Source: a virus. From it: DNA of 64,000 nucleotides. The stretch's first letter is position 1. Each line of letters begins with the position of its first letter. A program made the translations under genes and the position numbers. The notes beneath the pieces were generated by a model. The model made no database searches and was not told where the DNA came from. It saw only the letters and a program-made list of their open reading frames with translations. The DNA is taken from positions 1 through 64,000 of IMG/VR virus record IMGVR_UViG_3300050821_004383; one strand, written 5' to 3'. Positions 1 through 64,000 of the stretch are shown here, piece by piece.

Positions 1-2873
1 ATGCTGTCGGTCAAGAATGTCACGATACCTTGCGGCGTTCTAATCAAACGAACGACTGGCGCAAGAAAGGGTAGTTCATCGGAAGCGAGAAATGCCTCGT
101 TCGGATTCCCTACCGCCGTGTCTGGACCACCTGAGAACGGAACGCTTTGCCCGTTCGCTCCCCAGATGCGCTGATAGTTGTAAACCATCGGCAAGAATGT
201 TGGGAGCGGCGGGTTGTTTACGTTTCCAACCGGAGCCGGGAGAAGAACGTTCAAGCCCGGGTAGATGTTGTTCGCGACACTCGGTAGGAAGTCAGCAAAA
301 GACCAGTCAAACAAAACGCCCGTGTTTGCCAAGGACGGGATGTTAGGGATTTCCGTCAATTCAAACATGGTGCCAGCGCCGCTCGCCGTATCCGCAGAGC
401 GCCAGATGACGATTGTGTCAACCTGGGGGTCCGGCGAGTATCTGCCGCTAACCGTGTTTACGGAACCCGTGTTTGCGCCGACAATCTGATTTACGGGCGA
501 CGCAGAAGATATCGCATTCGTCCCAGAACCTTTCGGAGCACCGAGTGCGACTCCGCCAGGAGGAACTGCCCCGCCGCCCAAAGGTGTAGGAGAATAAAAA
601 TCACCCACAGAGCGAGCCTTATAACTGTACGCATATGCCAGTCCGAACTTCCACGCGAGAGAATTTGTTGTTATCACCGAGACTGCTTGCCACGTAATAG
701 TGTTGTCTGTCGTCGTAGGAGGGGTGCTGGTTACAGTTGACCACGCAGGAGCCGACCCGCCAGAAATACCTGAATTGATAACAGCTTGAACGTCTCCGCC
801 GCCGTTAACTTCTGAACCGCCGAACTGCTGCGAAGGTCCTGGTGGTTGAAAACCGACGCTCGGCAAGTTCCACGTCTGACCTGATGCCCAAGGAACGTTC
901 TGCCCCACGCAGGTCCACACGATGCCGCTGTCCGTTGTAGTGGTGCCGTATCCTGTTCCCCACACGCCGGAAGATGCCGACGCAGTAGCTGTTTCCACTA
1001 CTCCGTTCGGGTTTACAGCCGTGATGGAGTTTGATGTTGCCGACACGACTTTGAATGTGCCGTTGTTGCCCGCGTTAGCGAAACCAGAAAATGTAACTTG
1101 GTCGCCCGGGCTGGGAGTGAACGACCAGCTACCAGAACCGAGAGTGTAAATTGTGTTTCCACCAGAAAGAGAAGTCGTGATGCTCTGGCTCGTTGCTAGA
1201 GAAGTTCCCGGCTGGTGAGCACCGCTATGCCCTAATCCGGTAGTACTCGTGCAAACTTGAAAGTTCGTGCCATCAAATACGCAGCCGAAAGTTAAGCCTT
1301 GTGCGGACCACGGAACGTACGGGAAATTCGCCTGCCATGCAGCTTGTCCTAGATTCAACCACTGCACCTGTTTATCGTTTACGATGGTGCCTATGGGTGC
1401 CGACGCGGGAAACGGAGCGTATCCGGAACCGGAAGTTCCGCCTGTAGTCGGGATGAACAAATAAATCTTGGTGCCTGCTGCTGCCGGAAGATTTCCGGTT
1501 ACGATAAAATCAAGCGCTGTTTTTCCGCCCGATTGCCATCCCGCATACGTGTGCGATTGTTTCCAACGCATATTTGCCATCGCAGCGGTAGTTGCGTAAC
1601 TGCCGATTGCAAACCAGTGGGTGTTGTTGTCGAAGTATCCGCCGCTCGGACCTGGGAATGCGCCAGAGAAGTTAGGCTCGTGTCCCGCAGAGCCTGTGTT
1701 ACCGAGTCCGCCAGAGTTCTTGAAGTTGCCATAAAGCGCCTTCACGCTAGCTACTGCGATTGCAGCAGGGTCAGCAAAAGAAGGGGGAGGAGAATTTCCA
1801 AACCAGCCCATGTCGGTGAAGAACGTGTTCGGTGCCCAGTCGTTCAGCACACCAGCGTTTGTCCACGTTACAGTGCCATCAACGATGGTGTTTCCTTCTG
1901 ACGCCGCGTTTCCCCAGTTAGGCTCCCCCTGTCCAGTGATTCCAAACTGAGGCGTTGTTAAGTTTGTACCGTCCGCGTTCGTGCCAACGATTTGCCAAAT
2001 TTGAGGAGTAGCGTTCGTATCCTTCGTCAGCCCCATTGTCGAGAAGACAGTGGCGGCTTGCCACACGCTGGCCGCAGCGCCGGAAGGCGTTGACGTTACG
2101 GTAGGCTGAACGGACGGAGCCGTGATTCCCCAATTCCAAACTGTGCCATTCGCGTTTAACGGGGTGTACTTCTTCACGTCTATGCCGTCACCGAAGTAGA
2201 GCACGCCCGCAACTGAAAGGAAGTACGCTTGACCTGCGCCTACGCTCTTAGCGAAAATCAGCGTTGCGGTGCCGTCCTGGTTATCTCGGTATACGCCGCC
2301 CGATGTAACAGCCGTGGCAGCATGCGTTTCCGCGACGCCCCCTGAGTTTGCAAGAGTAAGCGTTGTTGCAGTGGACGCAGTAGCGGTGTAAGTTCCGTTG
2401 TTCGTTGTGTTTGTTACGAAGCCGTTGATGGAGAAAACTAGACCAGCAAGGCCGTTTGCAGCGCCTCCTGGGAACGTTCCGTTGTAAACGGTGGTTCCGG
2501 CTGAGGCGTTGTTGGCACTGGTGATTGCCAGCAATCCACTGGTGCCTGTGTCGATGATTACTTGAATTGACCCATCGGCTACTTGGAAAGAGAACGCGCG
2601 GTCTGGGGGCGTAGGGTAAGGAAAGCCGCTGCCGCCGAACGGAATCATGCCAGGACGACGCTGTAGTGTTAGACGGTTCGTTAACTCTATGTTACGGCCT
2701 GTTAGAAGCGCATCCGGACGACCGCCGTAGAATCTTGCGGTGTAAACGTCGGACGGGTCGTGCAGTATCGCACGCTGGGTATACAACCCGGTGAACGCGC
2801 GGTCCATGAAAATCGGCACGTATTTCGGCTGCTTTTGAGGGCTACCGCCGTTTGCTTCCAATAGAGTTGTCAT
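1..2873 (-). CDS. Large tail/neck structural protein (possibly P22 gp10/nozzle-like), runs off the window start
   Basis: Own translation from ATG at 2873 (MTTLLEANGGSPQKQPKYVPIFMDRAFTGLYTQR...NIELTNRLTLQRRPG); absent from the ORF track because the stop lies outside the window; follows head-completion genes; contains repeated 'GF..NNGTF' and 'W...TTD..V.W' modules. Confidence 0.6.
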   Translation of the reverse strand, partial: MTTLLEANGGSPQKQPKYVPIFMDRAFTGLYTQRAILHDPSDVYTARFYGGRPDALLTGRNIELTNRLTLQRRPGMIPFGGSGFPYPTPPDRAFSFQVADGSIQVIIDTGTSGLLAITSANNASAGTTVYNGTFPGGAANGLAGLVFSINGFVTNTTNNGTYTATASTATTLTLANSGGVAETHAATAVTSGGVYRDNQDGTATLIFAKSVGAGQAYFLSVAGVLYFGDGIDVKKYTPLNANGTVWNWGITAPSVQPTVTSTPSGAAASVWQAATVFSTMGLTKDTNATPQIWQIVGTNADGTNLTTPQFGITGQGEPNWGNAASEGNTIVDGTVTWTNAGVLNDWAPNTFFTDMGWFGNSPPPSFADPAAIAVASVKALYGNFKNSGGLGNTGSAGHEPNFSGAFPGPSGGYFDNNTHWFAIGSYATTAAMANMRWKQSHTYAGWQSGGKTALDFIVTGNLPAAAGTKIYLFIPTTGGTSGSGYAPFPASAPIGTIVNDKQVQWLNLGQAAWQANFPYVPWSAQGLTFGCVFDGTNFQVCTSTTGLGHSGAHQPGTSLATSQSITTSLSGGNTIYTLGSGSWSFTPSPGDQVTFSGFANAGNNGTFKVVSATSNSITAVNPNGVVETATASASSGVWGTGYGTTTTDSGIVWTCVGQNVPWASGQTWNLPSVGFQPPGPSQQFGGSEVNGGGDVQAVINSGISGGSAPAWSTVTSTPPTTTDNTITWQAVSVITTNSLAWKFGLAYAYSYKARSVGDFYSPTPLGGGAVPPGGVALGAPKGSGTNAISSASPVNQIVGANTGSVNTVSGRYSPDPQVDTIVIWRSADTASGAGTMFELTEIPNIPSLANTGVLFDWSFADFLPSVANNIYPGLNVLLPAPVGNVNNPPLPTFLPMVYNYQRIWGANGQSVPFSGGPDTAVGNPNEAFLASDELPFLAPVVRLIRTPQGIVTFLTDS

Positions 2874-2889
2874 GTTTCCTTAAACGACG

Positions 2890-3828
2890 TTAAATGCCGC
2901 GACTGGTGTTCCCTGTTGTGATTATTCCCGCGTCGCCTTGGCGCTCGTTCGCGCGAGCAATCCACTGTTGAACGAACACGTTCTTCTGCATCTCGCTCAA
3001 GCCTGTTGCCTTGGCTAGAAACGCTGCGACGCCACGCTGACGGTAAAGCTGTGCGCGGCTATCATCGACCATCGCTAATGCTTCGGAAAGAAATAGGTTG
3101 TTGTACACGTCCGAGTACTGACTCGGAATCGGGTCCCAGCTAAAGTTGCTCACGAATGCCGATGCCGTTTCCGCCACGCCTGCCGCGTTCGCAAGCACGA
3201 GAGATGTGTTTGTAACGCTCACCACCGTAAACGAGCCGTTGTTAACCGCGTTGGTTACGAACCCGGTGACAATCGCTGTTGCTCCGACCGGGAACGAGAT
3301 GGTATCAAACGACCCTGTGTAGGTCGTGTTACCACCGCTCGCGTTGCTAGAACTGGTGATGAAGAACGGGCCGAACTGTGGAGACAGCTTCTGGTACGTG
3401 AGAGTAGCGGTGTAAATCTTCTCTGGCACGCCTAGGAAGCGAACCGTGTAATTCAAAACGTTTGAAATGATGGACGACGCTTGAACTGATGCCGCGTTCG
3501 GACGCTGTTGAAACGACGAGACAGCCAGCGCCGCGTTGTTTTGAATGTCCTTGATTTCGAAAATATTCCCTTCGTCGTCGGCCAGCGAAATCTTCTCTGC
3601 AAACGCTAAGTCCGGGACCGTTGACAGAACGTAATCCTGTTGTCCTACAACCGTCGGGAAGGTGACTTCCTTACGATTGAAGAACCACGTCAACGGTGGA
3701 TTCAGTATCGAGTTGCGAACCATAGAGGCAATTGAAACCGCAGGCTCTTGTCCGAATCCCGCAGTCAGCGGCGAATACTGAATAAACGGCTTCGCGAAAT
3801 TGATTGAGTGTTGCAGTGTTTGCGTCAT
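2890..3828 (-). CDS. Head-tail adaptor-like virion protein
   Basis: 312 aa; 'W.FNRKEVTFPTVVGQQDY' and 'IPSQYSDVY' adaptor-like motifs; position downstream of capsid. Confidence 0.5.
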   Translation of the reverse strand: MTQTLQHSINFAKPFIQYSPLTAGFGQEPAVSIASMVRNSILNPPLTWFFNRKEVTFPTVVGQQDYVLSTVPDLAFAEKISLADDEGNIFEIKDIQNNAALAVSSFQQRPNAASVQASSIISNVLNYTVRFLGVPEKIYTATLTYQKLSPQFGPFFITSSSNASGGNTTYTGSFDTISFPVGATAIVTGFVTNAVNNGSFTVVSVTNTSLVLANAAGVAETASAFVSNFSWDPIPSQYSDVYNNLFLSEALAMVDDSRAQLYRQRGVAAFLAKATGLSEMQKNVFVQQWIARANERQGDAGIITTGNTSRGI

Positions 3829-3831
3829 AAA

Positions 3832-5169
3832 TTATGGTCTCGGGTAGTTATACGGCCAAGCTGCACCTTGGAAGTTGTTACGGCTTCGGGCCGCGCCGAA
3901 GACGGTACGGCTAGGAATGAACTTGTTCTCTTCCAATTCGCGGTCTTCCTTCACGCGCAATTCTCGAAGAGCCTGCTCCCATAGCTTCCACGCGTTTTCA
4001 AACTTCGCATAAACCGCCTTCTCCGGGGAGCGACGGTAAAGCTGCGCGATGAAACCTTCGCGGAAATGTGGCTCCATCTCGTCCGGGAGCGGCGCAAGGG
4101 TCTGAGATAGGCTGACGAAGCGCACAGGCTTCATCTGGGCAGTTAAGAGCATCTGCCACTCGGTGCCTGACTGAGACGGAACCGGGGTGAATCGGAAGCC
4201 CCAGCCGTTGGGGTCTAGGACGGTCCAGACGGTCGTTGCGCCCGTTCCGGATGCCGTGGTGCCCGGGGTCGCGTTACGCGGCGCTAGAGGCGCTGTGGTG
4301 CCCTCGGTGCCATACGTGGTCAAGAGTAGGAAGTTCCCGTTGGCGTCGATTATCTGGGTAATCGGGTTTTGCGGCTGGGAATGGCTGCCCGTCGGAGCGA
4401 TGTACACACTGCCCGCAACCGGGTTATTGCCGAGGGTGCCGGACCCAACGTCTGTCGCGCCCCAGGTTCCGTAATACAGCGTACGGTTCGGGAACCAGTT
4501 GCAGCGGAAGCCTGGGTCGCCTAGCCCTGCGCCGCCTGTGTAGCTCGCGCTGACTTGCGGTAGCTGACGACCGCATTCAATACGAACGAACGGCTTCGGA
4601 TTCGCGTTGTTGTTGATATCGAATGCAGCGCCGCGCTCCAACCAGGACATGTTCAGTAGCGGACCTGCCGCCGAAATTGCGTTCCCCGCATGAGTCTCTA
4701 GCACGGCTCCGGTGTTCTTCAACACCAATGCGCCCGCCGAAGATGCAACGCACATAAACGTGCCATTGTTGCCGCTGTTAGTGAATCCGGTGATTACGAA
4801 CGGTACGCCAACGAAGCCGCCGAACGCGCCGTCTGGAATCACGCCAGCGTACGTTGCGGTGCCCGCCGCAGCGGAGACCTGGGTCACGCCCGTCAGCGTT
4901 AGATTGCCTGTAAGACCTGCCGGGTTAACGACCGCGTAGTCTTGCTGAAAGCTGTTCGAGTAAATCGGAGGAATGTTGAACTCGTTCCACTTGTGAGGGA
5001 ACGCTACTCCGCATATGGAATTCATGACGGTGTTGCAAGCTGAGAGCGCAACGGTCTGCGTGAAGCCCGCAGCGTTAACTACAGGTTCGAGGTCGCCGTA
5101 AGTCTGAGCGATGTCAACGAGGCTTTGAACCGTGACGGTCGATAAACTTGAAAACAATCCGTATGCCAT
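3832..5169 (-). CDS. Head-tail adaptor-like virion protein with inserted modules
   Basis: 445 aa; 'KWN...FQQDYA' and 'LPDEMEPHF' resemble the neighbouring adaptor-like ORF. Confidence 0.5.
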   Translation of the reverse strand: MAYGLFSSLSTVTVQSLVDIAQTYGDLEPVVNAAGFTQTVALSACNTVMNSICGVAFPHKWNEFNIPPIYSNSFQQDYAVVNPAGLTGNLTLTGVTQVSAAAGTATYAGVIPDGAFGGFVGVPFVITGFTNSGNNGTFMCVASSAGALVLKNTGAVLETHAGNAISAAGPLLNMSWLERGAAFDINNNANPKPFVRIECGRQLPQVSASYTGGAGLGDPGFRCNWFPNRTLYYGTWGATDVGSGTLGNNPVAGSVYIAPTGSHSQPQNPITQIIDANGNFLLLTTYGTEGTTAPLAPRNATPGTTASGTGATTVWTVLDPNGWGFRFTPVPSQSGTEWQMLLTAQMKPVRFVSLSQTLAPLPDEMEPHFREGFIAQLYRRSPEKAVYAKFENAWKLWEQALRELRVKEDRELEENKFIPSRTVFGAARSRNNFQGAAWPYNYPRP

Positions 5170-5177
5170 ATTCTACC

Positions 5178-6437
5178 TTACGTAATGAAGTACTGCGGAA
5201 ATCCCTTTGTGCCGCCGAAAGTTCCTATCCCGAATGTTCCCCACTTGACGATATCCGGACAAGCTAGAAAAACCGGAGAAGCAGTTCCGGGAGAAGTCGG
5301 AACTTGAATAAAACTCATCGGAGAAGACCACTGCTGAACAGGTTGATTGGGTCCGACTACAATCGTGTTTTCACCTAATCCGCCAGCATCAGCGGGGTAG
5401 GTGTACACTATCTCCCACGTGAACGGCTCAGTTCTAGGAGAGCAACTTACGACGGTGCCGACCGCCGAAAAACTACCGCTGGCTGACCCGCCCTTGAAAT
5501 TTACGACACCCACATCTGTATAATTTGTTGGCACCACCGGGTCAGAGAATGTTGCAGAAGAATCCAATTGAAAACCTGGGATGCCCGAACTGATTAGTGG
5601 TGCCCCTGCGGCAATCGACTCAGCTATCGGTGCAACATAAAGCAGTGACCCATTCAATAGAACATACAAGTGACCGGACGCTCCACCAATTACTCCGAAT
5701 CGGAGAACGTCACCTTGCTGCACTATCTGCGGTTGAAAGTCTACATACACATGGGTTATGTTACTGCTTGCGTCTAGTTGGTCCAAAAGCCATCCCGAAA
5801 CTCCGAAAACAGAACTTCCGCCCGAAAAAGGCCCAGTAATAATGAAGCGGTAACACGGAACAGTTTCATTTGTATTAGGAGCATCTGTGCGTAGATACAA
5901 GTTTATAACGCCGATTGCTCCTGTTGCGACGGTCCCGAAATCGTGCAACTGAAATTCTATCCACTGGTCTGGGACAGAGGTCCAGTCAATCGCAATATTC
6001 CACGTGTTGCTGTCGCTTTGAACGTTCGGGGGATTCAAATTAATCGTGCAAATGTTGTTATGAATTATCGTAACGTCTGTGTCGAAAAGCGGAGACTGCA
6101 CCCACACACCGTTCCCTAGAGGGTTTTCATCGGCGCGAGTGAACGTGTCTTGCGTTAACTGATTAGCGGAGAGCACTGCCGACATGGGGCCGTACGTAAA
6201 ATTGACACCCGAAATGTTTGCGCCTGAAATCGTGTGTTGAGAAAATCTTGGTCCGAACCCGAATCCTAATTTGCTCGGATAGATATTGTACGTAGTGCCA
6301 TCCGTCAAGACCGCTCCGGTATTGTAGTTACCATTGCTATCGGACGTGACAAAACCACCGCCAAACGTGACCGGATTTATATAAAATACAGTCGCGCTTG
6401 CTGCGCCGCAGTTACCTGAAATTCCAAATAGAGCCAT
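5178..6437 (-). CDS. Virion accessory protein (Ig-like N-terminus, beta-sandwich C-terminus)
   Basis: 419 aa; 'SDSNGNY..GTTYNIYPSKLGFGF' Ig-like motif; 'DTFTRADENPLG' typical of lectin-like virion domains. Confidence 0.45.
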   Translation of the reverse strand: MALFGISGNCGAASATVFYINPVTFGGGFVTSDSNGNYNTGAVLTDGTTYNIYPSKLGFGFGPRFSQHTISGANISGVNFTYGPMSAVLSANQLTQDTFTRADENPLGNGVWVQSPLFDTDVTIIHNNICTINLNPPNVQSDSNTWNIAIDWTSVPDQWIEFQLHDFGTVATGAIGVINLYLRTDAPNTNETVPCYRFIITGPFSGGSSVFGVSGWLLDQLDASSNITHVYVDFQPQIVQQGDVLRFGVIGGASGHLYVLLNGSLLYVAPIAESIAAGAPLISSGIPGFQLDSSATFSDPVVPTNYTDVGVVNFKGGSASGSFSAVGTVVSCSPRTEPFTWEIVYTYPADAGGLGENTIVVGPNQPVQQWSSPMSFIQVPTSPGTASPVFLACPDIVKWGTFGIGTFGGTKGFPQYFIT

Positions 6438-6592
6438 TACGACACCTCAAGCGCAGGCGTGGTGCTCGCTTTGAAATGTGTTTGGATGCAGCCGAAGGTG
6501 GTAGATTGAGAGGTTTGAGTAGTAGCAACTGTGCTCATTCTTTTCCCTGGAAATTAGTGGGGCGGAAACCGCCGCCCCTCGGGTTGTTTGCC

Positions 6593-7141
6593 TTAAATCT
6601 GTAGGTTGCTAACGTCGAGACCGTCTCGGCTCTTCGGCATCGTGCCCTTCGGTTCTTCACCGAAACGCTCCGAGGCTGAGGGCTTGTTGCTCGAATCCGC
6701 CGCCATATCGACGGCTCTCGCCCAACCGATGTTGGTCCAGTTCGGAATCTTGCTTCCGTTGCGTGTCAAGTACTCGTCTGTGTCGCCTGGGAGCCAACGT
6801 GCGCCGCACAACTGGCACTTGATAACGCGGTCGCCCTTTGTGAACGTGTGCATGTAAACTGCTGGGTCTTTCTGCTGACCGCGAGTACGGCCCTTTCCGC
6901 CCTTCAAATGGCGGCAAGCCTTCTGGCCTTCAATCTTCGCGACTGTGTAGTTCTCTGAGTCTCTGCGACGCTGTTCGTCGCGGGCCTTGAGAGCCGTATC
7001 CAACGCGGCTTCTTTCTCCGCGATGCGAGCTTCCTTCGCCATCATAAGACTTAGGAGAGCGGTAAACTTCGCTTCCGAGAGACTTCCAACCTTCTGCGCG
7101 TCTGCGAGAAGAGAGGCTACATCTTGTTCTTGCTTTGACAT
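6593..7141 (-). CDS. Hypothetical head-module protein (coiled coil plus Cys/His motif)
   Basis: 'CRHLKGG...HTF...KCQLC'; paralogue at 36934-37626. Confidence 0.6.
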   Translation of the reverse strand: MSKQEQDVASLLADAQKVGSLSEAKFTALLSLMMAKEARIAEKEAALDTALKARDEQRRRDSENYTVAKIEGQKACRHLKGGKGRTRGQQKDPAVYMHTFTKGDRVIKCQLCGARWLPGDTDEYLTRNGSKIPNWTNIGWARAVDMAADSSNKPSASERFGEEPKGTMPKSRDGLDVSNLQI

Positions 7142-7210
7142 AATACACCCTTGAGGTTGGCTAAACGTCTTCAACCGCCCTGTTTAATGCCCGGGGTCAG
7201 GCTATTTGAA

Positions 7211-7900
7211 CTACTGTCCGAGTGCTTCCTGGTCTTCGATATCAGAGTAACGCTTAGCGTGTCTCTTCTCCCAAAGACTGCGGAAGTATCTAGCGGAGAT
7301 TGCATTGGGTGATGGTACCCCAAAAATTTGATGTGCTTGTGCCTCGGTGATAATTTCTTTCTCAACGAGTTGAATGACGACCGTGCGCCATCCGCGAGAC
7401 TTTTCACCGTTCGGGATTCCGTGGTGGTCTAATTTAAGCACGCTCCACTCCCACATGAACGGCACGTCCAGGTAGCAAATAGGACGTAGCTTATTCGTTC
7501 TGTTTGGAGGAGTGCAAAACAACGCGACCGTCGGAATGCCGCCCGGTCCTACCCAGCCGTTATCGAAAATGGTAGCCTTAACGCCGTTCGCGCGTAGCTT
7601 CTTTTCAACGAAGTCTCTGGTAGTAATCTTGTTGACCTGTCGTGCGACCTCGTTCGTGAGGTTCTCCTGGTCATCCCACTTATATCCTACCGCCATTTTA
7701 TCCGAAATTTCTTTCTCGGCGGCGAAGGACTCTTTCACATACGACTTGTACTCGTGCGGCCACTTCACCCAGTTCGGGGTGCCGCCCGCTAGCATCTGCT
7801 GAACAGCCTGATGCGTTGCATCTATGTCGTGACGTTCGTTAAACGGATTCTCTACGTCAGGACCCTTGATGAAAGGTTGACCCGGAAGTTGGATTGTCAT
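7211..7900 (-). CDS. Hypothetical protein
   Basis: 229-aa ORF coupled to the upstream gene. Confidence 0.6.
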   Translation of the reverse strand: MTIQLPGQPFIKGPDVENPFNERHDIDATHQAVQQMLAGGTPNWVKWPHEYKSYVKESFAAEKEISDKMAVGYKWDDQENLTNEVARQVNKITTRDFVEKKLRANGVKATIFDNGWVGPGGIPTVALFCTPPNRTNKLRPICYLDVPFMWEWSVLKLDHHGIPNGEKSRGWRTVVIQLVEKEIITEAQAHQIFGVPSPNAISARYFRSLWEKRHAKRYSDIEDQEALGQ

Positions 7901-8298
7901 TTTTGGTATCCTTTGAGATATTCGATTGCGTTACTTAGGACTTCTATTGAGTCTTTGAATCTACCGAGGCCGAGGTTGCAATCTTCGCAAAGAAGACCGC
8001 GTCGGCATTTATCGCAACTTCTCAGATTTGGACAGCACGCGTGACTGTGGTCAACGTGCGGCGTTCCTTCAAATTCTTTGTGGCAGATAGCACAACGGCT
8101 ATCTTGCTCTACCATCTTCGCGTCGTATTGTTCTTGCGTGATTCCGTGACGGTAGTTTCTACGAGTCTGGTTTACCTTCTCTTTGTTATCTCTACAATAG
8201 ACTCGATTCTTTTCGAGCACCTCATCTCTGTGCTTATCATAGTATCTTTTGTATTTCTGTTGCGGTGTTAACGGCGCTTCTGAGTTTATTCTTCTCAT
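7897..8298 (-). CDS. Endonuclease VII-family (HNH-like) homing endonuclease
   Basis: 'GITQEQYDAKMVEQDSRCAIC...HVDHSH...RGLLCEDCNLGLGRFKD'. Confidence 0.9.
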   Translation of the reverse strand: MRRINSEAPLTPQQKYKRYYDKHRDEVLEKNRVYCRDNKEKVNQTRRNYRHGITQEQYDAKMVEQDSRCAICHKEFEGTPHVDHSHACCPNLRSCDKCRRGLLCEDCNLGLGRFKDSIEVLSNAIEYLKGYQK

Positions 8299-8357
8299 GT
8301 TCTCTCCTAGAAAGAGTGATTAAGGGCATGTGTTCTAGGCACATGCCCCCAATCTGT

Positions 8358-8386
8358 ATCCTAACACAAGTTGCAACTCGTGTCAA
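8358..8386 (-). promoter_or_regulatory. Sigma70-type promoter for the EndoVII gene
   Basis: Minus strand TTGACA-17 nt-TAGGAT, followed by hairpin GGGCATGTG..CACATGCCC. Confidence 0.65.
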
Positions 8387-8397
8387 GAGGAAACTTG

Positions 8398-9423
8398 TTA
8401 CTGAATCGCGGGCACGCTATCGATATAACGAATACGCTGAGTGTTCGTTCCGGTAGCTGGCGGAAGAGTAACTGTTTGGTGGAATTTATAACTGCACCAC
8501 CCCCCAATTGTCGAAACAGGGTCGAACGATGATGCTGGCGCGTCTGTTACGACACGGCAGTCAATCGTCTTCCAATCCCCGTCATCGAGGTCGGTGTCGC
8601 CCGGAACCTGCAACCACACGCCAATCATGGCATAGTTACCGAACACGTATGTACGGTAGCCAATCTTGCCGCTGCCGCTGTAGTTAGCGGTCGTGGTTAC
8701 GAACGGGGTCTGCATGAAGCCGATGTTGGTGCCCGGGAGAACAATGACCTTGTTCTGGTCGCTGCCCGCCATAGCATCAAACTTCTCCATGTTTTCGTAC
8801 TTCCACAAATCAGCGATGCTGTTGTTCACAGTCGTTGAGTTGTAGATGTCGCCCAACACGTTCGGGCTGATTGCGCCCAAGAACATGCCGCGCTTGCAAG
8901 GCAACACGTTCTTTGCAACAAGCTGCTGCTTCAATTCACGGATGGTGCCTAGGTCAAGGGTGAACGGAGATGCCAGCAAGCTGCTCTGGTTAACCTGAGA
9001 GTCCACAGTTGACGCGCTATCTGCTACTGCCGAGTACAACTCGCTGATGGACTGCCCAGCTTGGTAGCCAAGTTCCACGGCGCTGTTGCCAACAAGTTCG
9101 TCAATCGCTGCTGCGATAGCAAACGACGAGAAGTTGCTGTAGTTGTTCCACTCACCAATCTGTGCTGGCGATGACAACTGGCTGATGACTTCCGGGTTGC
9201 CCACGGTACCATCAGAGTTCTGGATAACGTCACCAGATAGGGTGTTGTACTGGAAAAACGTACGGTTTACACCCATGTGGAGACCCTGCACACGGCGTTC
9301 TGCCGCGCCAACGAATGCGTTGGTGTTGCCCTTCAAGTTCGGAATCAATTCCTTATCGAAAATGATTGCCTGAGCCGTTAGGACGTTTGCTACGTTTGAT
9401 GCTGACGGGTTTGGACCTGTCAT
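8398..9423 (-). CDS. Major capsid protein (N4 gp56-like, HK97 fold)
   Basis: 341 aa directly after scaffold; 'AIDELV...ELGYQAGQS', 'YRTYVFG.YA', 'DPVSTIGGWCSYKF' motifs. Confidence 0.85.
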   Translation of the reverse strand: MTGPNPSASNVANVLTAQAIIFDKELIPNLKGNTNAFVGAAERRVQGLHMGVNRTFFQYNTLSGDVIQNSDGTVGNPEVISQLSSPAQIGEWNNYSNFSSFAIAAAIDELVGNSAVELGYQAGQSISELYSAVADSASTVDSQVNQSSLLASPFTLDLGTIRELKQQLVAKNVLPCKRGMFLGAISPNVLGDIYNSTTVNNSIADLWKYENMEKFDAMAGSDQNKVIVLPGTNIGFMQTPFVTTTANYSGSGKIGYRTYVFGNYAMIGVWLQVPGDTDLDDGDWKTIDCRVVTDAPASSFDPVSTIGGWCSYKFHQTVTLPPATGTNTQRIRYIDSVPAIQ

Positions 9424-9467
9424 AAATCACTCTCGTCTTTAAACTCCTGTGTTAACAGGGTAAGATT

Positions 9468-10766
9468 TTAGACTTTGACGCCATAAGAGCGTAATTTCGC
9501 CGCGTATTGCGGGTCCTTTACGCGTCTCTTCATTTCTTCTGGCTTCTGTTTCAGAAAATCTTGGAGAAATTCCTTTCTCGTAAGTGCCGGGTCTGGCGTT
9601 CCTGGTCTTTGTGCGCTCAAAGAACCTGGAGCGATGCCCCCGTTCACTCCCGGACGACGGGTCGCTGGTTGCACATTAGGTGCGGCGACAGGCGTCGGAG
9701 CCGTTGCTTCAACCGGAGGCGCGACGACGGCCACGGGTTGTGCGGGTACTACAGATGATGGCACTGCAACTGGCGTTTCCGCTCCCGGGATTGCCGGGGC
9801 TACGGGCGTTGTTGGAGTGGCGGTTGGTGTCGGATTAGCGACCTCAACAGCTTGTCTTGTTGCCACGGTTTCCACCTTGGCAAGTTTGTCACCCTGGTCG
9901 AAGAGGTCTTGAAATGCGGCCTCCAAGTTGTCCAAGGTATAATCTAGGTTGTGCTTTTCGAGATATTCCCCGAGGGCCTTGTTGTTGGCCTCGCACGGGT
10001 TATAATCGTGAAGGTGATTGCGCATGAACGTATTCGCGATTGTGCGACCGTCCTCGCGCCACTGCTTTTCCTTCAACTCTCGTTCTCTCTGCTGATACTC
10101 AGTCTCGATGACCTGATGAATGACATCGGTGACCTTAGCTGAGTCCTTCGACTCCAAAGCGATTCGCGCTGCTTCCGCGATTGCTTCCGGAGACAAAACT
10201 GTTTTCTCTTGCTTGAACGTCAGCTTCTGCTGCTTCAAGCGATGAAACGCGCGAGTCGCCTGGGTGTGAACCTCGCGCTTCTTAGCGAGGAACTCCGGGA
10301 GCGTACGCGCTTCCAAGTGTGTCGGGCGTCCGATAGCCTTGCCATCTTCGCCTACGACCTGATATTCTTCAACGTAACGGCTGACTACGCCGTTCGCGTC
10401 GCGAAGTACGGTGATGCCTAACTTCTTCAATTCTGAATCTTCTGCCTCGTACGGCTTTACGACGGGCACGGGTACAGTTTCCACTGGCACTGGCGGGACT
10501 TCCGCGACGACAGGCTGTGCGGCCATTGTCTGCGCTTCCGCTGCGAGTGCTTCCGTTGAGGGAGGAACTGTGCGAGCTAACTGGGAATCAACCTCAGCCT
10601 CTCGGGTCTGAGCCTCTAGCATCAGCTTAGAGATGTGAGTAGCTACTCCGCTACCACGGTCTCCCATCAGCTTCTGCATATCGGCTGCGGTCTTTGGGTC
10701 TTTCACGGCGGCAAAGATGGACTTCAAGTCCATTGCCAGCACGGCTTCGCGAGTTATTGAACTCAT
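9468..10766 (-). CDS. Capsid scaffolding protein
   Basis: Helical, P/A/V-rich, between portal and capsid genes. Confidence 0.7.
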   Translation of the reverse strand: MSSITREAVLAMDLKSIFAAVKDPKTAADMQKLMGDRGSGVATHISKLMLEAQTREAEVDSQLARTVPPSTEALAAEAQTMAAQPVVAEVPPVPVETVPVPVVKPYEAEDSELKKLGITVLRDANGVVSRYVEEYQVVGEDGKAIGRPTHLEARTLPEFLAKKREVHTQATRAFHRLKQQKLTFKQEKTVLSPEAIAEAARIALESKDSAKVTDVIHQVIETEYQQRERELKEKQWREDGRTIANTFMRNHLHDYNPCEANNKALGEYLEKHNLDYTLDNLEAAFQDLFDQGDKLAKVETVATRQAVEVANPTPTATPTTPVAPAIPGAETPVAVPSSVVPAQPVAVVAPPVEATAPTPVAAPNVQPATRRPGVNGGIAPGSLSAQRPGTPDPALTRKEFLQDFLKQKPEEMKRRVKDPQYAAKLRSYGVKV

Positions 10767-10787
10767 GTGATTTCCTTATATTTGATT

Positions 10788-11159
10788 CTACTGCTTTCCC
10801 TCGGGAGAAGGAGATTTGACTACGGGCAACTGAAAGCGATTTTTCACGCCCTCGACAACCGTTGGGTTCTCTCGTTGCTGTACAACTTGAAACGCTTTAC
10901 GCTGGTGTACTCGAACTGAGTCGAGCACGTCAGCGGAAAACTTGTTCATGGCACGGGCCGTGGTTTGCAAACCCGCTAACTGCTCCGGATAACGCTCTAC
11001 TGTCGGATTCAACTTAATGACTTCCTCGGTTGCTTGACGGCATGATTCAGCCATCAGCCTCACGAGGATTTTCCATCCCGGTTGTGTCGTCAGTTGTGCG
11101 AGCGCGACCTGCTCTTCGAGATTTAGGCTCTCGCCCAAAACTTTACGTTCCTCAGCCAT
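10788..11159 (-). CDS. Small helical protein downstream of portal
   Basis: 123 aa; 'LTTQPGWKIL' motif; position after portal. Confidence 0.65.
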   Translation of the reverse strand: MAEERKVLGESLNLEEQVALAQLTTQPGWKILVRLMAESCRQATEEVIKLNPTVERYPEQLAGLQTTARAMNKFSADVLDSVRVHQRKAFQVVQQRENPTVVEGVKNRFQLPVVKSPSPEGKQ

Positions 11160-11220
11160 TGGTTGCTTCCTTTACCCTTTCAGGTATTGTGTCAAGGGCG
11201 TCCGCCGACGCCCCCGATAG

Positions 11221-13338
11221 TTATAGAGATGTTGTTGCGCCGAAGCCTTGCGATTGCTCCGGGCCTGTGCCTAGTAACGACGGCTGGGTTGACTTCTCGA
11301 TAGAAGCACGCCAAGATTCGTTGCCCGCCTTGCCAAGTTGCTTCTGGTTTTCCAGCGTCTGTTCTTGTTCGAACTTAGACTGCTGCATCTTGGCTGCTGA
11401 TGCTGCCTGCGCTTGCTGCAATGCCGCTGGGCTGTTAGCATCGTGCTTCTGCTTCTCTTCCGGTGTCATTTCACGTAGGAACTTCTGACTGAACTTCCAG
11501 CCAGCCGCGTCCACGAATGCTTGGAAGATGGCAACTGCGTCGAACTGGTATCCAGCGTCGTTTGCGTTAGCAACGAATGTCGGGTTGTTCAACAACTGAA
11601 TCATGATTGGGAGCGCTTGAGCCATTTCTTTCTTGGCTCCCAGGTTTGCTCCCGCGAGAACTTCGTATTCAACCTTCGCGTTACGAAGGGCGATATGGTC
11701 AACCTTGAAGTCGTTACCAATCTTCTCGCCTAGAATGTCCTTGATGACCGAGGTCGGCAACAAGTCGTTGTCGAGGTCGTCCATCTGGAACATCCAGGGT
11801 TCGAAAACTTGGCGGATGAAACGTCCGGTTGGTCCATCGAGACGCGACGCGTTCGCGGCGACAACTGCTGCCGCTCCCGTTCCACTTCTCATGCCCGTCG
11901 TGCTAATGCCTGCGTGGCCTGCGCCTTGAACGACTTGTTCGTTCGCGCCCGAGGTAGCCGCGCCTGCTGACTGCGACTGCTGAATGAATGCGAACGCCTC
12001 TTGAGGCGGCGTCGGCATTTGTAGGAACTTGAAAGCCTTCTCAACGTCTTCTTCAACGTCGATGATGCCTCCCTGTTCCCAGCGAGTGTTTTGTGTTGGT
12101 GCGTTGAAGCCCTTCTTACGAAGAGCGACAGGTTGCAAACAGTAGGCCAGCAAATCAAGAGCGAGGTTCGTTACCCCCTGCTCAACAATCTGCTCACTAC
12201 CGATTAGCAAACCAAGTCCCTGACCGTAGAAGTTATCAGGGATGTTACGCCAATTAGCCGAGTAGAAAGGAATCTTTCCAAACGGGTTCGCTTCATTGCG
12301 AATAAGAATGTTGTGACCGTTGTAAATCAAGACGACGATGACCTTCTCGTTGTCCCAATACTCCAAGAGTTCGAGAGGTGCACGGTTCGGGTCGGCGGTC
12401 GATTTGTAGCTGCGCGGCTTCGCGTGCTGCAAATAGCCCATCATCCCTTCCGGGATGGTCATAGAAATGTTGTCTGGTCCCGGCGAGGTTGCCTTCGCAA
12501 ACATCGCACGAAGAACATCCGCTTCCGGAATAACGTAACCTTCCACTCCGCGTAGGCGGTCGAGGTCTTGGTACGTCGCGTAGTCGCGGTAAACAACCCA
12601 CTTCGCCGCGCGGATATCGCCCACACGGCATCCTGGGTCCACTAGAACCGTACGAATGTCGCAGAACTTTATCCACGGATGGGAGACCGTCTTCTTGTAG
12701 AACTCGATTTCGAAGTCGTCTGAATCCGGCGTGTCAATCGGCGCAACGGTTAGACCTTCCGGCGCGTTCACCTTTGGTGCGTAGCGCTTGTACTTCTTTT
12801 CGGTCTTCTGGTACTCGGTGTAGCCCCACTTCCAGATTGCTGTGCCTAGGAGCGCCATCTGCTCCAAACCGCGCTCAACTTCTTCTTCAAAGCGCATCGC
12901 CTTTAGTTGGAAGGTAAACAGAGCGGTCTTCGCGTCGATTACATCCTGGCTTGTGCCCGGACTCGGGCGAAGCAGGAAGCACGGGTCTTCATAGAAGATG
13001 CCGCCCATAATCTTTGGCACGATTGAACTGATGTGGTTCGAGACCATGAACTTCGGCACCGCCGAGTTCGCAACGTCGGTCCCACCAGCAACGTCGTTGC
13101 TCGAAATCGGAGACTGATAAAGCAAGTCCGACATCGTCCAACCGCTGGCCCACTGATTAATGTTGATGAAGTTGTCTGCGAGTTCCGCGTTGTTAAGAAC
13201 GAGTTTAATCGCAGCGGCGGCGTCGAACTGTACGGTCCCAGTATCCGAGTCGATGTAGGTATTGTCTACCGTAATCTCTTCGGCTGGCACCTGCTCTAAA
13301 TTGGCTATTGTTACGTCAACGTCGCTCATAGTCTCCAC
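11221..13338 (-). CDS. Portal protein (podovirus type)
   Basis: 705 aa after terminase; 'LLGTAIWKWG', 'VDPG', 'NPFGKIPF...FYGQG'. Confidence 0.85.
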   Translation of the reverse strand: METMSDVDVTIANLEQVPAEEITVDNTYIDSDTGTVQFDAAAAIKLVLNNAELADNFININQWASGWTMSDLLYQSPISSNDVAGGTDVANSAVPKFMVSNHISSIVPKIMGGIFYEDPCFLLRPSPGTSQDVIDAKTALFTFQLKAMRFEEEVERGLEQMALLGTAIWKWGYTEYQKTEKKYKRYAPKVNAPEGLTVAPIDTPDSDDFEIEFYKKTVSHPWIKFCDIRTVLVDPGCRVGDIRAAKWVVYRDYATYQDLDRLRGVEGYVIPEADVLRAMFAKATSPGPDNISMTIPEGMMGYLQHAKPRSYKSTADPNRAPLELLEYWDNEKVIVVLIYNGHNILIRNEANPFGKIPFYSANWRNIPDNFYGQGLGLLIGSEQIVEQGVTNLALDLLAYCLQPVALRKKGFNAPTQNTRWEQGGIIDVEEDVEKAFKFLQMPTPPQEAFAFIQQSQSAGAATSGANEQVVQGAGHAGISTTGMRSGTGAAAVVAANASRLDGPTGRFIRQVFEPWMFQMDDLDNDLLPTSVIKDILGEKIGNDFKVDHIALRNAKVEYEVLAGANLGAKKEMAQALPIMIQLLNNPTFVANANDAGYQFDAVAIFQAFVDAAGWKFSQKFLREMTPEEKQKHDANSPAALQQAQAASAAKMQQSKFEQEQTLENQKQLGKAGNESWRASIEKSTQPSLLGTGPEQSQGFGATTSL

Positions 13339-15626
13339 GGCCCTTTGTTACCGAAAACAACCATTCTTGGGTCCTTCGGCTTTTCAGGCTCCTGTGCTTC
13401 GGGTTCCGGTACAGTTACATCGCCCCGTTCACCTCTCACATACTGACGCCACGTTGGCGCGTGTACAGTAGGAGGCTGCTCGTGTCTTTGGCTATAAGGC
13501 GACCCGCCCGAGAACATTCGGTCGTACTGCATCTGCTTCAATTGTTTACGCTCGTACTCTTCTTGCGCTCTCTTCTCTTCTTCCGGGTCTACCCTGGATG
13601 CGGTAAACATTCTCTGGTCGAGGAGTCGAGTCGCTTGAGAAATAGCGTCTGGTATATCGTCTTTTCTTCCCTTCTTTGTCTCGCCCGTGAATCTCTCGAA
13701 CTGACGGTATAACTCGTCAATCCAAGGACCCGCGACGAAATGAAGGCGGTCATCCGCGAGCAAAATCTCCAAGCATTTGATTCTGTTTGATTTTGCGTTA
13801 AGCGTGTTTCCGGTTTCTACCCATCGGATGCTGCTCAAAACTTCCGGGCATCCATATCTGTTCGCGTAAGCAACCAGCACCAAGTTAAAGAGGTCGTGGC
13901 CTAATGATTTTTCAATCAAAGTTCTCGACGGTCTGTGCTTTCTTAAAAACAGCACTGTGTTATTGGCTAAGTCGGATGCCTTCCACTTATCGTAGTGAAC
14001 ATCCAAAACAACCAACTCTTGAGTGTTATCCGCTCGGGTGTGTATGCGGGATGCTGCTAGAACTGAAAAATCCGAACCCTTATTCTCTGAGTAAGCCCAG
14101 TCTAGCGTTACAACCACGTCTCCGGATTCAGGCGCGGCTGAGGCTCCGTAGGTGTGGGTGCGTAGAACTGCCTTCTCGAAGTGGACCGCTAGGTCGCTTA
14201 CTTCTATCGGGTCTGTTGCAATGTTCAAGTACTGGTTTTTGAAACCGCGCTCTTTGTACTCTTTCAGTTTGCTACGAAGAGCCTTCCAGTTCAGCTTGTA
14301 CGGGAACCACAAATCAACCATATCTTCTGTGACTTCGAAGACGCCGTTCGGCTTTTCCAGAAGTCGCTGATACTCTACTCTGAATTGCGACTTCGGTGTC
14401 CAGCACGAGAGGCACAGATACTTAAACGGTTCCGTCGAACTAACATCGTCCTCGTCAACCGCCTGACCCATGCGCCATCCGTACCAGTCTGTGGTGAAGT
14501 AGCGCGTACCGATAATGTCGGTGAATCCCCAACCCTCGACAAGAGCGTTGGTTGACTTAACTTTTTCTTTCAACTTCTCTCGAAGGTCTTCGTCCGCCGA
14601 GTTCTTGTCTTCTACGATATCGTCCAACTTTCTGATATCGCAGCGCTGTCCTACGAAAGACGAATCCAGCGACGTAATCCACACGTGCGGTTCTTTCGAG
14701 TTGAATAGCTGTGCTGGGCAAGTAATCGGCTGCTCAGAGCGGCCATCCACGCCCGTCAAAATATACTCTGGGAAGAGCATCTGAAATGCCGTCGGCTTTC
14801 CGCGCGGCGGCAGGTAAAAGTACTGCTTGACTTCTCCCATCAACTGATTCGATAGGCTCTTGACCGAAGTCATAATCATGACGCGAATGTCCGGGCAGTT
14901 CAACATCCACTGCACGGTATCCAGGCCGTCGATTGTAGACTTGTATCCGGAACGAGGAGCAAACAGCATCAGCGTGCGCGTCTCGGAGCCGTCTGCCGCG
15001 AAGCGCTGCTGTCTTCCGATTATGTCGTGCACGTCATCAAAGGTGCAGTCCGGGAAGTAGGCCCCATCAAAATTCTTCTGCACGAAGGCGTCGCAGATTA
15101 CCTGATGCGTGTCGTGAAACAGACTCTTTCCCACCAAGCGACCGAACCAGAACAGGTCCTTGCGTGCTTTGTCGCGCAGGTCAAGCCAATCTCGGAACGA
15201 GACAACCCGGTCAACTTCGAACGTCTTGCGATGCTCGATGTTGTTCGGGTCAATCTTGATGCCACCGATTTCGACGGCACGGATTTGAATCTTTTGCATA
15301 ACAGGAACCGGGAAGTTGCTTATCTTCTTTCCGGTCTTGTTATCCAGCTTCTCGTCTTCGTCGCTGATAATCGCAGAGGTTGCGCCCTCGTAAATAGCGA
15401 GCAACTGCACGGTGCTGCGGCACTCGCTCTTGTAGAAACGTCCGCTCTCGTCCAGTTCTTTTGCCCAAGCAAGATTCTCGTGATGCTCCTGCTCTCTTAA
15501 GGATTTTTCTGCTTCCTCGACAATAAGACTGGTTGTCGAGTAGGGTTCCGGCATACCCTTTTCACGTGCGCGTTTATTCGCTTGTCTACGACGGGCCGCT
15601 TCTCTTGACTGTTCTGCCGTTGCCAT
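13326..15626 (-). CDS. Terminase large subunit with long N-terminal extension
   Basis: Walker A-like 'APRSGYKST', Walker B 'KLDD', 'IIGTRY', nuclease 'LDWAYS..SDFS' and 'KDDIPDA'. Confidence 0.9.
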   Translation of the reverse strand: MATAEQSREAARRRQANKRAREKGMPEPYSTTSLIVEEAEKSLREQEHHENLAWAKELDESGRFYKSECRSTVQLLAIYEGATSAIISDEDEKLDNKTGKKISNFPVPVMQKIQIRAVEIGGIKIDPNNIEHRKTFEVDRVVSFRDWLDLRDKARKDLFWFGRLVGKSLFHDTHQVICDAFVQKNFDGAYFPDCTFDDVHDIIGRQQRFAADGSETRTLMLFAPRSGYKSTIDGLDTVQWMLNCPDIRVMIMTSVKSLSNQLMGEVKQYFYLPPRGKPTAFQMLFPEYILTGVDGRSEQPITCPAQLFNSKEPHVWITSLDSSFVGQRCDIRKLDDIVEDKNSADEDLREKLKEKVKSTNALVEGWGFTDIIGTRYFTTDWYGWRMGQAVDEDDVSSTEPFKYLCLSCWTPKSQFRVEYQRLLEKPNGVFEVTEDMVDLWFPYKLNWKALRSKLKEYKERGFKNQYLNIATDPIEVSDLAVHFEKAVLRTHTYGASAAPESGDVVVTLDWAYSENKGSDFSVLAASRIHTRADNTQELVVLDVHYDKWKASDLANNTVLFLRKHRPSRTLIEKSLGHDLFNLVLVAYANRYGCPEVLSSIRWVETGNTLNAKSNRIKCLEILLADDRLHFVAGPWIDELYRQFERFTGETKKGRKDDIPDAISQATRLLDQRMFTASRVDPEEEKRAQEEYERKQLKQMQYDRMFSGGSPYSQRHEQPPTVHAPTWRQYVRGERGDVTVPEPEAQEPEKPKDPRMVVFGNKGPWRL

Positions 15627-15643
15627 GAAAAACCTCTATTGGG

Positions 15644-15898
15644 TTACTGCTGGTCTAGCACCTTTTTAGCCTGCTCTCGACTTGCGAGAGCGGTATTGAT
15701 TTCGGGTGCTTCGTTACTTCTAACTCCCAAGAACTCGCCCGGGGCCTTTCGGGCCTCTCGTGCGTGGGAGTAATCGGTTCTTGGTTTAACTTCCGGAGCG
15801 AACGCGCTGGGCTTGTTGCCCGTAACGCTCTTGGTGAAATTGTTTGCTTTGTCGAGGGCCTTCTTCGCGCCCTCTAAAACGTTTGGTACTGAACCCAT
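15644..15898 (-). CDS. Hypothetical protein
   Basis: 84-aa ORF in operon. Confidence 0.6.
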   Translation of the reverse strand: MGSVPNVLEGAKKALDKANNFTKSVTGNKPSAFAPEVKPRTDYSHAREARKAPGEFLGVRSNEAPEINTALASREQAKKVLDQQ

Positions 15899-15900
15899 CT

Positions 15901-16527
15901 TTAGCTCCCCGGCAGGTCGATATCTTCTTCGCTGTCGCTTTCTTTTACAAGCGGCTGAACTTCGTATCCGTTCGCGTTTTTGAAGACACCGATGATGCCG
16001 CCCGGTTCAACCTTCAAGCTGTCATAACTCTCGTCAAAGAGACGGGAGATTTCTCGGATGACTGAGCCGTGAACACAAGCTGCCGATGGCACGCCGCTGT
16101 CTTCCCCCACTTTGATAACTTTCAAAATAGCGGGGTCAACGCGGTCGCGAAAATGCTGTACGCTCTCGCCGCCCGGGATAGTCACTTCCGGATTATTGCG
16201 GTAGTACTCCATCTTCTCTCGGTTCTCGTCCGACTTCGGGAGACCGGAAAAATCTCCGGTATTCAAGCTGTCAAGATTATCCAACTTCGCTGACTTCATT
16301 CTCTTCGCTTTTTCCAGCGGTAGAAGAGTCTGAGCGGTGCGCTGCATGCCGCTGTGGTATAAAGCGCTCAACTTATATGCAGCCAAGTAGCCTGGGATTT
16401 CCTCCGCCTGAGCCTTGCCGTCCGCGTTCAGCGGAACATCAAGGTCCCCACGGAACTTCTCTTTTCCGTCCGGGGGATTATTCAGTTCGGTTTCTCCGTG
16501 TCTGATGAAAAACGCGATGATATTCAT
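15901..16527 (-). CDS. Histidine phosphatase family protein
   Basis: 'RHGET', 'LN..G..QA', 'PGGES..F..RV', 'VHG'. Confidence 0.9.
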   Translation of the reverse strand: MNIIAFFIRHGETELNNPPDGKEKFRGDLDVPLNADGKAQAEEIPGYLAAYKLSALYHSGMQRTAQTLLPLEKAKRMKSAKLDNLDSLNTGDFSGLPKSDENREKMEYYRNNPEVTIPGGESVQHFRDRVDPAILKVIKVGEDSGVPSAACVHGSVIREISRLFDESYDSLKVEPGGIIGVFKNANGYEVQPLVKESDSEEDIDLPGS

Positions 16528-17418
16528 TTACATCCAATGCTTCTTAAAGTACAGAACAATCGCTTCCAAAAGCGTTGGCTTCTTGGGAGTGATGTGGTCC
16601 TTGATGTCTTCCCCGTTCGGCGGTGCTTGAGAGCGAATGCCCGCTGACGCGTCATCCATGAAGTCTACGAAGTGGGTGCCCATCGGCATTACTATGGTTG
16701 CCATCTGGGTGCTAGGGAAAACGGCTTCTACCATCCCAACAATCTTGTGCGTGCTCGCGTCTACCACCGCGCTGCCGGATGCGCCCGGTCCAACGCCGAT
16801 GCTTACGAAGTAGCGGCTCTTGCACATGTGACTGCAAGCAGGTCCGCCTTCGTCGTACGTAATCTGCTTCGAGACGACCTTGCCCTCGATAACTTGTTTC
16901 ACGACGCCTAGAGAGAAGTTTGCATTCAATACCGGGGTACCGATTGCCGGAATCTCTTCCTGGTCTTTCAAAATTTCGATGACCGGATAATTGCGGAGGC
17001 TTTGAAATTCAAAGACCGCGTAATCGTATCTGTCGTCGGATGCGAACTTTATGAGGTGAATTTCATGAAGTACGGGCTTCTCGCTCAACGCGTCGGAAAC
17101 GTAGTACTTCCAACCCTTGTCTAGCGCTTCGTAGCTAAAGCAGTGTCCCGCCGTCAAACCAGCGAAACCCCCGCCGCCGTTCGCGTCAATCACGGTTGCG
17201 GTGCACGTGAAGTGACTTTCGAACTTGCAACCCCACACGTCGTAACTTCCGAACCAGCCGTCAACGACCTTGTAATCGCAGACCTGCTTCCCGGTGTAGA
17301 CGGCCAAGGTTGCCTTGGACAGCGTCTCTGAGAAGTCCGGCTGCGCGGTCTTAGCGAACGCGGCGGTTCCGAATAGAGATGCGGCTAACAACGATAGTGC
17401 GAGAAAGAGTTTCTTCAT
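16528..17418 (-). CDS. Secreted trypsin-like serine protease
   Basis: Signal peptide MKKLFLALSLLAASLFGTAAFA; triad motifs 'TAGHC', 'DYA', 'GASGS'. Confidence 0.85.
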   Translation of the reverse strand: MKKLFLALSLLAASLFGTAAFAKTAQPDFSETLSKATLAVYTGKQVCDYKVVDGWFGSYDVWGCKFESHFTCTATVIDANGGGGFAGLTAGHCFSYEALDKGWKYYVSDALSEKPVLHEIHLIKFASDDRYDYAVFEFQSLRNYPVIEILKDQEEIPAIGTPVLNANFSLGVVKQVIEGKVVSKQITYDEGGPACSHMCKSRYFVSIGVGPGASGSAVVDASTHKIVGMVEAVFPSTQMATIVMPMGTHFVDFMDDASAGIRSQAPPNGEDIKDHITPKKPTLLEAIVLYFKKHWM

Positions 17419-17493
17419 TCTGATTCTCATGAGCAACTCTTGGCAGAGCACTGTCGCCCATACGCGGTTCCCGAAGGACCCCCTGCTCCGCGT

Positions 17494-17700
17494 TTACTTC
17501 CCGTCTTGGTCCGGATACTTTTGATACGTGAATGCGTGTGCGCCTAGAAAGCCGTAATACGCATAAACCGTGTTCTGAATACCTGACCCAATGTCGTGGC
17601 CTGTTTTGAAGTGGTACACAAAGATAGCAGCTTGAGCCGCAGTTCCTAGAATGATGTGGAACTTGTTTATGAGTAGGTCTAGCGCTTTGCTGAAATTCAC
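17494..17700 (-). CDS. Small membrane protein (holin candidate)
   Basis: 68 aa with two hydrophobic segments. Confidence 0.35.
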   Translation of the reverse strand: MNFSKALDLLINKFHIILGTAAQAAIFVYHFKTGHDIGSGIQNTVYAYYGFLGAHAFTYQKYPDQDGK

Positions 17701-17885
17701 TTCTTGAATCCTTTCATGGTCTTGGCAAAATTTTTCATGTGCTTCATGTGCTCGCTGTCGCTATCGTGAGTCGCCAGCTTATCTTCCGGAATGGTCTCGC
17801 CTTGAGGCACACCGAGAGCACGGTGAAGACCACCCTTTCGTAGGTGATGCATCGCGCGATAAGGGGAAGCGTTGTGCTTAGCCAT
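17697..17885 (-). CDS. Small basic hypothetical protein
   Basis: 62 aa; 'KGGLHRALGVPQGETIP'. Confidence 0.6.
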   Translation of the reverse strand: MAKHNASPYRAMHHLRKGGLHRALGVPQGETIPEDKLATHDSDSEHMKHMKNFAKTMKGFKK

Positions 17886-17886
17886 G

Positions 17887-18150
17887 TCAGGCTCCTGGCG
17901 TTAAGCCCGATGCTGTTGGCGGCGGTACTGCACCACCTTGAGGAAGCGCGTGAGGCGCTGCTTCCGCATCTGCCTCGCCTGGGTTCGGCGCGGAAGTGTG
18001 GTCCATCATGTGGTCCATCAAGCCGTCGTGGTCCGCCACGGCGCTCTTAACGTCCTTGTGAGCACCGTCCTTGTGCACGTGGTGCACAGTGTGGCTTCCG
18101 TCTTCGTGATGCTCAATGTGAGTATGTGTGAACGGGTGATGCTTTTTCAT
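17887..18150 (-). CDS. His-rich hypothetical protein
   Basis: 87 aa; 'HHPFTHTHIEHHEDGSHTVHHVH'. Confidence 0.6.
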   Translation of the reverse strand: MKKHHPFTHTHIEHHEDGSHTVHHVHKDGAHKDVKSAVADHDGLMDHMMDHTSAPNPGEADAEAAPHALPQGGAVPPPTASGLTPGA

Positions 18151-18158
18151 AAATCCTC

Positions 18159-18833
18159 TTAAACCTGTTTTGCTTTACGCGCATTTCTAGCGCGTACGTA
18201 TTCGGAGTCCTCGGTCTTGGGCAAACTCTTTTGAGATTCGAGGCTAAAATCTTTCGACTTAAACTTGGGCTTGTCTGGAGGCGATATCAGTTTCTGTGCC
18301 TCTCGCCACTCCATGTGCTCGCCTTCGTGACCGTCACAGCAATCATCCCAATCAACGCTCTGACCTTTGTGCTCCGACATCGCGTCGGAAGTTTCATCCT
18401 GGTCTTTGGACATCAGCTTGCAAACGCCGTCTTCGCCTTTACCGTCGGTAACTACGAAGTGCTCGCAAGAAGCGCCGTCCTTAAAACCGCCGCAGTTGGT
18501 TCCGGTAGGAGACTTCGCCCACTCTAAACCAGTTTGGTCTGCTGCTTTCTCACCAACAGTGTTGACGTTGTAGACGACTTGGTCGTCCCCAACCGCCAGC
18601 GGAGTTCCTCCGCGTTGGTAGGTACAAACAGGCGTGTAAACCTGACCGCCCTTGGTGACGCGGTCGATGACGATATCAGGCCCATGAATCTGACAACGCT
18701 TTTGGTGCGCATACATAAACGCACAGTTGAAGCAACTCTTGGGAGCGTCGCCCGTGTCTTTACCACCGACGAACGCTAGCGCCCATCGTTGTACGCCGGA
18801 AGCTGGTTCGATTTGTACTAGCTTATCCGCCAT
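18159..18833 (-). CDS. Cys-rich protein, possible metal/Fe-S binder
   Basis: Likely start MADKLV at 18833; two Cys clusters (CFNC..C..C and C..CEHF..C..CC). Confidence 0.55.
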   Translation of the reverse strand: MADKLVQIEPASGVQRWALAFVGGKDTGDAPKSCFNCAFMYAHQKRCQIHGPDIVIDRVTKGGQVYTPVCTYQRGGTPLAVGDDQVVYNVNTVGEKAADQTGLEWAKSPTGTNCGGFKDGASCEHFVVTDGKGEDGVCKLMSKDQDETSDAMSEHKGQSVDWDDCCDGHEGEHMEWREAQKLISPPDKPKFKSKDFSLESQKSLPKTEDSEYVRARNARKAKQV

Positions 18834-19016
18834 ACCAATCCTCTTACTTATTGGATTCTTTTCTAGCCGCACGCGCTGCCGTATAAGACGGCTTCTTGAC
18901 GTGCTCCGGAACGTGCTGTCCCTTCGATGCAGCATCCCACTCGGCAAGCGCTTTCTTCCCTAGTATCTCCGGGTGCGCGTGTAAATAGCCTCGTTGTGCG
19001 GCAGACTTGAACGGCA

Positions 19017-19247
19017 TTACTTAATCCAGTGAAGATACTGAGCTAACTGATGTAATCCGCCTGTAACCGGGATTACGCAGACAGCTTGAATCTTCTGCCA
19101 AAGACGTGTGCTCTTATCGTTGTCTTCCAACGACTTGACCTTGGTTGACATCTCGCCGCGAAACTCGCGAAAATCACCGTGATATGTTTCCACGACCTTG
19201 GTTAACTCTGTTATTGCTTTCAAGATTTCTGTTTTGTCATCGGGCAT
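19017..19247 (-). CDS. Small coiled-coil protein with C-terminal hydrophobic segment
   Basis: 76 aa. Confidence 0.55.
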   Translation of the reverse strand: MPDDKTEILKAITELTKVVETYHGDFREFRGEMSTKVKSLEDNDKSTRLWQKIQAVCVIPVTGGLHQLAQYLHWIK

Positions 19248-19340
19248 GGGAACTCAAAAGTTTGTCGGGGCTATGACTCGACCTGCTCGGGGTTTCACCG
19301 AACTGGGAGGTCGCCGTTTATGTAGGCGCACCTGCCACAG

Positions 19341-19369
19341 AAAAAGAAAGGGGAGCCTTTCGACTCCCC
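19341..19369 (-). terminator. Rho-independent terminator
   Basis: Minus strand GGGGAGTCGAAAGGCTCCCC followed by TTTCTTTTT. Confidence 0.8.
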
Positions 19370-19511
19370 AAAGTTATTATGGAGTTGCGTACCATTGCAA
19401 CTGTGGAATCGGTACGGTGCTTCCACTCACCTTAAGAAGAACAACAACTTGGTCTCCTGAGTTGATAGTAAGACGGGATGTGTTAATGTACCCGACTTTC
19501 ACACTGAGAAT

Positions 19512-20123
19512 TTATGCGCCGTATGCTTGGAACTGGTACAAGCGAGCAAAGTTCTGCGCCAACGACACGGAGAACGTTACACGAGCAACCAAACCAACTA
19601 CGTTACCCTGCGTCGGAGCAGGCTGACCCTTTACGAAGTCAAGACCGCTCGGTGGGTTCGTGATTGGGCTAGGTCCAATAACAGCCGCGTTATTCAACGA
19701 AGCAATGAAGTAGCCTGATAGAAGACCCGGAGTTGCGCCCGAGTTGTTCGTACCAACCAACGTTGCCTCTATAGACCAGTTAACTGGGGTTGCCGATGCT
19801 AGAGTAACTGCGCCTGTGCTTGCGATTGCAGCGTAGGTCGGAGATGCGATTGTTCCGGTGTTTGCCACCAAATCAATCGTGACGTTACCGCCACCAGTGA
19901 AGGGAAGAACGTCTCCACCTAGCACAACTTTGAACACCTGACCCTGCAATTCACCGAATGCCGGAACGTCAAGCTGACCAGCCGCGCTCGTTGCGGAAGG
20001 CGCTGCCGAGAAGTTACCGATTGACGAACCTAGGATGCGGGGGAAGTACTTTGCTGCTGTACCTACGCCGCCAACGGTAGACGGGTTAAGGCCGTTTACC
20101 TGGAAGTCTCTGATTACTGACAT
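19512..20123 (-). CDS. Virion structural/decoration protein
   Basis: 203 aa, G/A/T/S-rich beta protein. Confidence 0.55.
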   Translation of the reverse strand: MSVIRDFQVNGLNPSTVGGVGTAAKYFPRILGSSIGNFSAAPSATSAAGQLDVPAFGELQGQVFKVVLGGDVLPFTGGGNVTIDLVANTGTIASPTYAAIASTGAVTLASATPVNWSIEATLVGTNNSGATPGLLSGYFIASLNNAAVIGPSPITNPPSGLDFVKGQPAPTQGNVVGLVARVTFSVSLAQNFARLYQFQAYGA

Positions 20124-20249
20124 GGTTTTCCTTTATGTACCCGCGACGAAAGGTGTTTTAATGTCCCCGCGCCGAGAGCTTTAGTAGAACGCGTTTAGAA
20201 CGTGCTACGCGTTACCACTTCAATTTGTGAGCGAACCCACAAAAACTTT

Positions 20250-20588
20250 TTAGTTCTGAACGTACCAAGCTGTTCCGGTGATAGGCGATGTTGTGGTTAG
20301 AGTTGCAGCAATCGCATTTCCGGCGACCGCCGACTGATACCAATCAACTGTCGGGTCTGGCGGAAGAGTTATAACAGTGCCGTTTGCGCTTATAGCCATT
20401 GCTCCGCTTAGTGCAGTTCCCGCTACTCCGTCATTTATCACTATGGTGTTCGCGCCCGTACCTACCATCAACAAAGACACGATGGTGATAATTTTTCCTG
20501 CTACACCCGGAACGATAGTGTTAGCGGTACCGATAGAAGACAGGGTAAACGCCACTTGATGAATTTGTTCTCTTAGTGCTACGCCCAT
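20250..20588 (-). CDS. Small virion structural protein
   Basis: 112 aa, beta-rich. Confidence 0.55.
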   Translation of the reverse strand: MGVALREQIHQVAFTLSSIGTANTIVPGVAGKIITIVSLLMVGTGANTIVINDGVAGTALSGAMAISANGTVITLPPDPTVDWYQSAVAGNAIAATLTTTSPITGTAWYVQN

Positions 20589-20762
20589 GTTTCTCTCCGT
20601 TACGCTGCCGGATTGGGCGTGGGAGCCTCAATCTTTGTCGGCGGTTTTCCTATCTCTGAAAGCTGCGCTTGGGCTTGTGCCAATTGTTCTCGAAGCTGCA
20701 TCACTTCGAGGTGGAGGCGACCCAACTCAGCGAAAATCTTATTGATGTCCATTGTCAATCCT

Positions 20763-21428
20763 TTAGACAGTTACTTCTGCCCACAACAAACGACCCGTAA
20801 CGCTGACCGTTGTTGTTGAAACTGTATTCAAAAGCGCTAGCACGCCACCCGGTGGAACGATGAACGAGCCGTCTATGTTTTGTGTGTAGCTAACCGTCGG
20901 TGTTTGAATGGCGGTTGATACTGCGGCGGTCGTAATAATTGTTGGAGTCGGGAAGTCCGCTGCTTCCAGAAGAACTAGGTTGTTAGTCAAACCAGTTAGT
21001 GCCACAAATGCCAAACCCTTAGCCTTGGAACCAGCGCTCGTTAGGTTGCTGTGGTTTACTGGGGCGGTTCCTAGGGTGAGTGCACTGTTACCAACTGAAC
21101 CTGCCCAAACAAATGCTCCGGGACCAGTTGATGCCGCGTTGTTGATACCAGATGCCAGCGTTGCTTGGAGAATGACCAAGTTAACACCAGAACTCAACGG
21201 ATTCCATACACCAAGAATCGGTGTCGTGGTATTCGTCAATGTGATGGTGTTCGCGGTTAACGCTGTGAGAGCAGTTACGCCGTTTCCAAACAATTGCCCA
21301 CGGTAGTTCTGTTCGTAAAAGCGACCTTGAAATTCTGAGACTAGGATATCGCTGAACTCGCCTACGCCCGCAGTAATATTCTGTCCGGTCTGCTTACCTG
21401 TCTGTCCTTGGTTGCCTTGAAGAATCAT
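20763..21428 (-). CDS. Virion structural protein
   Basis: 221 aa, T/A/G-rich. Confidence 0.55.
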   Translation of the reverse strand: MILQGNQGQTGKQTGQNITAGVGEFSDILVSEFQGRFYEQNYRGQLFGNGVTALTALTANTITLTNTTTPILGVWNPLSSGVNLVILQATLASGINNAASTGPGAFVWAGSVGNSALTLGTAPVNHSNLTSAGSKAKGLAFVALTGLTNNLVLLEAADFPTPTIITTAAVSTAIQTPTVSYTQNIDGSFIVPPGGVLALLNTVSTTTVSVTGRLLWAEVTV

Positions 21429-21437
21429 CGTTATTCC

Positions 21438-23216
21438 TTAGTCAGCGTAATCGTCAACGCCTTCCTCCTGGGCAATAGCTCCAGGGTCAAAATCTCTTGG
21501 GTTGTTACGACCGCCGTCGCACGCGATGGCTACAAGCGCTCGTCTCATTGCTTCCAACAAAATCGTTTGCTGTGAGCGAAGGTCATTCCCAGAAACCAAA
21601 CTCTGGTCTGTTGATGCTCCAACAGGGAGCGGCAAAGACGCCACGCTAACTGGTTGAGTTGCTTGGAAAAATGTTCCGGTAACTGCTTGCGTTGCCGGGA
21701 ATGAGTCCGATGAAACGGTCACGCGCGGAATGCCCGCGCCGCTCACGCCCGTTCCGGTTACAACGGCTGAGCCGCCAAACTGTGCAACGTTTTCGTTCCA
21801 AGGTGTGGCATTCGCCGTACCTTGGTTGGCCGTTACCGTTCCACTTACAACCCACGGAGAGGTGCTCTGTGTTACGGCTAGCGTTGCGTTCTGCACGCTT
21901 ACGTTGACGGTTGCTGCAATGCTGACAGCCTGAGTTGCTGGAAATGAATCCGATGAAACTGTAACGCGAGGAATACCTGCGCCTGAAACTCCGGTTCCGG
22001 TTACGACGTTGCTGCCGCCGAACTGACTAACGTTGTCTGTCCACGGAGAAGAACCTTGCGTTGCTGCTACGGTCCACGAGCCGCCCTGATTTGCTGTTAC
22101 GGTTCCTGATACAACCCACGGAGAAGTGCTTTGAGTTACCGCTATCGTTCCCGAGACTGGTTGAGTGGAACCAGAACCGTCAACTTTCAACGTTCCTGTT
22201 CCAGCGTCCACTTGAACGCGACGCCATACGGTGTTGGTTGCATCCCAACCTAGAAGGTTCGCGCCGATTTCGGTTGTTGTAGGATTCGCTAAAGCGTCTC
22301 CCAAGGCAACAGCAGCCGGAAGATGGTTGTCCGATGTTACCCACGGAGATGTGCTTTGCGTTACAGCTAGCGTGGCGTTTTGAACGCTTACGTTCACCGT
22401 TGCTTCATCAGAAGCTAGCACAACCGGAATCGAGTTTGCGCTAGTCTTGGTTCCAAGCGTAACCGCTGAACCACCAAACTGCGCGATATTCTCGTTCCAA
22501 GGAGTTGCGTTTGCTGTGCCCTGGTTTGCTGTAACTGTGCCCGCTACCGTAACCGTCCCAAGCGTCGCACTGTCGATGATGACGTGCTGCGCCGAAGAGA
22601 AGGCTACGAATAAATCTTGTGATGCGTCTACCTTCAACGCACGAATCTTTGAGTTGACAGAATCCCAACCCATAGACAGTGTGCCTGTCGGGGTTGCACC
22701 GCTGGCCGCGTTGTCCGCGAACTGAGTGCCGCCGCCGAAGGACGTAATCTGATTTCCGGAGCCGTCAACGATGGCGACCGTCGGTGCCTTGGTCGTTGCT
22801 CCTAGAGCGAGACCAGTTACGCCGACAAGATTGCCGCCGATGTTCACGCCTTGGTAGTCGGCGTTGACCGGAACCGCTGAACCAGTTGCTGACGCTGCCG
22901 CGTTGCCGCCCGAGATGGTCCCTTCCGCCAGGTTGACGTTAAGGTTTCCGGCTGCGCTTAATCCTAGAGCATGAAGAATGTTGCTCGGGTTCTTGCCTAG
23001 GGCAACGGTGCCTGTTGGCGTTGCCTGGGTCGTGCCGTCCGCGTACTGCGTGCCGCTTGCAGCACCAGCCGCGATGTTGACCAGAATGTTCCCATTTGCA
23101 TCAAGTTGAAACGGTAGTGCTTGACCTGGGCTTGGCGCAGGAGACGTTAGATTGTAAACGCCCCCAATAAGAATCGATGTTGTGGGGGCCGAACTGTTCA
23201 GTGGCCCTGTGCTCAT
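21438..23216 (-). CDS. Fibre-like virion protein with internal repeats
   Basis: 592 aa; repeats 'TVTANQGTANATPWNEN.AQFGGS' and 'LAVTQSTSPWV'. Confidence 0.65.
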   Translation of the reverse strand: MSTGPLNSSAPTTSILIGGVYNLTSPAPSPGQALPFQLDANGNILVNIAAGAASGTQYADGTTQATPTGTVALGKNPSNILHALGLSAAGNLNVNLAEGTISGGNAAASATGSAVPVNADYQGVNIGGNLVGVTGLALGATTKAPTVAIVDGSGNQITSFGGGTQFADNAASGATPTGTLSMGWDSVNSKIRALKVDASQDLFVAFSSAQHVIIDSATLGTVTVAGTVTANQGTANATPWNENIAQFGGSAVTLGTKTSANSIPVVLASDEATVNVSVQNATLAVTQSTSPWVTSDNHLPAAVALGDALANPTTTEIGANLLGWDATNTVWRRVQVDAGTGTLKVDGSGSTQPVSGTIAVTQSTSPWVVSGTVTANQGGSWTVAATQGSSPWTDNVSQFGGSNVVTGTGVSGAGIPRVTVSSDSFPATQAVSIAATVNVSVQNATLAVTQSTSPWVVSGTVTANQGTANATPWNENVAQFGGSAVVTGTGVSGAGIPRVTVSSDSFPATQAVTGTFFQATQPVSVASLPLPVGASTDQSLVSGNDLRSQQTILLEAMRRALVAIACDGGRNNPRDFDPGAIAQEEGVDDYAD

Positions 23217-23224
23217 TCAGCCTC

Positions 23225-23890
23225 TTAAATCGTGCCGCGACGCTTCATGTCGAGAATGATGCTCGCGACTGCTTCTGTGAACTCTCTCGTCTTGACTGTG
23301 AACGGAAGCCCTTGAGGACCTTCCGGACCTTGCTCGCCGCGCTCACCTTGCGGTCCCTGCGGTCCTGTTGGACCCGCCGGACCTTGTGGCCCTGCTGGGC
23401 CTTGTGGACCAGTTGCGCCCGTTGCGCCTGCCGGACCTGGGATATCTGAAACTCCTGCTTCGCCTTGAGGACCCTGCTCGCCGCGTTCGCCTTGAGGACC
23501 CTGCTCGCCCTTGGCTCCGTCGTTACCATCGCGACCGTCGGCTCCGTTGACGCCGTCGTTACCATCGCGTCCGGCTTCGCCGCGCTCGCCTTGTGGGCCT
23601 TGAGGACCTTGGGGTCCTGTCAAACCTGTTACGCCCGTTGCGCCGCGCTCGCCCTGTGGACCTTGCTCGCCACGCTCACCGCGCGGACCCGGCTCACCTT
23701 GCGGGCCAGTTGCGCCGCGAGGACCTTGCGGACCTGGGACATCTGACTTACCCGGCTCACCTTGCGGGCCGCGTTCGCCTTGAGGACCGACGCGCGAATT
23801 TTGATGTGCACGCAGGTCTTCGAGATACTTCTCAATTTGATAGACTCTCTCTTCGTACGTCAAAGAGGCGTCGAATAAATTTCTGCCCAC
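23225..23890 (-). CDS. Collagen-like (GXY) protein
   Basis: About 50 consecutive GXY triplets (GPQGERGEQ...). Confidence 0.9.
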
Positions 23891-23891
23891 G

Positions 23892-23984
23892 TTATCTCCA
23901 AACCCAGCCGCATTGACACTTCACAACTTCGCCGTGCTTCTTTCGAAGCAGACGACGACAGCCACCGCACAGACGCTCCCACAT
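23892..23984 (-). CDS. Tiny Zn-ribbon protein
   Basis: Own translation MWERLCGGCRRLLRKKHGEVVKCQCGWVWR. Confidence 0.5.
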   Translation of the reverse strand: MWERLCGGCRRLLRKKHGEVVKCQCGWVWR

Positions 23985-24015
23985 AGGGATGCCCCTAGGC
24001 TAACTTGGCCTGAAA

Positions 24016-24051
24016 CAAAGAAAAAGGCGCACCCGTTAAGATGCGCCTTTT
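24016..24051 (-). terminator. Rho-independent terminator
   Basis: AAAAGGCGCA..TGCGCCTTTT hairpin with T tract. Confidence 0.75.
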
Positions 24052-24055
24052 GAAA

Positions 24056-24490
24056 TTACTTAGTGTGCCACTGACCGTTCGTTGTGCAGAAGAACAGAAC
24101 TGGTGTACCAACCGCGACGGGAGTAAATCCTACGTTCGCGCCAGCGTTATTGATTTGCTCACCTAGTGCGGGCCAAACCTTGAGTCCTGCCGCGCCGTCA
24201 TTGATGATGGTAACTTCCATACCACGTAGTCCCGGTGGTAAGGTCGTAGAATCGTTCAATGTTGCGACGGTTGAAAAACGGGAAATCGGAGTTGAAATCA
24301 CAATGCTATTTCCTTGTGTTCCGGCTGCCGTTGCCGTTAATCCGTCTGACGCCATCTTGGTGCCGTAGAAAAACCCGGATACTGTTTGTCCTGTCAAAAC
24401 TGCGCCGCCTGGACCAAGAACCTGGACAACGTCTAAGTTCTCGCCCATGTCAATGTACTGGTCTCTTGCTGTTGTTGAGGGAATCGCCAT
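24056..24490 (-). CDS. Virion structural protein
   Basis: 144 aa; 'LP....GMEVTIIND...LKVWP..GEQIN' fibre-associated motif. Confidence 0.55.
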   Translation of the reverse strand: MAIPSTTARDQYIDMGENLDVVQVLGPGGAVLTGQTVSGFFYGTKMASDGLTATAAGTQGNSIVISTPISRFSTVATLNDSTTLPPGLRGMEVTIINDGAAGLKVWPALGEQINNAGANVGFTPVAVGTPVLFFCTTNGQWHTK

Positions 24491-24609
24491 TTAAGGCTCC
24501 TTAAAATCAAATTTGCTCGTCAGATAGTGGCCCCGTGCCAAAGCTACCCCGAGACTTGTCGATAACTGCTATTGGATGCTGCGTCGGAGATTTTATTGTC
24601 CGAGAAAAT

Positions 24610-24684
24610 TGGTTCCGGCGTGTGGATTCGAACCACAATTAGCGGATTCAGAGTCCGCAGTCCTGCCAGTTAAACGACATCGGA
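24610..24684 (-). tRNA. tRNA-Gln(CTG)
   Basis: Cloverleaf, loop CTCTGAA, encoded CCA. Confidence 0.9.
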
Positions 24685-24793
24685 ACAGAAATTGGAGCGG
24701 TGTCCTCGTACTCACTAGAGCGATGGGGTCCTTCTCACCTAGGCACTCACCGCCGAGTGTACTCCCAGATTACCAGACCTACGATTACGAAAT

Positions 24794-24869
24794 TGGTTGG
24801 ATGCGAAGGATTCGGACCTTCATCTGACTGATTCAAAGTCAGCCGTGTTGCCAGTTACACCAGCGTCCA
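24794..24869 (-). tRNA. tRNA-Gln(TTG)
   Basis: Loop CTTTGAA; T-loop TCCGAAT; CCA. Confidence 0.9.
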
Positions 24870-24878
24870 ACAGAAAAT

Positions 24879-24953
24879 TGGTCCTACACCGTGGAATCGA
24901 ACCACGTACGCCCGCCGTTTCAAGACGGCGCTCTACCAATGAGCTAGCGTAGG
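24879..24953 (-). tRNA. tRNA-Phe(GAA)
   Basis: Stem CCGTC/GGCGG, loop TTGAAAC; CCA. Confidence 0.85.
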
Positions 24954-24954
24954 A

Positions 24955-25041
24955 TGGAGGAAGAAGATGAAATCGAATCATCAACCCGCTAGAGTTGGCC
25001 TAGTGTTCGAAACTAGTTGAGCGCCTTGCTCACCATCTTCC
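24955..25041 (-). tRNA. tRNA-Ser(CGA)
   Basis: Loop TTCGAAC, long variable arm; CCA. Confidence 0.85.
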
Positions 25042-25511
25042 AAAACTTTTCTACGAATACGGTCTTTGTAATTCTTCTCACACTCGATGCAATCACGACG
25101 AAGACCGTTCCAATTAGTTCTATTCTTTGCAAATCTATCAACAGAGAAGAACTGTTTATGTGTTCGACACCAAGCCTTGCCTTCTGGTGGTGTTATACGA
25201 TTACAACTGGGTTTTCCCAGTGAACCTTGAATGTGGGGTGTATTACAACGCGTGTGAGAAAATGTCACATTATCTAAATCCCAAAACAACTCAGGAGAGC
25301 GATTCTCCCAAGGACGAATGTGCTCAATACTCAAATCATCAACAGACTCAATCATCTTACCACACTTCACACAAACACTGTCACCGTATTTTTGTAATTG
25401 ACGAAACAAAATCATCTTACGAAGACGATTTGCCGCTGCTCCGTGGGACATACCAAGTTGTTCTGCAATTCTAGCACTGCGTGCTGCATGTGATGCGTGT
25501 GAGTTACCCAT
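24981..25511 (-). CDS. HNH homing endonuclease
   Basis: Likely start MGNSHASH; 'CVKC...SIEHIRPW...NVTFSH..CN' plus C-terminal Cys domain; stop lies inside tRNA-Ser(CGA). Confidence 0.85.
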   Translation of the reverse strand: MGNSHASHAARSARIAEQLGMSHGAAANRLRKMILFRQLQKYGDSVCVKCGKMIESVDDLSIEHIRPWENRSPELFWDLDNVTFSHTRCNTPHIQGSLGKPSCNRITPPEGKAWCRTHKQFFSVDRFAKNRTNWNGLRRDCIECEKNYKDRIRRKVLEDGEQGAQLVSNTRPTLAG

Positions 25512-25551
25512 CGTCGTTGGCTCCTTTAAGCACTTGACTGATGTTTTCAAA

Positions 25552-25638
25552 TGGCGGATGATGAAGGAATCGAACCCTCTCGACCTTTCAGTCGGGACAG
25601 TTTTCAAGACTGCTGCTCCCCATGAAGCCCAATCATCC
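25552..25638 (-). tRNA. tRNA-Ser(TGA)
   Basis: Loop CTTGAAA, long variable arm; CCA. Confidence 0.85.
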
Positions 25639-25646
25639 GTAAAAAT

Positions 25647-26003
25647 TTAGGCTACTTTCTTCGCCTTGCGAATCTTCAAATAGTTTCTCACAGGAAACGT
25701 CATCGTGCCCGCTGCGCATGCAAACGGAAGCCATGAGTGTGCCGCGTCAACCACGCCCGCGTATCCGGATGCTGCTAGAAACGCTAGCACGATTGCCGGA
25801 CGAAGGACCCCGGCGTCCAAAAACGTACGGAACGGGTGAGCCTTCTCGGTGAACCACTTCATCAATTTGTTGCCTTCGGTCTGGCCGTAGTACCAGATGC
25901 CCCAGCGGGTCACAAACACATCTGTCAACATCGCCACGTACCAAAGAACGGCAGCGAAGTTGTAAGTAAAGTCTCCGTTCGGAAGCGTGCGGGGGTCGAA
26001 CAT
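25647..26003 (-). CDS. Membrane protein
   Basis: Start MFDPRT; 'D..T..G.....E.N' with hydrophobic helices; resembles the adjacent ORF. Confidence 0.55.
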   Translation of the reverse strand: MFDPRTLPNGDFTYNFAAVLWYVAMLTDVFVTRWGIWYYGQTEGNKLMKWFTEKAHPFRTFLDAGVLRPAIVLAFLAASGYAGVVDAAHSWLPFACAAGTMTFPVRNYLKIRKAKKVA

Positions 26004-26011
26004 TCGGTCTC

Positions 26012-26323
26012 CTAAACTGGTATCTTCAAATTTCTGATAGCTTCTCTGATGTGCGCGTACCCGGCTTGAAATGCAAAGCCTGCTGCCATCACGTAGCCCG
26101 CGTAAACCGAGAAACGATTCGCTAACAACCCAACCGCAACCTCGCCCGCGATAACAAGAGTGCCCAAGCCATAAACCTTCAATGTGCTGGGTCTGGGTCC
26201 GAACAGCCACGCTGTGTCGGCTTCGTAGTAGTCCGGATTCTTCAAGAACCGAACTGTTGTCCATCCATCGAATAATGCCGCGCCGGATAAAACCACCGAC
26301 GCCACTACTAGTGGTATGTTCAT
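26012..26323 (-). CDS. Membrane protein
   Basis: Start MNIPLVV; three hydrophobic segments, 'DGWTT...YYEAD'. Confidence 0.55.
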   Translation of the reverse strand: MNIPLVVASVVLSGAALFDGWTTVRFLKNPDYYEADTAWLFGPRPSTLKVYGLGTLVIAGEVAVGLLANRFSVYAGYVMAAGFAFQAGYAHIREAIRNLKIPV

Positions 26324-26328
26324 AAAAT

Positions 26329-26414
26329 TGGCGGAACGAGGAGGAGTCGAACCTCCACGTGCTTTCACACGCTGGTTTAGCAAACCAGTCCGGCTACCGT
26401 TTCGGCACCGTTCC
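26329..26414 (-). tRNA. tRNA-Ser(GCT)
   Basis: Loop TTGCTAA, long variable arm; CCA. Confidence 0.9.
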
Positions 26415-26457
26415 AGAAAATGTGGGGCGACCGGAGCCGCCCCGATTTTGTCTCAGA

Positions 26458-28140
26458 TTAAACCTCTACCGTAATACGAGGATTCGTCGGTGCGGCTGGT
26501 GGTGCTGGCGGCACGTTCGGTCCTGATGGCGGTAGCGATATCTGTACGCTTACCTCTGGCGGGTCTAGTGAAACCCACGTCACTGTGTTGTCCTGTGTGA
26601 TGGTATTCAACACTGGAGAGAACACTGGACGATGGGCTGCGTCACTGCTGATACCCGGAACAGAGACTTGCTGAAACGATTGGCTAACGCAATCGAATAC
26701 GATGTCCCCAACGTTGAACTGCTTGTTAGGAGCATAAACCGATAGCGTTGCGGATAAGAACATGACAACTGAATCAGTGTCCAGTGTCACTGCGCCTACG
26801 CGAGCCAGCAATCTGCCGTTGACTCTTACGCCCGTGTTAACGGTGATAGACGCTTGAGCCATGATTGTCCCGGAGAAGTTCGTTCCAACTCCGAGTGTTG
26901 CAGAACTGCCGACTTGCCAGAAAATGTTCGCCGCTTGTGCGCCGCCTAGCAATACGATGTTGCTGTTGCTAGCAGCGGTTGTAAGCGTTGAACCAATTTG
27001 AAAAATGAAAACCGCGTTCGGGTCTCCTAGTCCATCGAGAACCAGGGTCCCGGTGATGCCTACCGAACTTGCGTTCTTATAAACACCCGGTGTGAGAGTC
27101 AACCCGCCTAAATCACCCGGGAGAGCCGTGAACGGACTGCCGCTGGATGTGAGTCCAGAAGCCGATGCCGTTGCTGTCTCCGCCGTTGCTGCTGGGTTCG
27201 TCAACGTGATTGCTGTAATCGTCTGGGCTATGCAAACGAACGTTCCGTTGTTGGAAGCGTTAGTAAAGCCTGTGACCGTGAATCTTTGTCCAACTAGAGC
27301 GTTTCCTGCTGGGAAGGTTCCCACGTATGATGTATTTCCGAATGCGTCTGGTGCAGCAACGGAAGTTACAGGATACGGGCCTGTTGCAGAAAAACCGCCT
27401 ATGCCCGAAGGATTAACAGCGGATGCGGCTGCATTGTAAGCCGTTGTTAGTGCGGCCTGCGCTGCTGCTGCAACGAAGTCCCCGGCGTGAAACACGCCCG
27501 AGATTGCTGCTGGTGCTCCGAAACCAGTGATTGAAGTTCCCGGCCAAACTCCCACGTCACCCGCGACGGTTGTTGCGCCCGTGTTGGTGACAGTAGAACC
27601 TGCCAAGATTTCAAAACTGTTTGCCACTCCCACGTTTGGTGGGGTTGGGCTGGGACCGAACGGAACAGCGACGGAAAGAACGCCGACCGAGTTAGCACTT
27701 GAAATGCCGCCTGCGACCGATTCAATCTCGTAGCTGTAAACGTGGCCCGGGACAACTCCGAAATCCTCAAAGAACGGATTCGGTGTAGCAAGCGCCGAGT
27801 GTACCTCTGCGGTTGCGAACGAACTATTTAGTGTCAACGTTGTCGCAGAAGACGCGACGCATTGAAACTGCCCGTTGTTCGCGGAGTTACCGAAACCTGT
27901 AACGCGGAACACCAATCCTACGAAGGCGTTTGCTGCGCCACCGCTGATAACTCCAGTGTAAACGGCTTGACCGTTAGCGGACTGGGATACCGAGGATAAG
28001 ACGAGCGCTGGTCCTTGCTCAATCAGGCCAACGTTGTACGGAACTAAACTCTCATTTCCGGGTGCTGTACCACGGAAAATGTTGTAGCCATCGACCAGGG
28101 ACGGACTTGGGTCCCATGAGATGGTAATAGAATGTGTCAT
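26458..28140 (-). CDS. Ice-binding-like protein (DUF3494) fused to FN3 and virion modules
   Basis: 'FEILAGSTVTNTGATTVAGDVGV.PG', 'DLGGLTLTPGVY', 'GDPNAVFIFQIGSTL', 'AQAANIFWQVGSSATLG', 'NGRLLA..GAVTLD'. Confidence 0.9.
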   Translation of the reverse strand: MTHSITISWDPSPSLVDGYNIFRGTAPGNESLVPYNVGLIEQGPALVLSSVSQSANGQAVYTGVISGGAANAFVGLVFRVTGFGNSANNGQFQCVASSATTLTLNSSFATAEVHSALATPNPFFEDFGVVPGHVYSYEIESVAGGISSANSVGVLSVAVPFGPSPTPPNVGVANSFEILAGSTVTNTGATTVAGDVGVWPGTSITGFGAPAAISGVFHAGDFVAAAAQAALTTAYNAAASAVNPSGIGGFSATGPYPVTSVAAPDAFGNTSYVGTFPAGNALVGQRFTVTGFTNASNNGTFVCIAQTITAITLTNPAATAETATASASGLTSSGSPFTALPGDLGGLTLTPGVYKNASSVGITGTLVLDGLGDPNAVFIFQIGSTLTTAASNSNIVLLGGAQAANIFWQVGSSATLGVGTNFSGTIMAQASITVNTGVRVNGRLLARVGAVTLDTDSVVMFLSATLSVYAPNKQFNVGDIVFDCVSQSFQQVSVPGISSDAAHRPVFSPVLNTITQDNTVTWVSLDPPEVSVQISLPPSGPNVPPAPPAAPTNPRITVEV

Positions 28141-28334
28141 GAACTGCTCCTTGCACGCAATAAACTACATGCGCGTTGGGAGCAACGTGATACCCAGCTA
28201 GCTGACGCAACCACAATCCTGATTGTCGCACTCTATGGCGAGAGCGCGAGGACCGGACACATTCATTTTCAGTCACTTCCAAAGAAGTGAACCAAAAGGG
28301 AAGGAGGCTTTAACTCCGACTGACTACCTGATGC

Positions 28335-28439
28335 TTACTTCTTTGGATTACTTACACAAAATTTGCAAACTGGTCTTCTGTGAGGATGGCTGTAAATTAG
28401 TTCCTCTGCCAGTTTCTTGCATACGGGGCACATCTTCAT
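28335..28439 (-). CDS. Tiny Zn-finger protein
   Basis: Own translation MKMCPVCKKLAEELIYSHPHRRPVCKFCVSNPKK; GGAGG RBS. Confidence 0.5.
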   Translation of the reverse strand: MKMCPVCKKLAEELIYSHPHRRPVCKFCVSNPKK

Positions 28440-28533
28440 GGCTGTCACCTCCAGCCATAATACTACCACACCCGTGGTACCGCGTCTGTTCAATATTGGA
28501 CAGTACTGTTAATACAAGACACTTATCTAAAAT

Positions 28534-28609
28534 TGGCAGGTCATGAGGGATTCGAACCCCCACCGCATCGTTTTGGAGACGAGCATGCAACCAGTAACAC
28601 TTATGGCCT
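28534..28609 (-). tRNA. tRNA-Trp(CCA)
   Basis: Loop CTCCAAA; CCA end. Confidence 0.9.
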
Positions 28610-28618
28610 GTTGAAAAT

Positions 28619-28706
28619 TGGTGGAAAGTCGAGGACTCGAACCTCGGAAGCCCACAAGGGGCATCTGGTTTACAGCCAGAAGCAATTGCCGCTATGCGAA
28701 CCTTCC
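28619..28706 (-). tRNA. tRNA-Tyr(GTA)
   Basis: Loop CTGTAAA, long variable arm. Confidence 0.9.
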
Positions 28707-28778
28707 ACAATGCTAGTTGCGCCTCGGTGGCTCTATGGACTGCTCTCACCGATATGTTTAATGTCACAGCGCAAAACT

Positions 28779-28852
28779 TGGAGCCTCGTCGAGGAATCGG
28801 ACCCCGGCGTTCGCTTTACGAAAGCGACGTACTGCCACTATACTAACAAGGC
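28779..28852 (-). tRNA. tRNA-Thr(CGT)
   Basis: Loop TTCGTAA; T-loop TCCGATT. Confidence 0.9.
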
Positions 28853-28861
28853 TCGGAAAAT

Positions 28862-28935
28862 TGGAGCGAAATGCGGAAATCGAATCCGCGCCTGGACCTT
28901 GGCAAGGTCCCGTTCTGCCACTATACCAATCTCGC
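28862..28935 (-). tRNA. tRNA-Gly(GCC)
   Basis: Loop TTGCCAA; U73. Confidence 0.9.
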
Positions 28936-28947
28936 CCAGAAAATTTG

Positions 28948-29019
28948 CCGACCGTATTAGCCGTTATACGGACCCAGGTTGTTGAGACCCAGGAGAGGAT
29001 TCGAACCTCAAATCGTCGG
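28948..29019 (-). ncRNA. Circularly permuted tRNA-like RNA (YrlA/Y-RNA-like architecture)
   Basis: Order: CCGAC, T arm (TGAGG TTCGAAT CCTCT), closed acceptor hairpin (CCTGGGT/ACCTGGG), D arm (CGTA..TACG), GTCGG. Confidence 0.7.
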
Positions 29020-29081
29020 ACTTCTCGGACGCGTGGCTGGCCGTGTCACAGCCCTTTGGACTCGCGCTACCCGATTAGTAT

Positions 29082-29157
29082 TGGAGCACAATCGTGGATT
29101 CGAACCACGGTGACCGAGGTACAAGCTCGGTATATTGGACCGCTATATGAATCGTGC
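29082..29157 (-). tRNA. tRNA-Thr(TGT)
   Basis: Loop CTTGTAC. Confidence 0.9.
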
Positions 29158-29158
29158 T

Positions 29159-29232
29159 TGGAGCTTCGACGTGGAATTGAACCACGACTTGTTCCTTACC
29201 AAGGAACCGTTCTGCCGTTAGACTATCAAAGC
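29159..29232 (-). tRNA. tRNA-Thr(GGT)
   Basis: Loop TTGGTAA. Confidence 0.9.
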
Positions 29233-29243
29233 TCGGAAATTAT

Positions 29244-29708
29244 TTAGGCGTGGTCACCCTTGTCGCCCTTATCGCCTTTGTCACCCTTGTCGCCACGGTC
29301 GCCCTTGTCTCCTTTATCACCCTTGGAGCCTACTGCGCCGTCCTTGCCATCGACGCCTTTATCGCCTGCGTCGCCCTTATCACCTTTGTCGCCCGGGTCG
29401 CCCTTCAAACCGTGTACGCCGTTCTCGCCTGGGTCGCCCTTGTCGCCCTTCAAGCCATGCTCACCGTTGGTGCCAGCATCGCCTTTGTCGCCCTTCGGGC
29501 CGACTGGGCCGGGTACGCCTTGTGGTCCCACAGGGCCTTGGAGACCTTGTGCGCCGACCGGACCCGCGATACCGCGCGGACCTAGAGGGCCTGCTTGACC
29601 TGCCGGACCTGCTGGTCCGACGTGCTTCTTCAAACTCAAAATGAATGCAGCTACAGACACTGCGGCTGTAACAGCAGAAACCAATTCAGCGGGGGCAATC
29701 ATTGGCAT
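29244..29708 (-). CDS. Membrane-anchored collagen-like protein
   Basis: Start MPMIAPAEL (AAGGAG RBS); N-terminal hydrophobic helix then GXY repeats (GDKGDK). Confidence 0.85.
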
Positions 29709-29734
29709 CTCCTTATTTTTAACTTCTACAAAAT

Positions 29735-29810
29735 TGGAGCGGCGAACGGGATTCGAACCCGTACGTTCTGCTTGGAAGGCAGACATGCTAGCCGTTAACA
29801 TCACAGCCGC
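29735..29810 (-). tRNA. tRNA-Gly(TCC)
   Basis: Loop CTTCCAA. Confidence 0.9.
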
Positions 29811-29818
29811 TTTGAAAT

Positions 29819-29897
29819 TGGTTGCGGAGGTGGGATTTGAACCCACGATAACAAGGTTATGAGTCTTGTGTTTTAGACCAGGCTAAACTACCCCGCT
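29819..29897 (-). tRNA. tRNA-Met(CAT), initiator-like
   Basis: Loop CTCATAA; 1:72 mismatch. Confidence 0.85.
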
Positions 29898-29907
29898 ATA
29901 GAAAATT

Positions 29908-29983
29908 TGGTTCTGGTCGCTGGATTCGAACCAGCTACCTTCCGCTTATCGAGCGGACGCCCGTCCACATGTGCTCGACCAGA
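29908..29983 (-). tRNA. tRNA-Ile(GAT)
   Basis: Loop TCGATAA (C33). Confidence 0.85.
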
Positions 29984-29991
29984 ACAGAAAT

Positions 29992-30067
29992 TGGTGGACC
30001 GTTCCGGCTCTGCCCCGGACGCCTCGGAGGTGCAAGCTCCGCGTTCTCCTGAATGAACTAACAGCCC
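29992..30067 (-). tRNA. tRNA-Ala(TGC)
   Basis: Loop CTTGCAC; G3:U70 present; atypical T-loop GGCAGAG. Confidence 0.85.
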
Positions 30068-30071
30068 AAAA

Positions 30072-30491
30072 TCATCGTCCACGTTTAGTATCGTGGCACT
30101 CTTTACAGTTTATTTGAAACCCACTCCAACGAGTTTCTTTCTTATAAAAGTTATCCACCGGAAGAAACTGCTGATGACCACCGCACCATGACGTGCCTTC
30201 TGGTCCAACAAACTTTCGTAAACTGCCTCCGTGATGCACATGGGGACGATTACATTGTAAATGCGAGAACGCTATATTATCCAAATCCCAAAAGAGTTCA
30301 GCAGAACGACCTTCCCATGGAAGCTTATGCTCTATGCTTAACTCTTCTACGACTAAAATCTCTTTGTTGCACTTGAAACAAATATTTTCTTTCAACTTTT
30401 TCAAAAGATGAAACAAAATATTCTTTCTTAATCTTCCATTGGCCGTGCCGTGAGGCATGCCTAGCGTTGCAGCTTTCTGCGTATTACTCAT
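30072..30491 (-). CDS. HNH homing endonuclease
   Basis: 'CFKC...SIEHKLPW...NIAFSH..CN'; paralogue of 24981-25511. Confidence 0.85.
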   Translation of the reverse strand: MSNTQKAATLGMPHGTANGRLRKNILFHLLKKLKENICFKCNKEILVVEELSIEHKLPWEGRSAELFWDLDNIAFSHLQCNRPHVHHGGSLRKFVGPEGTSWCGGHQQFLPVDNFYKKETRWSGFQINCKECHDTKRGR

Positions 30492-30529
30492 AATCGTTAA
30501 CCCTCTTTGGGTTGTTGATTAAGTTAAAT

Positions 30530-30606
30530 TGGTACTCGCGGCGGGATTTGAACCCGCGTTCTTGGCTTGAAAGGCCAGCGTCCTGGGCCGACTAGACGAC
30601 ATGAGC
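30530..30606 (-). tRNA. tRNA-Glu(TTC)
   Basis: Loop CTTTCAA. Confidence 0.9.
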
Positions 30607-30689
30607 ACTACATGCGCCGATACAATTCGCTTTTTGGGGAAGTGGCTTTATGCATTTATAGCCAATCCGATAATTGTATCGTACGAACT

Positions 30690-30765
30690 TGGTAGCGTCG
30701 GCGGGATTTGAACCCGCGTGACCAGATTGAGAATCTGGCATCCTAGACCACTAGATGACATCGCC
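30690..30765 (-). tRNA. tRNA-Glu(CTC)
   Basis: Loop TTCTCAA. Confidence 0.9.
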
Positions 30766-30773
30766 ACAGAAAT

Positions 30774-30866
30774 TGGTTGTCAGCCTCGGTGCCGACCCGA
30801 GTCGTCGCGCTAATCAGGCGCTCTCCTCGACTTATAAGGTCGAGCCGCATGCCGATGCTGCCGACA
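30774..30866 (-). tRNA. Atypical tRNA with TAT (Ile) anticodon and long variable arm
   Basis: Acceptor TGTCGGC/GCTGACA+ACCA; 6-bp anticodon stem, loop CTTATAA; V-arm GCGC..GCGC; T-loop GTCGGCA. Confidence 0.7.
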
Positions 30867-30954
30867 AAAGGCTGGGCCGACGGGGAATCTAACCCACAAT
30901 GGGGCAGCCTCTGGCGTTCCTTCCAGCGCATCCCATCACTCGTCCCAGAGAAAT

Positions 30955-31030
30955 TGGTAGCTCGTAAGAGAATCGAACTCTTCCTATCCGGGTGTAGGCC
31001 GGATGCATACGACCAGTTTGCTAACAAGCT
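30955..31030 (-). tRNA. tRNA-Val(TAC)
   Basis: Loop CCTACAC (C33). Confidence 0.85.
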
Positions 31031-31037
31031 ACAGAAA

Positions 31038-31154
31038 TCAACGGTGGTAATAATGAATCCAGAGAACCAGGGCACTCGCGCTAATCACTACCCCCAGGAT
31101 GTTGCACACTGTCCGTATCAGTGCCATCCACTGGTCGAATGTTAGCCTTTTCAT
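31038..31154 (-). CDS. Small membrane peptide
   Basis: Own translation MKRLTFDQWMALIRTVCNILGVVISASALVLWIHYYHR. Confidence 0.45.
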   Translation of the reverse strand: MKRLTFDQWMALIRTVCNILGVVISASALVLWIHYYHR

Positions 31155-31341
31155 TGTCCTTCTTCTTTGTTCTGGTCTCGTACCACTTTCTTCTCAACCC
31201 CAAGTATTCGAGTTGAGCCTTCAAACTTTCTTCCGCTGCGTGGCGCATCGCGCGGTCATCGCGCCAAATGCCCACCAGGAAGTACAACGCGACTAAGTCA
31301 ACTACCAACGCCGCAACCGAAGCTACGTTCGCTATAGTCAT
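31081..31341 (-). CDS. Small membrane-anchored protein
   Basis: 86 aa with N-terminal hydrophobic helix. Confidence 0.5.
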   Translation of the reverse strand: MTIANVASVAALVVDLVALYFLVGIWRDDRAMRHAAEESLKAQLEYLGLRRKWYETRTKKKDNEKANIRPVDGTDTDSVQHPGGSD

Positions 31342-31435
31342 ATTCGCTCACAAAGTTGTGCCCCAACTAGTAACTTCAACAGACCGTCAGGGTCTTGCCG
31401 CGCGTATCTGCTAGTTTACTCGGCGCGGAAAAATT

Positions 31436-31511
31436 TGGTCGAGCGCCAGAGACTCGAACTCTGACCCTACCCGTTAAAAGCGGGATATGCTGCCCCTAAC
31501 ACCTGCACTCG
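31436..31511 (-). tRNA. tRNA-Lys(TTT)
   Basis: Loop CTTTTAA. Confidence 0.9.
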
Positions 31512-31796
31512 ACGGTATTTCTTTGTGAAACTGTGTCCAAGCGCCTTAGTCAACTCTTCGTGGCACTCTTGACATTGCAGTTCACATTTCAAAACTTCTT
31601 TCCAAAACTTTTCATCTGAATACGAAGAACCATCAGCGAGTGTGAACTCTTTTGTTTCCGGGTCCTTGTGATGAAACTGTAATTCTTCTTGCGACCCGCA
31701 AGTCTCGCACCGCGTTCCAAGAAACATGATTGCGCGAATGCGACGAAGTTGCCAGCGGCGCTTCATGTACTCATTCATGTATTCATTTGTACTCAT
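31467..31796 (-). CDS. HNH endonuclease
   Basis: 'CETCG...LQFHHKDP..K...KCELQCQECH'; stop lies inside tRNA-Lys(TTT). Confidence 0.85.
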   Translation of the reverse strand: MSTNEYMNEYMKRRWQLRRIRAIMFLGTRCETCGSQEELQFHHKDPETKEFTLADGSSYSDEKFWKEVLKCELQCQECHEELTKALGHSFTKKYRRVQVLGAAYPAFNG

Positions 31797-31802
31797 AAAA
31801 AT

Positions 31803-31879
31803 TGGTGCGCCGCCTCAGACTTGAACTGAGACCAAGCCTCCTTAAGAGGGAGGTATTCTGCCGCTCGAAATCGCAGCGC
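31803..31879 (-). tRNA. tRNA-Lys(CTT)
   Basis: Loop CTCTTAA. Confidence 0.9.
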
Positions 31880-31892
31880 ACTGAAAATTATT

Positions 31893-32187
31893 TGGTTGCG
31901 CTATAGCCCGGTTTCTGTCGAGGACGAACATTCCTCTAAGCACGCTACCCGCTCGTCATCCTGCTCAATAAGCAGTCAGAGCCTATTTGCGCTTGCACCC
32001 GTGTGGAGTGCCTTCGCTCGAATGAGGGTTTCCAACATGTGAAGATGGATAACCCTACGAAGCCTTACCCGAATCCTTGCGGACCCCGCATCTTCCACGG
32101 CACGGTGTTGAGATGTGACCGGAACTTCCTCGCTGACGTTTAGCCACTATCCGGACTCATACGCCATCGCGTTCGTCTACGCTACCA
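31893..32187 (-). ncRNA. rnpB: Phage-encoded RNase P RNA
   Basis: CR-I GAGGAAGTTCCGGT and CR-V ACAGAAACCGGGCT form P4 with bulged U; P2 GACGAAC/GTTCGTC; P1; GGTGCAAG; P15 with GGT; P16/P17. Confidence 0.9.
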
Positions 32188-32300
32188 AAATTAATCCGGG
32201 GGAGGTTTTCGTTACCCGTCCCGGCACCCAAACGATTCGACTAGTCTACTTCGAGTGTTGCCCACAAGGGGCACCCCCGCACGTGTAGGGCCGACAAACT

Positions 32301-32377
32301 TGGACTCCTCGGCTAGACTGTAACTAGCTAAGAGCGGGTTTGCAATCCGCCGTCTCGACATCTTCGACATCGAGGAG
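32301..32377 (-). tRNA. tRNA-Cys(GCA)
   Basis: Loop TTGCAAA; U73; atypical T-loop TTACAGT. Confidence 0.85.
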
Positions 32378-32382
32378 AAACT

Positions 32383-32468
32383 TGGTGCGCCGCACAGGAT
32401 TCGGACCTGTACGCCATTTCTGGCCGGGGGTTTTAAGTCCCCTACGTCTGCCGTTCCGCCAGCAGCGC
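32383..32468 (-). tRNA. tRNA-Leu(TAA)
   Basis: Loop CTTAAAA, long variable arm. Confidence 0.9.
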
Positions 32469-32522
32469 AATATCTACCCGGCTTGCTGTATATCCTTCAA
32501 CAGTGTTCGCCACCGGGAATCT

Positions 32523-32611
32523 TGGTCGCCCGCCCCGGAGTCGAACCGGGACTCTACTTTATTCGAACCGCGTTTTGAGTGCGGCGCGTCTGCCAGTTCC
32601 GCCAGCAGGCG
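32523..32611 (-). tRNA. tRNA-Leu(CAA)
   Basis: Loop CTCAAAA, long but weakly paired variable arm. Confidence 0.85.
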
Positions 32612-32613
32612 AT

Positions 32614-32688
32614 TGGTAGCCCATGAAGGACTCGAACCTTCATCGCTTGATTCGTAGTCAAGCATCCTATCCATTGAACGAACAGGCC
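32614..32688 (-). tRNA. tRNA-Arg(ACG)
   Basis: Loop CTACGAA. Confidence 0.9.
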
Positions 32689-32698
32689 ACTGTAAAAT

Positions 32699-32776
32699 TG
32701 GAGGCCCCGGTCGGATTCGAACCGACTTTTGTACGGGTTAGAACGCCGTTGAGATATCCATTTTCTCGACGGAGCC
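32699..32776 (-). tRNA. tRNA-Arg(TCT)
   Basis: Loop GTTCTAA, C31:C39 mismatch, A20 present. Confidence 0.75.
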
Positions 32777-32785
32777 TCTGAAACT

Positions 32786-32872
32786 TGGTGGGCCGCGAGG
32801 GATTCGAACCCCCACGCTTTTCACGGCACTGGTTTCTAAGACCAGCATGTCTGCCAATTCCATCAGCAGCCC
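32786..32872 (-). tRNA. tRNA-Leu(TAG)
   Basis: Loop CTTAGAA, long variable arm. Confidence 0.9.
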
Positions 32873-33027
32873 ACAGAAATCCTGGCGGTATTTGTCATCG
32901 CGCCCCGCCGGAAGCGCATCGGATGATGTTTAGTCACCGAGAGTTTTGCCCCTTACCAGTGCACGAGGCCACGCACCCAGTAGCTAGCTGGGGATGTTTA
33001 ACTCTCTGTTGCAACGTCGTACAAAAT

Positions 33028-33101
33028 TGGTCAGGAATCGTGGAATCGAACCACGGCCTCATGCTTCCGACGCACGTAGACTACCACTATCAGAATACCT
33101 G
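33028..33101 (-). tRNA. tRNA-Pro(CGG)
   Basis: Loop GTCGGAA. Confidence 0.85.
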
Positions 33102-33110
33102 ACGTAAAAT

Positions 33111-33185
33111 TGGCTCCATCCCTAGGATTCGAACCTAGACCTGTTCGGTTAACAGCCGAGCGTCCTACCGTTGGACCAGAATGGA
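33111..33185 (-). tRNA. tRNA-Asn(GTT)
   Basis: Loop CTGTTAA. Confidence 0.9.
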
Positions 33186-33192
33186 ACTGAAC

Positions 33193-33573
33193 TCAATGCC
33201 CGGTAGTTTGATATTTTATTCGACGACGTTCTGTTGTGTACACTTTTCTCATGTACCCAGCAACTTGTCCTCTTCGAACTCGTATCGCTTCTTCGGGCGA
33301 ATACTTTCTTCTAATTCGACGGGCATCTGTGTTGCAGGCTCTGTGACTGAAAGCGATGTTCTCCAAAGAGAAGAACACGGTCCTCGGGTCACTGCTGTGC
33401 AACCACGGCTCTTTGTGGTCTATCGAGAGGTCTCGACTTTCCGCAATTTGCTTACCGCATCGAAAACAAAAATCTCTTTTCACTTCCTTCACTAACCCGA
33501 AAAGAATTTCTTTTCTAAGTTGGTGACAGGCTGTTCCAAACGGAACACCTAATTGCTGTTGTTTCTTATCCAT
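33193..33573 (-). CDS. HNH homing endonuclease
   Basis: 'CFRC...SIDHKEPW...NIAFSH..CN'; third paralogue. Confidence 0.85.
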   Translation of the reverse strand: MDKKQQQLGVPFGTACHQLRKEILFGLVKEVKRDFCFRCGKQIAESRDLSIDHKEPWLHSSDPRTVFFSLENIAFSHRACNTDARRIRRKYSPEEAIRVRRGQVAGYMRKVYTTERRRIKYQTTGH

Positions 33574-33670
33574 TCAAACCATCCTTTAAGATGGTTCGAA
33601 TCCGATACTGTACCAGCCACTCGGTTTAAGTCCGAGAACTTTTACAACCCGGGCGTTACTCCGGTGAAAT

Positions 33671-33748
33671 TGGCGGTCCATACGGGATTTGAACCCGTGG
33701 TCTTCTCCGTGACAGGGAGACGAGGACTCCTGACTCCTCCAACAGACC
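33671..33748 (-). tRNA. tRNA-Asp(GTC)
   Basis: Loop CTGTCAC. Confidence 0.9.
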
Positions 33749-33757
33749 GCAGAAAAT

Positions 33758-33836
33758 TGGTCGAGGAACCTGGATTTGAACCAGGGGTCTCATGCTTCCA
33801 AAGCACGCGGGAACGGCCAGACTTCCCCATTCCTCG
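33758..33836 (-). tRNA. tRNA-Pro(TGG)
   Basis: Loop TTTGGAA. Confidence 0.9.
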
Positions 33837-33999
33837 AAAAATTTCTCGCTTTCCTCAGCGTCGCCACTTAAGGCTAGGTGGACTATCTGCGAGATGCTGA
33901 CCCGTCACTGGGCCACTTGATTCTTTAGTTGACCGTGTAAATGCCGGGTCCCATCGGTGTTGCTCGTCCCAAACTCTCTGTGTCTTTCATCGTGAAACC

Positions 34000-34028
34000 A
34001 TCCTAGCACAGTTCTCGAACTTTGTCAA
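34000..34028 (-). promoter_or_regulatory. Sigma70 promoter driving the tRNA array
   Basis: TTGACA-17-TAGGAT with TG extension. Confidence 0.75.
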
Positions 34029-34047
34029 GCACTATTTTCGAGAATCT

Positions 34048-34362
34048 TTACTTCTTCGAATAAGCGCGGCCTGGGTAGTTACGAGCGTATGCGTGAGCGT
34101 CGTCTCCCGGCTGCTCGGTCTGCTTGCCGATGTGCTCCATGCTGCACGGCAATCCCTTGTGGGAACCGTTGGCGCTTACGCCCATCGAGTTCGAACGTCC
34201 GGCCTTCAATGCGGCTGCATCGTGAGAAGTCTCGTGACGAACCTTCTCGGCCTTGGGTGTGCTACGGCCTGGATACTTGTGCGCGTGCGGCTGGTCGTGG
34301 GTCATCACTGTCTCGGGTGCGTGGGCCATGCCCGCCGCTGTCTTTTCGCTGTACTTCGCCAT
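34048..34362 (-). CDS. Hydrophilic hypothetical protein
   Basis: 104 aa, internal repeat 'HA....YPGR'. Confidence 0.55.
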   Translation of the reverse strand: MAKYSEKTAAGMAHAPETVMTHDQPHAHKYPGRSTPKAEKVRHETSHDAAALKAGRSNSMGVSANGSHKGLPCSMEHIGKQTEQPGDDAHAYARNYPGRAYSKK

Positions 34363-34424
34363 TTTCTCATTCCTCGCGTTGCCTCACCTTTCGGTACGGG
34401 GCACGCTTCGTACTTCTAAATTTT

Positions 34425-34501
34425 TGGGGTGGGTGATGGGTCTCGAACCCACTCTGGCCCGATTCACAGTCGAGCGCGTCACCTGTTTCGCCTCACTCAC
34501 C
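34425..34501 (-). tRNA. tRNA-His(GTG)
   Basis: Loop CTGTGAA; encoded G-1 and C73. Confidence 0.9.
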
Positions 34502-34512
34502 ATCGTAGAAAT

Positions 34513-34541
34513 ACTCTACCACGGAAGCGGAGCGTTGTCAA
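34513..34541 (-). promoter_or_regulatory. Sigma70 promoter upstream of tRNA-His
   Basis: TTGACA-17-TAGAGT with TG extension. Confidence 0.7.
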
Positions 34542-34548
34542 GAACTAT

Positions 34549-34722
34549 TTACAGAACGGCCTTCACGCGGGCAATGACTGCCTTTGCGTCAGCAACGACT
34601 TCTGCTTCAATCTTTGCAATCTCGGCCTTGACAGCACTTAGCTTCAAGTTGGCCGGATGCTTTACTCGCCCGAAGCCGAAGCCTACGGCGAGCGCTACTG
34701 TAACTGCTGCGATGGTGAACAT
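34549..34722 (-). CDS. Small membrane-anchored helical protein
   Basis: Start MFTIAAV with AAGGAG RBS. Confidence 0.55.
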   Translation of the reverse strand: MFTIAAVTVALAVGFGFGRVKHPANLKLSAVKAEIAKIEAEVVADAKAVIARVKAVL

Positions 34723-34732
34723 TGATTGCTCC

Positions 34733-34984
34733 TTAGTTATTCGGCCCGTGAGTCTTGTGGTTCGCCTCATGGGAATTGATTGGGTATCTGTTTTCGCCCG
34801 TCTGCTGTTTCGCTAGACGTACTGCCGCGCCCTTCTCAATCGTGGGCGACGCCTGGACGTGCTTGTCTTCTGCCGGGACACCGACACGGGTCGGCGGCGT
34901 ATCTGTGAAAGTCGGATTTACGGGAGGCGCATCGTGTTCGCCGCGATTCAAGTTACCGTTGCGTGTTGTTTCTGGGAACTGCAT
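34733..34984 (-). CDS. Hypothetical protein
   Basis: Start MQFPETT. Confidence 0.5.
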   Translation of the reverse strand: MQFPETTRNGNLNRGEHDAPPVNPTFTDTPPTRVGVPAEDKHVQASPTIEKGAAVRLAKQQTGENRYPINSHEANHKTHGPNN

Positions 34985-34992
34985 AAACCCTC

Positions 34993-35169
34993 TTATGGAT
35001 AAATCTTCTCGTACAACCAACCTGCCATCGAGACGCCGAGTCCGACGTAAGCAACCAGCGGGTGACGGAGAACCAAGCCGCCGAATGCCAGCATGTAACC
35101 GACGAACTGGAGCCAAGGTTGAATCTTGATGTATTGGTCAATGCTGTTGAAAATCGTTGAGAGACTCAT
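34993..35169 (-). CDS. Small membrane protein
   Basis: Own translation MSLSTIFNSIDQYIKIQPWLQFVGYMLAFGGLV... Confidence 0.5.
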   Translation of the reverse strand: MSLSTIFNSIDQYIKIQPWLQFVGYMLAFGGLVLRHPLVAYVGLGVSMAGWLYEKIYP

Positions 35170-35333
35170 ATCACTCCGTCCTTCTTAAGTCTTAACATGT
35201 CACCAACGAAATGAACCGCGAATGCCACACTAAACAGAACCTGTGATAGTCCTCGAAGAAACAGGAGAACGGCTAGCGCTGCAACGAAGCCTGCTGTTTG
35301 AATCACTAAAATCGTTTTGTCTGAGAACTTCAT
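35166..35333 (-). CDS. Small membrane protein
   Basis: Own translation MKFSDKTILVIQTAGFVAALAVLLFL... Confidence 0.5.
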   Translation of the reverse strand: MKFSDKTILVIQTAGFVAALAVLLFLRGLSQVLFSVAFAVHFVGDMLRLKKDGVI

Positions 35334-35334
35334 C

Positions 35335-35448
35335 TCAAGTCCAAGGTAGAACGTACTCGGTGTAAATCACTAGAACAGCGAAAATAATCATGACGACCAC
35401 AGCGATAGCGCCGAGAACTACGAGTCCACCGAGAGCAATCTTCTTCAT
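35335..35448 (-). CDS. Small membrane peptide
   Basis: Own translation MKKIALGGLVVLGAIAVVVMIIFAVLVIYTEYVLPWT. Confidence 0.5.
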   Translation of the reverse strand: MKKIALGGLVVLGAIAVVVMIIFAVLVIYTEYVLPWT

Positions 35449-35627
35449 GACTTCTTGTGCTCCACGAGCCTTCCGCCTGTGAGAGAACCGGGGTCCTTCC
35501 CACGCATGATGGCACGCATCGAACTGCCCTTGTATTCGTAAACTCTGTGTCCGTCCGGATTCTCGAAGGTGACGCGGACTGTGTTGTTGTCAATCTTCTC
35601 TTTCGAGAGAATGTTCTTCTTGCTCAT
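35445..35627 (-). CDS. Hypothetical protein
   Basis: 60 aa, translationally coupled. Confidence 0.55.
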   Translation of the reverse strand: MSKKNILSKEKIDNNTVRVTFENPDGHRVYEYKGSSMRAIMRGKDPGSLTGGRLVEHKKS

Positions 35628-35767
35628 TGTCGGAGCCTGTTAGACATCTGCACGAGTTCGTGAAGAGTCATCTCGTCTGGGAGTTCGTTGAAGTCCACGC
35701 CGAGGTCGAGCAATTCCTCGAAGAGTTCTTCAACGTCTTCTGAGGAATAAATGTCTTTGTACTTCAT
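35624..35767 (-). CDS. Small acidic protein
   Basis: Own translation MKYKDIYSSEDVEELFEELLDLGVDFNELPDEM... Confidence 0.5.
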   Translation of the reverse strand: MKYKDIYSSEDVEELFEELLDLGVDFNELPDEMTLHELVQMSNRLRQ

Positions 35768-36015
35768 GCGAGTGCTCTCTGGTAGAAGACGAACCACTTA
35801 GTGATTCTGGGTTCTTCTCCGCGCGTCTTCAACCACATCTTCTCGCCGGGTCGGAGAACGTAAACGGCCTTGTCGTGGGTTAGTTCCACTTCATGCTTGC
35901 CGACGTTGTGGAACTGGAACTGCTTTCTAAAGTCGCTCGGGTCCATAGTGACGGTGCACTGGACTCCTGCGTCCCAACAAATGTTATTGAACTCTTTCGA
36001 GACGTAATCAGGCAC
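35764..36015 (-). CDS. Hypothetical protein
   Basis: 83 aa, coupled. Confidence 0.55.
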   Translation of the reverse strand: MPDYVSKEFNNICWDAGVQCTVTMDPSDFRKQFQFHNVGKHEVELTHDKAVYVLRPGEKMWLKTRGEEPRITKWFVFYQRALA

Positions 36016-36304
36016 GGGAGGTCTCGGACAAGAATCTGTAACTCTGTCCGGCTCGGTGACTTAACTCAGCGGCGGCTTCCGCCACGGAGTCGTCTATCGC
36101 GGACGCAAGAGCGAAGCTGGAGAAGTTCGCGTAATCCGCGTAGCCGCTAATGACAGCGTCCTGCCCCATGATGTACGTTGTGTACGCCGCTGGTGCAGCA
36201 ACGGGTGCCACGCAAGCGGGTCCCTCGGAAAGGAGGATGCTTGGGGCGACTGCGGCCCCCACTGCTCCCACCCCTAGCCATTGAAGGAACTTGCGGCGGT
36301 TCAC
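36008..36304 (-). CDS. Tat-signal protein made of major-capsid-like fragments
   Basis: MNRRKFL twin-arginine motif; 19/31 aa identical to a segment of the capsid protein at 8398-9423. Confidence 0.75.
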   Translation of the reverse strand: MNRRKFLQWLGVGAVGAAVAPSILLSEGPACVAPVAAPAAYTTYIMGQDAVISGYADYANFSSFALASAIDDSVAEAAAELSHRAGQSYRFLSETSRA

Positions 36305-36921
36305 GGTCTCGGTGCCTTCGGTCGTCCTAGGAGAAACGCGGATTGCGCTTCACGAAGGTCGTTAAGAAGTTCAGCCTCTGCTTCCAATCTTTGAACTCGC
36401 GATTCCAAATCTGTAGTCGTGTCGTAAACGCCGGACAACTTCTTGTTGACCCAAACGTGGTCGGACGGCATCGACGGCGCTGGTGCTGGGTTGCCCAGCG
36501 ACTTCTCAATCTTGGTAACACGCGCTTCCACGCCTACCATGTGCTGGTAAGCAGCGTTTCCTACGCCGACCTGACTTTCAACTTGGCCGACGCGCTCGTT
36601 CAAGCGCTGAATCTGTTTCAACAGCGCTTCCACATCTTTGCGAACTTGGTCGAAACCCTTCTGGGTCGATTCGCGGAGATTGACCAGCGATTGAACGTTA
36701 GACTGGTCGCGGAGGGTCTGCGCGGTCTCTCGCTTGTCGTTCACAGCGATGGCTTCATTCAGCTTCACGAGAATCTCTTCTTCTCGTTTGAATGATAGTT
36801 TCGCTACATCGATAACTCGGCTTTCTACCGCACGAATCTCGTCGGTGTTAGCGGCAGTTTTGCCGATTAAATCGAATACCAAGTCGATGATAGATGGCTT
36901 GGGGGTCTTCTTGTTTGACAT
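36301..36921 (-). CDS. Coiled-coil protein
   Basis: 206 aa with heptad pattern. Confidence 0.65.
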   Translation of the reverse strand: MSNKKTPKPSIIDLVFDLIGKTAANTDEIRAVESRVIDVAKLSFKREEEILVKLNEAIAVNDKRETAQTLRDQSNVQSLVNLRESTQKGFDQVRKDVEALLKQIQRLNERVGQVESQVGVGNAAYQHMVGVEARVTKIEKSLGNPAPAPSMPSDHVWVNKKLSGVYDTTTDLESRVQRLEAEAELLNDLREAQSAFLLGRPKAPRP

Positions 36922-36933
36922 TGGGTACGTCCT

Positions 36934-37626
36934 TTACTTTCCGCTTTTGCGGGATTGGGTCTTACGTGACTTTCGAATCTTGGTGTTTCTCTTAATGGGT
37001 TCGGGGTCGAAACCGCGAACACGATTCTCGGGAATCAGTGTAGACGGCTTACTCATTGCCTTCTCTCGCTGGCGCAAGTGGCGTAGCTTAATGCCACGCT
37101 CCACGATTGATTCCGGTGCTTCCTTCGGGTCCGGGTGTGGAAGAAGTGCGCCGAGGATTGGGTCGTCCGCCTTGATGCGTCCGTTTTCCAAACCTTGGGT
37201 GATGCTCTTCCAAAACAGGTCGGTCGATTCTTTGATGCGCTGACGGTACTCGTCTGAGTAGGTCGGCACGGGTCCCGGGTCTCTCTTACCGCTTGCTACC
37301 TCGGAACTGGCACGGGTGTTGGAACTGGGAAGGTCGTACAACTGATTGAAGGCGTTGACCAAGTCTTTCTGGTCGGAGCGAGCCTTCAAACCACAGTTGT
37401 ACAAACACTTGACTTCGGTGACACCGTTAGGGAACGTGAAGACGCTGAGGTTGTAGTCTTTCCCTATTCCGTTCAAAGAACTGCGACGACCGCCGCCCTT
37501 CAAGTGGGTGCAAGCGAACCTGAGTTTGCTTTTGAACTGTTCGAGGACGTTCGCGAGGGAATACTTCCCCGGCGCAACCCTTTCCAACTGTTCTAGGAGG
37601 AACTGCTCAACTGTCTGTGTTGCCAT
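36934..37626 (-). CDS. Hypothetical protein, paralogue of 6593-7141
   Basis: 'ACTHLKGG...KD....FTF..G...KC...SSN..ASSE'. Confidence 0.65.
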   Translation of the reverse strand: MATQTVEQFLLEQLERVAPGKYSLANVLEQFKSKLRFACTHLKGGGRRSSLNGIGKDYNLSVFTFPNGVTEVKCLYNCGLKARSDQKDLVNAFNQLYDLPSSNTRASSEVASGKRDPGPVPTYSDEYRQRIKESTDLFWKSITQGLENGRIKADDPILGALLPHPDPKEAPESIVERGIKLRHLRQREKAMSKPSTLIPENRVRGFDPEPIKRNTKIRKSRKTQSRKSGK

Positions 37627-38571
37627 TGGGTGCTTCCTATCCGGCGAACCGGGATTGGTACTTCATCGGTACTGCTAGCCCCGCTGTGCGGGTATAAGGT
37701 CTTAGCTCAAAAAGTGTAGTACACTGTAATCCGTTGTTAGTGACGACACGTACGTGTCACGACGTATTTGCAATCCGACCCGGGTATCTGCCGGGGGACC
37801 CTAGTCACGTGACGGGTAGCGGTGTAGAGCGGGGTTGCCACGTAAACGTCTACGAGCCAGCGAAGCCGCCTAGGGGCGACTACGGCATGCCAACCACCTA
37901 CCCCCTACGATTGGCCCTCGACGTGCTGGGGGAGCAAATTTTCTACCAAACTCTAACTCATTGAAAACAAATAACATCATGTTTCGCTGCGAGTTCGCTG
38001 TCGGCTCGACACCTCAGTTCGTTGCGCGTTGCAAATCGTTGCAAGGAGGGTTGGCGGTTAATAAGGCATTAACCGTCAAAGGCCCGAAAGAGCGCTAAGT
38101 CGCTGATAATAAAGGCTTTCAGGTTTGGCAAGCCGATTGCTGGGGGAGCAAATTCGTTGCCAAACTTGCAAACTGTTGAAAATAAAGGATTTGTTGGAGA
38201 AATTTTCGTTCTTAAGATTTCGCTGGCAATCACTCGCGCGATACTCGGTCGAGTCACTGGCTTGTAAGTGATTGATTGTGTTGAGGTTGTTGGTGAGTTC
38301 GAGCGTTTAAGTTTGGGTTGATTCTGACTGAATCGTCACCCGAGACGGTCACCATCTTCCTTCCATAGGTAGCTGCTAACTGCCTCATTGATTTTATCTT
38401 CATTGTTGTCATCGTGTTATAGACTATGCTTCGAACGAGCCTTGATAACACTTCGAAGCCCAGGCCGGGAATCAAGCGTGTCACTCGCCTGCCGTTCGAT
38501 TGTGTCATAGTGTCATAATTGTGTCATAAATGACCTTTTTGGCACTTAACCTTATGAATCAACTGGTCTTA

Positions 38572-38797
38572 CACGAATAGTGTCATACGAAAAGGGCTGT
38601 TGCAGGTATTACGCGGCGTGCAAACTGATATCATTTCGAAAATAGAACCTTGATTTATATAATATATGATTTTTCATATTATTCTTCTGAATGTAACACC
38701 CCCCTCAAACTGATATCATTTCGAGGTGCAAACTGATATCATTTGTGCGCTCGCCTGTAATACCTGCAAACGGCATTTTCGTATGACACAATTCGTG
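38572..38797. repeat. Imperfect ~47-bp inverted repeat flanking an AT-rich core (origin-like)
   Basis: CACGAATAGTGTCATACGAAAA..TTGCAGGTATTAC vs GTAATACCTGCAA..TTTTCGTATGACACAATTCGTG. Confidence 0.8.
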
Positions 38798-39090
38798 CAA
38801 CTCTTGTAGAATGAGCACTATAAGCCACAAAAATAGTGTCATACAGCATCCATGACAGAATGACAGAATAGCCTAGATGACACGCAAACTGATATCATTG
38901 TGCGTCCAAACTGATATCATTGTGCGTCCAAACTGATATCATTGTGCGTCCAAACTGATATCATTGTGCGTCCAAACTGATATCAGTTTACGCGTGACCC
39001 CAACACCTGCACCCGCGTCAGTGACCCTCTCAAACTGATATCAGTTCGCGTACCAAGCCGCATTTCGTGCTTGACACTGATATCAGTTTC
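38621..39090. repeat. Ten copies of (CAA)ACTGATATCA, including a 22-bp tandem array (iterons/operators)
   Basis: Copies at 38621, 38706, 38729, 38885, 38907, 38929, 38951, 38973, 39031, ~39075; full palindrome AAACTGATATCAGTTT. Confidence 0.9.
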
Positions 39091-39100
39091 GTGCTATGCT
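39071..39100 (+). promoter_or_regulatory. Rightward sigma70 promoter with repeat in the spacer
   Basis: TTGACA-18-TATGCT with TG extension; spacer is CTGATATCAG. Confidence 0.75.
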
Positions 39101-39119
39101 CCCGGTCGGAGGTGAGATT

Positions 39120-39287
39120 ATGGCCCGCACAGTGAAGAAGGACCAGGACCCCGTCACCCGTGAGTTTACCGTGGTGGACACGCAAACGAAGCTGATTCTC
39201 TTTCGCTCCCAGGAGCGATACGAGCGAGACAGGTTTTTCATGCAAGAGTGTAAGCGTCGCATCGCCCGAGAAAGAGAGCAACCATGA
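39120..39287 (+). CDS. Hypothetical protein
   Basis: GGAGG RBS, start MARTVKK. Confidence 0.55.
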   Translation: MARTVKKDQDPVTREFTVVDTQTKLILFRSQERYERDRFFMQECKRRIAREREQP

Positions 39288-39454
39288 CACGCGTGTTGCT
39301 CCAATTCACTCCCGAGATGCTCTCCCGACTAAAACGCCAAGCGGAATTGAAGGGCACGACGCTGGCCGGATTGGTTCGCGTCATCTTGGAGAACTGGCTC
39401 GATGGAAAGTACCAGACCCCGAGTACCACTCAAAATGAACCGAAAGTACTATAG
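39284..39454 (+). CDS. Ribbon-helix-helix (CopG-like) DNA-binding protein
   Basis: Own translation MTRVLLQFTPEMLSRLKRQAELKGTTLAGLVRVILENWL... Confidence 0.7.
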   Translation: MTRVLLQFTPEMLSRLKRQAELKGTTLAGLVRVILENWLDGKYQTPSTTQNEPKVL

Positions 39455-39498
39455 GTTCTAATCCAGGCTGTGATAGACTAAGCGTGTTGGAGGACAGC

Positions 39499-40065
39499 AT
39501 GATTAGCAAACAGACGGACGCAGGCCGCAACCAATCACACCCCACCGAGCGGAACGATTGCACCGTGGTAGCGCTAGCGAATGCCGCTGGAATATCTTAT
39601 AGGGAAGCGCACGAGTTTGCATTCCAGGTCGGACGCCGCCACGGTCATGGATTGAAGAAAGAAGCGATTAGAACCATGCTGCGCAACGTGGACATCTCAG
39701 GAGTAGCGACCGCGCGCGAGTTGGCAACCATAGCGCCCGTGTTTCACATTCACAACAGTGAGAGCATATACGGATATCGCCGCCGCGCACGCCGGACTGG
39801 TATCTCGGTCGCATCCTACCTCGCGACGCTGCCGAAGAAAGGCCGATTCTATCTAGGCTGCACCTCACACGCGTTCGCTTACGTAGACGGCGTAGTGGTG
39901 GACAATCTGAGCAGGCCCAGGACTCGCGCTATCATGCTCCTCGCTTATGAGATTGTCCCGACTGTGAAGAAGGCGGAGACGGTCTCGCCGTCTATCACTC
40001 AACCCCAGATTAACGAGTTGTGGGAGAGACTGAACAAGCTGGAAGCACAAAGGAGAGCATCATGA
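39499..40065 (+). CDS. Early protein, possible papain-like fold
   Basis: 'NDCTVVALANA...HAFAYVDG..VD' Cys/His/Asp pattern. Confidence 0.5.
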   Translation: MISKQTDAGRNQSHPTERNDCTVVALANAAGISYREAHEFAFQVGRRHGHGLKKEAIRTMLRNVDISGVATARELATIAPVFHIHNSESIYGYRRRARRTGISVASYLATLPKKGRFYLGCTSHAFAYVDGVVVDNLSRPRTRAIMLLAYEIVPTVKKAETVSPSITQPQINELWERLNKLEAQRRAS

Positions 40066-40213
40066 ACATTCGCCGCATGTGGATAAACCAGCCTTCAACG
40101 TCGCAGCCACTTCATCATCTGCACGGGACAAACGTGCTAGCGGTCGAGGACGACCGTGGAGCCATCAAAGAACGACCCCAAGTTTGGATTCTATAAGCGC
40201 CCGAAGCTGAGCG

Positions 40214-40262
40214 GTACCAGTACGGAAGTACCATTGACCTGAAACTCGACTCGCGGTACACT
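40214..40262 (+). promoter_or_regulatory. Early promoter with GTAC-triplet upstream motif
   Basis: GTACCAGTACGGAAGTACCA-TTGACC-17-TACACT. Confidence 0.75.
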
Positions 40263-40283
40263 TTAAACATGGAGGCAACACCA

Positions 40284-40481
40284 ATGATGGGAGCGAGCTA
40301 CAAGACGAAGAAAGAACTCAAGGCCGCAGTCGGACAGCCGCTGCGATATATCGAGACCAGTTTCTTCGGTCCCGAGTTTAAAGAGAACGGCACGTTTTGT
40401 GTCGTTGGTCCTTCACCCGAGAAGCGCGTTTGGTTCGCATCCGTAACGATGGAGAACGGTCTAATCAAAAAGGTGTCGTAA
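40284..40481 (+). CDS. Hypothetical protein
   Basis: GGAGG RBS; 'YKTKKELKAAVGQPLRYIETSFFG'. Confidence 0.6.
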   Translation: MMGASYKTKKELKAAVGQPLRYIETSFFGPEFKENGTFCVVGPSPEKRVWFASVTMENGLIKKVS

Positions 40482-40693
40482 TGACTCACACTTTCACATT
40501 CCCGTGCACCGCAGAGGGGAGTCTTCAACGGACTCTCCTCGCTATCAACCTGCAAAAGGTAGGGCACACGACCGAGAACAAAGAGGTAACGGTCGCTGGC
40601 ACCGTGCTCCTGGTCTTGGAGGTTACAGGCAAAAGGGCAGGCGAGGGTCTGATTGCCCTTAATATGAAAGCGAGGAAACATGGGAATCGTTAA
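40481..40693 (+). CDS. Hypothetical protein
   Basis: Coupled start MTHTF. Confidence 0.45.
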   Translation: MTHTFTFPCTAEGSLQRTLLAINLQKVGHTTENKEVTVAGTVLLVLEVTGKRAGEGLIALNMKARKHGNR

Positions 40694-40871
40694 CCCACGT
40701 CCCGCAATGAGAGCAGGCGAGGAGCGACGCCTTCGCAGCACTCTTCAACAGCACCAAGAACTGCGCACCCAGATTCGAGAAGCAGGCGCGGAGGACAGCG
40801 TCGCATCTAAGATAGCGTTCGACATCGTTACCACGCACGCGAAACGGAAAGCAATCTGGGGGGCAAAGTGA
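40680..40871 (+). CDS. Hypothetical protein
   Basis: 63 aa in operon. Confidence 0.5.
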   Translation: MGIVNPRPAMRAGEERRLRSTLQQHQELRTQIREAGAEDSVASKIAFDIVTTHAKRKAIWGAK

Positions 40872-41194
40872 AACTACTCACGGCAGAAATTATCAAGCGT
40901 TTGGAAAAGACCCCGTTGTACTCGACCGAGAACCAGGACGTGGCACCTGTCCTCGTGAAATTTTTCAACCCCTGCGGCGCTGGCACGTGGTACGCGCTGG
41001 AAGCGGAGAAGCAAGAGGACGGCGACTGGCTGTTCTTCGGGCTGTGCGAAATTCACGAGAAAGAACTCGGCTACTTCACCTTGAGTGAATTGCAATCTGT
41101 CTGCCTGCGATTCGGTCTCAGCATTGAGCGCGATATGTACTTCGATGGTATGGTGGTGGACAAGACAACGAACGACGTACGGAGAGCATCATGA
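40868..41194 (+). CDS. DUF2958-like protein
   Basis: 'VKFFNP.GAGTWY...FFGLC...ELGYFTLSEL...IERD.YF'. Confidence 0.8.
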   Translation: MKLLTAEIIKRLEKTPLYSTENQDVAPVLVKFFNPCGAGTWYALEAEKQEDGDWLFFGLCEIHEKELGYFTLSELQSVCLRFGLSIERDMYFDGMVVDKTTNDVRRAS

Positions 41195-41427
41195 CATTCC
41201 TAATTGTGATTCGAAACATAGAGACGAACGAGAAGCGCACCTTCGAAGTCGGCATTGACCCTAACCGCGTTAATCTAAGTCAGGAGTCGGATGCTGTCTT
41301 TGCGATTCGTTCTCAGTACGGATTCTGGGACCGTCAGAAGTATCGCCTGCACAGTCTTCGCGTTATTCCAAACGGTATCATGGAGCATGACAAGGTCGAG
41401 GAACTGAAAACATATGGAGGCATCTAA
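41191..41427 (+). CDS. Hypothetical protein
   Basis: Coupled ORF. Confidence 0.55.
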   Translation: MTFLIVIRNIETNEKRTFEVGIDPNRVNLSQESDAVFAIRSQYGFWDRQKYRLHSLRVIPNGIMEHDKVEELKTYGGI

Positions 41428-41714
41428 TGGCACTCTGCGAAAGTTGTAAGATGCAAATACCTACAATGGAAAAGCGCCTGCGTCTCGTGAATAATACTCT
41501 CTGGCAATTAGGATTGGAGTATCACAAACATCTTCCAGTGCACGCGTTGGATTATATCCTAACTTCTCACGGGTTCAATCCTACATCCGTGTGGACATTT
41601 CAACCAGGGGGAGAAGTTCGAATCCACGAAGAAGTTGGTGAAGGAAAATGGTTGTCGGTCGCAGCACACAAGATGGACTCAGGACTCTGGGAAGTAACAG
41701 CCTACGTAAACTAG
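41427..41714 (+). CDS. Hypothetical protein
   Basis: Coupled ORF. Confidence 0.55.
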   Translation: MALCESCKMQIPTMEKRLRLVNNTLWQLGLEYHKHLPVHALDYILTSHGFNPTSVWTFQPGGEVRIHEEVGEGKWLSVAAHKMDSGLWEVTAYVN

Positions 41715-41722
41715 GAGGAGGA

Positions 41723-42193
41723 ATGCACCTGCACGCTATCTGGCTCGAAAATGCAATCGTGATAGACAACGCGAAGCACGCCGTTAAAAAGGCGGTCGAG
41801 GTATTGAAGGAGAGCAAGGTCGAATTTGATACCATTGCGTTCTCCGGTATGAGCGGAGCGCTGTTCGCTACTCCCCTAGCGCACCGCATGAACAAGGAAA
41901 TGATTCTGGTGCGCAAGAGCAGCGACCAGAGACATAGCTGTCACAGCGTGGAAGGATATCAGGCGGCAAAGCGAGTGCTAATTGTCGATGATATTTGCGC
42001 CAGTGGCACCACGGTGAAACACATCATAGCGGGCATTAGAGCGCACTGCAACGGACCCGTTAAGATTGTGGGAGCATACTTCTACGGAGAAGGCCGAGGC
42101 GCGTGGGGAAGCCCGGTCGGATTCGTGGAAAAGATTCACATAAATACAGAAGGTCTTATTCCTACAATCATTGACATCGAGGTGAGCCAGTGA
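41723..42193 (+). CDS. Type I phosphoribosyltransferase
   Basis: PRPP-binding motif 'VLIVDDICASGTT'; 'LVRK'. Confidence 0.85.
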   Translation: MHLHAIWLENAIVIDNAKHAVKKAVEVLKESKVEFDTIAFSGMSGALFATPLAHRMNKEMILVRKSSDQRHSCHSVEGYQAAKRVLIVDDICASGTTVKHIIAGIRAHCNGPVKIVGAYFYGEGRGAWGSPVGFVEKIHINTEGLIPTIIDIEVSQ

Positions 42194-42477
42194 ACAGCAA
42201 GCGCCTAGCCCTGCTGTTCATTTTCAAACTCGGATGCATCGCGACCACAGATTGGTTCAACGCGCACCGTGTAACGATTGGTCTAGTGCTCTTATGGTTA
42301 GCGTGTATGCCAACACAAACCGCGCTCACCGTAGTGAAGGCCAGTAACCCGATGCCGCGCTATTTCGAGGGCTATCTTCCAATCCCAGGACCCAGGCCGG
42401 AAGATTGCATCGCGGTACCGCTAGCGAACCCGAAGCCACAAGACACCGTGGGATATCATCTGGACATCACGACCTAG
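42190..42477 (+). CDS. Membrane protein
   Basis: Hydrophobic N-terminal half. Confidence 0.45.
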   Translation: MNSKRLALLFIFKLGCIATTDWFNAHRVTIGLVLLWLACMPTQTALTVVKASNPMPRYFEGYLPIPGPRPEDCIAVPLANPKPQDTVGYHLDITT

Positions 42478-42525
42478 TACTAGTACGTTTTTGTTGTTGA
42501 CACGGTTTCGCATCTGTGAGAGGAT
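42477..42525 (+). promoter_or_regulatory. Early promoter with GTAC motif
   Basis: GTACTAGTAC...TTGACA-17-GAGGAT with TG extension. Confidence 0.6.
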
Positions 42526-42531
42526 AACGAC

Positions 42532-42903
42532 ATGGCACGCAAACACATTCAACAGATGAACCAATTGGAACGCGCATTCATTCACGGGTATCTGCGCAGT
42601 CCGAAGCGCGACTACCACGCGACTACCTCACACTTTCGGGACCGCGCAAGCGAGCGCGTATTCAGCGTACAAGACGCCGTGAACGCACTTCGCAACGGAT
42701 TGGTAGTCGAGGTCCACAACGACCGTGCGCCCTCCCTGCGTGCCCTGGTACGCGATTCTAAGGGCACCTGCGTCATCGTGGAACTGCAAACGGGTCTCAT
42801 TATCAGCGTGTACTACAATTCACCGGATGATAAGCACGAGACGCTAAATTGGGCACCGTACCGATGGACCCAGGACATCGTCGCGCTGGTGAAGGGACTA
42901 TGA
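42532..42903 (+). CDS. Hypothetical protein (DUF4258-like)
   Basis: 'TSHFRDRASER..S..D....L..G.VVE', 'IISVY.N'. Confidence 0.55.
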   Translation: MARKHIQQMNQLERAFIHGYLRSPKRDYHATTSHFRDRASERVFSVQDAVNALRNGLVVEVHNDRAPSLRALVRDSKGTCVIVELQTGLIISVYYNSPDDKHETLNWAPYRWTQDIVALVKGL

Positions 42904-43004
42904 AAATGGATTGGCTCGACTGGCTCGATTCGTATCACGACGAGTTGATTATCAGCGTCCTGGCGCTCACCGTGATATGGTACTTTCTGCAATAGGAGCG
43001 TACG

Positions 43005-43238
43005 ATGAATATCAGACAGACAATCATTAAACTGCTCACCCGCTACTTGCCTGAGCATATCATCATGCACTTGTACCACGAGTTGGAACTGGAAGCGAAT
43101 CATTACGAAACCGTGGGAGCGCCGATTCGCGCGGCATACATTCGTCGTCAGGTTGCGGTACTACACGAGACCGAGAAGAAGTTGAACGAACTCCCGTACC
43201 AGTACGAAAGTACTATTGACGCGAAACCCAAACCGTGA
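43005..43238 (+). CDS. Hypothetical protein
   Basis: AGGAG RBS. Confidence 0.5.
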   Translation: MNIRQTIIKLLTRYLPEHIIMHLYHELELEANHYETVGAPIRAAYIRRQVAVLHETEKKLNELPYQYESTIDAKPKP

Positions 43239-43244
43239 GATACT
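43196..43244 (+). promoter_or_regulatory. Early promoter with GTAC-triplet motif
   Basis: GTACCAGTACGAAAGTACTA-TTGACG-17-GATACT with TG extension. Confidence 0.75.
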
Positions 43245-43420
43245 TTGAACATGGAGGACACGCAAATGCTCAAAGGGCAAGCAATCTGCAAGGACTGCGG
43301 CAACGGAACTTTGAACAACGAATTGCTGGAACGGTTCGCTGTAGACGAGGTTAACGGAGTTTATTGCGTTCAGTGCGGTGGAAACCACATCGACGGCGAG
43401 TTGTACGAAGGGGGTGAGTA

Positions 43421-43669
43421 ATGTTCACCATATACCATAACGCAACGCGCGGCGGATTGTACAGCATCGCGCTCCTCTTGCACGAGGATGGCACGTACTG
43501 CATCCAAGAATACAAGCGCACGAATTTGCAAGGTGTCGCGTGGCTCGGACAGAAGAGTGCCGTTGACGCGGTCACCGAGTATAACAAGCGAATCGATGAT
43601 TCCGCGAAGTACGATGGCATCTTCTACACCAAGGACTTGAAACCAATCCTGGACGGCGGGGTACTCTAA
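43421..43669 (+). CDS. Hypothetical protein
   Basis: 82 aa. Confidence 0.5.
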   Translation: MFTIYHNATRGGLYSIALLLHEDGTYCIQEYKRTNLQGVAWLGQKSAVDAVTEYNKRIDDSAKYDGIFYTKDLKPILDGGVL

Positions 43670-43844
43670 TGACACGCGGCGAACGTTACCAAGTACGCGC
43701 TAAAATTTCAATACTGTACCGGGAAGCGAACCTCTTCGAGGACCGTGCCAGCGAAGAAGGCCGCGTAAAGGCCCAGGCGCTGCGCCACGAGGCTAACGCG
43801 TTGAACGACGGACTCAAGGCAACGATGATGAAAGTGAGGTCACT

Positions 43845-44231
43845 GTGAACACTATCGAAAACGCACCCGTACTCGACCTGGACAAGGTTCTGTATTTTAG
43901 CAGAGGCTTGAAGCCCTCACCCCGGACAATCCGGGAGCGCCGGGTAGTGTGGAACCTTTTCAAACACCTCCTAGCCGATGGCTGGCATATTGCATCCGTC
44001 TACGACGGCGACGATTACGTGAAGGTCACGGACCCGAAGTCGGCATTAGAGATTATCTTCAACCTGGATGACACGACCGTTTCTTTCGTGAAAGCGGGAG
44101 CACAAAGGCACGGCGTCAAGCTGGTGCTGGGTAATGACCTGGATGTTATCAGTGACTGGTATTTCAGCGCTGGCGACCCGGACGGTTTCAGCGCAACGAT
44201 GGACAAATTCGACGCGGAGGTGTGCGCATGA
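43845..44231 (+). CDS. Hypothetical protein
   Basis: 128 aa. Confidence 0.6.
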   Translation: MNTIENAPVLDLDKVLYFSRGLKPSPRTIRERRVVWNLFKHLLADGWHIASVYDGDDYVKVTDPKSALEIIFNLDDTTVSFVKAGAQRHGVKLVLGNDLDVISDWYFSAGDPDGFSATMDKFDAEVCA

Positions 44232-44476
44232 ACGAATCAACACTCAGTCCTTTTCAAGCAGTAACCATTCGCCACAAGATTCGCGGCGCATACGAGGAGC
44301 GCATCAACGAACTAAAGGCGATTCGAGCGCGTCACGTCGAGAGACTTATCGACGGCGGGTCAGACTTAACCCGCGTCAACCTTCTACGCACGCTGATTCG
44401 AGATATCGACACCCAAGTTAAAAACCACGAGCAGATGCGGGTCGTGATTCTCGCGGAAATCGAGGTGCCAGAGTGA
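44228..44476 (+). CDS. Helical hypothetical protein
   Basis: Coupled ORF. Confidence 0.5.
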   Translation: MNESTLSPFQAVTIRHKIRGAYEERINELKAIRARHVERLIDGGSDLTRVNLLRTLIRDIDTQVKNHEQMRVVILAEIEVPE

Positions 44477-44703
44477 AGATTCGCATCTGGCTCCTAGCGA
44501 CCGCGTTGTCCGCCGTCTTGCTCTACCTGACGCTGGACGGAGTTAGCAGACTCATTGCGGCAATCTACCACGTACGGAAGCCACTACACGCTGTACCGCT
44601 GGTAACCGGGAGGGCGAAATGATTGGATGGATACTACTCGGTGCCCTGGTCTTGTGGGCCAGTCGCATCGTTCAAGCGTTGTACATCGTGAGGAGGGCAG
44701 GCC

Positions 44704-44997
44704 GTGAGAACAACGAGAGCATTTGAGATATTGAAAGCAATCAAAGCACACTTCGATGAAGGCGCGGATTGCGTGTACCGCGACGGGCTGATTCTTTCAG
44801 ACGAGAGTACGTTGCACGAAGCGATAAAGGACTGCCTACAAGAGGAAGAAACTATCCCCTGGATACCGCGCAGGTTGCGCAAAAAGATAGGCAAGAACTA
44901 TTACGGGGATTGGAACGGCTTCGAGGGCAAGACGAAGGTCAAGGAGTTCGGCAAGGACCAGGAGGCAGCACACAAGTGGCTGCACGAAAATGATTAG
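44704..44997 (+). CDS. Hypothetical protein
   Basis: 97 aa, GGAGG RBS. Confidence 0.55.
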   Translation: MRTTRAFEILKAIKAHFDEGADCVYRDGLILSDESTLHEAIKDCLQEEETIPWIPRRLRKKIGKNYYGDWNGFEGKTKVKEFGKDQEAAHKWLHEND

Positions 44998-45233
44998 CAC
45001 CAACATTCAGTTAATCGACAAGGCAGTATTTGCTCGCCGCGCAGCACGCAAGAACGCGGCGAAGCCTGGGGCTACTCAAAAGATTGAAGACAAGCGCCGA
45101 AAGGCACCGAAGCACCGCAAGCCTTTGAAGGAGGAGTAATGGTCAACGTGCTACAAGGTGTTGCAATGGCGGCTGGTCTTATAGGACTCTGGCTCTGTTT
45201 GATGTACGAGCCAAAGAATGAAAGGAAAAACAA

Positions 45234-45662
45234 ATGAAAAAGTCAGAACTAGAAGTCGGTCAGAAAGTTTTCGTCCCCGCGAGCCTCAACGATTATTGGA
45301 CAGGTGAGGGCATCGTGGAAAGAGTCAGCGAGAATCACGATATCGCCATCGTTTCGATGAAGACAGGCAAACAGGTTGGAATCTCAGGCGGTTTCGCTGT
45401 CTCCAAATTGCAGCCAGCGACAGGGATGCAAATTGTGAGTTTGAAGCGCAGCACTCACCGAACCGGGTTGAAAGTTTACGGCAAGGTCCTCGGTGAGTCT
45501 GGCAAGGAGTACAACGTCGCGTACTTCCGCCGTCCGAACTTTCGCGGGTGGATTTGCTCTTGCGAGAATTTCTTCTTCACGATGTTCGCGAAGAAGCGCA
45601 ACTGCAAGCACCTCCGTTTCGTTCGCGGACAAGTCGGTCGGTTCGCAGCGTCCGTAAAATAG
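45234..45662 (+). CDS. SWIM zinc-finger protein
   Basis: 'WICSCENF........NCKHL'. Confidence 0.8.
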   Translation: MKKSELEVGQKVFVPASLNDYWTGEGIVERVSENHDIAIVSMKTGKQVGISGGFAVSKLQPATGMQIVSLKRSTHRTGLKVYGKVLGESGKEYNVAYFRRPNFRGWICSCENFFFTMFAKKRNCKHLRFVRGQVGRFAASVK

Positions 45663-45704
45663 TACCAAAGTACTATTGACGGAAAAACAGAACGGGTGTA
45701 GTAT
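45662..45704 (+). promoter_or_regulatory. Early promoter with GTAC motif driving an ncRNA
   Basis: GTACCAAAGTACTA-TTGACG-17-TAGTAT. Confidence 0.75.
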
Positions 45705-45711
45705 TCTTTCA

Positions 45712-45932
45712 GAGTCGGACACCTTAACCGAGGTGCAATAAGTGGCCCTCGGACGTTGCTAGAAGCACCTTAGAAAAGTAGGATGGCGCAGCAGGCCAGT
45801 AATGCCGAGAGGCAATCCTACACGGGCGCAACGGTTGGATGCGGAGGCCGCAGGGAGGTTCATCACCTCACCTCGACGCCTTACCGGGTAGGCTGATAAC
45901 CCCCGGTGGTTCGAATCCCGCCCGACTCACCC
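45712..45932 (+). ncRNA. ~220-nt structured RNA with tRNA-like ends
   Basis: 5' GAGTCGG pairs with 3' CCGACTC+ACC; GGTTCGAATCC T-loop; many internal helices; T tract after. Confidence 0.65.
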
Positions 45933-46335
45933 TTTTTGGACGCGTGAGTGTACCGCGTCAAGCGAGACGGCTGCAAGCGCCTGCCCGTAGGTCGAAACGG
46001 GTACCTTCCCCTCCTTCGGTCGGGAAGGGTACACGGCTTGCACGCGTATGGCGACTATATCGAAAGTCGTATCCTTCGAGAAGCGTCGCTCGAAGGATTA
46101 TTAGACGCCGTGCACCGGGTGCCACGTTAAACAATGCGATGCGCTAGGCCAGCGCAAGGCGAGCACCCGGACTAAATTAGAGGAGGCACCATGTGGGACC
46201 TGCAAACTCTGAACCGATTGAACGCGGAAGTGGAAGCGAAACAAAAGCAGGAAGCGAGCGAAGGGGAGTTGGAGTTTGAAGAGGCTCGCAGGTTGGATAC
46301 GCGTAACAAAGATTAAGCTGGGAGCGACGTTGCTT

Positions 46336-46491
46336 CTAGCAGTACAGGGCGGCAATTCTGGCGTCCGGGTGAACACCGCAGCGGCGGGAGCCGAAGAGCG
46401 GAACCGGGGAGCGTCGGTCGGCGGTAGCACCCTAGGGCGAAACCAAAGTCTAACCCAAAGTCTAACCCAAAGTCTAACCCTGTACTGCTAG
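46336..46491 (+). repeat. 14-bp perfect inverted repeat enclosing three 12-bp tandem repeats
   Basis: CTAGCAGTACAGGG/CCCTGTACTGCTAG; (CCAAAGTCTAAC)x3 at 46443-46478. Confidence 0.85.
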
Positions 46492-46724
46492 GCGCATCGG
46501 AGCATCAGGCATCACTCCTGACGGAACCGGAAGGAACTTAAAAATGTCAGGGCAGTCCTTCATGACTGGTGCGCCACTAGTTGTACGAAAACGTGTCGAA
46601 TTGCGGAATTGTACGGGAGAATACAAGTGCTCGGACTGTGGATTATCATCGCAGCAGTTTTTGGACTGGTCGCGATTTTCGTGATTGACCTCGGTAGAGT
46701 AGACAAAATATCTAGGAGAAAAAG

Positions 46725-47309
46725 ATGAGCAATAAAAAAGTACCAGAAGGTTTTCATAAGCATACGAACGGCGGCGGTACTGTTCAGGACACCGCTCACG
46801 TAGAAGAATCAGTTTACGTTGGGCCAGACGCGCGGGTGTTCGGCGACGCGCGGGTGTCCGGCAACGCGCGGGTGTCCGACAACGCGTGGGTGTTCGGCGA
46901 CGCGCGGGTGTCCGGCAACGCGTGGGTGTTCGGCGACGCGCGGGTGTCCGGCGACGCGTGGGTGTTCGGCGACGCGCGGGTGTCCGACAACGCGCGGGTG
47001 TTCGGCGACGCGCGGGTGTCCGGCAACGCGTGGGTGTTCGGCGACGCGCGGGTGTCCGGCAACGCGTGGGTGTTCGGCGACGCGCGGGTGTCCGGCGACG
47101 CGTGGGTGTTCTCACCACTTTACATTCAAGGACCACGCCACGCTCTTACAAATTGCAAATACGGCTACATACAAATTGGTTGCCATTGCAATACTTTCGC
47201 ATACTGGCAGAAGCATTACAAAGCAATCGGGCGAGCCGAAGGCTACACGGAGGAAGAAATCGAACAATACGGTCTCTTCATTCAAATGTTCGCAAAGATA
47301 GGGAAATAA
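46725..47309 (+). CDS. Hexapeptide-repeat (left-handed beta-helix) protein
   Basis: (DARVSG/NAWVFG)n encoded by 18-bp tandem repeats. Confidence 0.85.
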   Translation: MSNKKVPEGFHKHTNGGGTVQDTAHVEESVYVGPDARVFGDARVSGNARVSDNAWVFGDARVSGNAWVFGDARVSGDAWVFGDARVSDNARVFGDARVSGNAWVFGDARVSGNAWVFGDARVSGDAWVFSPLYIQGPRHALTNCKYGYIQIGCHCNTFAYWQKHYKAIGRAEGYTEEEIEQYGLFIQMFAKIGK

Positions 47310-47649
47310 TGAGCGACACACAAGGCTACGAGGACGTTAAGTGCCAAGTGAGAGTCAGCAGACAGTGCGAGGGCGGAAACGCGGGCTATCAGCGTACGAA
47401 GCAATTCGCACGTGTCGGTCCCTGGCTTGACGCATGTGAACCTTGTGCCCGCACCGAGTACGAGCAACCCACACAGTTTCAAAAAGAGGAGGACCCTGAA
47501 CAAGGGTTTTGATATGAGCAAAACATACAGAGACCAACCGCGCAGCAAACACTCAGACGAGACGCCTCAGAAGGCGATTGACCGTCTGCGCAAAGCAGAG
47601 GCTCGGGAAGATATTCGAGAGGCCCTAGCAGCCTCCCAGGAGGCAACAA

Positions 47650-47871
47650 ATGCAGGCAAGTGACCACTGGCCGACCCCGTCCGCGCACCGCGAGTATTGG
47701 GAGCACCGCCACAACGCATACATCTACGAGTATGACCCAACAGATGATGGACAAGAATGGTTTACTCTTCGCATCATTCTCGCGACTCATGACCCGGAAG
47801 AACTGGAAGTGGAGCGCCAAGAAACAATGGAGCGCCGCTGCGGTCGCATCAAATCGAGGTACTACGTATGA
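47650..47871 (+). CDS. Hypothetical protein
   Basis: AGGAGG RBS. Confidence 0.5.
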   Translation: MQASDHWPTPSAHREYWEHRHNAYIYEYDPTDDGQEWFTLRIILATHDPEELEVERQETMERRCGRIKSRYYV

Positions 47872-48065
47872 CGTTCATCCTTCTTCCATATGGTAGCGGT
47901 GGATTTTCAATCGAGCGAACGTTAGCGCGATGGTTCCCTCCCGCGTTAACACCTCTGGACCTGGACTCTCACAAGCAATCCCTCGCGTATCAATATCGAA
48001 TTTCACGCAAGGGCGAGGACCGAAACCCGACGATGATTGCTGGCGTGCAGATTGTTCGATAAACA

Positions 48066-48518
48066 ATGAGGCATTTTCTTGCTCCTTATGTGAAAGAGCA
48101 AGCAAAAGAAAAGGCGCGAGCAAAGCGCTTAATGGACAACTACAAGCTGACGGTGGAACAGTATGACGCCATCCTTGCGTACCAGGGTGGCGTTTGCTAC
48201 GTGTGCCAGTGTCCGGAACCTGTAAAGGGCCGTCGATTGTCTGTGGACCACGACCACGACACCGGGGAGATTCGCGGACTCGCCTGCTCTCGCTGCAATC
48301 CACTTCTAGGCAAGATAGAGAACGCGTTTAAACGTTACGGACTCGGAAAGGTCCCAGGCTTAACAGTGGCGATTGTAGTGTGCCGACTGTATCGATATCT
48401 GGCAAGACCGCCAGCCCGCATTGCGTTAGGCGGGACACACATCGGTTACCCTGGACGAACCGGAACGAAGGCGCACCGCGCTCGGCTACGTAAAGAGAAG
48501 AAAACAAAGGCCACATAA
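48066..48518 (+). CDS. Endonuclease VII-family nuclease (possible resolvase)
   Basis: 'QGGVCYVC...LSVDHDH.TGEIRGLACSRCN'. Confidence 0.85.
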   Translation: MRHFLAPYVKEQAKEKARAKRLMDNYKLTVEQYDAILAYQGGVCYVCQCPEPVKGRRLSVDHDHDTGEIRGLACSRCNPLLGKIENAFKRYGLGKVPGLTVAIVVCRLYRYLARPPARIALGGTHIGYPGRTGTKAHRARLRKEKKTKAT

Positions 48519-48642
48519 ATCATGAGGCATTTCAGCGCTTCTTTCGAAGGGAAGGACGAGCTAATTCTCTTAAAGGTAACGGCACTGCTGAGGAATTGAG
48601 ACGAGTCGCAGAATACGCAGAACAATGCGGAGGCCAAAACGT

Positions 48643-49383
48643 ATGAATTTACCCATCGTGACTAATGCCGAAAACGTCGTGAAGAAAGACCTGTCCTGGA
48701 TTACACATCACCTCATTTTAGTGGGCGTGCTGGTCGCAGTTTTGTTTCTCGGTATCTGGGAAGTCCAATCCCTTATCGAGAAACACGACGAGAAGAAAGC
48801 ACAGCAAGCGAACACCGCGCTGCAAGTGGTTGTTGACCAAGTAAAGAGATTGGAAGAACACCAAGCACAGAACGACGTAGCCATCGCGCAGCGCGAGGCC
48901 GCTCGTGATGCCCTCGACAAAGCACTTATCGCAACTATCAACGCTCGCGACAAAGCGCTCACCGACCAAATTCAAAAGAACGCCACACTCACAGCACAGC
49001 AAGCCGCTGCGCGACTCTCGGAGCAATATAAGGCACAGCCGGGAGAAGTTACAGCAAGTGGCGACACCGTTATAGCGGACCTCCCTCTCGCTCGCTCCTT
49101 CGTAAACACGTTTGACCAACTCAACGTCTGCACCGCTAATTATGTTGATGAACAAAAGCAACTGGCTGCGGAGCAAGCGCGTACCGCTGACTTGAAGACC
49201 CAGGTGTCCGACCGCGACAAAACCATCACAGGAAAGAACGAAGAACTCGTTAAGCAAAAAGCAAAGGACGACGAGGGCAAGAAGGTCGCTGTTGACAAAG
49301 AGAAGAAGAAGCACAAGTGGTACGCACTAGGCGGCATCATCATCATCGAAGCAGTTCGATTTTATCTTACGGGGAAACCATGA
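48643..49383 (+). CDS. Membrane-anchored coiled-coil protein (spanin-like candidate)
   Basis: N-terminal TM, long coiled coil, C-terminal hydrophobic tail. Confidence 0.45.
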   Translation: MNLPIVTNAENVVKKDLSWITHHLILVGVLVAVLFLGIWEVQSLIEKHDEKKAQQANTALQVVVDQVKRLEEHQAQNDVAIAQREAARDALDKALIATINARDKALTDQIQKNATLTAQQAAARLSEQYKAQPGEVTASGDTVIADLPLARSFVNTFDQLNVCTANYVDEQKQLAAEQARTADLKTQVSDRDKTITGKNEELVKQKAKDDEGKKVAVDKEKKKHKWYALGGIIIIEAVRFYLTGKP

Positions 49384-51038
49384 ACGTACCGAAGCGCGAT
49401 AGAAAATCAGTTGAAGAAGTCTCCGCTGTTTACGAAGCGACAGGTGGAAACATTCGCCAGACTGCGAAGAAGTTAGGCATCAGTCGCTCCTCGGTGCGCC
49501 GTATTTTGGAAGGCACCGGGATAATGAAGAAGCCGTTAGTCGGCGGCACCAAGGGCGGCACAGAGACGCAGGTTCGACCTCTGCCCAAGAAGGGTGAAGT
49601 CAACCGCTACATTCTTACTTCCGCGCAGAATAATACACATGTTCACGCGGAACTGCTAGCGAACCTGAAAGCACTAGCGAACCACTACGGCGCTGCAATC
49701 ATTGTGGGCACGTACACATACAATCAGAATCATTACGGTAAGCTGAGCGTAAAGCGCGGCAAAGATAAACCGGAAGAGACTCAGTTGTGGTACGACCCGG
49801 CCATCGTAGATTACATCAAGGATTATCGTATTGAACTCGGTAAGGGTCTCGTGTGGTGCGGCGAATACAACGCGCTGCCGACGAACGTGAACCCGCTGGC
49901 CGGACTCGAATCGTACACCGGACGCCAAAGCGCTATCTTCCCTCACGCCAAGCTGGCGATGCGCAGCATTGCAACGATGCAAAACGAGGGCGTGAAGCTG
50001 AACTACACCACAGGCACCGTCACTCAGCGCAACTACATCCAGAAGCGCGAGGGTGTGATTGCAGAGTTTCATCACATCTATGGCGCACTGCTCGTGGAAG
50101 TGAACAGTGAAGGCAATTGGTGGGTCCGCCAGTTGAACCAGGACGAGGGCACCGGGACGCTGCAAGATTTGAGCGTGCTCGTTAAGAACGGCAAGGTTAT
50201 CGCAGAGGACGCTGGGGTAGAAGCTATCACATACGGCGACCTGCACGGTGTCTTTGCGGACCCGGATGTAATCAACGCGTCGCTGGACATGCGTTTTCAC
50301 CTCGCGCCGAAGTATCAGTTCTTGCACGACGTGATGGAAGGCGCGGCAGTCAATCCGCACCAACGCAAGTACCAGACGAACCACGAGAAGTTTCACACGT
50401 GGCTGCGCGGCTATCACAAGCTGGACAACGAACTGGTGGACACCGCCAAGCTGTTGGAGCGCTTCGATGTCAACACGACTAAGACGGTCATTGTGGATTC
50501 GAATCACGACGACGCGTGGTTGAAGAAGTGGCTGCGCGAGTACGATTATCGTAAGGACCCTCCGAACACCGAGGTCTTTTTGAAGCTGCAAGCGTATCTG
50601 TATGGGCAGATTCGCAACGGAGTTACCGACGAGCAGTCTCGCGCACGCACCGCGAACCCGAAGATGGTACGCGACATCAACGTGCTTGAGTATGCTCTTC
50701 GAGAAGTCGGCGGCTACAAGGCTAAGGCGAAGTTTCTCCTAGCCGACGAGTCATTCCTTACGTGCGGCAAGAAGATTGAGAACGGCATGCACGGTCACCT
50801 GGGGCCAGCCGGACGTTTCGGGACCCCGGAGAACTTGTCCAAGATGGCACGCAAGGCCAACACCGCGCACACGCACAGCACCGGAATCTGGAATGGACTT
50901 TACGTCGCGGGAACGAGTAGCAAGCTGCGCTGGGATTACACCAAGGGACCCAGCAACTGGACACACTCACATATAGTGACGTATCCGAACGGCAAGCGCA
51001 CGATTGTGACAATCTACAACGGCGCGTGGAGAGCATAA
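49380..51038 (+). CDS. HTH plus metallophosphoesterase-like protein (T5 A1-like, from memory)
   Basis: N-terminal HTH; 'ILTSAQNNT', 'GDLH', 'HD', 'SNHD', 'HGH', 'HTHS'. Confidence 0.6.
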   Translation: MNVPKRDRKSVEEVSAVYEATGGNIRQTAKKLGISRSSVRRILEGTGIMKKPLVGGTKGGTETQVRPLPKKGEVNRYILTSAQNNTHVHAELLANLKALANHYGAAIIVGTYTYNQNHYGKLSVKRGKDKPEETQLWYDPAIVDYIKDYRIELGKGLVWCGEYNALPTNVNPLAGLESYTGRQSAIFPHAKLAMRSIATMQNEGVKLNYTTGTVTQRNYIQKREGVIAEFHHIYGALLVEVNSEGNWWVRQLNQDEGTGTLQDLSVLVKNGKVIAEDAGVEAITYGDLHGVFADPDVINASLDMRFHLAPKYQFLHDVMEGAAVNPHQRKYQTNHEKFHTWLRGYHKLDNELVDTAKLLERFDVNTTKTVIVDSNHDDAWLKKWLREYDYRKDPPNTEVFLKLQAYLYGQIRNGVTDEQSRARTANPKMVRDINVLEYALREVGGYKAKAKFLLADESFLTCGKKIENGMHGHLGPAGRFGTPENLSKMARKANTAHTHSTGIWNGLYVAGTSSKLRWDYTKGPSNWTHSHIVTYPNGKRTIVTIYNGAWRA

Positions 51039-51265
51039 TGCCCGGAAGAAAACGAGAAGAACCGAAGCACAACTCCGCAGAGCGCACTGAACGCCGCGCG
51101 AAGCAGGGACCGAAGAAGGTTCTCTACATCAACGGTAAACTCGCCTGCCAGCGCTGTTCCAACGGCTGGGTGGTGGTTGACCTTAATTCGGAGCACAAGG
51201 TCGTGAAGTGTCCGATATGCAGTTTTCCGAATGATATTCGAGAGGCTATCAAGAGGGCAGCATGA
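51038..51265 (+). CDS. Zn-ribbon protein
   Basis: CQRC...CPIC. Confidence 0.55.
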   Translation: MPGRKREEPKHNSAERTERRAKQGPKKVLYINGKLACQRCSNGWVVVDLNSEHKVVKCPICSFPNDIREAIKRAA

Positions 51266-51930
51266 TGCAGTTAATCCTAGGTATCGGTCACAAGTCTCGC
51301 CACGGCAAAGATTCTTTTGCCTCAGCGATTGAGAACCACTACGCGACTCAGTATTACGCCGCGCAGAAGCATGGACTGAGCAGTTATCGCCCCGTGATAG
51401 TTCAACGTCACGCGTTCGCTGACGCGCTGTATCACGAGGTCAACGAGTGGCTAAGAATTAATCCGGAGTGGGCCAAAGACGGAAAGGGGCCAACTAGTTT
51501 ACCGTCTTGGGTAACCCCTGACCCTAATCCGGAAGTCAGCGTTCGCGCACCGTACGGCAAGCACGCGAAGTTGTTGCAGTGGTGGGGCACCGAGTACCGC
51601 CGCTCTCAAGACCCTCTGTATTGGGTGAAGAAGTGGAAGTCCGGAATCAATCCGAAGGCGCAGGTTGTGATGGCAACCGATATGCGCTTCCTCAACGAAG
51701 CAGAAGCAGTCCTCGACTTGAAGGGATTCACAATCGACGTGAGCCGCTTGAATCCAAACGGCACCAACTTCATCGATGGGAGCCGCGACCCGCTGCACGT
51801 CTCGGAGACTCAGTTAGATGACTACAATTTCGATTATCGCATCAAAGTGAAAACCGGGGACCTCGTCTTGCTAGAAGAGTGGGCGATTACGTTGGTTCAC
51901 TATCTGCGAGCGTTGAAAGGACACAAGTGA
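51262..51930 (+). CDS. Deoxynucleoside monophosphate kinase
   Basis: 'GHKSRHGKD', 'FADAL', 'LQWWGTE', 'DMRFLNE', 'HVSE'. Confidence 0.85.
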   Translation: MMQLILGIGHKSRHGKDSFASAIENHYATQYYAAQKHGLSSYRPVIVQRHAFADALYHEVNEWLRINPEWAKDGKGPTSLPSWVTPDPNPEVSVRAPYGKHAKLLQWWGTEYRRSQDPLYWVKKWKSGINPKAQVVMATDMRFLNEAEAVLDLKGFTIDVSRLNPNGTNFIDGSRDPLHVSETQLDDYNFDYRIKVKTGDLVLLEEWAITLVHYLRALKGHK

Positions 51931-52490
51931 AAAAATCAAAAGAATCGAATGCATCAATCGAGACGTTTACAGGAAAGCTGTTCGATATTCGAAATCCGAA
52001 GCCAGAGATGGTTTGTATCGAGGATATTGCTCACTCGCTTTCCGGTCTTCCTCGATTCACGATGCATTGCAAATTCCCTTATCCGGTAGCACAGCACTTG
52101 CGCATCGGGAGTTTCTTCATCCCAGATGAATTTGCATTCGATTACTTTTGCCACGACTTCGCGGAAGCATACCTAAACGACATGAGCCGCCCCTTGAAAC
52201 ACTTCACGATGGTAGGCCGGGAGTACAGGAAGATAGAACGACGCGTACAAGCCGTGGTCGCAGAAGTCATTGGATTCCACAAAAAAGAGCCGAAGATTGT
52301 GAAACTGTACGATACCCGGATGCTTTATACGGAAAAGGCGCAGTTGATGCACAGCGGCAACTTTCATCACGAGTGGACGAACAGAAAAGAAGGAAGAGAG
52401 CCGCTTCCGGTGACTCTTGAGTACGCGGATTTTTGGACTCAAAAAAGGTTGTTCATGGAACGATTCAATCAATTAAGGAGAAATAAATAA
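51927..52490 (+). CDS. HD-domain nucleotide phosphohydrolase
   Basis: 'DIAHSLS..PRF..H...Y.VAQH...HDFAEAY..D'. Confidence 0.85.
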   Translation: MKKSKESNASIETFTGKLFDIRNPKPEMVCIEDIAHSLSGLPRFTMHCKFPYPVAQHLRIGSFFIPDEFAFDYFCHDFAEAYLNDMSRPLKHFTMVGREYRKIERRVQAVVAEVIGFHKKEPKIVKLYDTRMLYTEKAQLMHSGNFHHEWTNRKEGREPLPVTLEYADFWTQKRLFMERFNQLRRNK

Positions 52491-52493
52491 ATA

Positions 52494-52850
52494 ATGTCAA
52501 TTTTGGATAGTCAAATTCGTAGCATCGTGTGTGACGGCCCCGGCTGTGGCAAAGAAGTAATGTTCGACCTCAAAGACCAGAAGACGGTATTCGAGAACCC
52601 GGACAATGTCTGGTTGAAGTCTACCCGCATTACTCAGACCGGGGATGGCCGCAATCTCGTGTACTGCTCTGACACGTGCGAAGTGAAGGGCGTTGCAACA
52701 GGCAAGCACAACATCCCGGAGGCACCGAAAATTATCACGCCTACAAACCCAGCAGCCATCATAGAAGCCGCGCGTGCCGCGCAGCAAGCGAAGCAGGCTG
52801 AGCAGGCAATCCGCGACGGCCAGCCGACTAAAGTTCAACTGACGGACTAA
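52494..52850 (+). CDS. Zn-finger hypothetical protein
   Basis: CDGPGC...YCSDTC. Confidence 0.55.
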   Translation: MSILDSQIRSIVCDGPGCGKEVMFDLKDQKTVFENPDNVWLKSTRITQTGDGRNLVYCSDTCEVKGVATGKHNIPEAPKIITPTNPAAIIEAARAAQQAKQAEQAIRDGQPTKVQLTD

Positions 52851-53222
52851 ATGCTCGACACTCCAAACAAGACGCAGACCGTTGTTCGATTCAACGGACA
52901 CATCACCTGGGAGGGCCGCGCTGGCGGACTTCCTGAAACTATTCACGCGTTTCTGATTTTGGAAAACGCGGACGAGAAGTTCATAAGCGAGATGGTCGAG
53001 GCTCAGTCGAGAGCGTTCATCGGTTCTCAAGCGATGTACGTGCAACGTGACCAGGGCGCGATAGTGGACCTGCGAGTGATGCCTCGCAACCGAATGCTGG
53101 TGCCGTTTCACAACATCGCGTACATCGATGTGGACGTAATCCCAATGACGGGAGAACTCTCAGCGCCGGACGAGCTAGGCGTAGAACGTCTGTCGAACGG
53201 CGAAGAACCAACGAAACAGTAA
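52851..53222 (+). CDS. Hypothetical protein
   Basis: 123 aa. Confidence 0.55.
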   Translation: MLDTPNKTQTVVRFNGHITWEGRAGGLPETIHAFLILENADEKFISEMVEAQSRAFIGSQAMYVQRDQGAIVDLRVMPRNRMLVPFHNIAYIDVDVIPMTGELSAPDELGVERLSNGEEPTKQ

Positions 53223-53260
53223 TTCATGAGGCATTTAAGAGATGCTAATAGGAGAAGTAC

Positions 53261-53983
53261 ATGATTGTTGCCGGACTGGACATCGAAAGCACGGGACTCG
53301 ACAAGGTCAAAGACCGCCCAATAGAAATTGGCGTGGCCTTGTGGACTACAAAATACAACCGTAGTCTTGATACCCGTGCGATTCTTGTTCAGTCCGACGG
53401 CGTCCCTGTCACTCCCGAGATTACCGAAATCACTGGCATCAACCAGGGTATGGTGGACACGTTCGGGTACACGCCAGAAGAAGCCTTCGATGAAGCGACG
53501 TACTTTGTGGACCGCGCGGAAGCGGTCGTGGCGTTCAACGGCAACCGATTCGACATTCCGATGATGCACAACCTAGCGAAGCGCGTGAAGAAGCAGTTCC
53601 CGGACAAACTCATAATTGATCCGTTCACCGACTTGCCCATGCGCGGACAAGAACTGATTACCATGTGCGCCAAGATGGGCATTTACTATGACCCGCACGA
53701 AGCGGGGGCAGACGTTGGCGCGATGCTCCGACTCATGAGCAAGTTCTCGTTTGATACGGTGCTGGCTCGCGCGAAGAGTCCGACCGTCGTAATACAGTCA
53801 ATGCAGCCGCGCAGCAATAACAAGGCGGCTAAGAAGCACAAGTTTCGTTGGAACCCGAATCATGAAATATGGTGGAAGGCAGTGAAGGAGATAGACCTCA
53901 ATGACCTCGTTGCAGCAGTTAACAACGAGTTTGGTCTTCAACAACTCGACTTTCGACCGGAAGATTTGGAGACCGACGATTAG
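53261..53983 (+). CDS. DEDDh 3'-5' exonuclease (DnaQ-like)
   Basis: 'LDIESTG', 'AFNG.RFD', 'HEAGAD'. Confidence 0.9.
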   Translation: MIVAGLDIESTGLDKVKDRPIEIGVALWTTKYNRSLDTRAILVQSDGVPVTPEITEITGINQGMVDTFGYTPEEAFDEATYFVDRAEAVVAFNGNRFDIPMMHNLAKRVKKQFPDKLIIDPFTDLPMRGQELITMCAKMGIYYDPHEAGADVGAMLRLMSKFSFDTVLARAKSPTVVIQSMQPRSNNKAAKKHKFRWNPNHEIWWKAVKEIDLNDLVAAVNNEFGLQQLDFRPEDLETDD

Positions 53984-54019
53984 AAGTAACTCAACGCGCA
54001 CAGCGCACAGGAGATAAGC

Positions 54020-54607
54020 ATGAATATCGGACAAGGAAAAGTATTTGAAAGACCGACAGGCGGAGCGTTCCTCGGGACAATCATCGACGTGGTTGACATG
54101 CCTCAACAGCCAACCAAGTTCGGACCCAAGGATAAGATTCGCGTTCTGTGGGTTCTTTCTCACATCAACGGAGCGCCGTACCTCGACAAGGAAGGCCAGC
54201 CGTTCACCATCGCGGGCTTCTACAACGCGACCATGACGGACAACTCGAATTTGTCGAAGGCCCTTCGCCAGATTCTTCAAGCACAACCGCCACTCATTAC
54301 CAACACAGAGGACCTGACTCGCTTGCTGCTAGGTCGTTCGAACCAGTTGTTCCTCACCCAGGAGCCGGACCAGAAGAAGCCGAACGAGTTTGTAACGTTC
54401 GTCGCTGGAATCTCTCCGCTTCCCCCTGGCGTCATACCACCGCAGGCCCCAGCAGGCTTCGTTCGCCACGTCAATAAGCCGAAGACCCAGGCGGGACCGC
54501 AGGGTCGCCCGGTTCAGACGTACGCGCAGCCTCCTCAACAGCCAGCGGCACTCCAGAATAACGTCTCGTTCAAGACGCCAACAGCGCCTGGACAAGAAGC
54601 GTTCTAA
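54020..54607 (+). CDS. Putative single-stranded DNA-binding protein
   Basis: Beta-rich core, P/Q-rich tail ending in F, in the replication module. Confidence 0.5.
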   Translation: MNIGQGKVFERPTGGAFLGTIIDVVDMPQQPTKFGPKDKIRVLWVLSHINGAPYLDKEGQPFTIAGFYNATMTDNSNLSKALRQILQAQPPLITNTEDLTRLLLGRSNQLFLTQEPDQKKPNEFVTFVAGISPLPPGVIPPQAPAGFVRHVNKPKTQAGPQGRPVQTYAQPPQQPAALQNNVSFKTPTAPGQEAF

Positions 54608-54692
54608 GTTTCCCTCGAACCCTGAAAGCCGAGGGATGAACAAGGCTTGACGCCCGCGCCAGAGTGCGCGGCTTAATTCGAATCGAGGGCAA

Positions 54693-56732
54693 ATGGGTTT
54701 TAAAGCAATAGCTGAACCGTTGGCAAAGATGGGCGTCCCTATGACGCCAGTGCGACCGGGCACAAAGAGAGCCTTCCTTCCGGACTTCCCTACCACTGCG
54801 ACTACAGACTTGAAAACGATTGAAGAGTGGGACGCTGCATATCCCGACTGCAACGCCGCTTGTGTTGCGCGTGCGGAAGAGGGCGGCGTTTGGTTCTTCG
54901 AAGTGGACTCTGCGGACGTAATCCCTCGCTTGGAGCGCCAGACCGGGCAAACGATGCCCGAGACCTTTCGCGTGCGCTCACGTCCCGGTCGCGGCCACTA
55001 CTATTTCCGCCACACGCCCGCATCTATCGCGCTGGGGAATATCAGTCAGACCTACGTCATGGGACAAGACTGGTCTGTTCGCACTAATCGAGAATACGTC
55101 GTTGGTCCCGGAAGCATCCACCCGGACACAAAGTTGCCTTACACCGCGCTCAACTGGAACACACCGATTGCGAAGGCACCGGACTGGCTCATTAACTGGT
55201 TCATATCTCAAAAGACCCAGAAGCAAAATACTGCTGCGCCAGTAGCGGAGGCTCCTCGCAACGAAAGCGGACTGGTGCCACACGGCGCGATTCACGGCTA
55301 CATGCTGTCAGAAGCCGGACGCTTGCGCAACCTGGGACTAGGCGAGGAGTCTATTCGCACCGCGCTCCGCGAACTGGTTGAGAAGAACTGCCAGCCGCCG
55401 ATTGATTGGGACAAGGTTGACACGATGGCAAGGTCCATCTGCAACTTCCCGGCAGGCGAGAATAAGGGCATCGTGCTAAATCAGGCACCGGAGCCGCCGC
55501 CCAGCGCGGAGCCGGAAGAAGAACTAAGTTTTGAAGCCGTCTCGTACCCGGTGTTTCCTCATTGGGTAATGGAAGGGACGAGCATCTACGAGGGCTTCGC
55601 GAAGCCGTATTGTAAGGAGAACTCTCGCATCGATTACTTCATGTGGATGCCGACCGCCGCGATGATGATGAACTATCTCGGCACGAAGGTGACCGTTCCG
55701 TTCTCCTCGTGGAAGCCGTCGTTTTATATCGTGCTGATTGGACGACGCGGACAAACTAATAAGTCGTCCTCGATGAAAGACGGGATGCGTTACTTGAACT
55801 TTGCGGGTATACTGTCTCATTACTCGAAGAGTTTGAAAAACGCGGACGGTAGGTCCATCGTGTGGGAGGCAGGCTCGGCGGAGGGACTCGGCACCGACAT
55901 GATGCGCATCAACTGCAAGAACGCCATCTTATTCTACGACGAACTATCCGCCCTGGTCTCGAAGGCCCGCATCGAGGGCAGCAGCCTTTACAGCGCGTTG
56001 TTGAAAATGTACGACTCGAACAACTTTGGCAACTCGGTGAAGACCAAGAAGGACGCCTTCGAGGTGGAAGAGGGGACGTATTGCGGGAGCCTTATCACCG
56101 CTACCACCGATAAAAAGTTCATGGAACTGTGGTCACAACTCGCGGGTGAAGACACCGGGTTGAACGACCGTTTCACCTGGGTCTTGGAGCCGAAGGAACT
56201 CCCGACAAAGAGATTGGAGCACGTCGTTAACTTCAACGAGGCCGCTCTAATTACTCGTAAGTTTATCGACCGCGCTGTAGAGAAGAAAGTTTTTCAATTC
56301 TTCGACAAGACTCCTCTAATGAAGACATTGGAGATGTACGATAACCGTGCCGCTGCCCGCGCAGAGAAGTGGGCGTTGTACTTTGCTATCGACTTGGGGC
56401 TGCAAGAGATTGACGAGGACTGCTTGGAGCGCGGCATCGAAATGGTGAAGTACGAGTACGCCGTGAAGGATTATCTGGAAGTCTTCGAGGCTAAGAACGA
56501 CGAATCAGCAATTCAGCAGGGCGTACTTCGTACGCTTAAGAAGAACGGGCTGGTGATGAAGAAGCGCGACATCGAGCGTGCCCTTAACTCGAACAAGTAC
56601 GGGTTGAGCGTTTGGAACAAAGCGTATTTTGCTCTAGTTAACAGCGGATACATAGTGGAAGAGGGCCGTGGCGTGAAGGACAGCCCTCGCGTGGTCCGTA
56701 TGCTGCGCAATATGGATAGTGGAGGAGATTAA
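54693..56732 (+). CDS. Bifunctional primase/polymerase fused to a P-loop-like domain
   Basis: Prim-Pol motifs 'EVD', 'GRGHYYF', 'YVVGPGSIHP'; PriCT-like 'NCQPP'; 'GRRGQTNKS', 'LFYDEL'. Confidence 0.85.
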   Translation: MGFKAIAEPLAKMGVPMTPVRPGTKRAFLPDFPTTATTDLKTIEEWDAAYPDCNAACVARAEEGGVWFFEVDSADVIPRLERQTGQTMPETFRVRSRPGRGHYYFRHTPASIALGNISQTYVMGQDWSVRTNREYVVGPGSIHPDTKLPYTALNWNTPIAKAPDWLINWFISQKTQKQNTAAPVAEAPRNESGLVPHGAIHGYMLSEAGRLRNLGLGEESIRTALRELVEKNCQPPIDWDKVDTMARSICNFPAGENKGIVLNQAPEPPPSAEPEEELSFEAVSYPVFPHWVMEGTSIYEGFAKPYCKENSRIDYFMWMPTAAMMMNYLGTKVTVPFSSWKPSFYIVLIGRRGQTNKSSSMKDGMRYLNFAGILSHYSKSLKNADGRSIVWEAGSAEGLGTDMMRINCKNAILFYDELSALVSKARIEGSSLYSALLKMYDSNNFGNSVKTKKDAFEVEEGTYCGSLITATTDKKFMELWSQLAGEDTGLNDRFTWVLEPKELPTKRLEHVVNFNEAALITRKFIDRAVEKKVFQFFDKTPLMKTLEMYDNRAAARAEKWALYFAIDLGLQEIDEDCLERGIEMVKYEYAVKDYLEVFEAKNDESAIQQGVLRTLKKNGLVMKKRDIERALNSNKYGLSVWNKAYFALVNSGYIVEEGRGVKDSPRVVRMLRNMDSGGD

Positions 56733-56948
56733 ATGACTGAGTTCTACTTTGAAACAAGCGAATCAGACGGCACTTGTCGAGTTAACTTAACTCCCGGCTC
56801 CTACCCGCCGAAATTGTGCGGGAGAGAAGCGTGCGCTAAGGCTGACTTTCAGATGTTAGAAAGCGACGAGCGCGTTCACATCCCTGTTTGCAGAGAGCAC
56901 GGGAAGAAGATTGCTGCATCAGGAACAACCGTGAGGTTTGAAGAGTGA
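56733..56948 (+). CDS. Small Cys/His protein
   Basis: 71 aa, coupled. Confidence 0.5.
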   Translation: MTEFYFETSESDGTCRVNLTPGSYPPKLCGREACAKADFQMLESDERVHIPVCREHGKKIAASGTTVRFEE

Positions 56949-58165
56949 TTGAACTGCATTGCGACTTCGAATCACGCAGCCCGGTTTCTCCCGGGGACGT
57001 GGGATTGCATAACTACATCTTCCATCCGGAGACGGAGCCGCTATTCCTCTGGTACAAAATAGGTGACGCGGGCTACCAGTGTTGGAACATCTGGGAGAGG
57101 GCAGGCTTCGTAGAGCGCGACTGGGAGGGCATGAGCGTCCCCCAAGATTTGGACGAATCGTTGCATGACCCGGATGTGATGCTCGTTGCCTTCAACAGCG
57201 CTTTTGAGCGCTACATGTTCAAGAAGCTGGGATACGATATCCCGGCCAGTCGTTTCATAGACCCACAAGTCGGAGGGCGTTACCTCTCGCTCCCCGCCAG
57301 CCTTGACGTGCAGTGTCGCGTCATGGACCTACCTGCAAACCTCACCAAAGACGAACGCGGAGAAGAACTAATCAAGCTATTCTGCGAGAAAGTAATCGTT
57401 AAGAAGACTAAGAAAAATCCCGCCCGGGAGTATTACAACGATTGGACCACGCACCCTCGTGAGTGGCAGGAGTTTCTGAATTACGGCAGACAGGACGTTG
57501 TTGCGGAGGGAGAACTACTTCGCAGAATGCGAATCTTGCGTGCGCTCCCCCTCCCGGAGTTTGAACAGAAGTTGTGGCTGCTTGACCAGACGATAAACGA
57601 CCGAGGCATGCCTGTAGACCGCGTGTTCGTTGAGAAGATGTACCGACTGGCGGTACGCGCCAAGGAAGAAGCGAAGAAAAACTTCGAGAAGATGACAGGC
57701 GTTACAAACGCAAATTCGCCCGCTCAGATTAAGAAGTGGGCAAAGACACAAGGCTATCCGTACGGCACGTTGAAGAAGGACACCGTCACGTCCGTGCTCA
57801 AGGACCCGGATATCAAGTTGACCGACACGTGTCGTGCAGCATTAAAGATGCGTGCGGAAGCGGCCAGCACAAGTTATCAAAAGCTGGGGAAGATATTAGA
57901 GTGTGTCTCCCCAGACGGGAGGTTGCGCGGGCAATTTATTTTCTTGGGTAGTTCTCGCTGTGGGCGGTGGTCTGGTAACGCTGTACAACTTCATAATTTC
58001 CCGCGCCCTCTGGTTGTGGGAGGTTTTGACTTCGAAGACCAGAAGGTCGTGAGGGAAGCACGTGCGATGGTGTACGCGGAAGACTACGATGGCATCAAGG
58101 AAAAATACTTGAGTGTTCTTCTTGTTGTGAAAAGTCTGATTCGTACGGTGTTTGTCGCGCCATGA
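56945..58165 (+). CDS. Family A DNA polymerase, N-terminal part (exonuclease and thumb)
   Basis: 'DFES', 'AFNSAFER', 'YGRQDV', 'INDRG', 'GRWSG..VQLHNFPR', ends 'IRTVFVAP'. Confidence 0.9.
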   Translation: MIELHCDFESRSPVSPGDVGLHNYIFHPETEPLFLWYKIGDAGYQCWNIWERAGFVERDWEGMSVPQDLDESLHDPDVMLVAFNSAFERYMFKKLGYDIPASRFIDPQVGGRYLSLPASLDVQCRVMDLPANLTKDERGEELIKLFCEKVIVKKTKKNPAREYYNDWTTHPREWQEFLNYGRQDVVAEGELLRRMRILRALPLPEFEQKLWLLDQTINDRGMPVDRVFVEKMYRLAVRAKEEAKKNFEKMTGVTNANSPAQIKKWAKTQGYPYGTLKKDTVTSVLKDPDIKLTDTCRAALKMRAEAASTSYQKLGKILECVSPDGRLRGQFIFLGSSRCGRWSGNAVQLHNFPRPLVVGGFDFEDQKVVREARAMVYAEDYDGIKEKYLSVLLVVKSLIRTVFVAP

Positions 58166-58374
58166 TTACTCTAATTAGAACTCCAAAATGTGACTACCCG
58201 TCGTGCTCGTGGCAAGGTCTCGTTAAAGATTTGCTGCGGTGGCTTGATGTTGGGGGACCATATCGTTTGTGCCCGGAGCACTATAAATTAAAGTATTTTC
58301 AACGTCAACAAGAACAGATGCAGGCTCAAAAGGATGAGTTTGACGCACTTGAAAAGGGAAAGTATGAGAAGTAA
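58162..58374 (+). CDS. Small Zn-binding protein inserted within the polymerase locus
   Basis: CDYPSC...LCPEH. Confidence 0.55.
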   Translation: MITLIRTPKCDYPSCSWQGLVKDLLRWLDVGGPYRLCPEHYKLKYFQRQQEQMQAQKDEFDALEKGKYEK

Positions 58375-59053
58375 ATACTACGTAGCTGGAACACATCATT
58401 CAACTGGCAGTTGTCTGTTGTTTTCCAAGGAAGAGGATAAAATTATCCGAGGAATGTATGAATCGAGTATACCAGTTCAAAACATTGCTCGAAAGTACGG
58501 AATTTGTTTGCCGACTGTTTATGCTTCTGTTCGTCGTGCGGGCGGTCGTGTTCGTAAGAAAGGAGAAAGCGATAAGCGAAAAAGACTAACCCTTGAGCGT
58601 GCAAAAGAACAAATACCTACAGCCTTAGCGGTGCGTCACGACAGCAAGCGCAGGCCGCAAGTGTTGGTAGCGTGCCCTCTTCAAACATCTCCCAGTTGTC
58701 AAGTACGAAAACCAAAGTGGCGCTACATAAACACGAAGATGCGTCAGACTACGGGGATTTGTCGAAGTTGCTCAGGTTTTCGCGGAGGACATGTTTCTAA
58801 CGGCTACAGACGTGTTTATATAAACGGAAAGTCTGTGGCGGAACACCGCACAGTTATGGAAAGGATGCTAGGTCGAAAACTTCGTTTTTATGAGACAGTG
58901 CATCACAAAAACGGAGACGGGTTAGATAATAGGCCACGTAATCTTGAATTGTTTACGAGTCGCCACACAAAAGGCGCGAGACCACGAGATTTGGTAAAAT
59001 ACTTGAAAACAATCCCAGTAAGTTTGGGAGGATTGAAGGAGAAGCAGCGATGA
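58364..59053 (+). CDS. HNH homing endonuclease with N-terminal HTH
   Basis: 'EHRTVME..LGRKL...ETVHHKNGD..DNRPRNLEL'. Confidence 0.9.
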   Translation: MRSKYYVAGTHHSTGSCLLFSKEEDKIIRGMYESSIPVQNIARKYGICLPTVYASVRRAGGRVRKKGESDKRKRLTLERAKEQIPTALAVRHDSKRRPQVLVACPLQTSPSCQVRKPKWRYINTKMRQTTGICRSCSGFRGGHVSNGYRRVYINGKSVAEHRTVMERMLGRKLRFYETVHHKNGDGLDNRPRNLELFTSRHTKGARPRDLVKYLKTIPVSLGGLKEKQR

Positions 59054-60160
59054 GTACAAGATTTAACGTCTGCGACCTTTAACGCGATTGAAACCAGAGT
59101 AGGAGCATGGCTGGCGGGCTGCACCGACTTGATGAAGGTCTTCGAGCCGTACACCGACCAGTTTGGCGTCTACCAGAAGAACGGACGGGACCCGTATCTT
59201 GCGTTCGCGTGTAAAATGTGGGCGCTCGATTACGCTCCTCTCTACGCCGATTACAAGGGCAAGAATGGCAAGGACCGCAAGGGCGACGCGAAGCGTAAAC
59301 GCCAAATTGCAAAGCCGGGAGTCCTCGGCGCTATTTATCGTCTCGCTGGCGGCGGATGGGGATTCGCACCTCCACGCAAGGACCACGGCGACGATTGCAA
59401 CGCTAAGGAAGTTGGAGCCAACGGCAAAAAGATTGGCGTGAAGCACTGCCACTGCGAAGAGGTTCGCGACCGCATCAAGACCGGGATGTGGGGATACGCT
59501 GATAACATGGGCATCGAGATGTCGCAGGAGCAGGCGAACGAAGTCGTGCGCATCTTCCGAGACTCGTATCCGGAAATTTGCGACCCTCAGCGCGGTATTT
59601 GGAAGCAGCTAGAGGTTGCGGTCGCGGACGTGATGCACCCGGACCACCCGGCGACCGTGCGCACGATTGGACCGAACGGCTGCGTCGTAATCGACCGTCT
59701 TAACATCGAGGGCCGCAAGCCGATGATGCGCATGCGCCTGCCCTCGGGACGCTACCTACACTATTTGGATGCAAGACTCGAACCCACGCTGATGCCGTGG
59801 AAGGGAGAAGACGACGATGGAAACGAAATTGAAGTTTACCGTGACAGTCTCATTTACGCCGGAACAAATCAAAAGACTAAGCAGTGGGATATCTGGGTTT
59901 CCACCCACGGAGGGAAGCTCTTTGAAAATCTCGTCCAAGGAATTGCTCGCGATATTCTCGCTCATTGCCTTCTCCGATTCGAGGCCCTTGAAATGCCTCT
60001 CGTCGGACACGTTCACGACGAAGGTATTGCGCTGGTGGAAAACGACCTGCTCTCGCCTACGCACCATGACATGGTCGAGATAATGAGCACGCCGATTGCG
60101 GAGTACCCCGGGTTGTTGCTCGGCGCGGACGGGTACGAAGATTTGTACTATCACAAGTGA
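59050..60160 (+). CDS. Family A DNA polymerase, C-terminal part; needs a +1 frameshift at 59077-59082
   Basis: ATG 59050 gives MSTRFNVCDL-stop; the +1 frame continues NAIETRVGAWLAG; motif B 'RQIAK...LG..Y'; 'ENLVQGIARD'; motif C 'HVHDE'. Confidence 0.8.
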
Positions 60161-60166
60161 GGATAT

Positions 60167-60370
60167 ATGTCTCAGGAAGGATTATCACCAAATTTGAGAG
60201 AGAAAGTCGCAGAAGCCATAGACAACGGCTCAGTGCAGTGGCAAATTCATACGCTGTACAATCAATTCGGATTGGAGACAGATGACATCAGAGAGGCGGT
60301 GTATATTAATTCGAGGGGCGTCCTCTCGATGAAAGTGATTTTAGGAGAAAGTAATGATTCCTCAAGATAG
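60167..60370 (+). CDS. Hypothetical protein
   Basis: 67 aa. Confidence 0.5.
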   Translation: MSQEGLSPNLREKVAEAIDNGSVQWQIHTLYNQFGLETDDIREAVYINSRGVLSMKVILGESNDSSR

Positions 60371-61097
60371 CGCGAAGTTTTGGTTCCCTAGGCTGGTATC
60401 ACACCCGTGGAAGTGGATGCGGGATTGGCTCCCGAACACGGTGATGATTGATTACTCCGAAGAAGCGCTAGCAGATTCTTTAAGAGGGCACCATACCGCC
60501 GAGTATGACCGACTGTACTACGCCGTAGAGGCCGCTATACGGCATGAAATTGCTGGTCCGGCTTTCATTCGCACCGATATCACATCGGCAAAACACTCGG
60601 GACGCAACGCGTACATTGTGGATGGAACAGACGAGGACGGATTGAACCACGCGTTACTTACTACGCTCGCCCATTCACAATTGAAGACCTACCACGGTAA
60701 GATGAAAGCGAGCGCGATTATGGTGCGCAGCGTCATCGAGATTCAAGCCGACCGTACCGCATTTCACGGCCTGCCGATTGGAAAAGAGTGGCGCGTTTTT
60801 GCAGACCAAAGAGGTGTGCAGTGCCATCACGGATACTGGCCTACGGTTGCACTTGATGGGCATATGGATGATGGACAACCGCCAACAGAGAACAGTTTGG
60901 GCCTTCACTGGATTCGCACCGATGCACTAGACGCCGCGAAGTTGGCGGCAAAGGCAATGGGGCAATTCAAGTGGAGCGTAGACTTCGCAGAAGATACAAG
61001 CGGCAAGGTCTGGCTGCTCGATATGGCAACCGCGATGAACTCATTCCACACCCCAGAGTGCCCATTTTTTCAACTTGACAATCTGGAACGATTGTGA
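60354..61097 (+). CDS. ATP-grasp-like protein
   Basis: 'FIRTD..SAKH', 'EWRVF', 'WSVDF......WLLD'. Confidence 0.65.
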   Translation: MIPQDSAKFWFPRLVSHPWKWMRDWLPNTVMIDYSEEALADSLRGHHTAEYDRLYYAVEAAIRHEIAGPAFIRTDITSAKHSGRNAYIVDGTDEDGLNHALLTTLAHSQLKTYHGKMKASAIMVRSVIEIQADRTAFHGLPIGKEWRVFADQRGVQCHHGYWPTVALDGHMDDGQPPTENSLGLHWIRTDALDAAKLAAKAMGQFKWSVDFAEDTSGKVWLLDMATAMNSFHTPECPFFQLDNLERL

Positions 61098-61120
61098 TAC
61101 GCTTTAAAGATGGAGGCACC

Positions 61121-61657
61121 ATGCGAAGACTAGCAGGTACAGTACTAGCCTTGTTCGCAGTTTTGTTGGCGTTGCCATCGACGCCGGAAATCAAGTTCAG
61201 ACCGACACCGCCCACGGAGGCATCCATCCGCGCGGATATACAGGCGGAAAAGTTGCAGCGCCAGTACGACTTGGCGGAGAACCAAGCCGACCGAGTATTT
61301 AGCAAGGTAGGCTGCACGACCGAGTTTTCCGAACTGGTTGCACACGCTGCTGTAGACGAACGTCTCCCCGCGAGATTAATTGCGGCGGTGGTAGTCACCG
61401 AGAGCACGTGCGACCCATCAAAAATCTCCCGCACCCAGGACGTGGGATTGATGCAAGTCAACCGCAAAGTTTGGAAAGTATCAACGGCCAAATTGCTCAA
61501 CCCGGCCTTCAACGTTAAGTTTGCCGCGCACCATATTCTGGCACCATTGGTGCACACGTACGGCATCCGAGAGGGCCTGCACCGCTACAACGGTCTGGGC
61601 AACCCCTCCAATGAGTACAGCGAGAAGGTTATGAGAATCGCGGGGTTTCAGTCATGA
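61121..61657 (+). CDS. Lytic transglycosylase (SLT) with signal anchor
   Basis: 'AAVVVTES', 'GLMQV', 'RYNG'. Confidence 0.85.
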   Translation: MRRLAGTVLALFAVLLALPSTPEIKFRPTPPTEASIRADIQAEKLQRQYDLAENQADRVFSKVGCTTEFSELVAHAAVDERLPARLIAAVVVTESTCDPSKISRTQDVGLMQVNRKVWKVSTAKLLNPAFNVKFAAHHILAPLVHTYGIREGLHRYNGLGNPSNEYSEKVMRIAGFQS

Positions 61658-61992
61658 AACGTGCTATGCCGTGGTGGGTCCCGCTAATCCTGTTGCTGCT
61701 CCTGTTGTGGACCATCGCGGCGAACGCAAAGCAGACCCAGCCGGACCCGAACCGCGTCAAGCAGATTCAAACGGCGCTCCTGGCCCACGGGTTCGAGTCC
61801 GGCAAAACGTGGCCCCAGACCCAGGAAATTCTTCGAGGCATCGCTAAGGCCCACGGATGGCAGGTGCACCGCGCACCTGATGCCCGGGTGCTCGGATGTG
61901 TGTTGGAACTCGGTAACAAGTATTTTGACCCCCAGATTTGCGACGAAGGCCCTAATCGTTTGGAGAAACCTTTGGATGACGAGGCTCAATAA
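61654..61992 (+). CDS. Secreted protein, peptidoglycan-binding-like
   Basis: Signal peptide; 'VKQIQTAL..HGF'. Confidence 0.5.
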   Translation: MKRAMPWWVPLILLLLLLWTIAANAKQTQPDPNRVKQIQTALLAHGFESGKTWPQTQEILRGIAKAHGWQVHRAPDARVLGCVLELGNKYFDPQICDEGPNRLEKPLDDEAQ

Positions 61993-61998
61993 AGGGTC

Positions 61999-62027
61999 TT
62001 GACTTTTTTAAAGAAGTGTGGTATGGT
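61999..62027 (+). promoter_or_regulatory. Sigma70 promoter
   Basis: TTGACT-17-TATGGT with TG extension. Confidence 0.65.
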
Positions 62028-62045
62028 ATTCAAAGTGAGGAAATT

Positions 62046-63404
62046 ATGACCAAAAATCAGCTTGTTATTCAGCACGACCTTTCGAAGTTGTCCCCAGAAC
62101 AGTTGACGCAGTATTTGCGGGACGTGAGCGAATTTATCGGGCTGGACCCGAACTTGAACGCGCTCGATACCATCTGGATGCAGAACGAGAACGGTCCCGG
62201 TCAGTCTCTCGTTGTCTACGCCCGCCGTGGCACCGCAGAAATTCTTCGCAATTTGTACGGCATCAACATCACCTCTCTTCCCCACGTAATCACTCCTCAA
62301 GGTTCAATCGTTTTCACTGCGACCGGAACAAATCAGAAGGGCCGTCAAGAGATTGCAATCGGTTCGAAGTACATCGCCGCGCTCTCAGGCAAGGCTCTCG
62401 ATGACGCCATTATGACCGCGAGCACACGCGCGATTCGCCGCGTCACTATGCAGTTCACCTCTCTCGGAATCTTGGATGTGAGCGAAGTCGAAGCGATTCA
62501 AGGCAGCACCGTGAATCCCGCAGCAGGCGCGACACTCGCAGGCAGTCCGGTGGTGCTCCCGCCCGCGCCGTCCGTCCCGGCGAACAATGCCCCAGGCCGC
62601 GACATTACGATGATTGCTCCTTCCCAGGACCCTAAGACCCAGGCGCAGGTTGCCGCCGTGATGCTCATTAATCAGGCCGATAACATCAAACAAGTTTACG
62701 AGGAAGGCAGAGCCGCCTTGGCCGCGATGCCGGAACCGAAAGCGGACATTTATCCGGCTATTTCGAGCGTCCTAGCGCCTGTAACTCCTGTAGAATCACC
62801 AGTTACGACCGTTCCGGAAGCGGACAAAGAAGCGGCTAAACCGCGCCGCGCTCGCAAACCGCGCAACACGGTCTCTATGGACGGCCCGGAGCCGGAAGTC
62901 GTTCTCTCGCCCGCTCAAGTGGACGAGACTGTCCGGGCCATTATGACGGCAGATAGTGCGCCAGCGCCCGCCCCAGTGCCAGCAGCGCCTATTTCAGCGC
63001 CTGCCCCGGTTTCAGCGCCTGCCCCGGTTTCAACACCCGTTGAAACGGCCCCAAAGACTGAAACTGCCCCGCCGCAAGTCGTCCCCCAAACGGGAGCCAA
63101 TCAGGTCAGCACCAATTCCGCCTCGGCTGCACCGTCAACTGACTTCCCGGGCAAGCCGACCGACGCGCAGATGGGCGAGTACCGCAAGCGCGTGTCAGTC
63201 TATACCTCGGAACTGCCTAGCAGCGAGAACATGGGCAGCGTGCAAAAGATGCGTGCCTTCATTACCCGCCAGACGGGTGCGGCACCTCAGTTCATGACTG
63301 TTGAACAATGGGAAGAAATGCTTTCCTGGTTTGAGTCCTTCGTGGAGCGCAACAAGGTCAAAGGGTTGGTGAACTACATCAATGATTCTCTAGGGGTGAA
63401 ATAA
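62046..63404 (+). CDS. Possible single-strand annealing recombinase with long P/A-rich linker
   Basis: 'GLDP...LVVYA', 'AIMTASTRAIRR' resemble phage SSAP-like proteins. Confidence 0.45.
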   Translation: MTKNQLVIQHDLSKLSPEQLTQYLRDVSEFIGLDPNLNALDTIWMQNENGPGQSLVVYARRGTAEILRNLYGINITSLPHVITPQGSIVFTATGTNQKGRQEIAIGSKYIAALSGKALDDAIMTASTRAIRRVTMQFTSLGILDVSEVEAIQGSTVNPAAGATLAGSPVVLPPAPSVPANNAPGRDITMIAPSQDPKTQAQVAAVMLINQADNIKQVYEEGRAALAAMPEPKADIYPAISSVLAPVTPVESPVTTVPEADKEAAKPRRARKPRNTVSMDGPEPEVVLSPAQVDETVRAIMTADSAPAPAPVPAAPISAPAPVSAPAPVSTPVETAPKTETAPPQVVPQTGANQVSTNSASAAPSTDFPGKPTDAQMGEYRKRVSVYTSELPSSENMGSVQKMRAFITRQTGAAPQFMTVEQWEEMLSWFESFVERNKVKGLVNYINDSLGVK

Positions 63405-63540
63405 TGAATAAGACACCAAAACAGCTAGGACACAACACACGTTACAGCGACTCGTCTCTCTACGACGAAGTTTGCAAAAAGTGTGGTGCAACAGACGGTC
63501 GCGGAGACGACCGACTCAACCAGCCTTGTCCCAGGAAGAA

Positions 63541-64000
63541 GTGAGTCTCGAACTAAATCCTGAACAACAAGTGGGTGTCGATGCCGTGGACGGCGACTTT
63601 GTAACAATCGCTGGTCCTGGTTCCGGAAAGACCCGCGTGCTAGTGGAGCGCTACTTGAAAATGAGAGCGCGTGGAATCCCAGACCGCGATATCTTGAACC
63701 TCACTTTCACGAGCGCCGCCGCAACCGAAATGGTGGAGCGAGTCGGACTCCTTAATTCGGCGGAGGTGTTCCGCACGTTCCACTCGTTCTGTCTGCAACT
63801 GGTGAAGCAGGAGCGCGAGTTTCTCCCGTTCCCCACGTGCCCGACCGTTATCCCGGTACGAGGGGAGCAGTTCCTTCTCATGAAGGACCTGTTGAAAATT
63901 TATCCGCCCATCTCGTCTTACCACGCGTTGAACGACCGCATCAGTCAGTGGAAGGCCGAAAATGTGGACCCGGAACAAGCGCTGAACGAGGAGTTCAACG
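63541..64000 (+). CDS. UvrD/PcrA-family helicase (truncated by window end)
   Basis: Own translation 'LNPEQ...AGPGSGKTRVL...LTFTSAAA.EM.ER...TFHSFC'. Confidence 0.9.
   Translation, partial: MSLELNPEQQVGVDAVDGDFVTIAGPGSGKTRVLVERYLKMRARGIPDRDILNLTFTSAAATEMVERVGLLNSAEVFRTFHSFCLQLVKQEREFLPFPTCPTVIPVRGEQFLLMKDLLKIYPPISSYHALNDRISQWKAENVDPEQALNEEFN

What the first reader, a model, noticed from the sequence alone, without database searches (positions are those of the whole stretch)
45712..45937. Stand-alone ~220-nt early RNA with tRNA-like ends and pseudoknots, not tmRNA
Seen: it starts ~7 nt after a consensus promoter; perfect 7-bp acceptor-like stem, T-loop GGTTCGAATCC, 3' ACCC then TTTTT; internal helices ACCT/AGGT with CCGAGG/CCTCGG crossing, CGTTGC/GCAACG, GTAGGAT/ATCCTAC, TGCC-GAGA-GGCA, TGCGG/CCGCA, GAGGT/ACCTC, GCCT/AGGC with CCGGG/CCCGG crossing. 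It lacks G3:U70 and a typical tag ORF and lies 11 kb from the tRNA array on the other strand. Inference: a new phage ncRNA class, perhaps an anti-defence decoy or ribosome/synthetase modulator.
Basis: partly seen in the sequence, partly recalled or inferred. Interest (0 to 1): 0.8.

Follow-up and report, generated by a model that had tools for sequence, protein, structure and literature searches.

The report
Phage RNA built on host lysine-tRNA
An uncultured T5-like soil phage makes, from an early promoter, a 218-base RNA that is a host-type lysine tRNA with extra folded parts and no anticodon, so it cannot decode; its job is unknown, as it is for the tRNA-like stable RNAs annotated in phage T5.

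Summary
The RNA gene is real (window 45712-45929, + strand). It is absent from Rfam and it is not a tmRNA. Two other distinct versions exist (L006/L016 and L029, each about 168 nt).

Across the three versions a fully nested fold of 38 base pairs is 100% paired. Fifteen pairs change on both sides.

The RNA derives from a host-type tRNA-Lys(UUU):
- The 5' acceptor strand, the variable loop, the T stem, the T loop and the 3' acceptor strand match Bryobacter-type tRNA-Lys almost letter for letter.
- The D arm is enlarged.
- The anticodon loop is replaced by an 18-68-nt loop.
- Two hairpins sit inside the T stem and make a gap-free four-way junction.

The gene starts at the predicted +1 of a conserved early promoter. 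No terminator follows and no CCA is encoded, although all 30 phage tRNAs encode CCA. It is therefore the first module of a long structured leader of the early A1 ("DNA transfer protein") operon. It is stand-alone only if it is cut out.

My best reading is a tRNA-scaffolded stable RNA. A role as a decoy for tRNA-Lys binders or nucleases is possible but untested.

Earlier notes of this scan describe other expanded, anticodon-less tRNA look-alikes in unrelated phages. The verdict is a new variant of a known kind, of moderate interest.

The parts
45676..45704 (+). Early sigma-70-like promoter (-35 TTGACG, 17-nt spacer, -10 TAGTAT), with GTAC repeats upstream
   Evidence: The same promoter with the same 7-nt distance to the first G of the RNA is present in L006 and L029. 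A related promoter lies in L002-L004.
45712..45718 (+). Acceptor stem, 5' strand GAGUCGG (identical to Bryobacter-type tRNA-Lys positions 1-7)
45719..45727 (+). Invariant 9-nt linker ACACCUUAA (replaces tRNA positions 8-9)
45728..45752 (+). H1, the D-arm analogue. A 6-bp stem CCGAGG/CCUCGG with a conserved 13-nt loop; its AGUGG resembles the D-loop AGUUGG.
   Evidence: 4 of 6 pairs change on both sides
45754..45833 (+). H2, the anticodon-stem analogue. A 6-bp stem CGUUGC/GCAACG closes a 68-nt loop with no anticodon loop. The loop is 18-19 nt in L006 and L029.
   Evidence: 2 pairs change on both sides, with three pair types at one position. The first two pairs equal tRNA-Lys 28:42 and 29:41.
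45778..45821 (+). Window-specific 44-nt hairpin (GUAGGAU...AUCCUAC with an inner UGCC-GAGA-GGCA) inserted in the H2 loop
   Evidence: Absent from L006 and L029. No comparative test is possible.
45834..45840 (+). Variable-loop analogue GUUGGAU (tRNA-Lys has G43 + UGGUC)
45841..45843 (+). T stem lower part, 5' strand GCG (tRNA positions 49-51). It pairs with 45919-45921.
   Evidence: C:G changes to U:A in L006, a change on both sides. The same G/A variation is seen in bacterial tRNA-Lys.
45844..45882 (+). P5 hairpin inserted in the T stem. The 5-bp base is GAGGC/GCCUU. The apical helix is GAG/CUC. The loop holds the conserved UCAUC.
   Evidence: 4 of 5 base pairs and 2 of 3 apical pairs change on both sides. 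These helices were not part of model R1.
45883..45907 (+). P6 hairpin, abutting P5. The 6-bp stem is ACCGGG/CCCGGU. The nearly invariant 13-nt loop is UAGGCUGAUAACC.
   Evidence: 2 pairs change on both sides
45908..45921 (+). T stem upper part (GG/CC), canonical 7-nt T loop UUCGAAU, and T stem 3' strand (tRNA positions 52-65)
   Evidence: Canonical register and spacing. Identical to tRNA-Lys.
45922..45929 (+). Acceptor stem 3' strand CCGACUC plus discriminator A73
45930..45937 (+). Non-conserved A/U-rich trailer (CCCUUUUU). CCA is not encoded and it is not a terminator.
   Evidence: All 30 phage tRNAs encode CCA followed by AUUUU-type trailers.

Best explanation
SHOWN.
- The locus encodes a non-decoding RNA of 218 nt. 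The core is about 168 nt in relatives.
- It is an expanded derivative of host-type tRNA-Lys(UUU).
- It keeps, almost letter for letter, the tRNA's acceptor stem (both strands), variable loop, T stem, T loop and discriminator.
- The D arm is enlarged to 6 bp with a 13-nt loop that still carries GG.
- The anticodon loop is replaced by an 18-68-nt loop.
- Two abutting hairpins (P5, P6) are inserted between T-stem positions 51 and 52. They give a four-way junction with no unpaired bases.
- The first acceptor base sits at the predicted +1 of a conserved early promoter.
- No terminator follows and no CCA is encoded.
- Further conserved structured leader modules and the early A1 ('DNA transfer protein') operon follow.
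- The RNA is accessory: five complete relatives lack it, and three relatives have the same promoter feeding the next leader module directly.

INFERRED.
- The tRNA part acts as a natural 'tRNA scaffold'.
- It lets host tRNA enzymes release and stabilise the RNA from the 5' end of the early transcript. This would involve a cut in the A/U-rich trailer, trimming to A73, and possibly CCA addition.
- The conserved added loops (the H1 loop, UCAUC and UAGGCUGAUWACC) would carry the actual, still unknown, function.
- Because the retained parts copy the host's tRNA-Lys rather than the phage's own, the RNA may act as an uncleavable stand-in for a host factor or defence nuclease that binds tRNA-Lys. I put this guess at about 0.2.
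For: Family and fold:
- Homologues are L006/L016 and L029.
- Covariance model R1 scores 143-207 bits for the three copies and finds nothing else.
- The fold has 38 pairs, all formed in every copy. Fifteen pairs change on both sides. 0 of 500 shuffles reach this, and slid controls collapse.
- P5, P5a and the lower T stem were found by an unbiased column-pair scan and were not in the model.
- The constrained fold lies within 3-6 kcal/mol of the MFE.

tRNA-Lys ancestry:
- The 22-nt 3' end hits 24 places among 185,579 species genomes. 22 of them are tRNA-Lys genes.
- Against Bryobacter tRNA-Lys the match is 7/7 in the 5' acceptor strand and 21/21 from G53 to A73.
- It is 10/12 across the end of the anticodon stem, the variable loop and the T-stem 5' strand.
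- The G64/A64 variants mirror those in bacterial tRNA-Lys.
- The phage's own two tRNA-Lys genes are very different.

Transcription and ends:
- The promoter and its spacing are conserved.
- There is no terminator.
- CCA is encoded in 30 of 30 phage tRNAs but not here.

Leader context.

The A1 homologue.

Precedent: T5 RNA1 and RNA2 are annotated 'tRNA-like stable RNA with unknown functions'.
Against: - There are no expression data.
- Only three distinct sequences exist, all from close relatives. The invariant acceptor stem, upper T stem and loops are therefore untested by covariation.
- No defined 3' end is known. Release from the leader is an assumption.
- The four-way junction in the T stem might block recognition by tRNA enzymes.
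- The defence nucleases known to target tRNA-Lys act on the anticodon stem-loop. AriB additionally reads the D-loop (10.1101/2025.02.04.636281). These are exactly the parts altered here, which weakens the decoy guess.
- The phage encodes no CCA-adding enzyme or RtcB.
Confidence: 0.6

Rival explanations
1. The RNA is a cis-acting leader module that is never released. The tRNA-shaped fold at the very 5' end of the early transcript protects the mRNA from 5'-end-dependent decay. Alternatively it works with the downstream structured modules (the 'spacer' and 'element 2') to control read-through or translation of the early operon.
For: - No terminator follows, and the U-run is not conserved.
- The RNA always lies between the early promoter and element 2, which in L002-L004 follows the promoter directly.
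- 10-11 nt at the H2 stem/loop border are complementary to the 5' closing strand of element 2 in the window and in L029.
Against: - That complementarity is absent in L006 and shows no covariation.
- Exact retention of the tRNA-Lys acceptor stem, T loop and discriminator is not needed for a mere 5' protective hairpin.
- Five complete relatives run the operon without it.
Confidence: 0.2
2. The RNA is a decaying pseudogene. A host tRNA-Lys gene captured by the phage was disrupted by insertions, has no function, and is transcribed only because it sits behind an early promoter.
For: - It is clearly derived from tRNA-Lys.
- It is accessory and rare: three lineages only.
- An extra 44-nt insertion in the window shows ongoing insertion.
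Against: - Fifteen compensatory pair changes occur with no broken pair, including inside the inserted hairpins.
- Loops and tRNA-derived parts are invariant while the stems change.
- The junction geometry has no unpaired base and is kept in all three copies.
- The promoter-to-+1 spacing is conserved.
Confidence: 0.06
3. The site is an attP-type site. The tRNA-Lys 3' end would be the core at which the phage (or a satellite) integrates into the host tRNA-Lys gene.
For: - 22-24 nt are identical to the 3' end of bacterial tRNA-Lys, and the G/A variant tracks bacterial variants.
- The phage has a tyrosine recombinase.
Against: - The recombinase lies 34 kb away. It is a core gene also present in relatives that lack the RNA.
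- The 5' acceptor strand, variable loop and T-stem 5' strand are also present and pair with the 3' part, with covariation.
- None of the 24 genome hits carries the RNA's interior, so no attR-like junction was seen.
Confidence: 0.04
4. The RNA is a degenerate or miniature tmRNA that rescues stalled ribosomes.
For: It has tRNA-like ends and a large structured middle, and some large phages do encode tmRNA (own knowledge).
Against: - G3:C70 is present instead of G3:U70 in all copies.
- There is no tmRNA hit in Rfam even at E<=10, and none with ARAGORN.
- No pseudoknots are present.
- No reading frame is conserved across the 50-nt indel, and the middle is base-paired with covariation.
- The UUCGAC-type D-loop motif of tmRNAs is absent (own knowledge of tmRNA consensus).
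Confidence: 0.02

Closest known systems
Phage T5 RNA1 and RNA2 (AY543070: 30501-30644 and 32959-33083), annotated 'tRNA-like stable RNA with unknown functions'. By my own knowledge, also T4 species 1/2 RNAs (rnaC, rnaD).
   Same: They are phage-encoded, 125-145 nt or longer, with a tRNA-like acceptor stem and T arm and an expanded interior without a usable anticodon. Their function is unknown. The phage type is also T5-like: an A1 homologue is present and relatives have direct terminal repeats.
   Different: - No sequence or model similarity. R1 does not hit them, and its best hit in that T5 stretch is T5 tRNA-Lys at 12.8 bits.
- The T5 RNAs lie inside the tRNA cluster. This RNA lies 11 kb away on the other strand, at the head of an early operon.
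- This RNA copies the host's tRNA-Lys and has a two-hairpin insertion inside the T stem.
Ordinary tRNA-Lys(UUU) of Bryobacter-type bacteria (Acidobacteriota; also Armatimonadota and Planctomycetota)
   Same: The acceptor stem, discriminator A73, T loop and T stem are identical. The variable loop and the first two anticodon-stem pairs are nearly identical.
   Different: There is no 7-nt anticodon loop and no canonical D arm. The linker is 9 nt instead of U8-A9. A 64-nt insertion sits in the T stem. CCA is not encoded. Rfam tRNA and ARAGORN do not detect it.
tmRNA tRNA-like domain
   Same: The acceptor and T arm close a large non-tRNA interior.
   Different: See the membership test: no G3:U70, no tag frame, no pseudoknots and no model match.
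Engineered 'tRNA scaffolds' for expressing recombinant RNA (own knowledge: Ponchon and Dardel 2007, which used tRNA-Lys3 or tRNA-Met with the anticodon loop replaced by the cargo)
   Same: This is the same design logic. A tRNA body keeps its processing and stability signals while the anticodon loop is replaced by other RNA.
   Different: This one is natural. It carries additional insertions in the D arm and T stem. Processing has not been shown.
Bacterial and phage Y-RNA-like YrlA (PMC4201824)
   Same: It is a non-coding RNA with a tRNA-like module that also occurs in phages.
   Different: In YrlA the RNA ends form the Ro-binding stem and the tRNA-like part is distal. Here the ends form the acceptor stem. 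There is no Rfam hit.

Membership tests
tmRNA | G3:U70 wobble pair in the acceptor stem (alanine identity) | tested here: not met
   G3:C70 in all three homologues
tmRNA | Match to tmRNA covariance models or ARAGORN | tested here: not met
   No hit at gathering score or at E<=10
tmRNA | Conserved tag reading frame with resume codon and stop | tested here: not met
   The interior differs by a 50-nt indel and is base-paired with covariation. No frame is shared.
tmRNA | Pseudoknot ring (PK1-PK4) and a long P2 helix | tested here: not met
The covariation-supported fold is fully nested.
tRNA (RF00005) | 7-bp acceptor stem plus discriminator | tested here: met
   GAGUCGG/CCGACUC plus A73, invariant
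tRNA (RF00005) | 5-bp T stem with a 7-nt T loop in canonical register | tested here: met
   Pairs 49-53:61-65 all form, but the 5' strand is interrupted between positions 51 and 52 by P5 and P6.
tRNA (RF00005) | 7-nt anticodon loop with U33 and an anticodon | tested here: not met
   The loop closed by H2 is 18, 19 or 68 nt, and its sequence is not conserved as an anticodon loop.
tRNA (RF00005) | Canonical D arm (3-4 bp, 7-11-nt loop with GG) | tested here: inconclusive
   H1 has 6 bp and a 13-nt loop holding AGUGG. The position is right but the size is wrong.
tRNA (RF00005) | Detected by the tRNA model or ARAGORN; CCA encoded as in this phage's tRNAs | tested here: not met
   No hit. 30 of 30 phage tRNAs encode CCA and this RNA does not.
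Phage tRNA-like stable RNAs (T5 RNA1/RNA2 type) | Phage-encoded RNA with a tRNA-like acceptor/T arm and no usable anticodon | tested here: met
Phage tRNA-like stable RNAs (T5 RNA1/RNA2 type) | Accumulates as a discrete stable RNA | not testable with these tools
Phage tRNA-like stable RNAs (T5 RNA1/RNA2 type) | Sequence or structure homology to T5 RNA1/RNA2, and location in the tRNA cluster | tested here: not met
   R1 does not match them. This gene lies 11 kb from the array on the other strand.
attP core in a tRNA 3' end | Identity to the 3' end of a host tRNA gene | tested here: met
   The 22-nt match hits tRNA-Lys genes at 22 of 24 places in 185,579 species genomes.
attP core in a tRNA 3' end | Adjacent integrase whose presence goes with the site; only the 3' part of the tRNA present | tested here: not met
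   The recombinase is 34 kb away and present in relatives without the RNA. The 5' strand and internal tRNA parts are present and paired.
YrlA / bacterial Y RNA | RNA ends form the Ro-binding stem; Rfam match | tested here: not met
   The ends form the acceptor stem, and there is no Rfam hit.

The most novel reading that the evidence does not exclude
The RNA would be an early-expressed, uncleavable mimic of the host's own tRNA-Lys. It keeps the host tRNA's acceptor stem, elbow and variable loop but replaces the scissile anticodon stem-loop. It would soak up or misdirect a host factor specific for tRNA-Lys, for example a PrrC/PARIS-like defence nuclease or another enzyme acting on tRNA-Lys. Meanwhile the phage translates with its own, very different tRNA-Lys genes. 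This would be the first RNA decoy against tRNA-targeting immunity.
Probability: 0.15. Interest if true: 0.85.

Novelty: new variant of a known kind. Interest (0 to 1): 0.55.

Why it matters
Phages are known to carry tRNAs, and a few carry 'tRNA-like stable RNAs' (T5, T4) whose function has stayed unknown for decades.

This case shows, with base-pair covariation, how such an RNA can be built from a host tRNA. All parts that tRNA-handling enzymes read are kept. The decoding loop is removed. New hairpins are grafted on, including a gap-free four-way junction inside the T stem.

The copy of the host's tRNA-Lys, the early promoter and the phage's own divergent tRNA-Lys genes give a concrete, testable link to tRNA-targeting defence. 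tRNA-Lys is a recurrent target (PARIS: PMC11464382; PrrC: own knowledge).

The case also adds to a growing set of expanded, anticodon-less tRNA look-alikes noted by this scan in unrelated phages. This suggests the tRNA shape is a general carrier for phage small RNAs. It also suggests a Bryobacter-like host for this uncultured phage group.

Tried and rejected
- blastn of the locus against 50,697 phage records found no match.
- Exact-pattern scans of IMG/VR with the 3' end, the 5' domain, the P6 loop and the T-junction gave only the two known relatives plus chance or ordinary tRNA hits.
- The metagenome scan gave one new homologue (L029) and four chance hits.
- DNA and covariance-model searches of complete relatives found nothing. 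The DNA search covered 10 records and model R1 covered 5.
- The pseudoknot models ACCU/AGGU and GCCU/AGGC were rejected on comparative grounds.
- I first tried a local, shifted-register T stem (UGG/CCR with an 8-nt loop). RNAalifold proposed a long-range GGAU/AUCC pairing. I dropped both in favour of the split canonical T stem, which has a change on both sides at 50:64.
- A possible GAUG/CAUC loop pairing is invariant, so it could not be tested.
- Readings as tmRNA, attP or a reverse-transcriptase primer were rejected. The genome has no RT, and the recombinase is not linked to the RNA.
- The genome encodes no CCA-adding enzyme or RtcB.
- The idea that the window's UCAUCACCUC loop mimics the 16S anti-Shine-Dalgarno end was dropped because it is not conserved in L006 or L029.

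Full report
**1. Is it there?**

A sigma-70-like promoter, TTGACG-17-TAGTAT, lies at 45676-45704. The first G of a perfect 7-bp terminal stem (GAGUCGG/CCGACUC) follows 8 nt after the -10 hexamer. The motif GGUUCGAAUCC sits just before the 3' strand.

ARAGORN finds 30 tRNAs at 24.6-34.5 kb on the minus strand and nothing here. Rfam 15 gives no hit at gathering scores. It gives only noise at E<=10 with permissive filters. The L029 homologue gives none either.

The window is part of a 98.5-kb IMG/VR virus record.

**2. Relatives**

Neighbouring proteins led to 18 related phage loci.

- nhmmer found one homologue, L006/L016:5541-5707, 167 nt.
- A metagenome pattern scan found a second, L029:1425-1592, 168 nt.
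- Both lack a 44-nt hairpin that only the window has (45778-45821).
- Covariance model R1, built from L006 and L029, scores the window at 143 bits (E about 1e-35) and finds nothing else.
- The model search finds nothing in five complete relatives, and a DNA search of ten related records finds only T-arm-sized matches.

The RNA is therefore real, conserved and accessory.

**3. Fold**

I scanned all column pairs of the model-made alignment for helices that pair in all three sequences. The result is a fully nested structure:

- An acceptor stem of 7 bp.
- H1, with 6 bp and a 13-nt loop.
- H2, with 6 bp.
- A T stem split into a lower part (positions 49-51:63-65) and an upper part (52-53:61-62), with a canonical 7-nt T loop.
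- Two abutting hairpins between positions 51 and 52. P5 has 5 bp plus an apical 3 bp and a loop with UCAUC. P6 has 6 bp and the loop UAGGCUGAUWACC.

All four helices at this point meet without a single unpaired base.

Support for the fold:

- All 38 pairs form in every copy.
- Fifteen pairs change on both sides.
- None of 500 shuffles reaches the observed values.
- Sliding the partners by 1-3 columns drops pairing to 36-53%.
- P5, P5a and the lower T stem were not in model R1, so they are independent of the model-fitted alignment.
- The constrained fold is within 3-6 kcal/mol of each MFE.

- ACCU/AGGU disappears in L006.
- GCCU pairs with the upstream GAGGC (P5), not with AGGC.
- UGCGG/CCGCA overlaps two covarying helices.

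No pseudoknot remains.

**4. What it derives from**

The 22-nt 3' end (T loop to A73) was scanned in one genome for each of 185,579 species. It hit 24 places, and 22 of them are tRNA-Lys genes. The other two are a truncated copy at a contig end and an att-like remnant.

Bryobacter-type tRNA-Lys(UUU) matches the RNA as follows:

- 7/7 in the 5' acceptor strand.
- 21/21 from G53 to A73.
- 10/12 across the end of the anticodon stem, the variable loop and the T-stem 5' strand (CGGUGGUCGUGG in the tRNA against CGGUGGAUGUGG in the RNA).

The RNA's G64 or A64, each with its compensating C50 or U50, mirrors the two variants seen in bacterial tRNA-Lys.

- H2 therefore corresponds to the anticodon stem; its first two pairs are retained.
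- H1 corresponds to the D arm; its loop keeps AGUGG against the tRNA's AGUUGG.
- The P5/P6 pair is an insertion in the T stem.

The phage's own tRNA-Lys(UUU) and tRNA-Lys(CUU) genes are quite different from this host type. Even in phage T5 the best R1 hit is T5's tRNA-Lys, at 12.8 bits.

**5. Transcription context**

All three copies keep the promoter and the 7-nt gap to the first G.

The 3' tail is not conserved: CCCUUUUU in the window, ACUUUUU in L006 and AAAGUUUAG in L029. No terminator is predicted. By contrast, all 30 phage tRNAs encode CCA followed by AUUUU-type trailers.

Downstream lie further conserved structured modules:

- A 'spacer' module is shared with L029.
- 'Element 2' (window 46326-46499) has a long covarying closing helix. 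It is found in the window, L002, L003, L004, L006 and L029.

In L002-L004 the same promoter feeds element 2 directly. The tRNA-derived RNA is thus an insertion at the head of the leader of an early operon. That operon encodes small proteins, an endonuclease VII and a 573-aa homologue of the T5 A1 'DNA transfer protein'.

**6. Mechanism**

*Shown:* this is a non-decoding, host-tRNA-Lys-derived fold at +1 of an early transcript.

*Inferred, about 0.6 together:* the tRNA body works as a scaffold. It lets host tRNA-maturation enzymes cut the RNA out of the transcript and keep it stable. The conserved grafted loops do the work.

*Speculative, about 0.15-0.2:* the RNA copies the host's tRNA-Lys, not the phage's. 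tRNA-Lys is a recurrent target of anti-phage nucleases (PARIS: PMC11464382; PrrC: own knowledge). The RNA may therefore be a decoy.

Against the decoy idea: AriB reads the anticodon stem and the D-loop (10.1101/2025.02.04.636281). These are the very parts altered here.

Rival readings:

| Rival | Weight | Main point |
|---|---|---|
| Unreleased cis-acting leader module | 0.2 | No terminator. A 10-11-nt complementarity to element 2 is kept in the window and L029 but not in L006. |
| Pseudogene | 0.06 | Contradicted by the covariation. |
| attP site | 0.04 | The tyrosine recombinase is 34 kb away and is core to relatives lacking the RNA. |
| tmRNA | 0.02 | Fails the membership tests. |

The genome encodes no reverse transcriptase, CCA-adding enzyme or RtcB.

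**7. Comparison and novelty**

The closest known things are the 'tRNA-like stable RNAs with unknown functions' annotated in phage T5, RNA1 and RNA2. By my own knowledge, T4 RNAs C and D are similar.

This RNA is not homologous to the T5 RNAs. It lies outside the tRNA cluster, copies a host tRNA and has a T-stem four-way junction.

Earlier notes of this scan report other expanded, anticodon-less tRNA look-alikes in unrelated phages. I did not check them. They are leads, not evidence.

Verdict: a new variant of a known kind, with interest about 0.55. Expression data could not be obtained.

Noticed in passing
window 46326-46499 (+); L002:3501-3647; L003 about 3545-3685; L004 about 3520-3660; L006:5728-5870; L029:1816-1930: 'Element 2' is a conserved structured leader just upstream of the first ORF of the early operon. 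Its long closing helix changes sequence between phages but always pairs (CUAGCAG.../...CUGCUAG, followed by GGCGCAUCG). It is more widespread than the tRNA-derived RNA and is not in Rfam. The window copy holds a triple 12-nt repeat.
   Followed up: partly
window 45975-46174 (+); L029:1607-1815: A roughly 200-nt 'spacer' module lies between the tRNA-derived RNA and element 2. It is about 70% identical between the two phages and rich in hairpins. It is absent from L006. It may be a third structured RNA module of the same leader.
   Followed up: no
window 31888-32188 (-): Inside the tRNA array there is a match to bacterial RNase P RNA class A. It scores 92.5 bits (gathering score 100), E 8.6e-29, over the full model length but in only 301 nt. 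A phage-encoded, shortened RNase P RNA would be unusual.
   Followed up: partly
L009/L017:2965-3097 (+): A related phage has a different tRNA-shaped gene after a strong promoter upstream of its A1 gene. It has a normal acceptor stem, D arm and T arm. Its anticodon-like loop ACGUGAU has C33. About 55 nt are inserted between the anticodon arm and the T arm. ARAGORN does not call it.
   Followed up: partly
window 24610-34500 (-): All 30 phage tRNAs encode CCA, nearly always followed by A/U-rich trailers such as AUUUU. Rfam calls a 31st tRNA at 29995-30067 that ARAGORN misses. No tRNA-Ala or tRNA-Cys was seen.
   Followed up: partly
window 46191-46316 (+) and 46725-47309 (+): A 41-aa ORF with a strong RBS and a 194-aa YdcK-type beta-solenoid repeat protein lie between the leader modules and the conserved early genes. 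L029 lacks the 41-aa ORF, and neither was seen in the L006 stretch examined, so they look like recent insertions.
   Followed up: no
G000:C1:80225-80668 (outside the window); L057-L064: A tyrosine recombinase of about 310 aa (Phage_integrase) is present in eight of the ten phage records of this group that were searched, though relatives have direct terminal repeats. Whether these phages integrate is open.
   Followed up: partly
window 45757-45767 versus 46331-46341; L029 about 1469-1478 versus about 1819-1828: The border of the H2 stem and loop (UGCUAGAAGCA) is complementary to the 5' closing strand of element 2 (UGCUUCUAGCA). Ten nt of this are kept in L029 but none in L006. It may be a long-range interaction within the leader, or chance helped by the palindromic CUAG.
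   Followed up: partly
L036:6573-6594 (Cupriavidus contig): An isolated tRNA-Lys 3' fragment without the rest of the tRNA. It looks like an att remnant of some integrated element and is unrelated to this phage.
   Followed up: no
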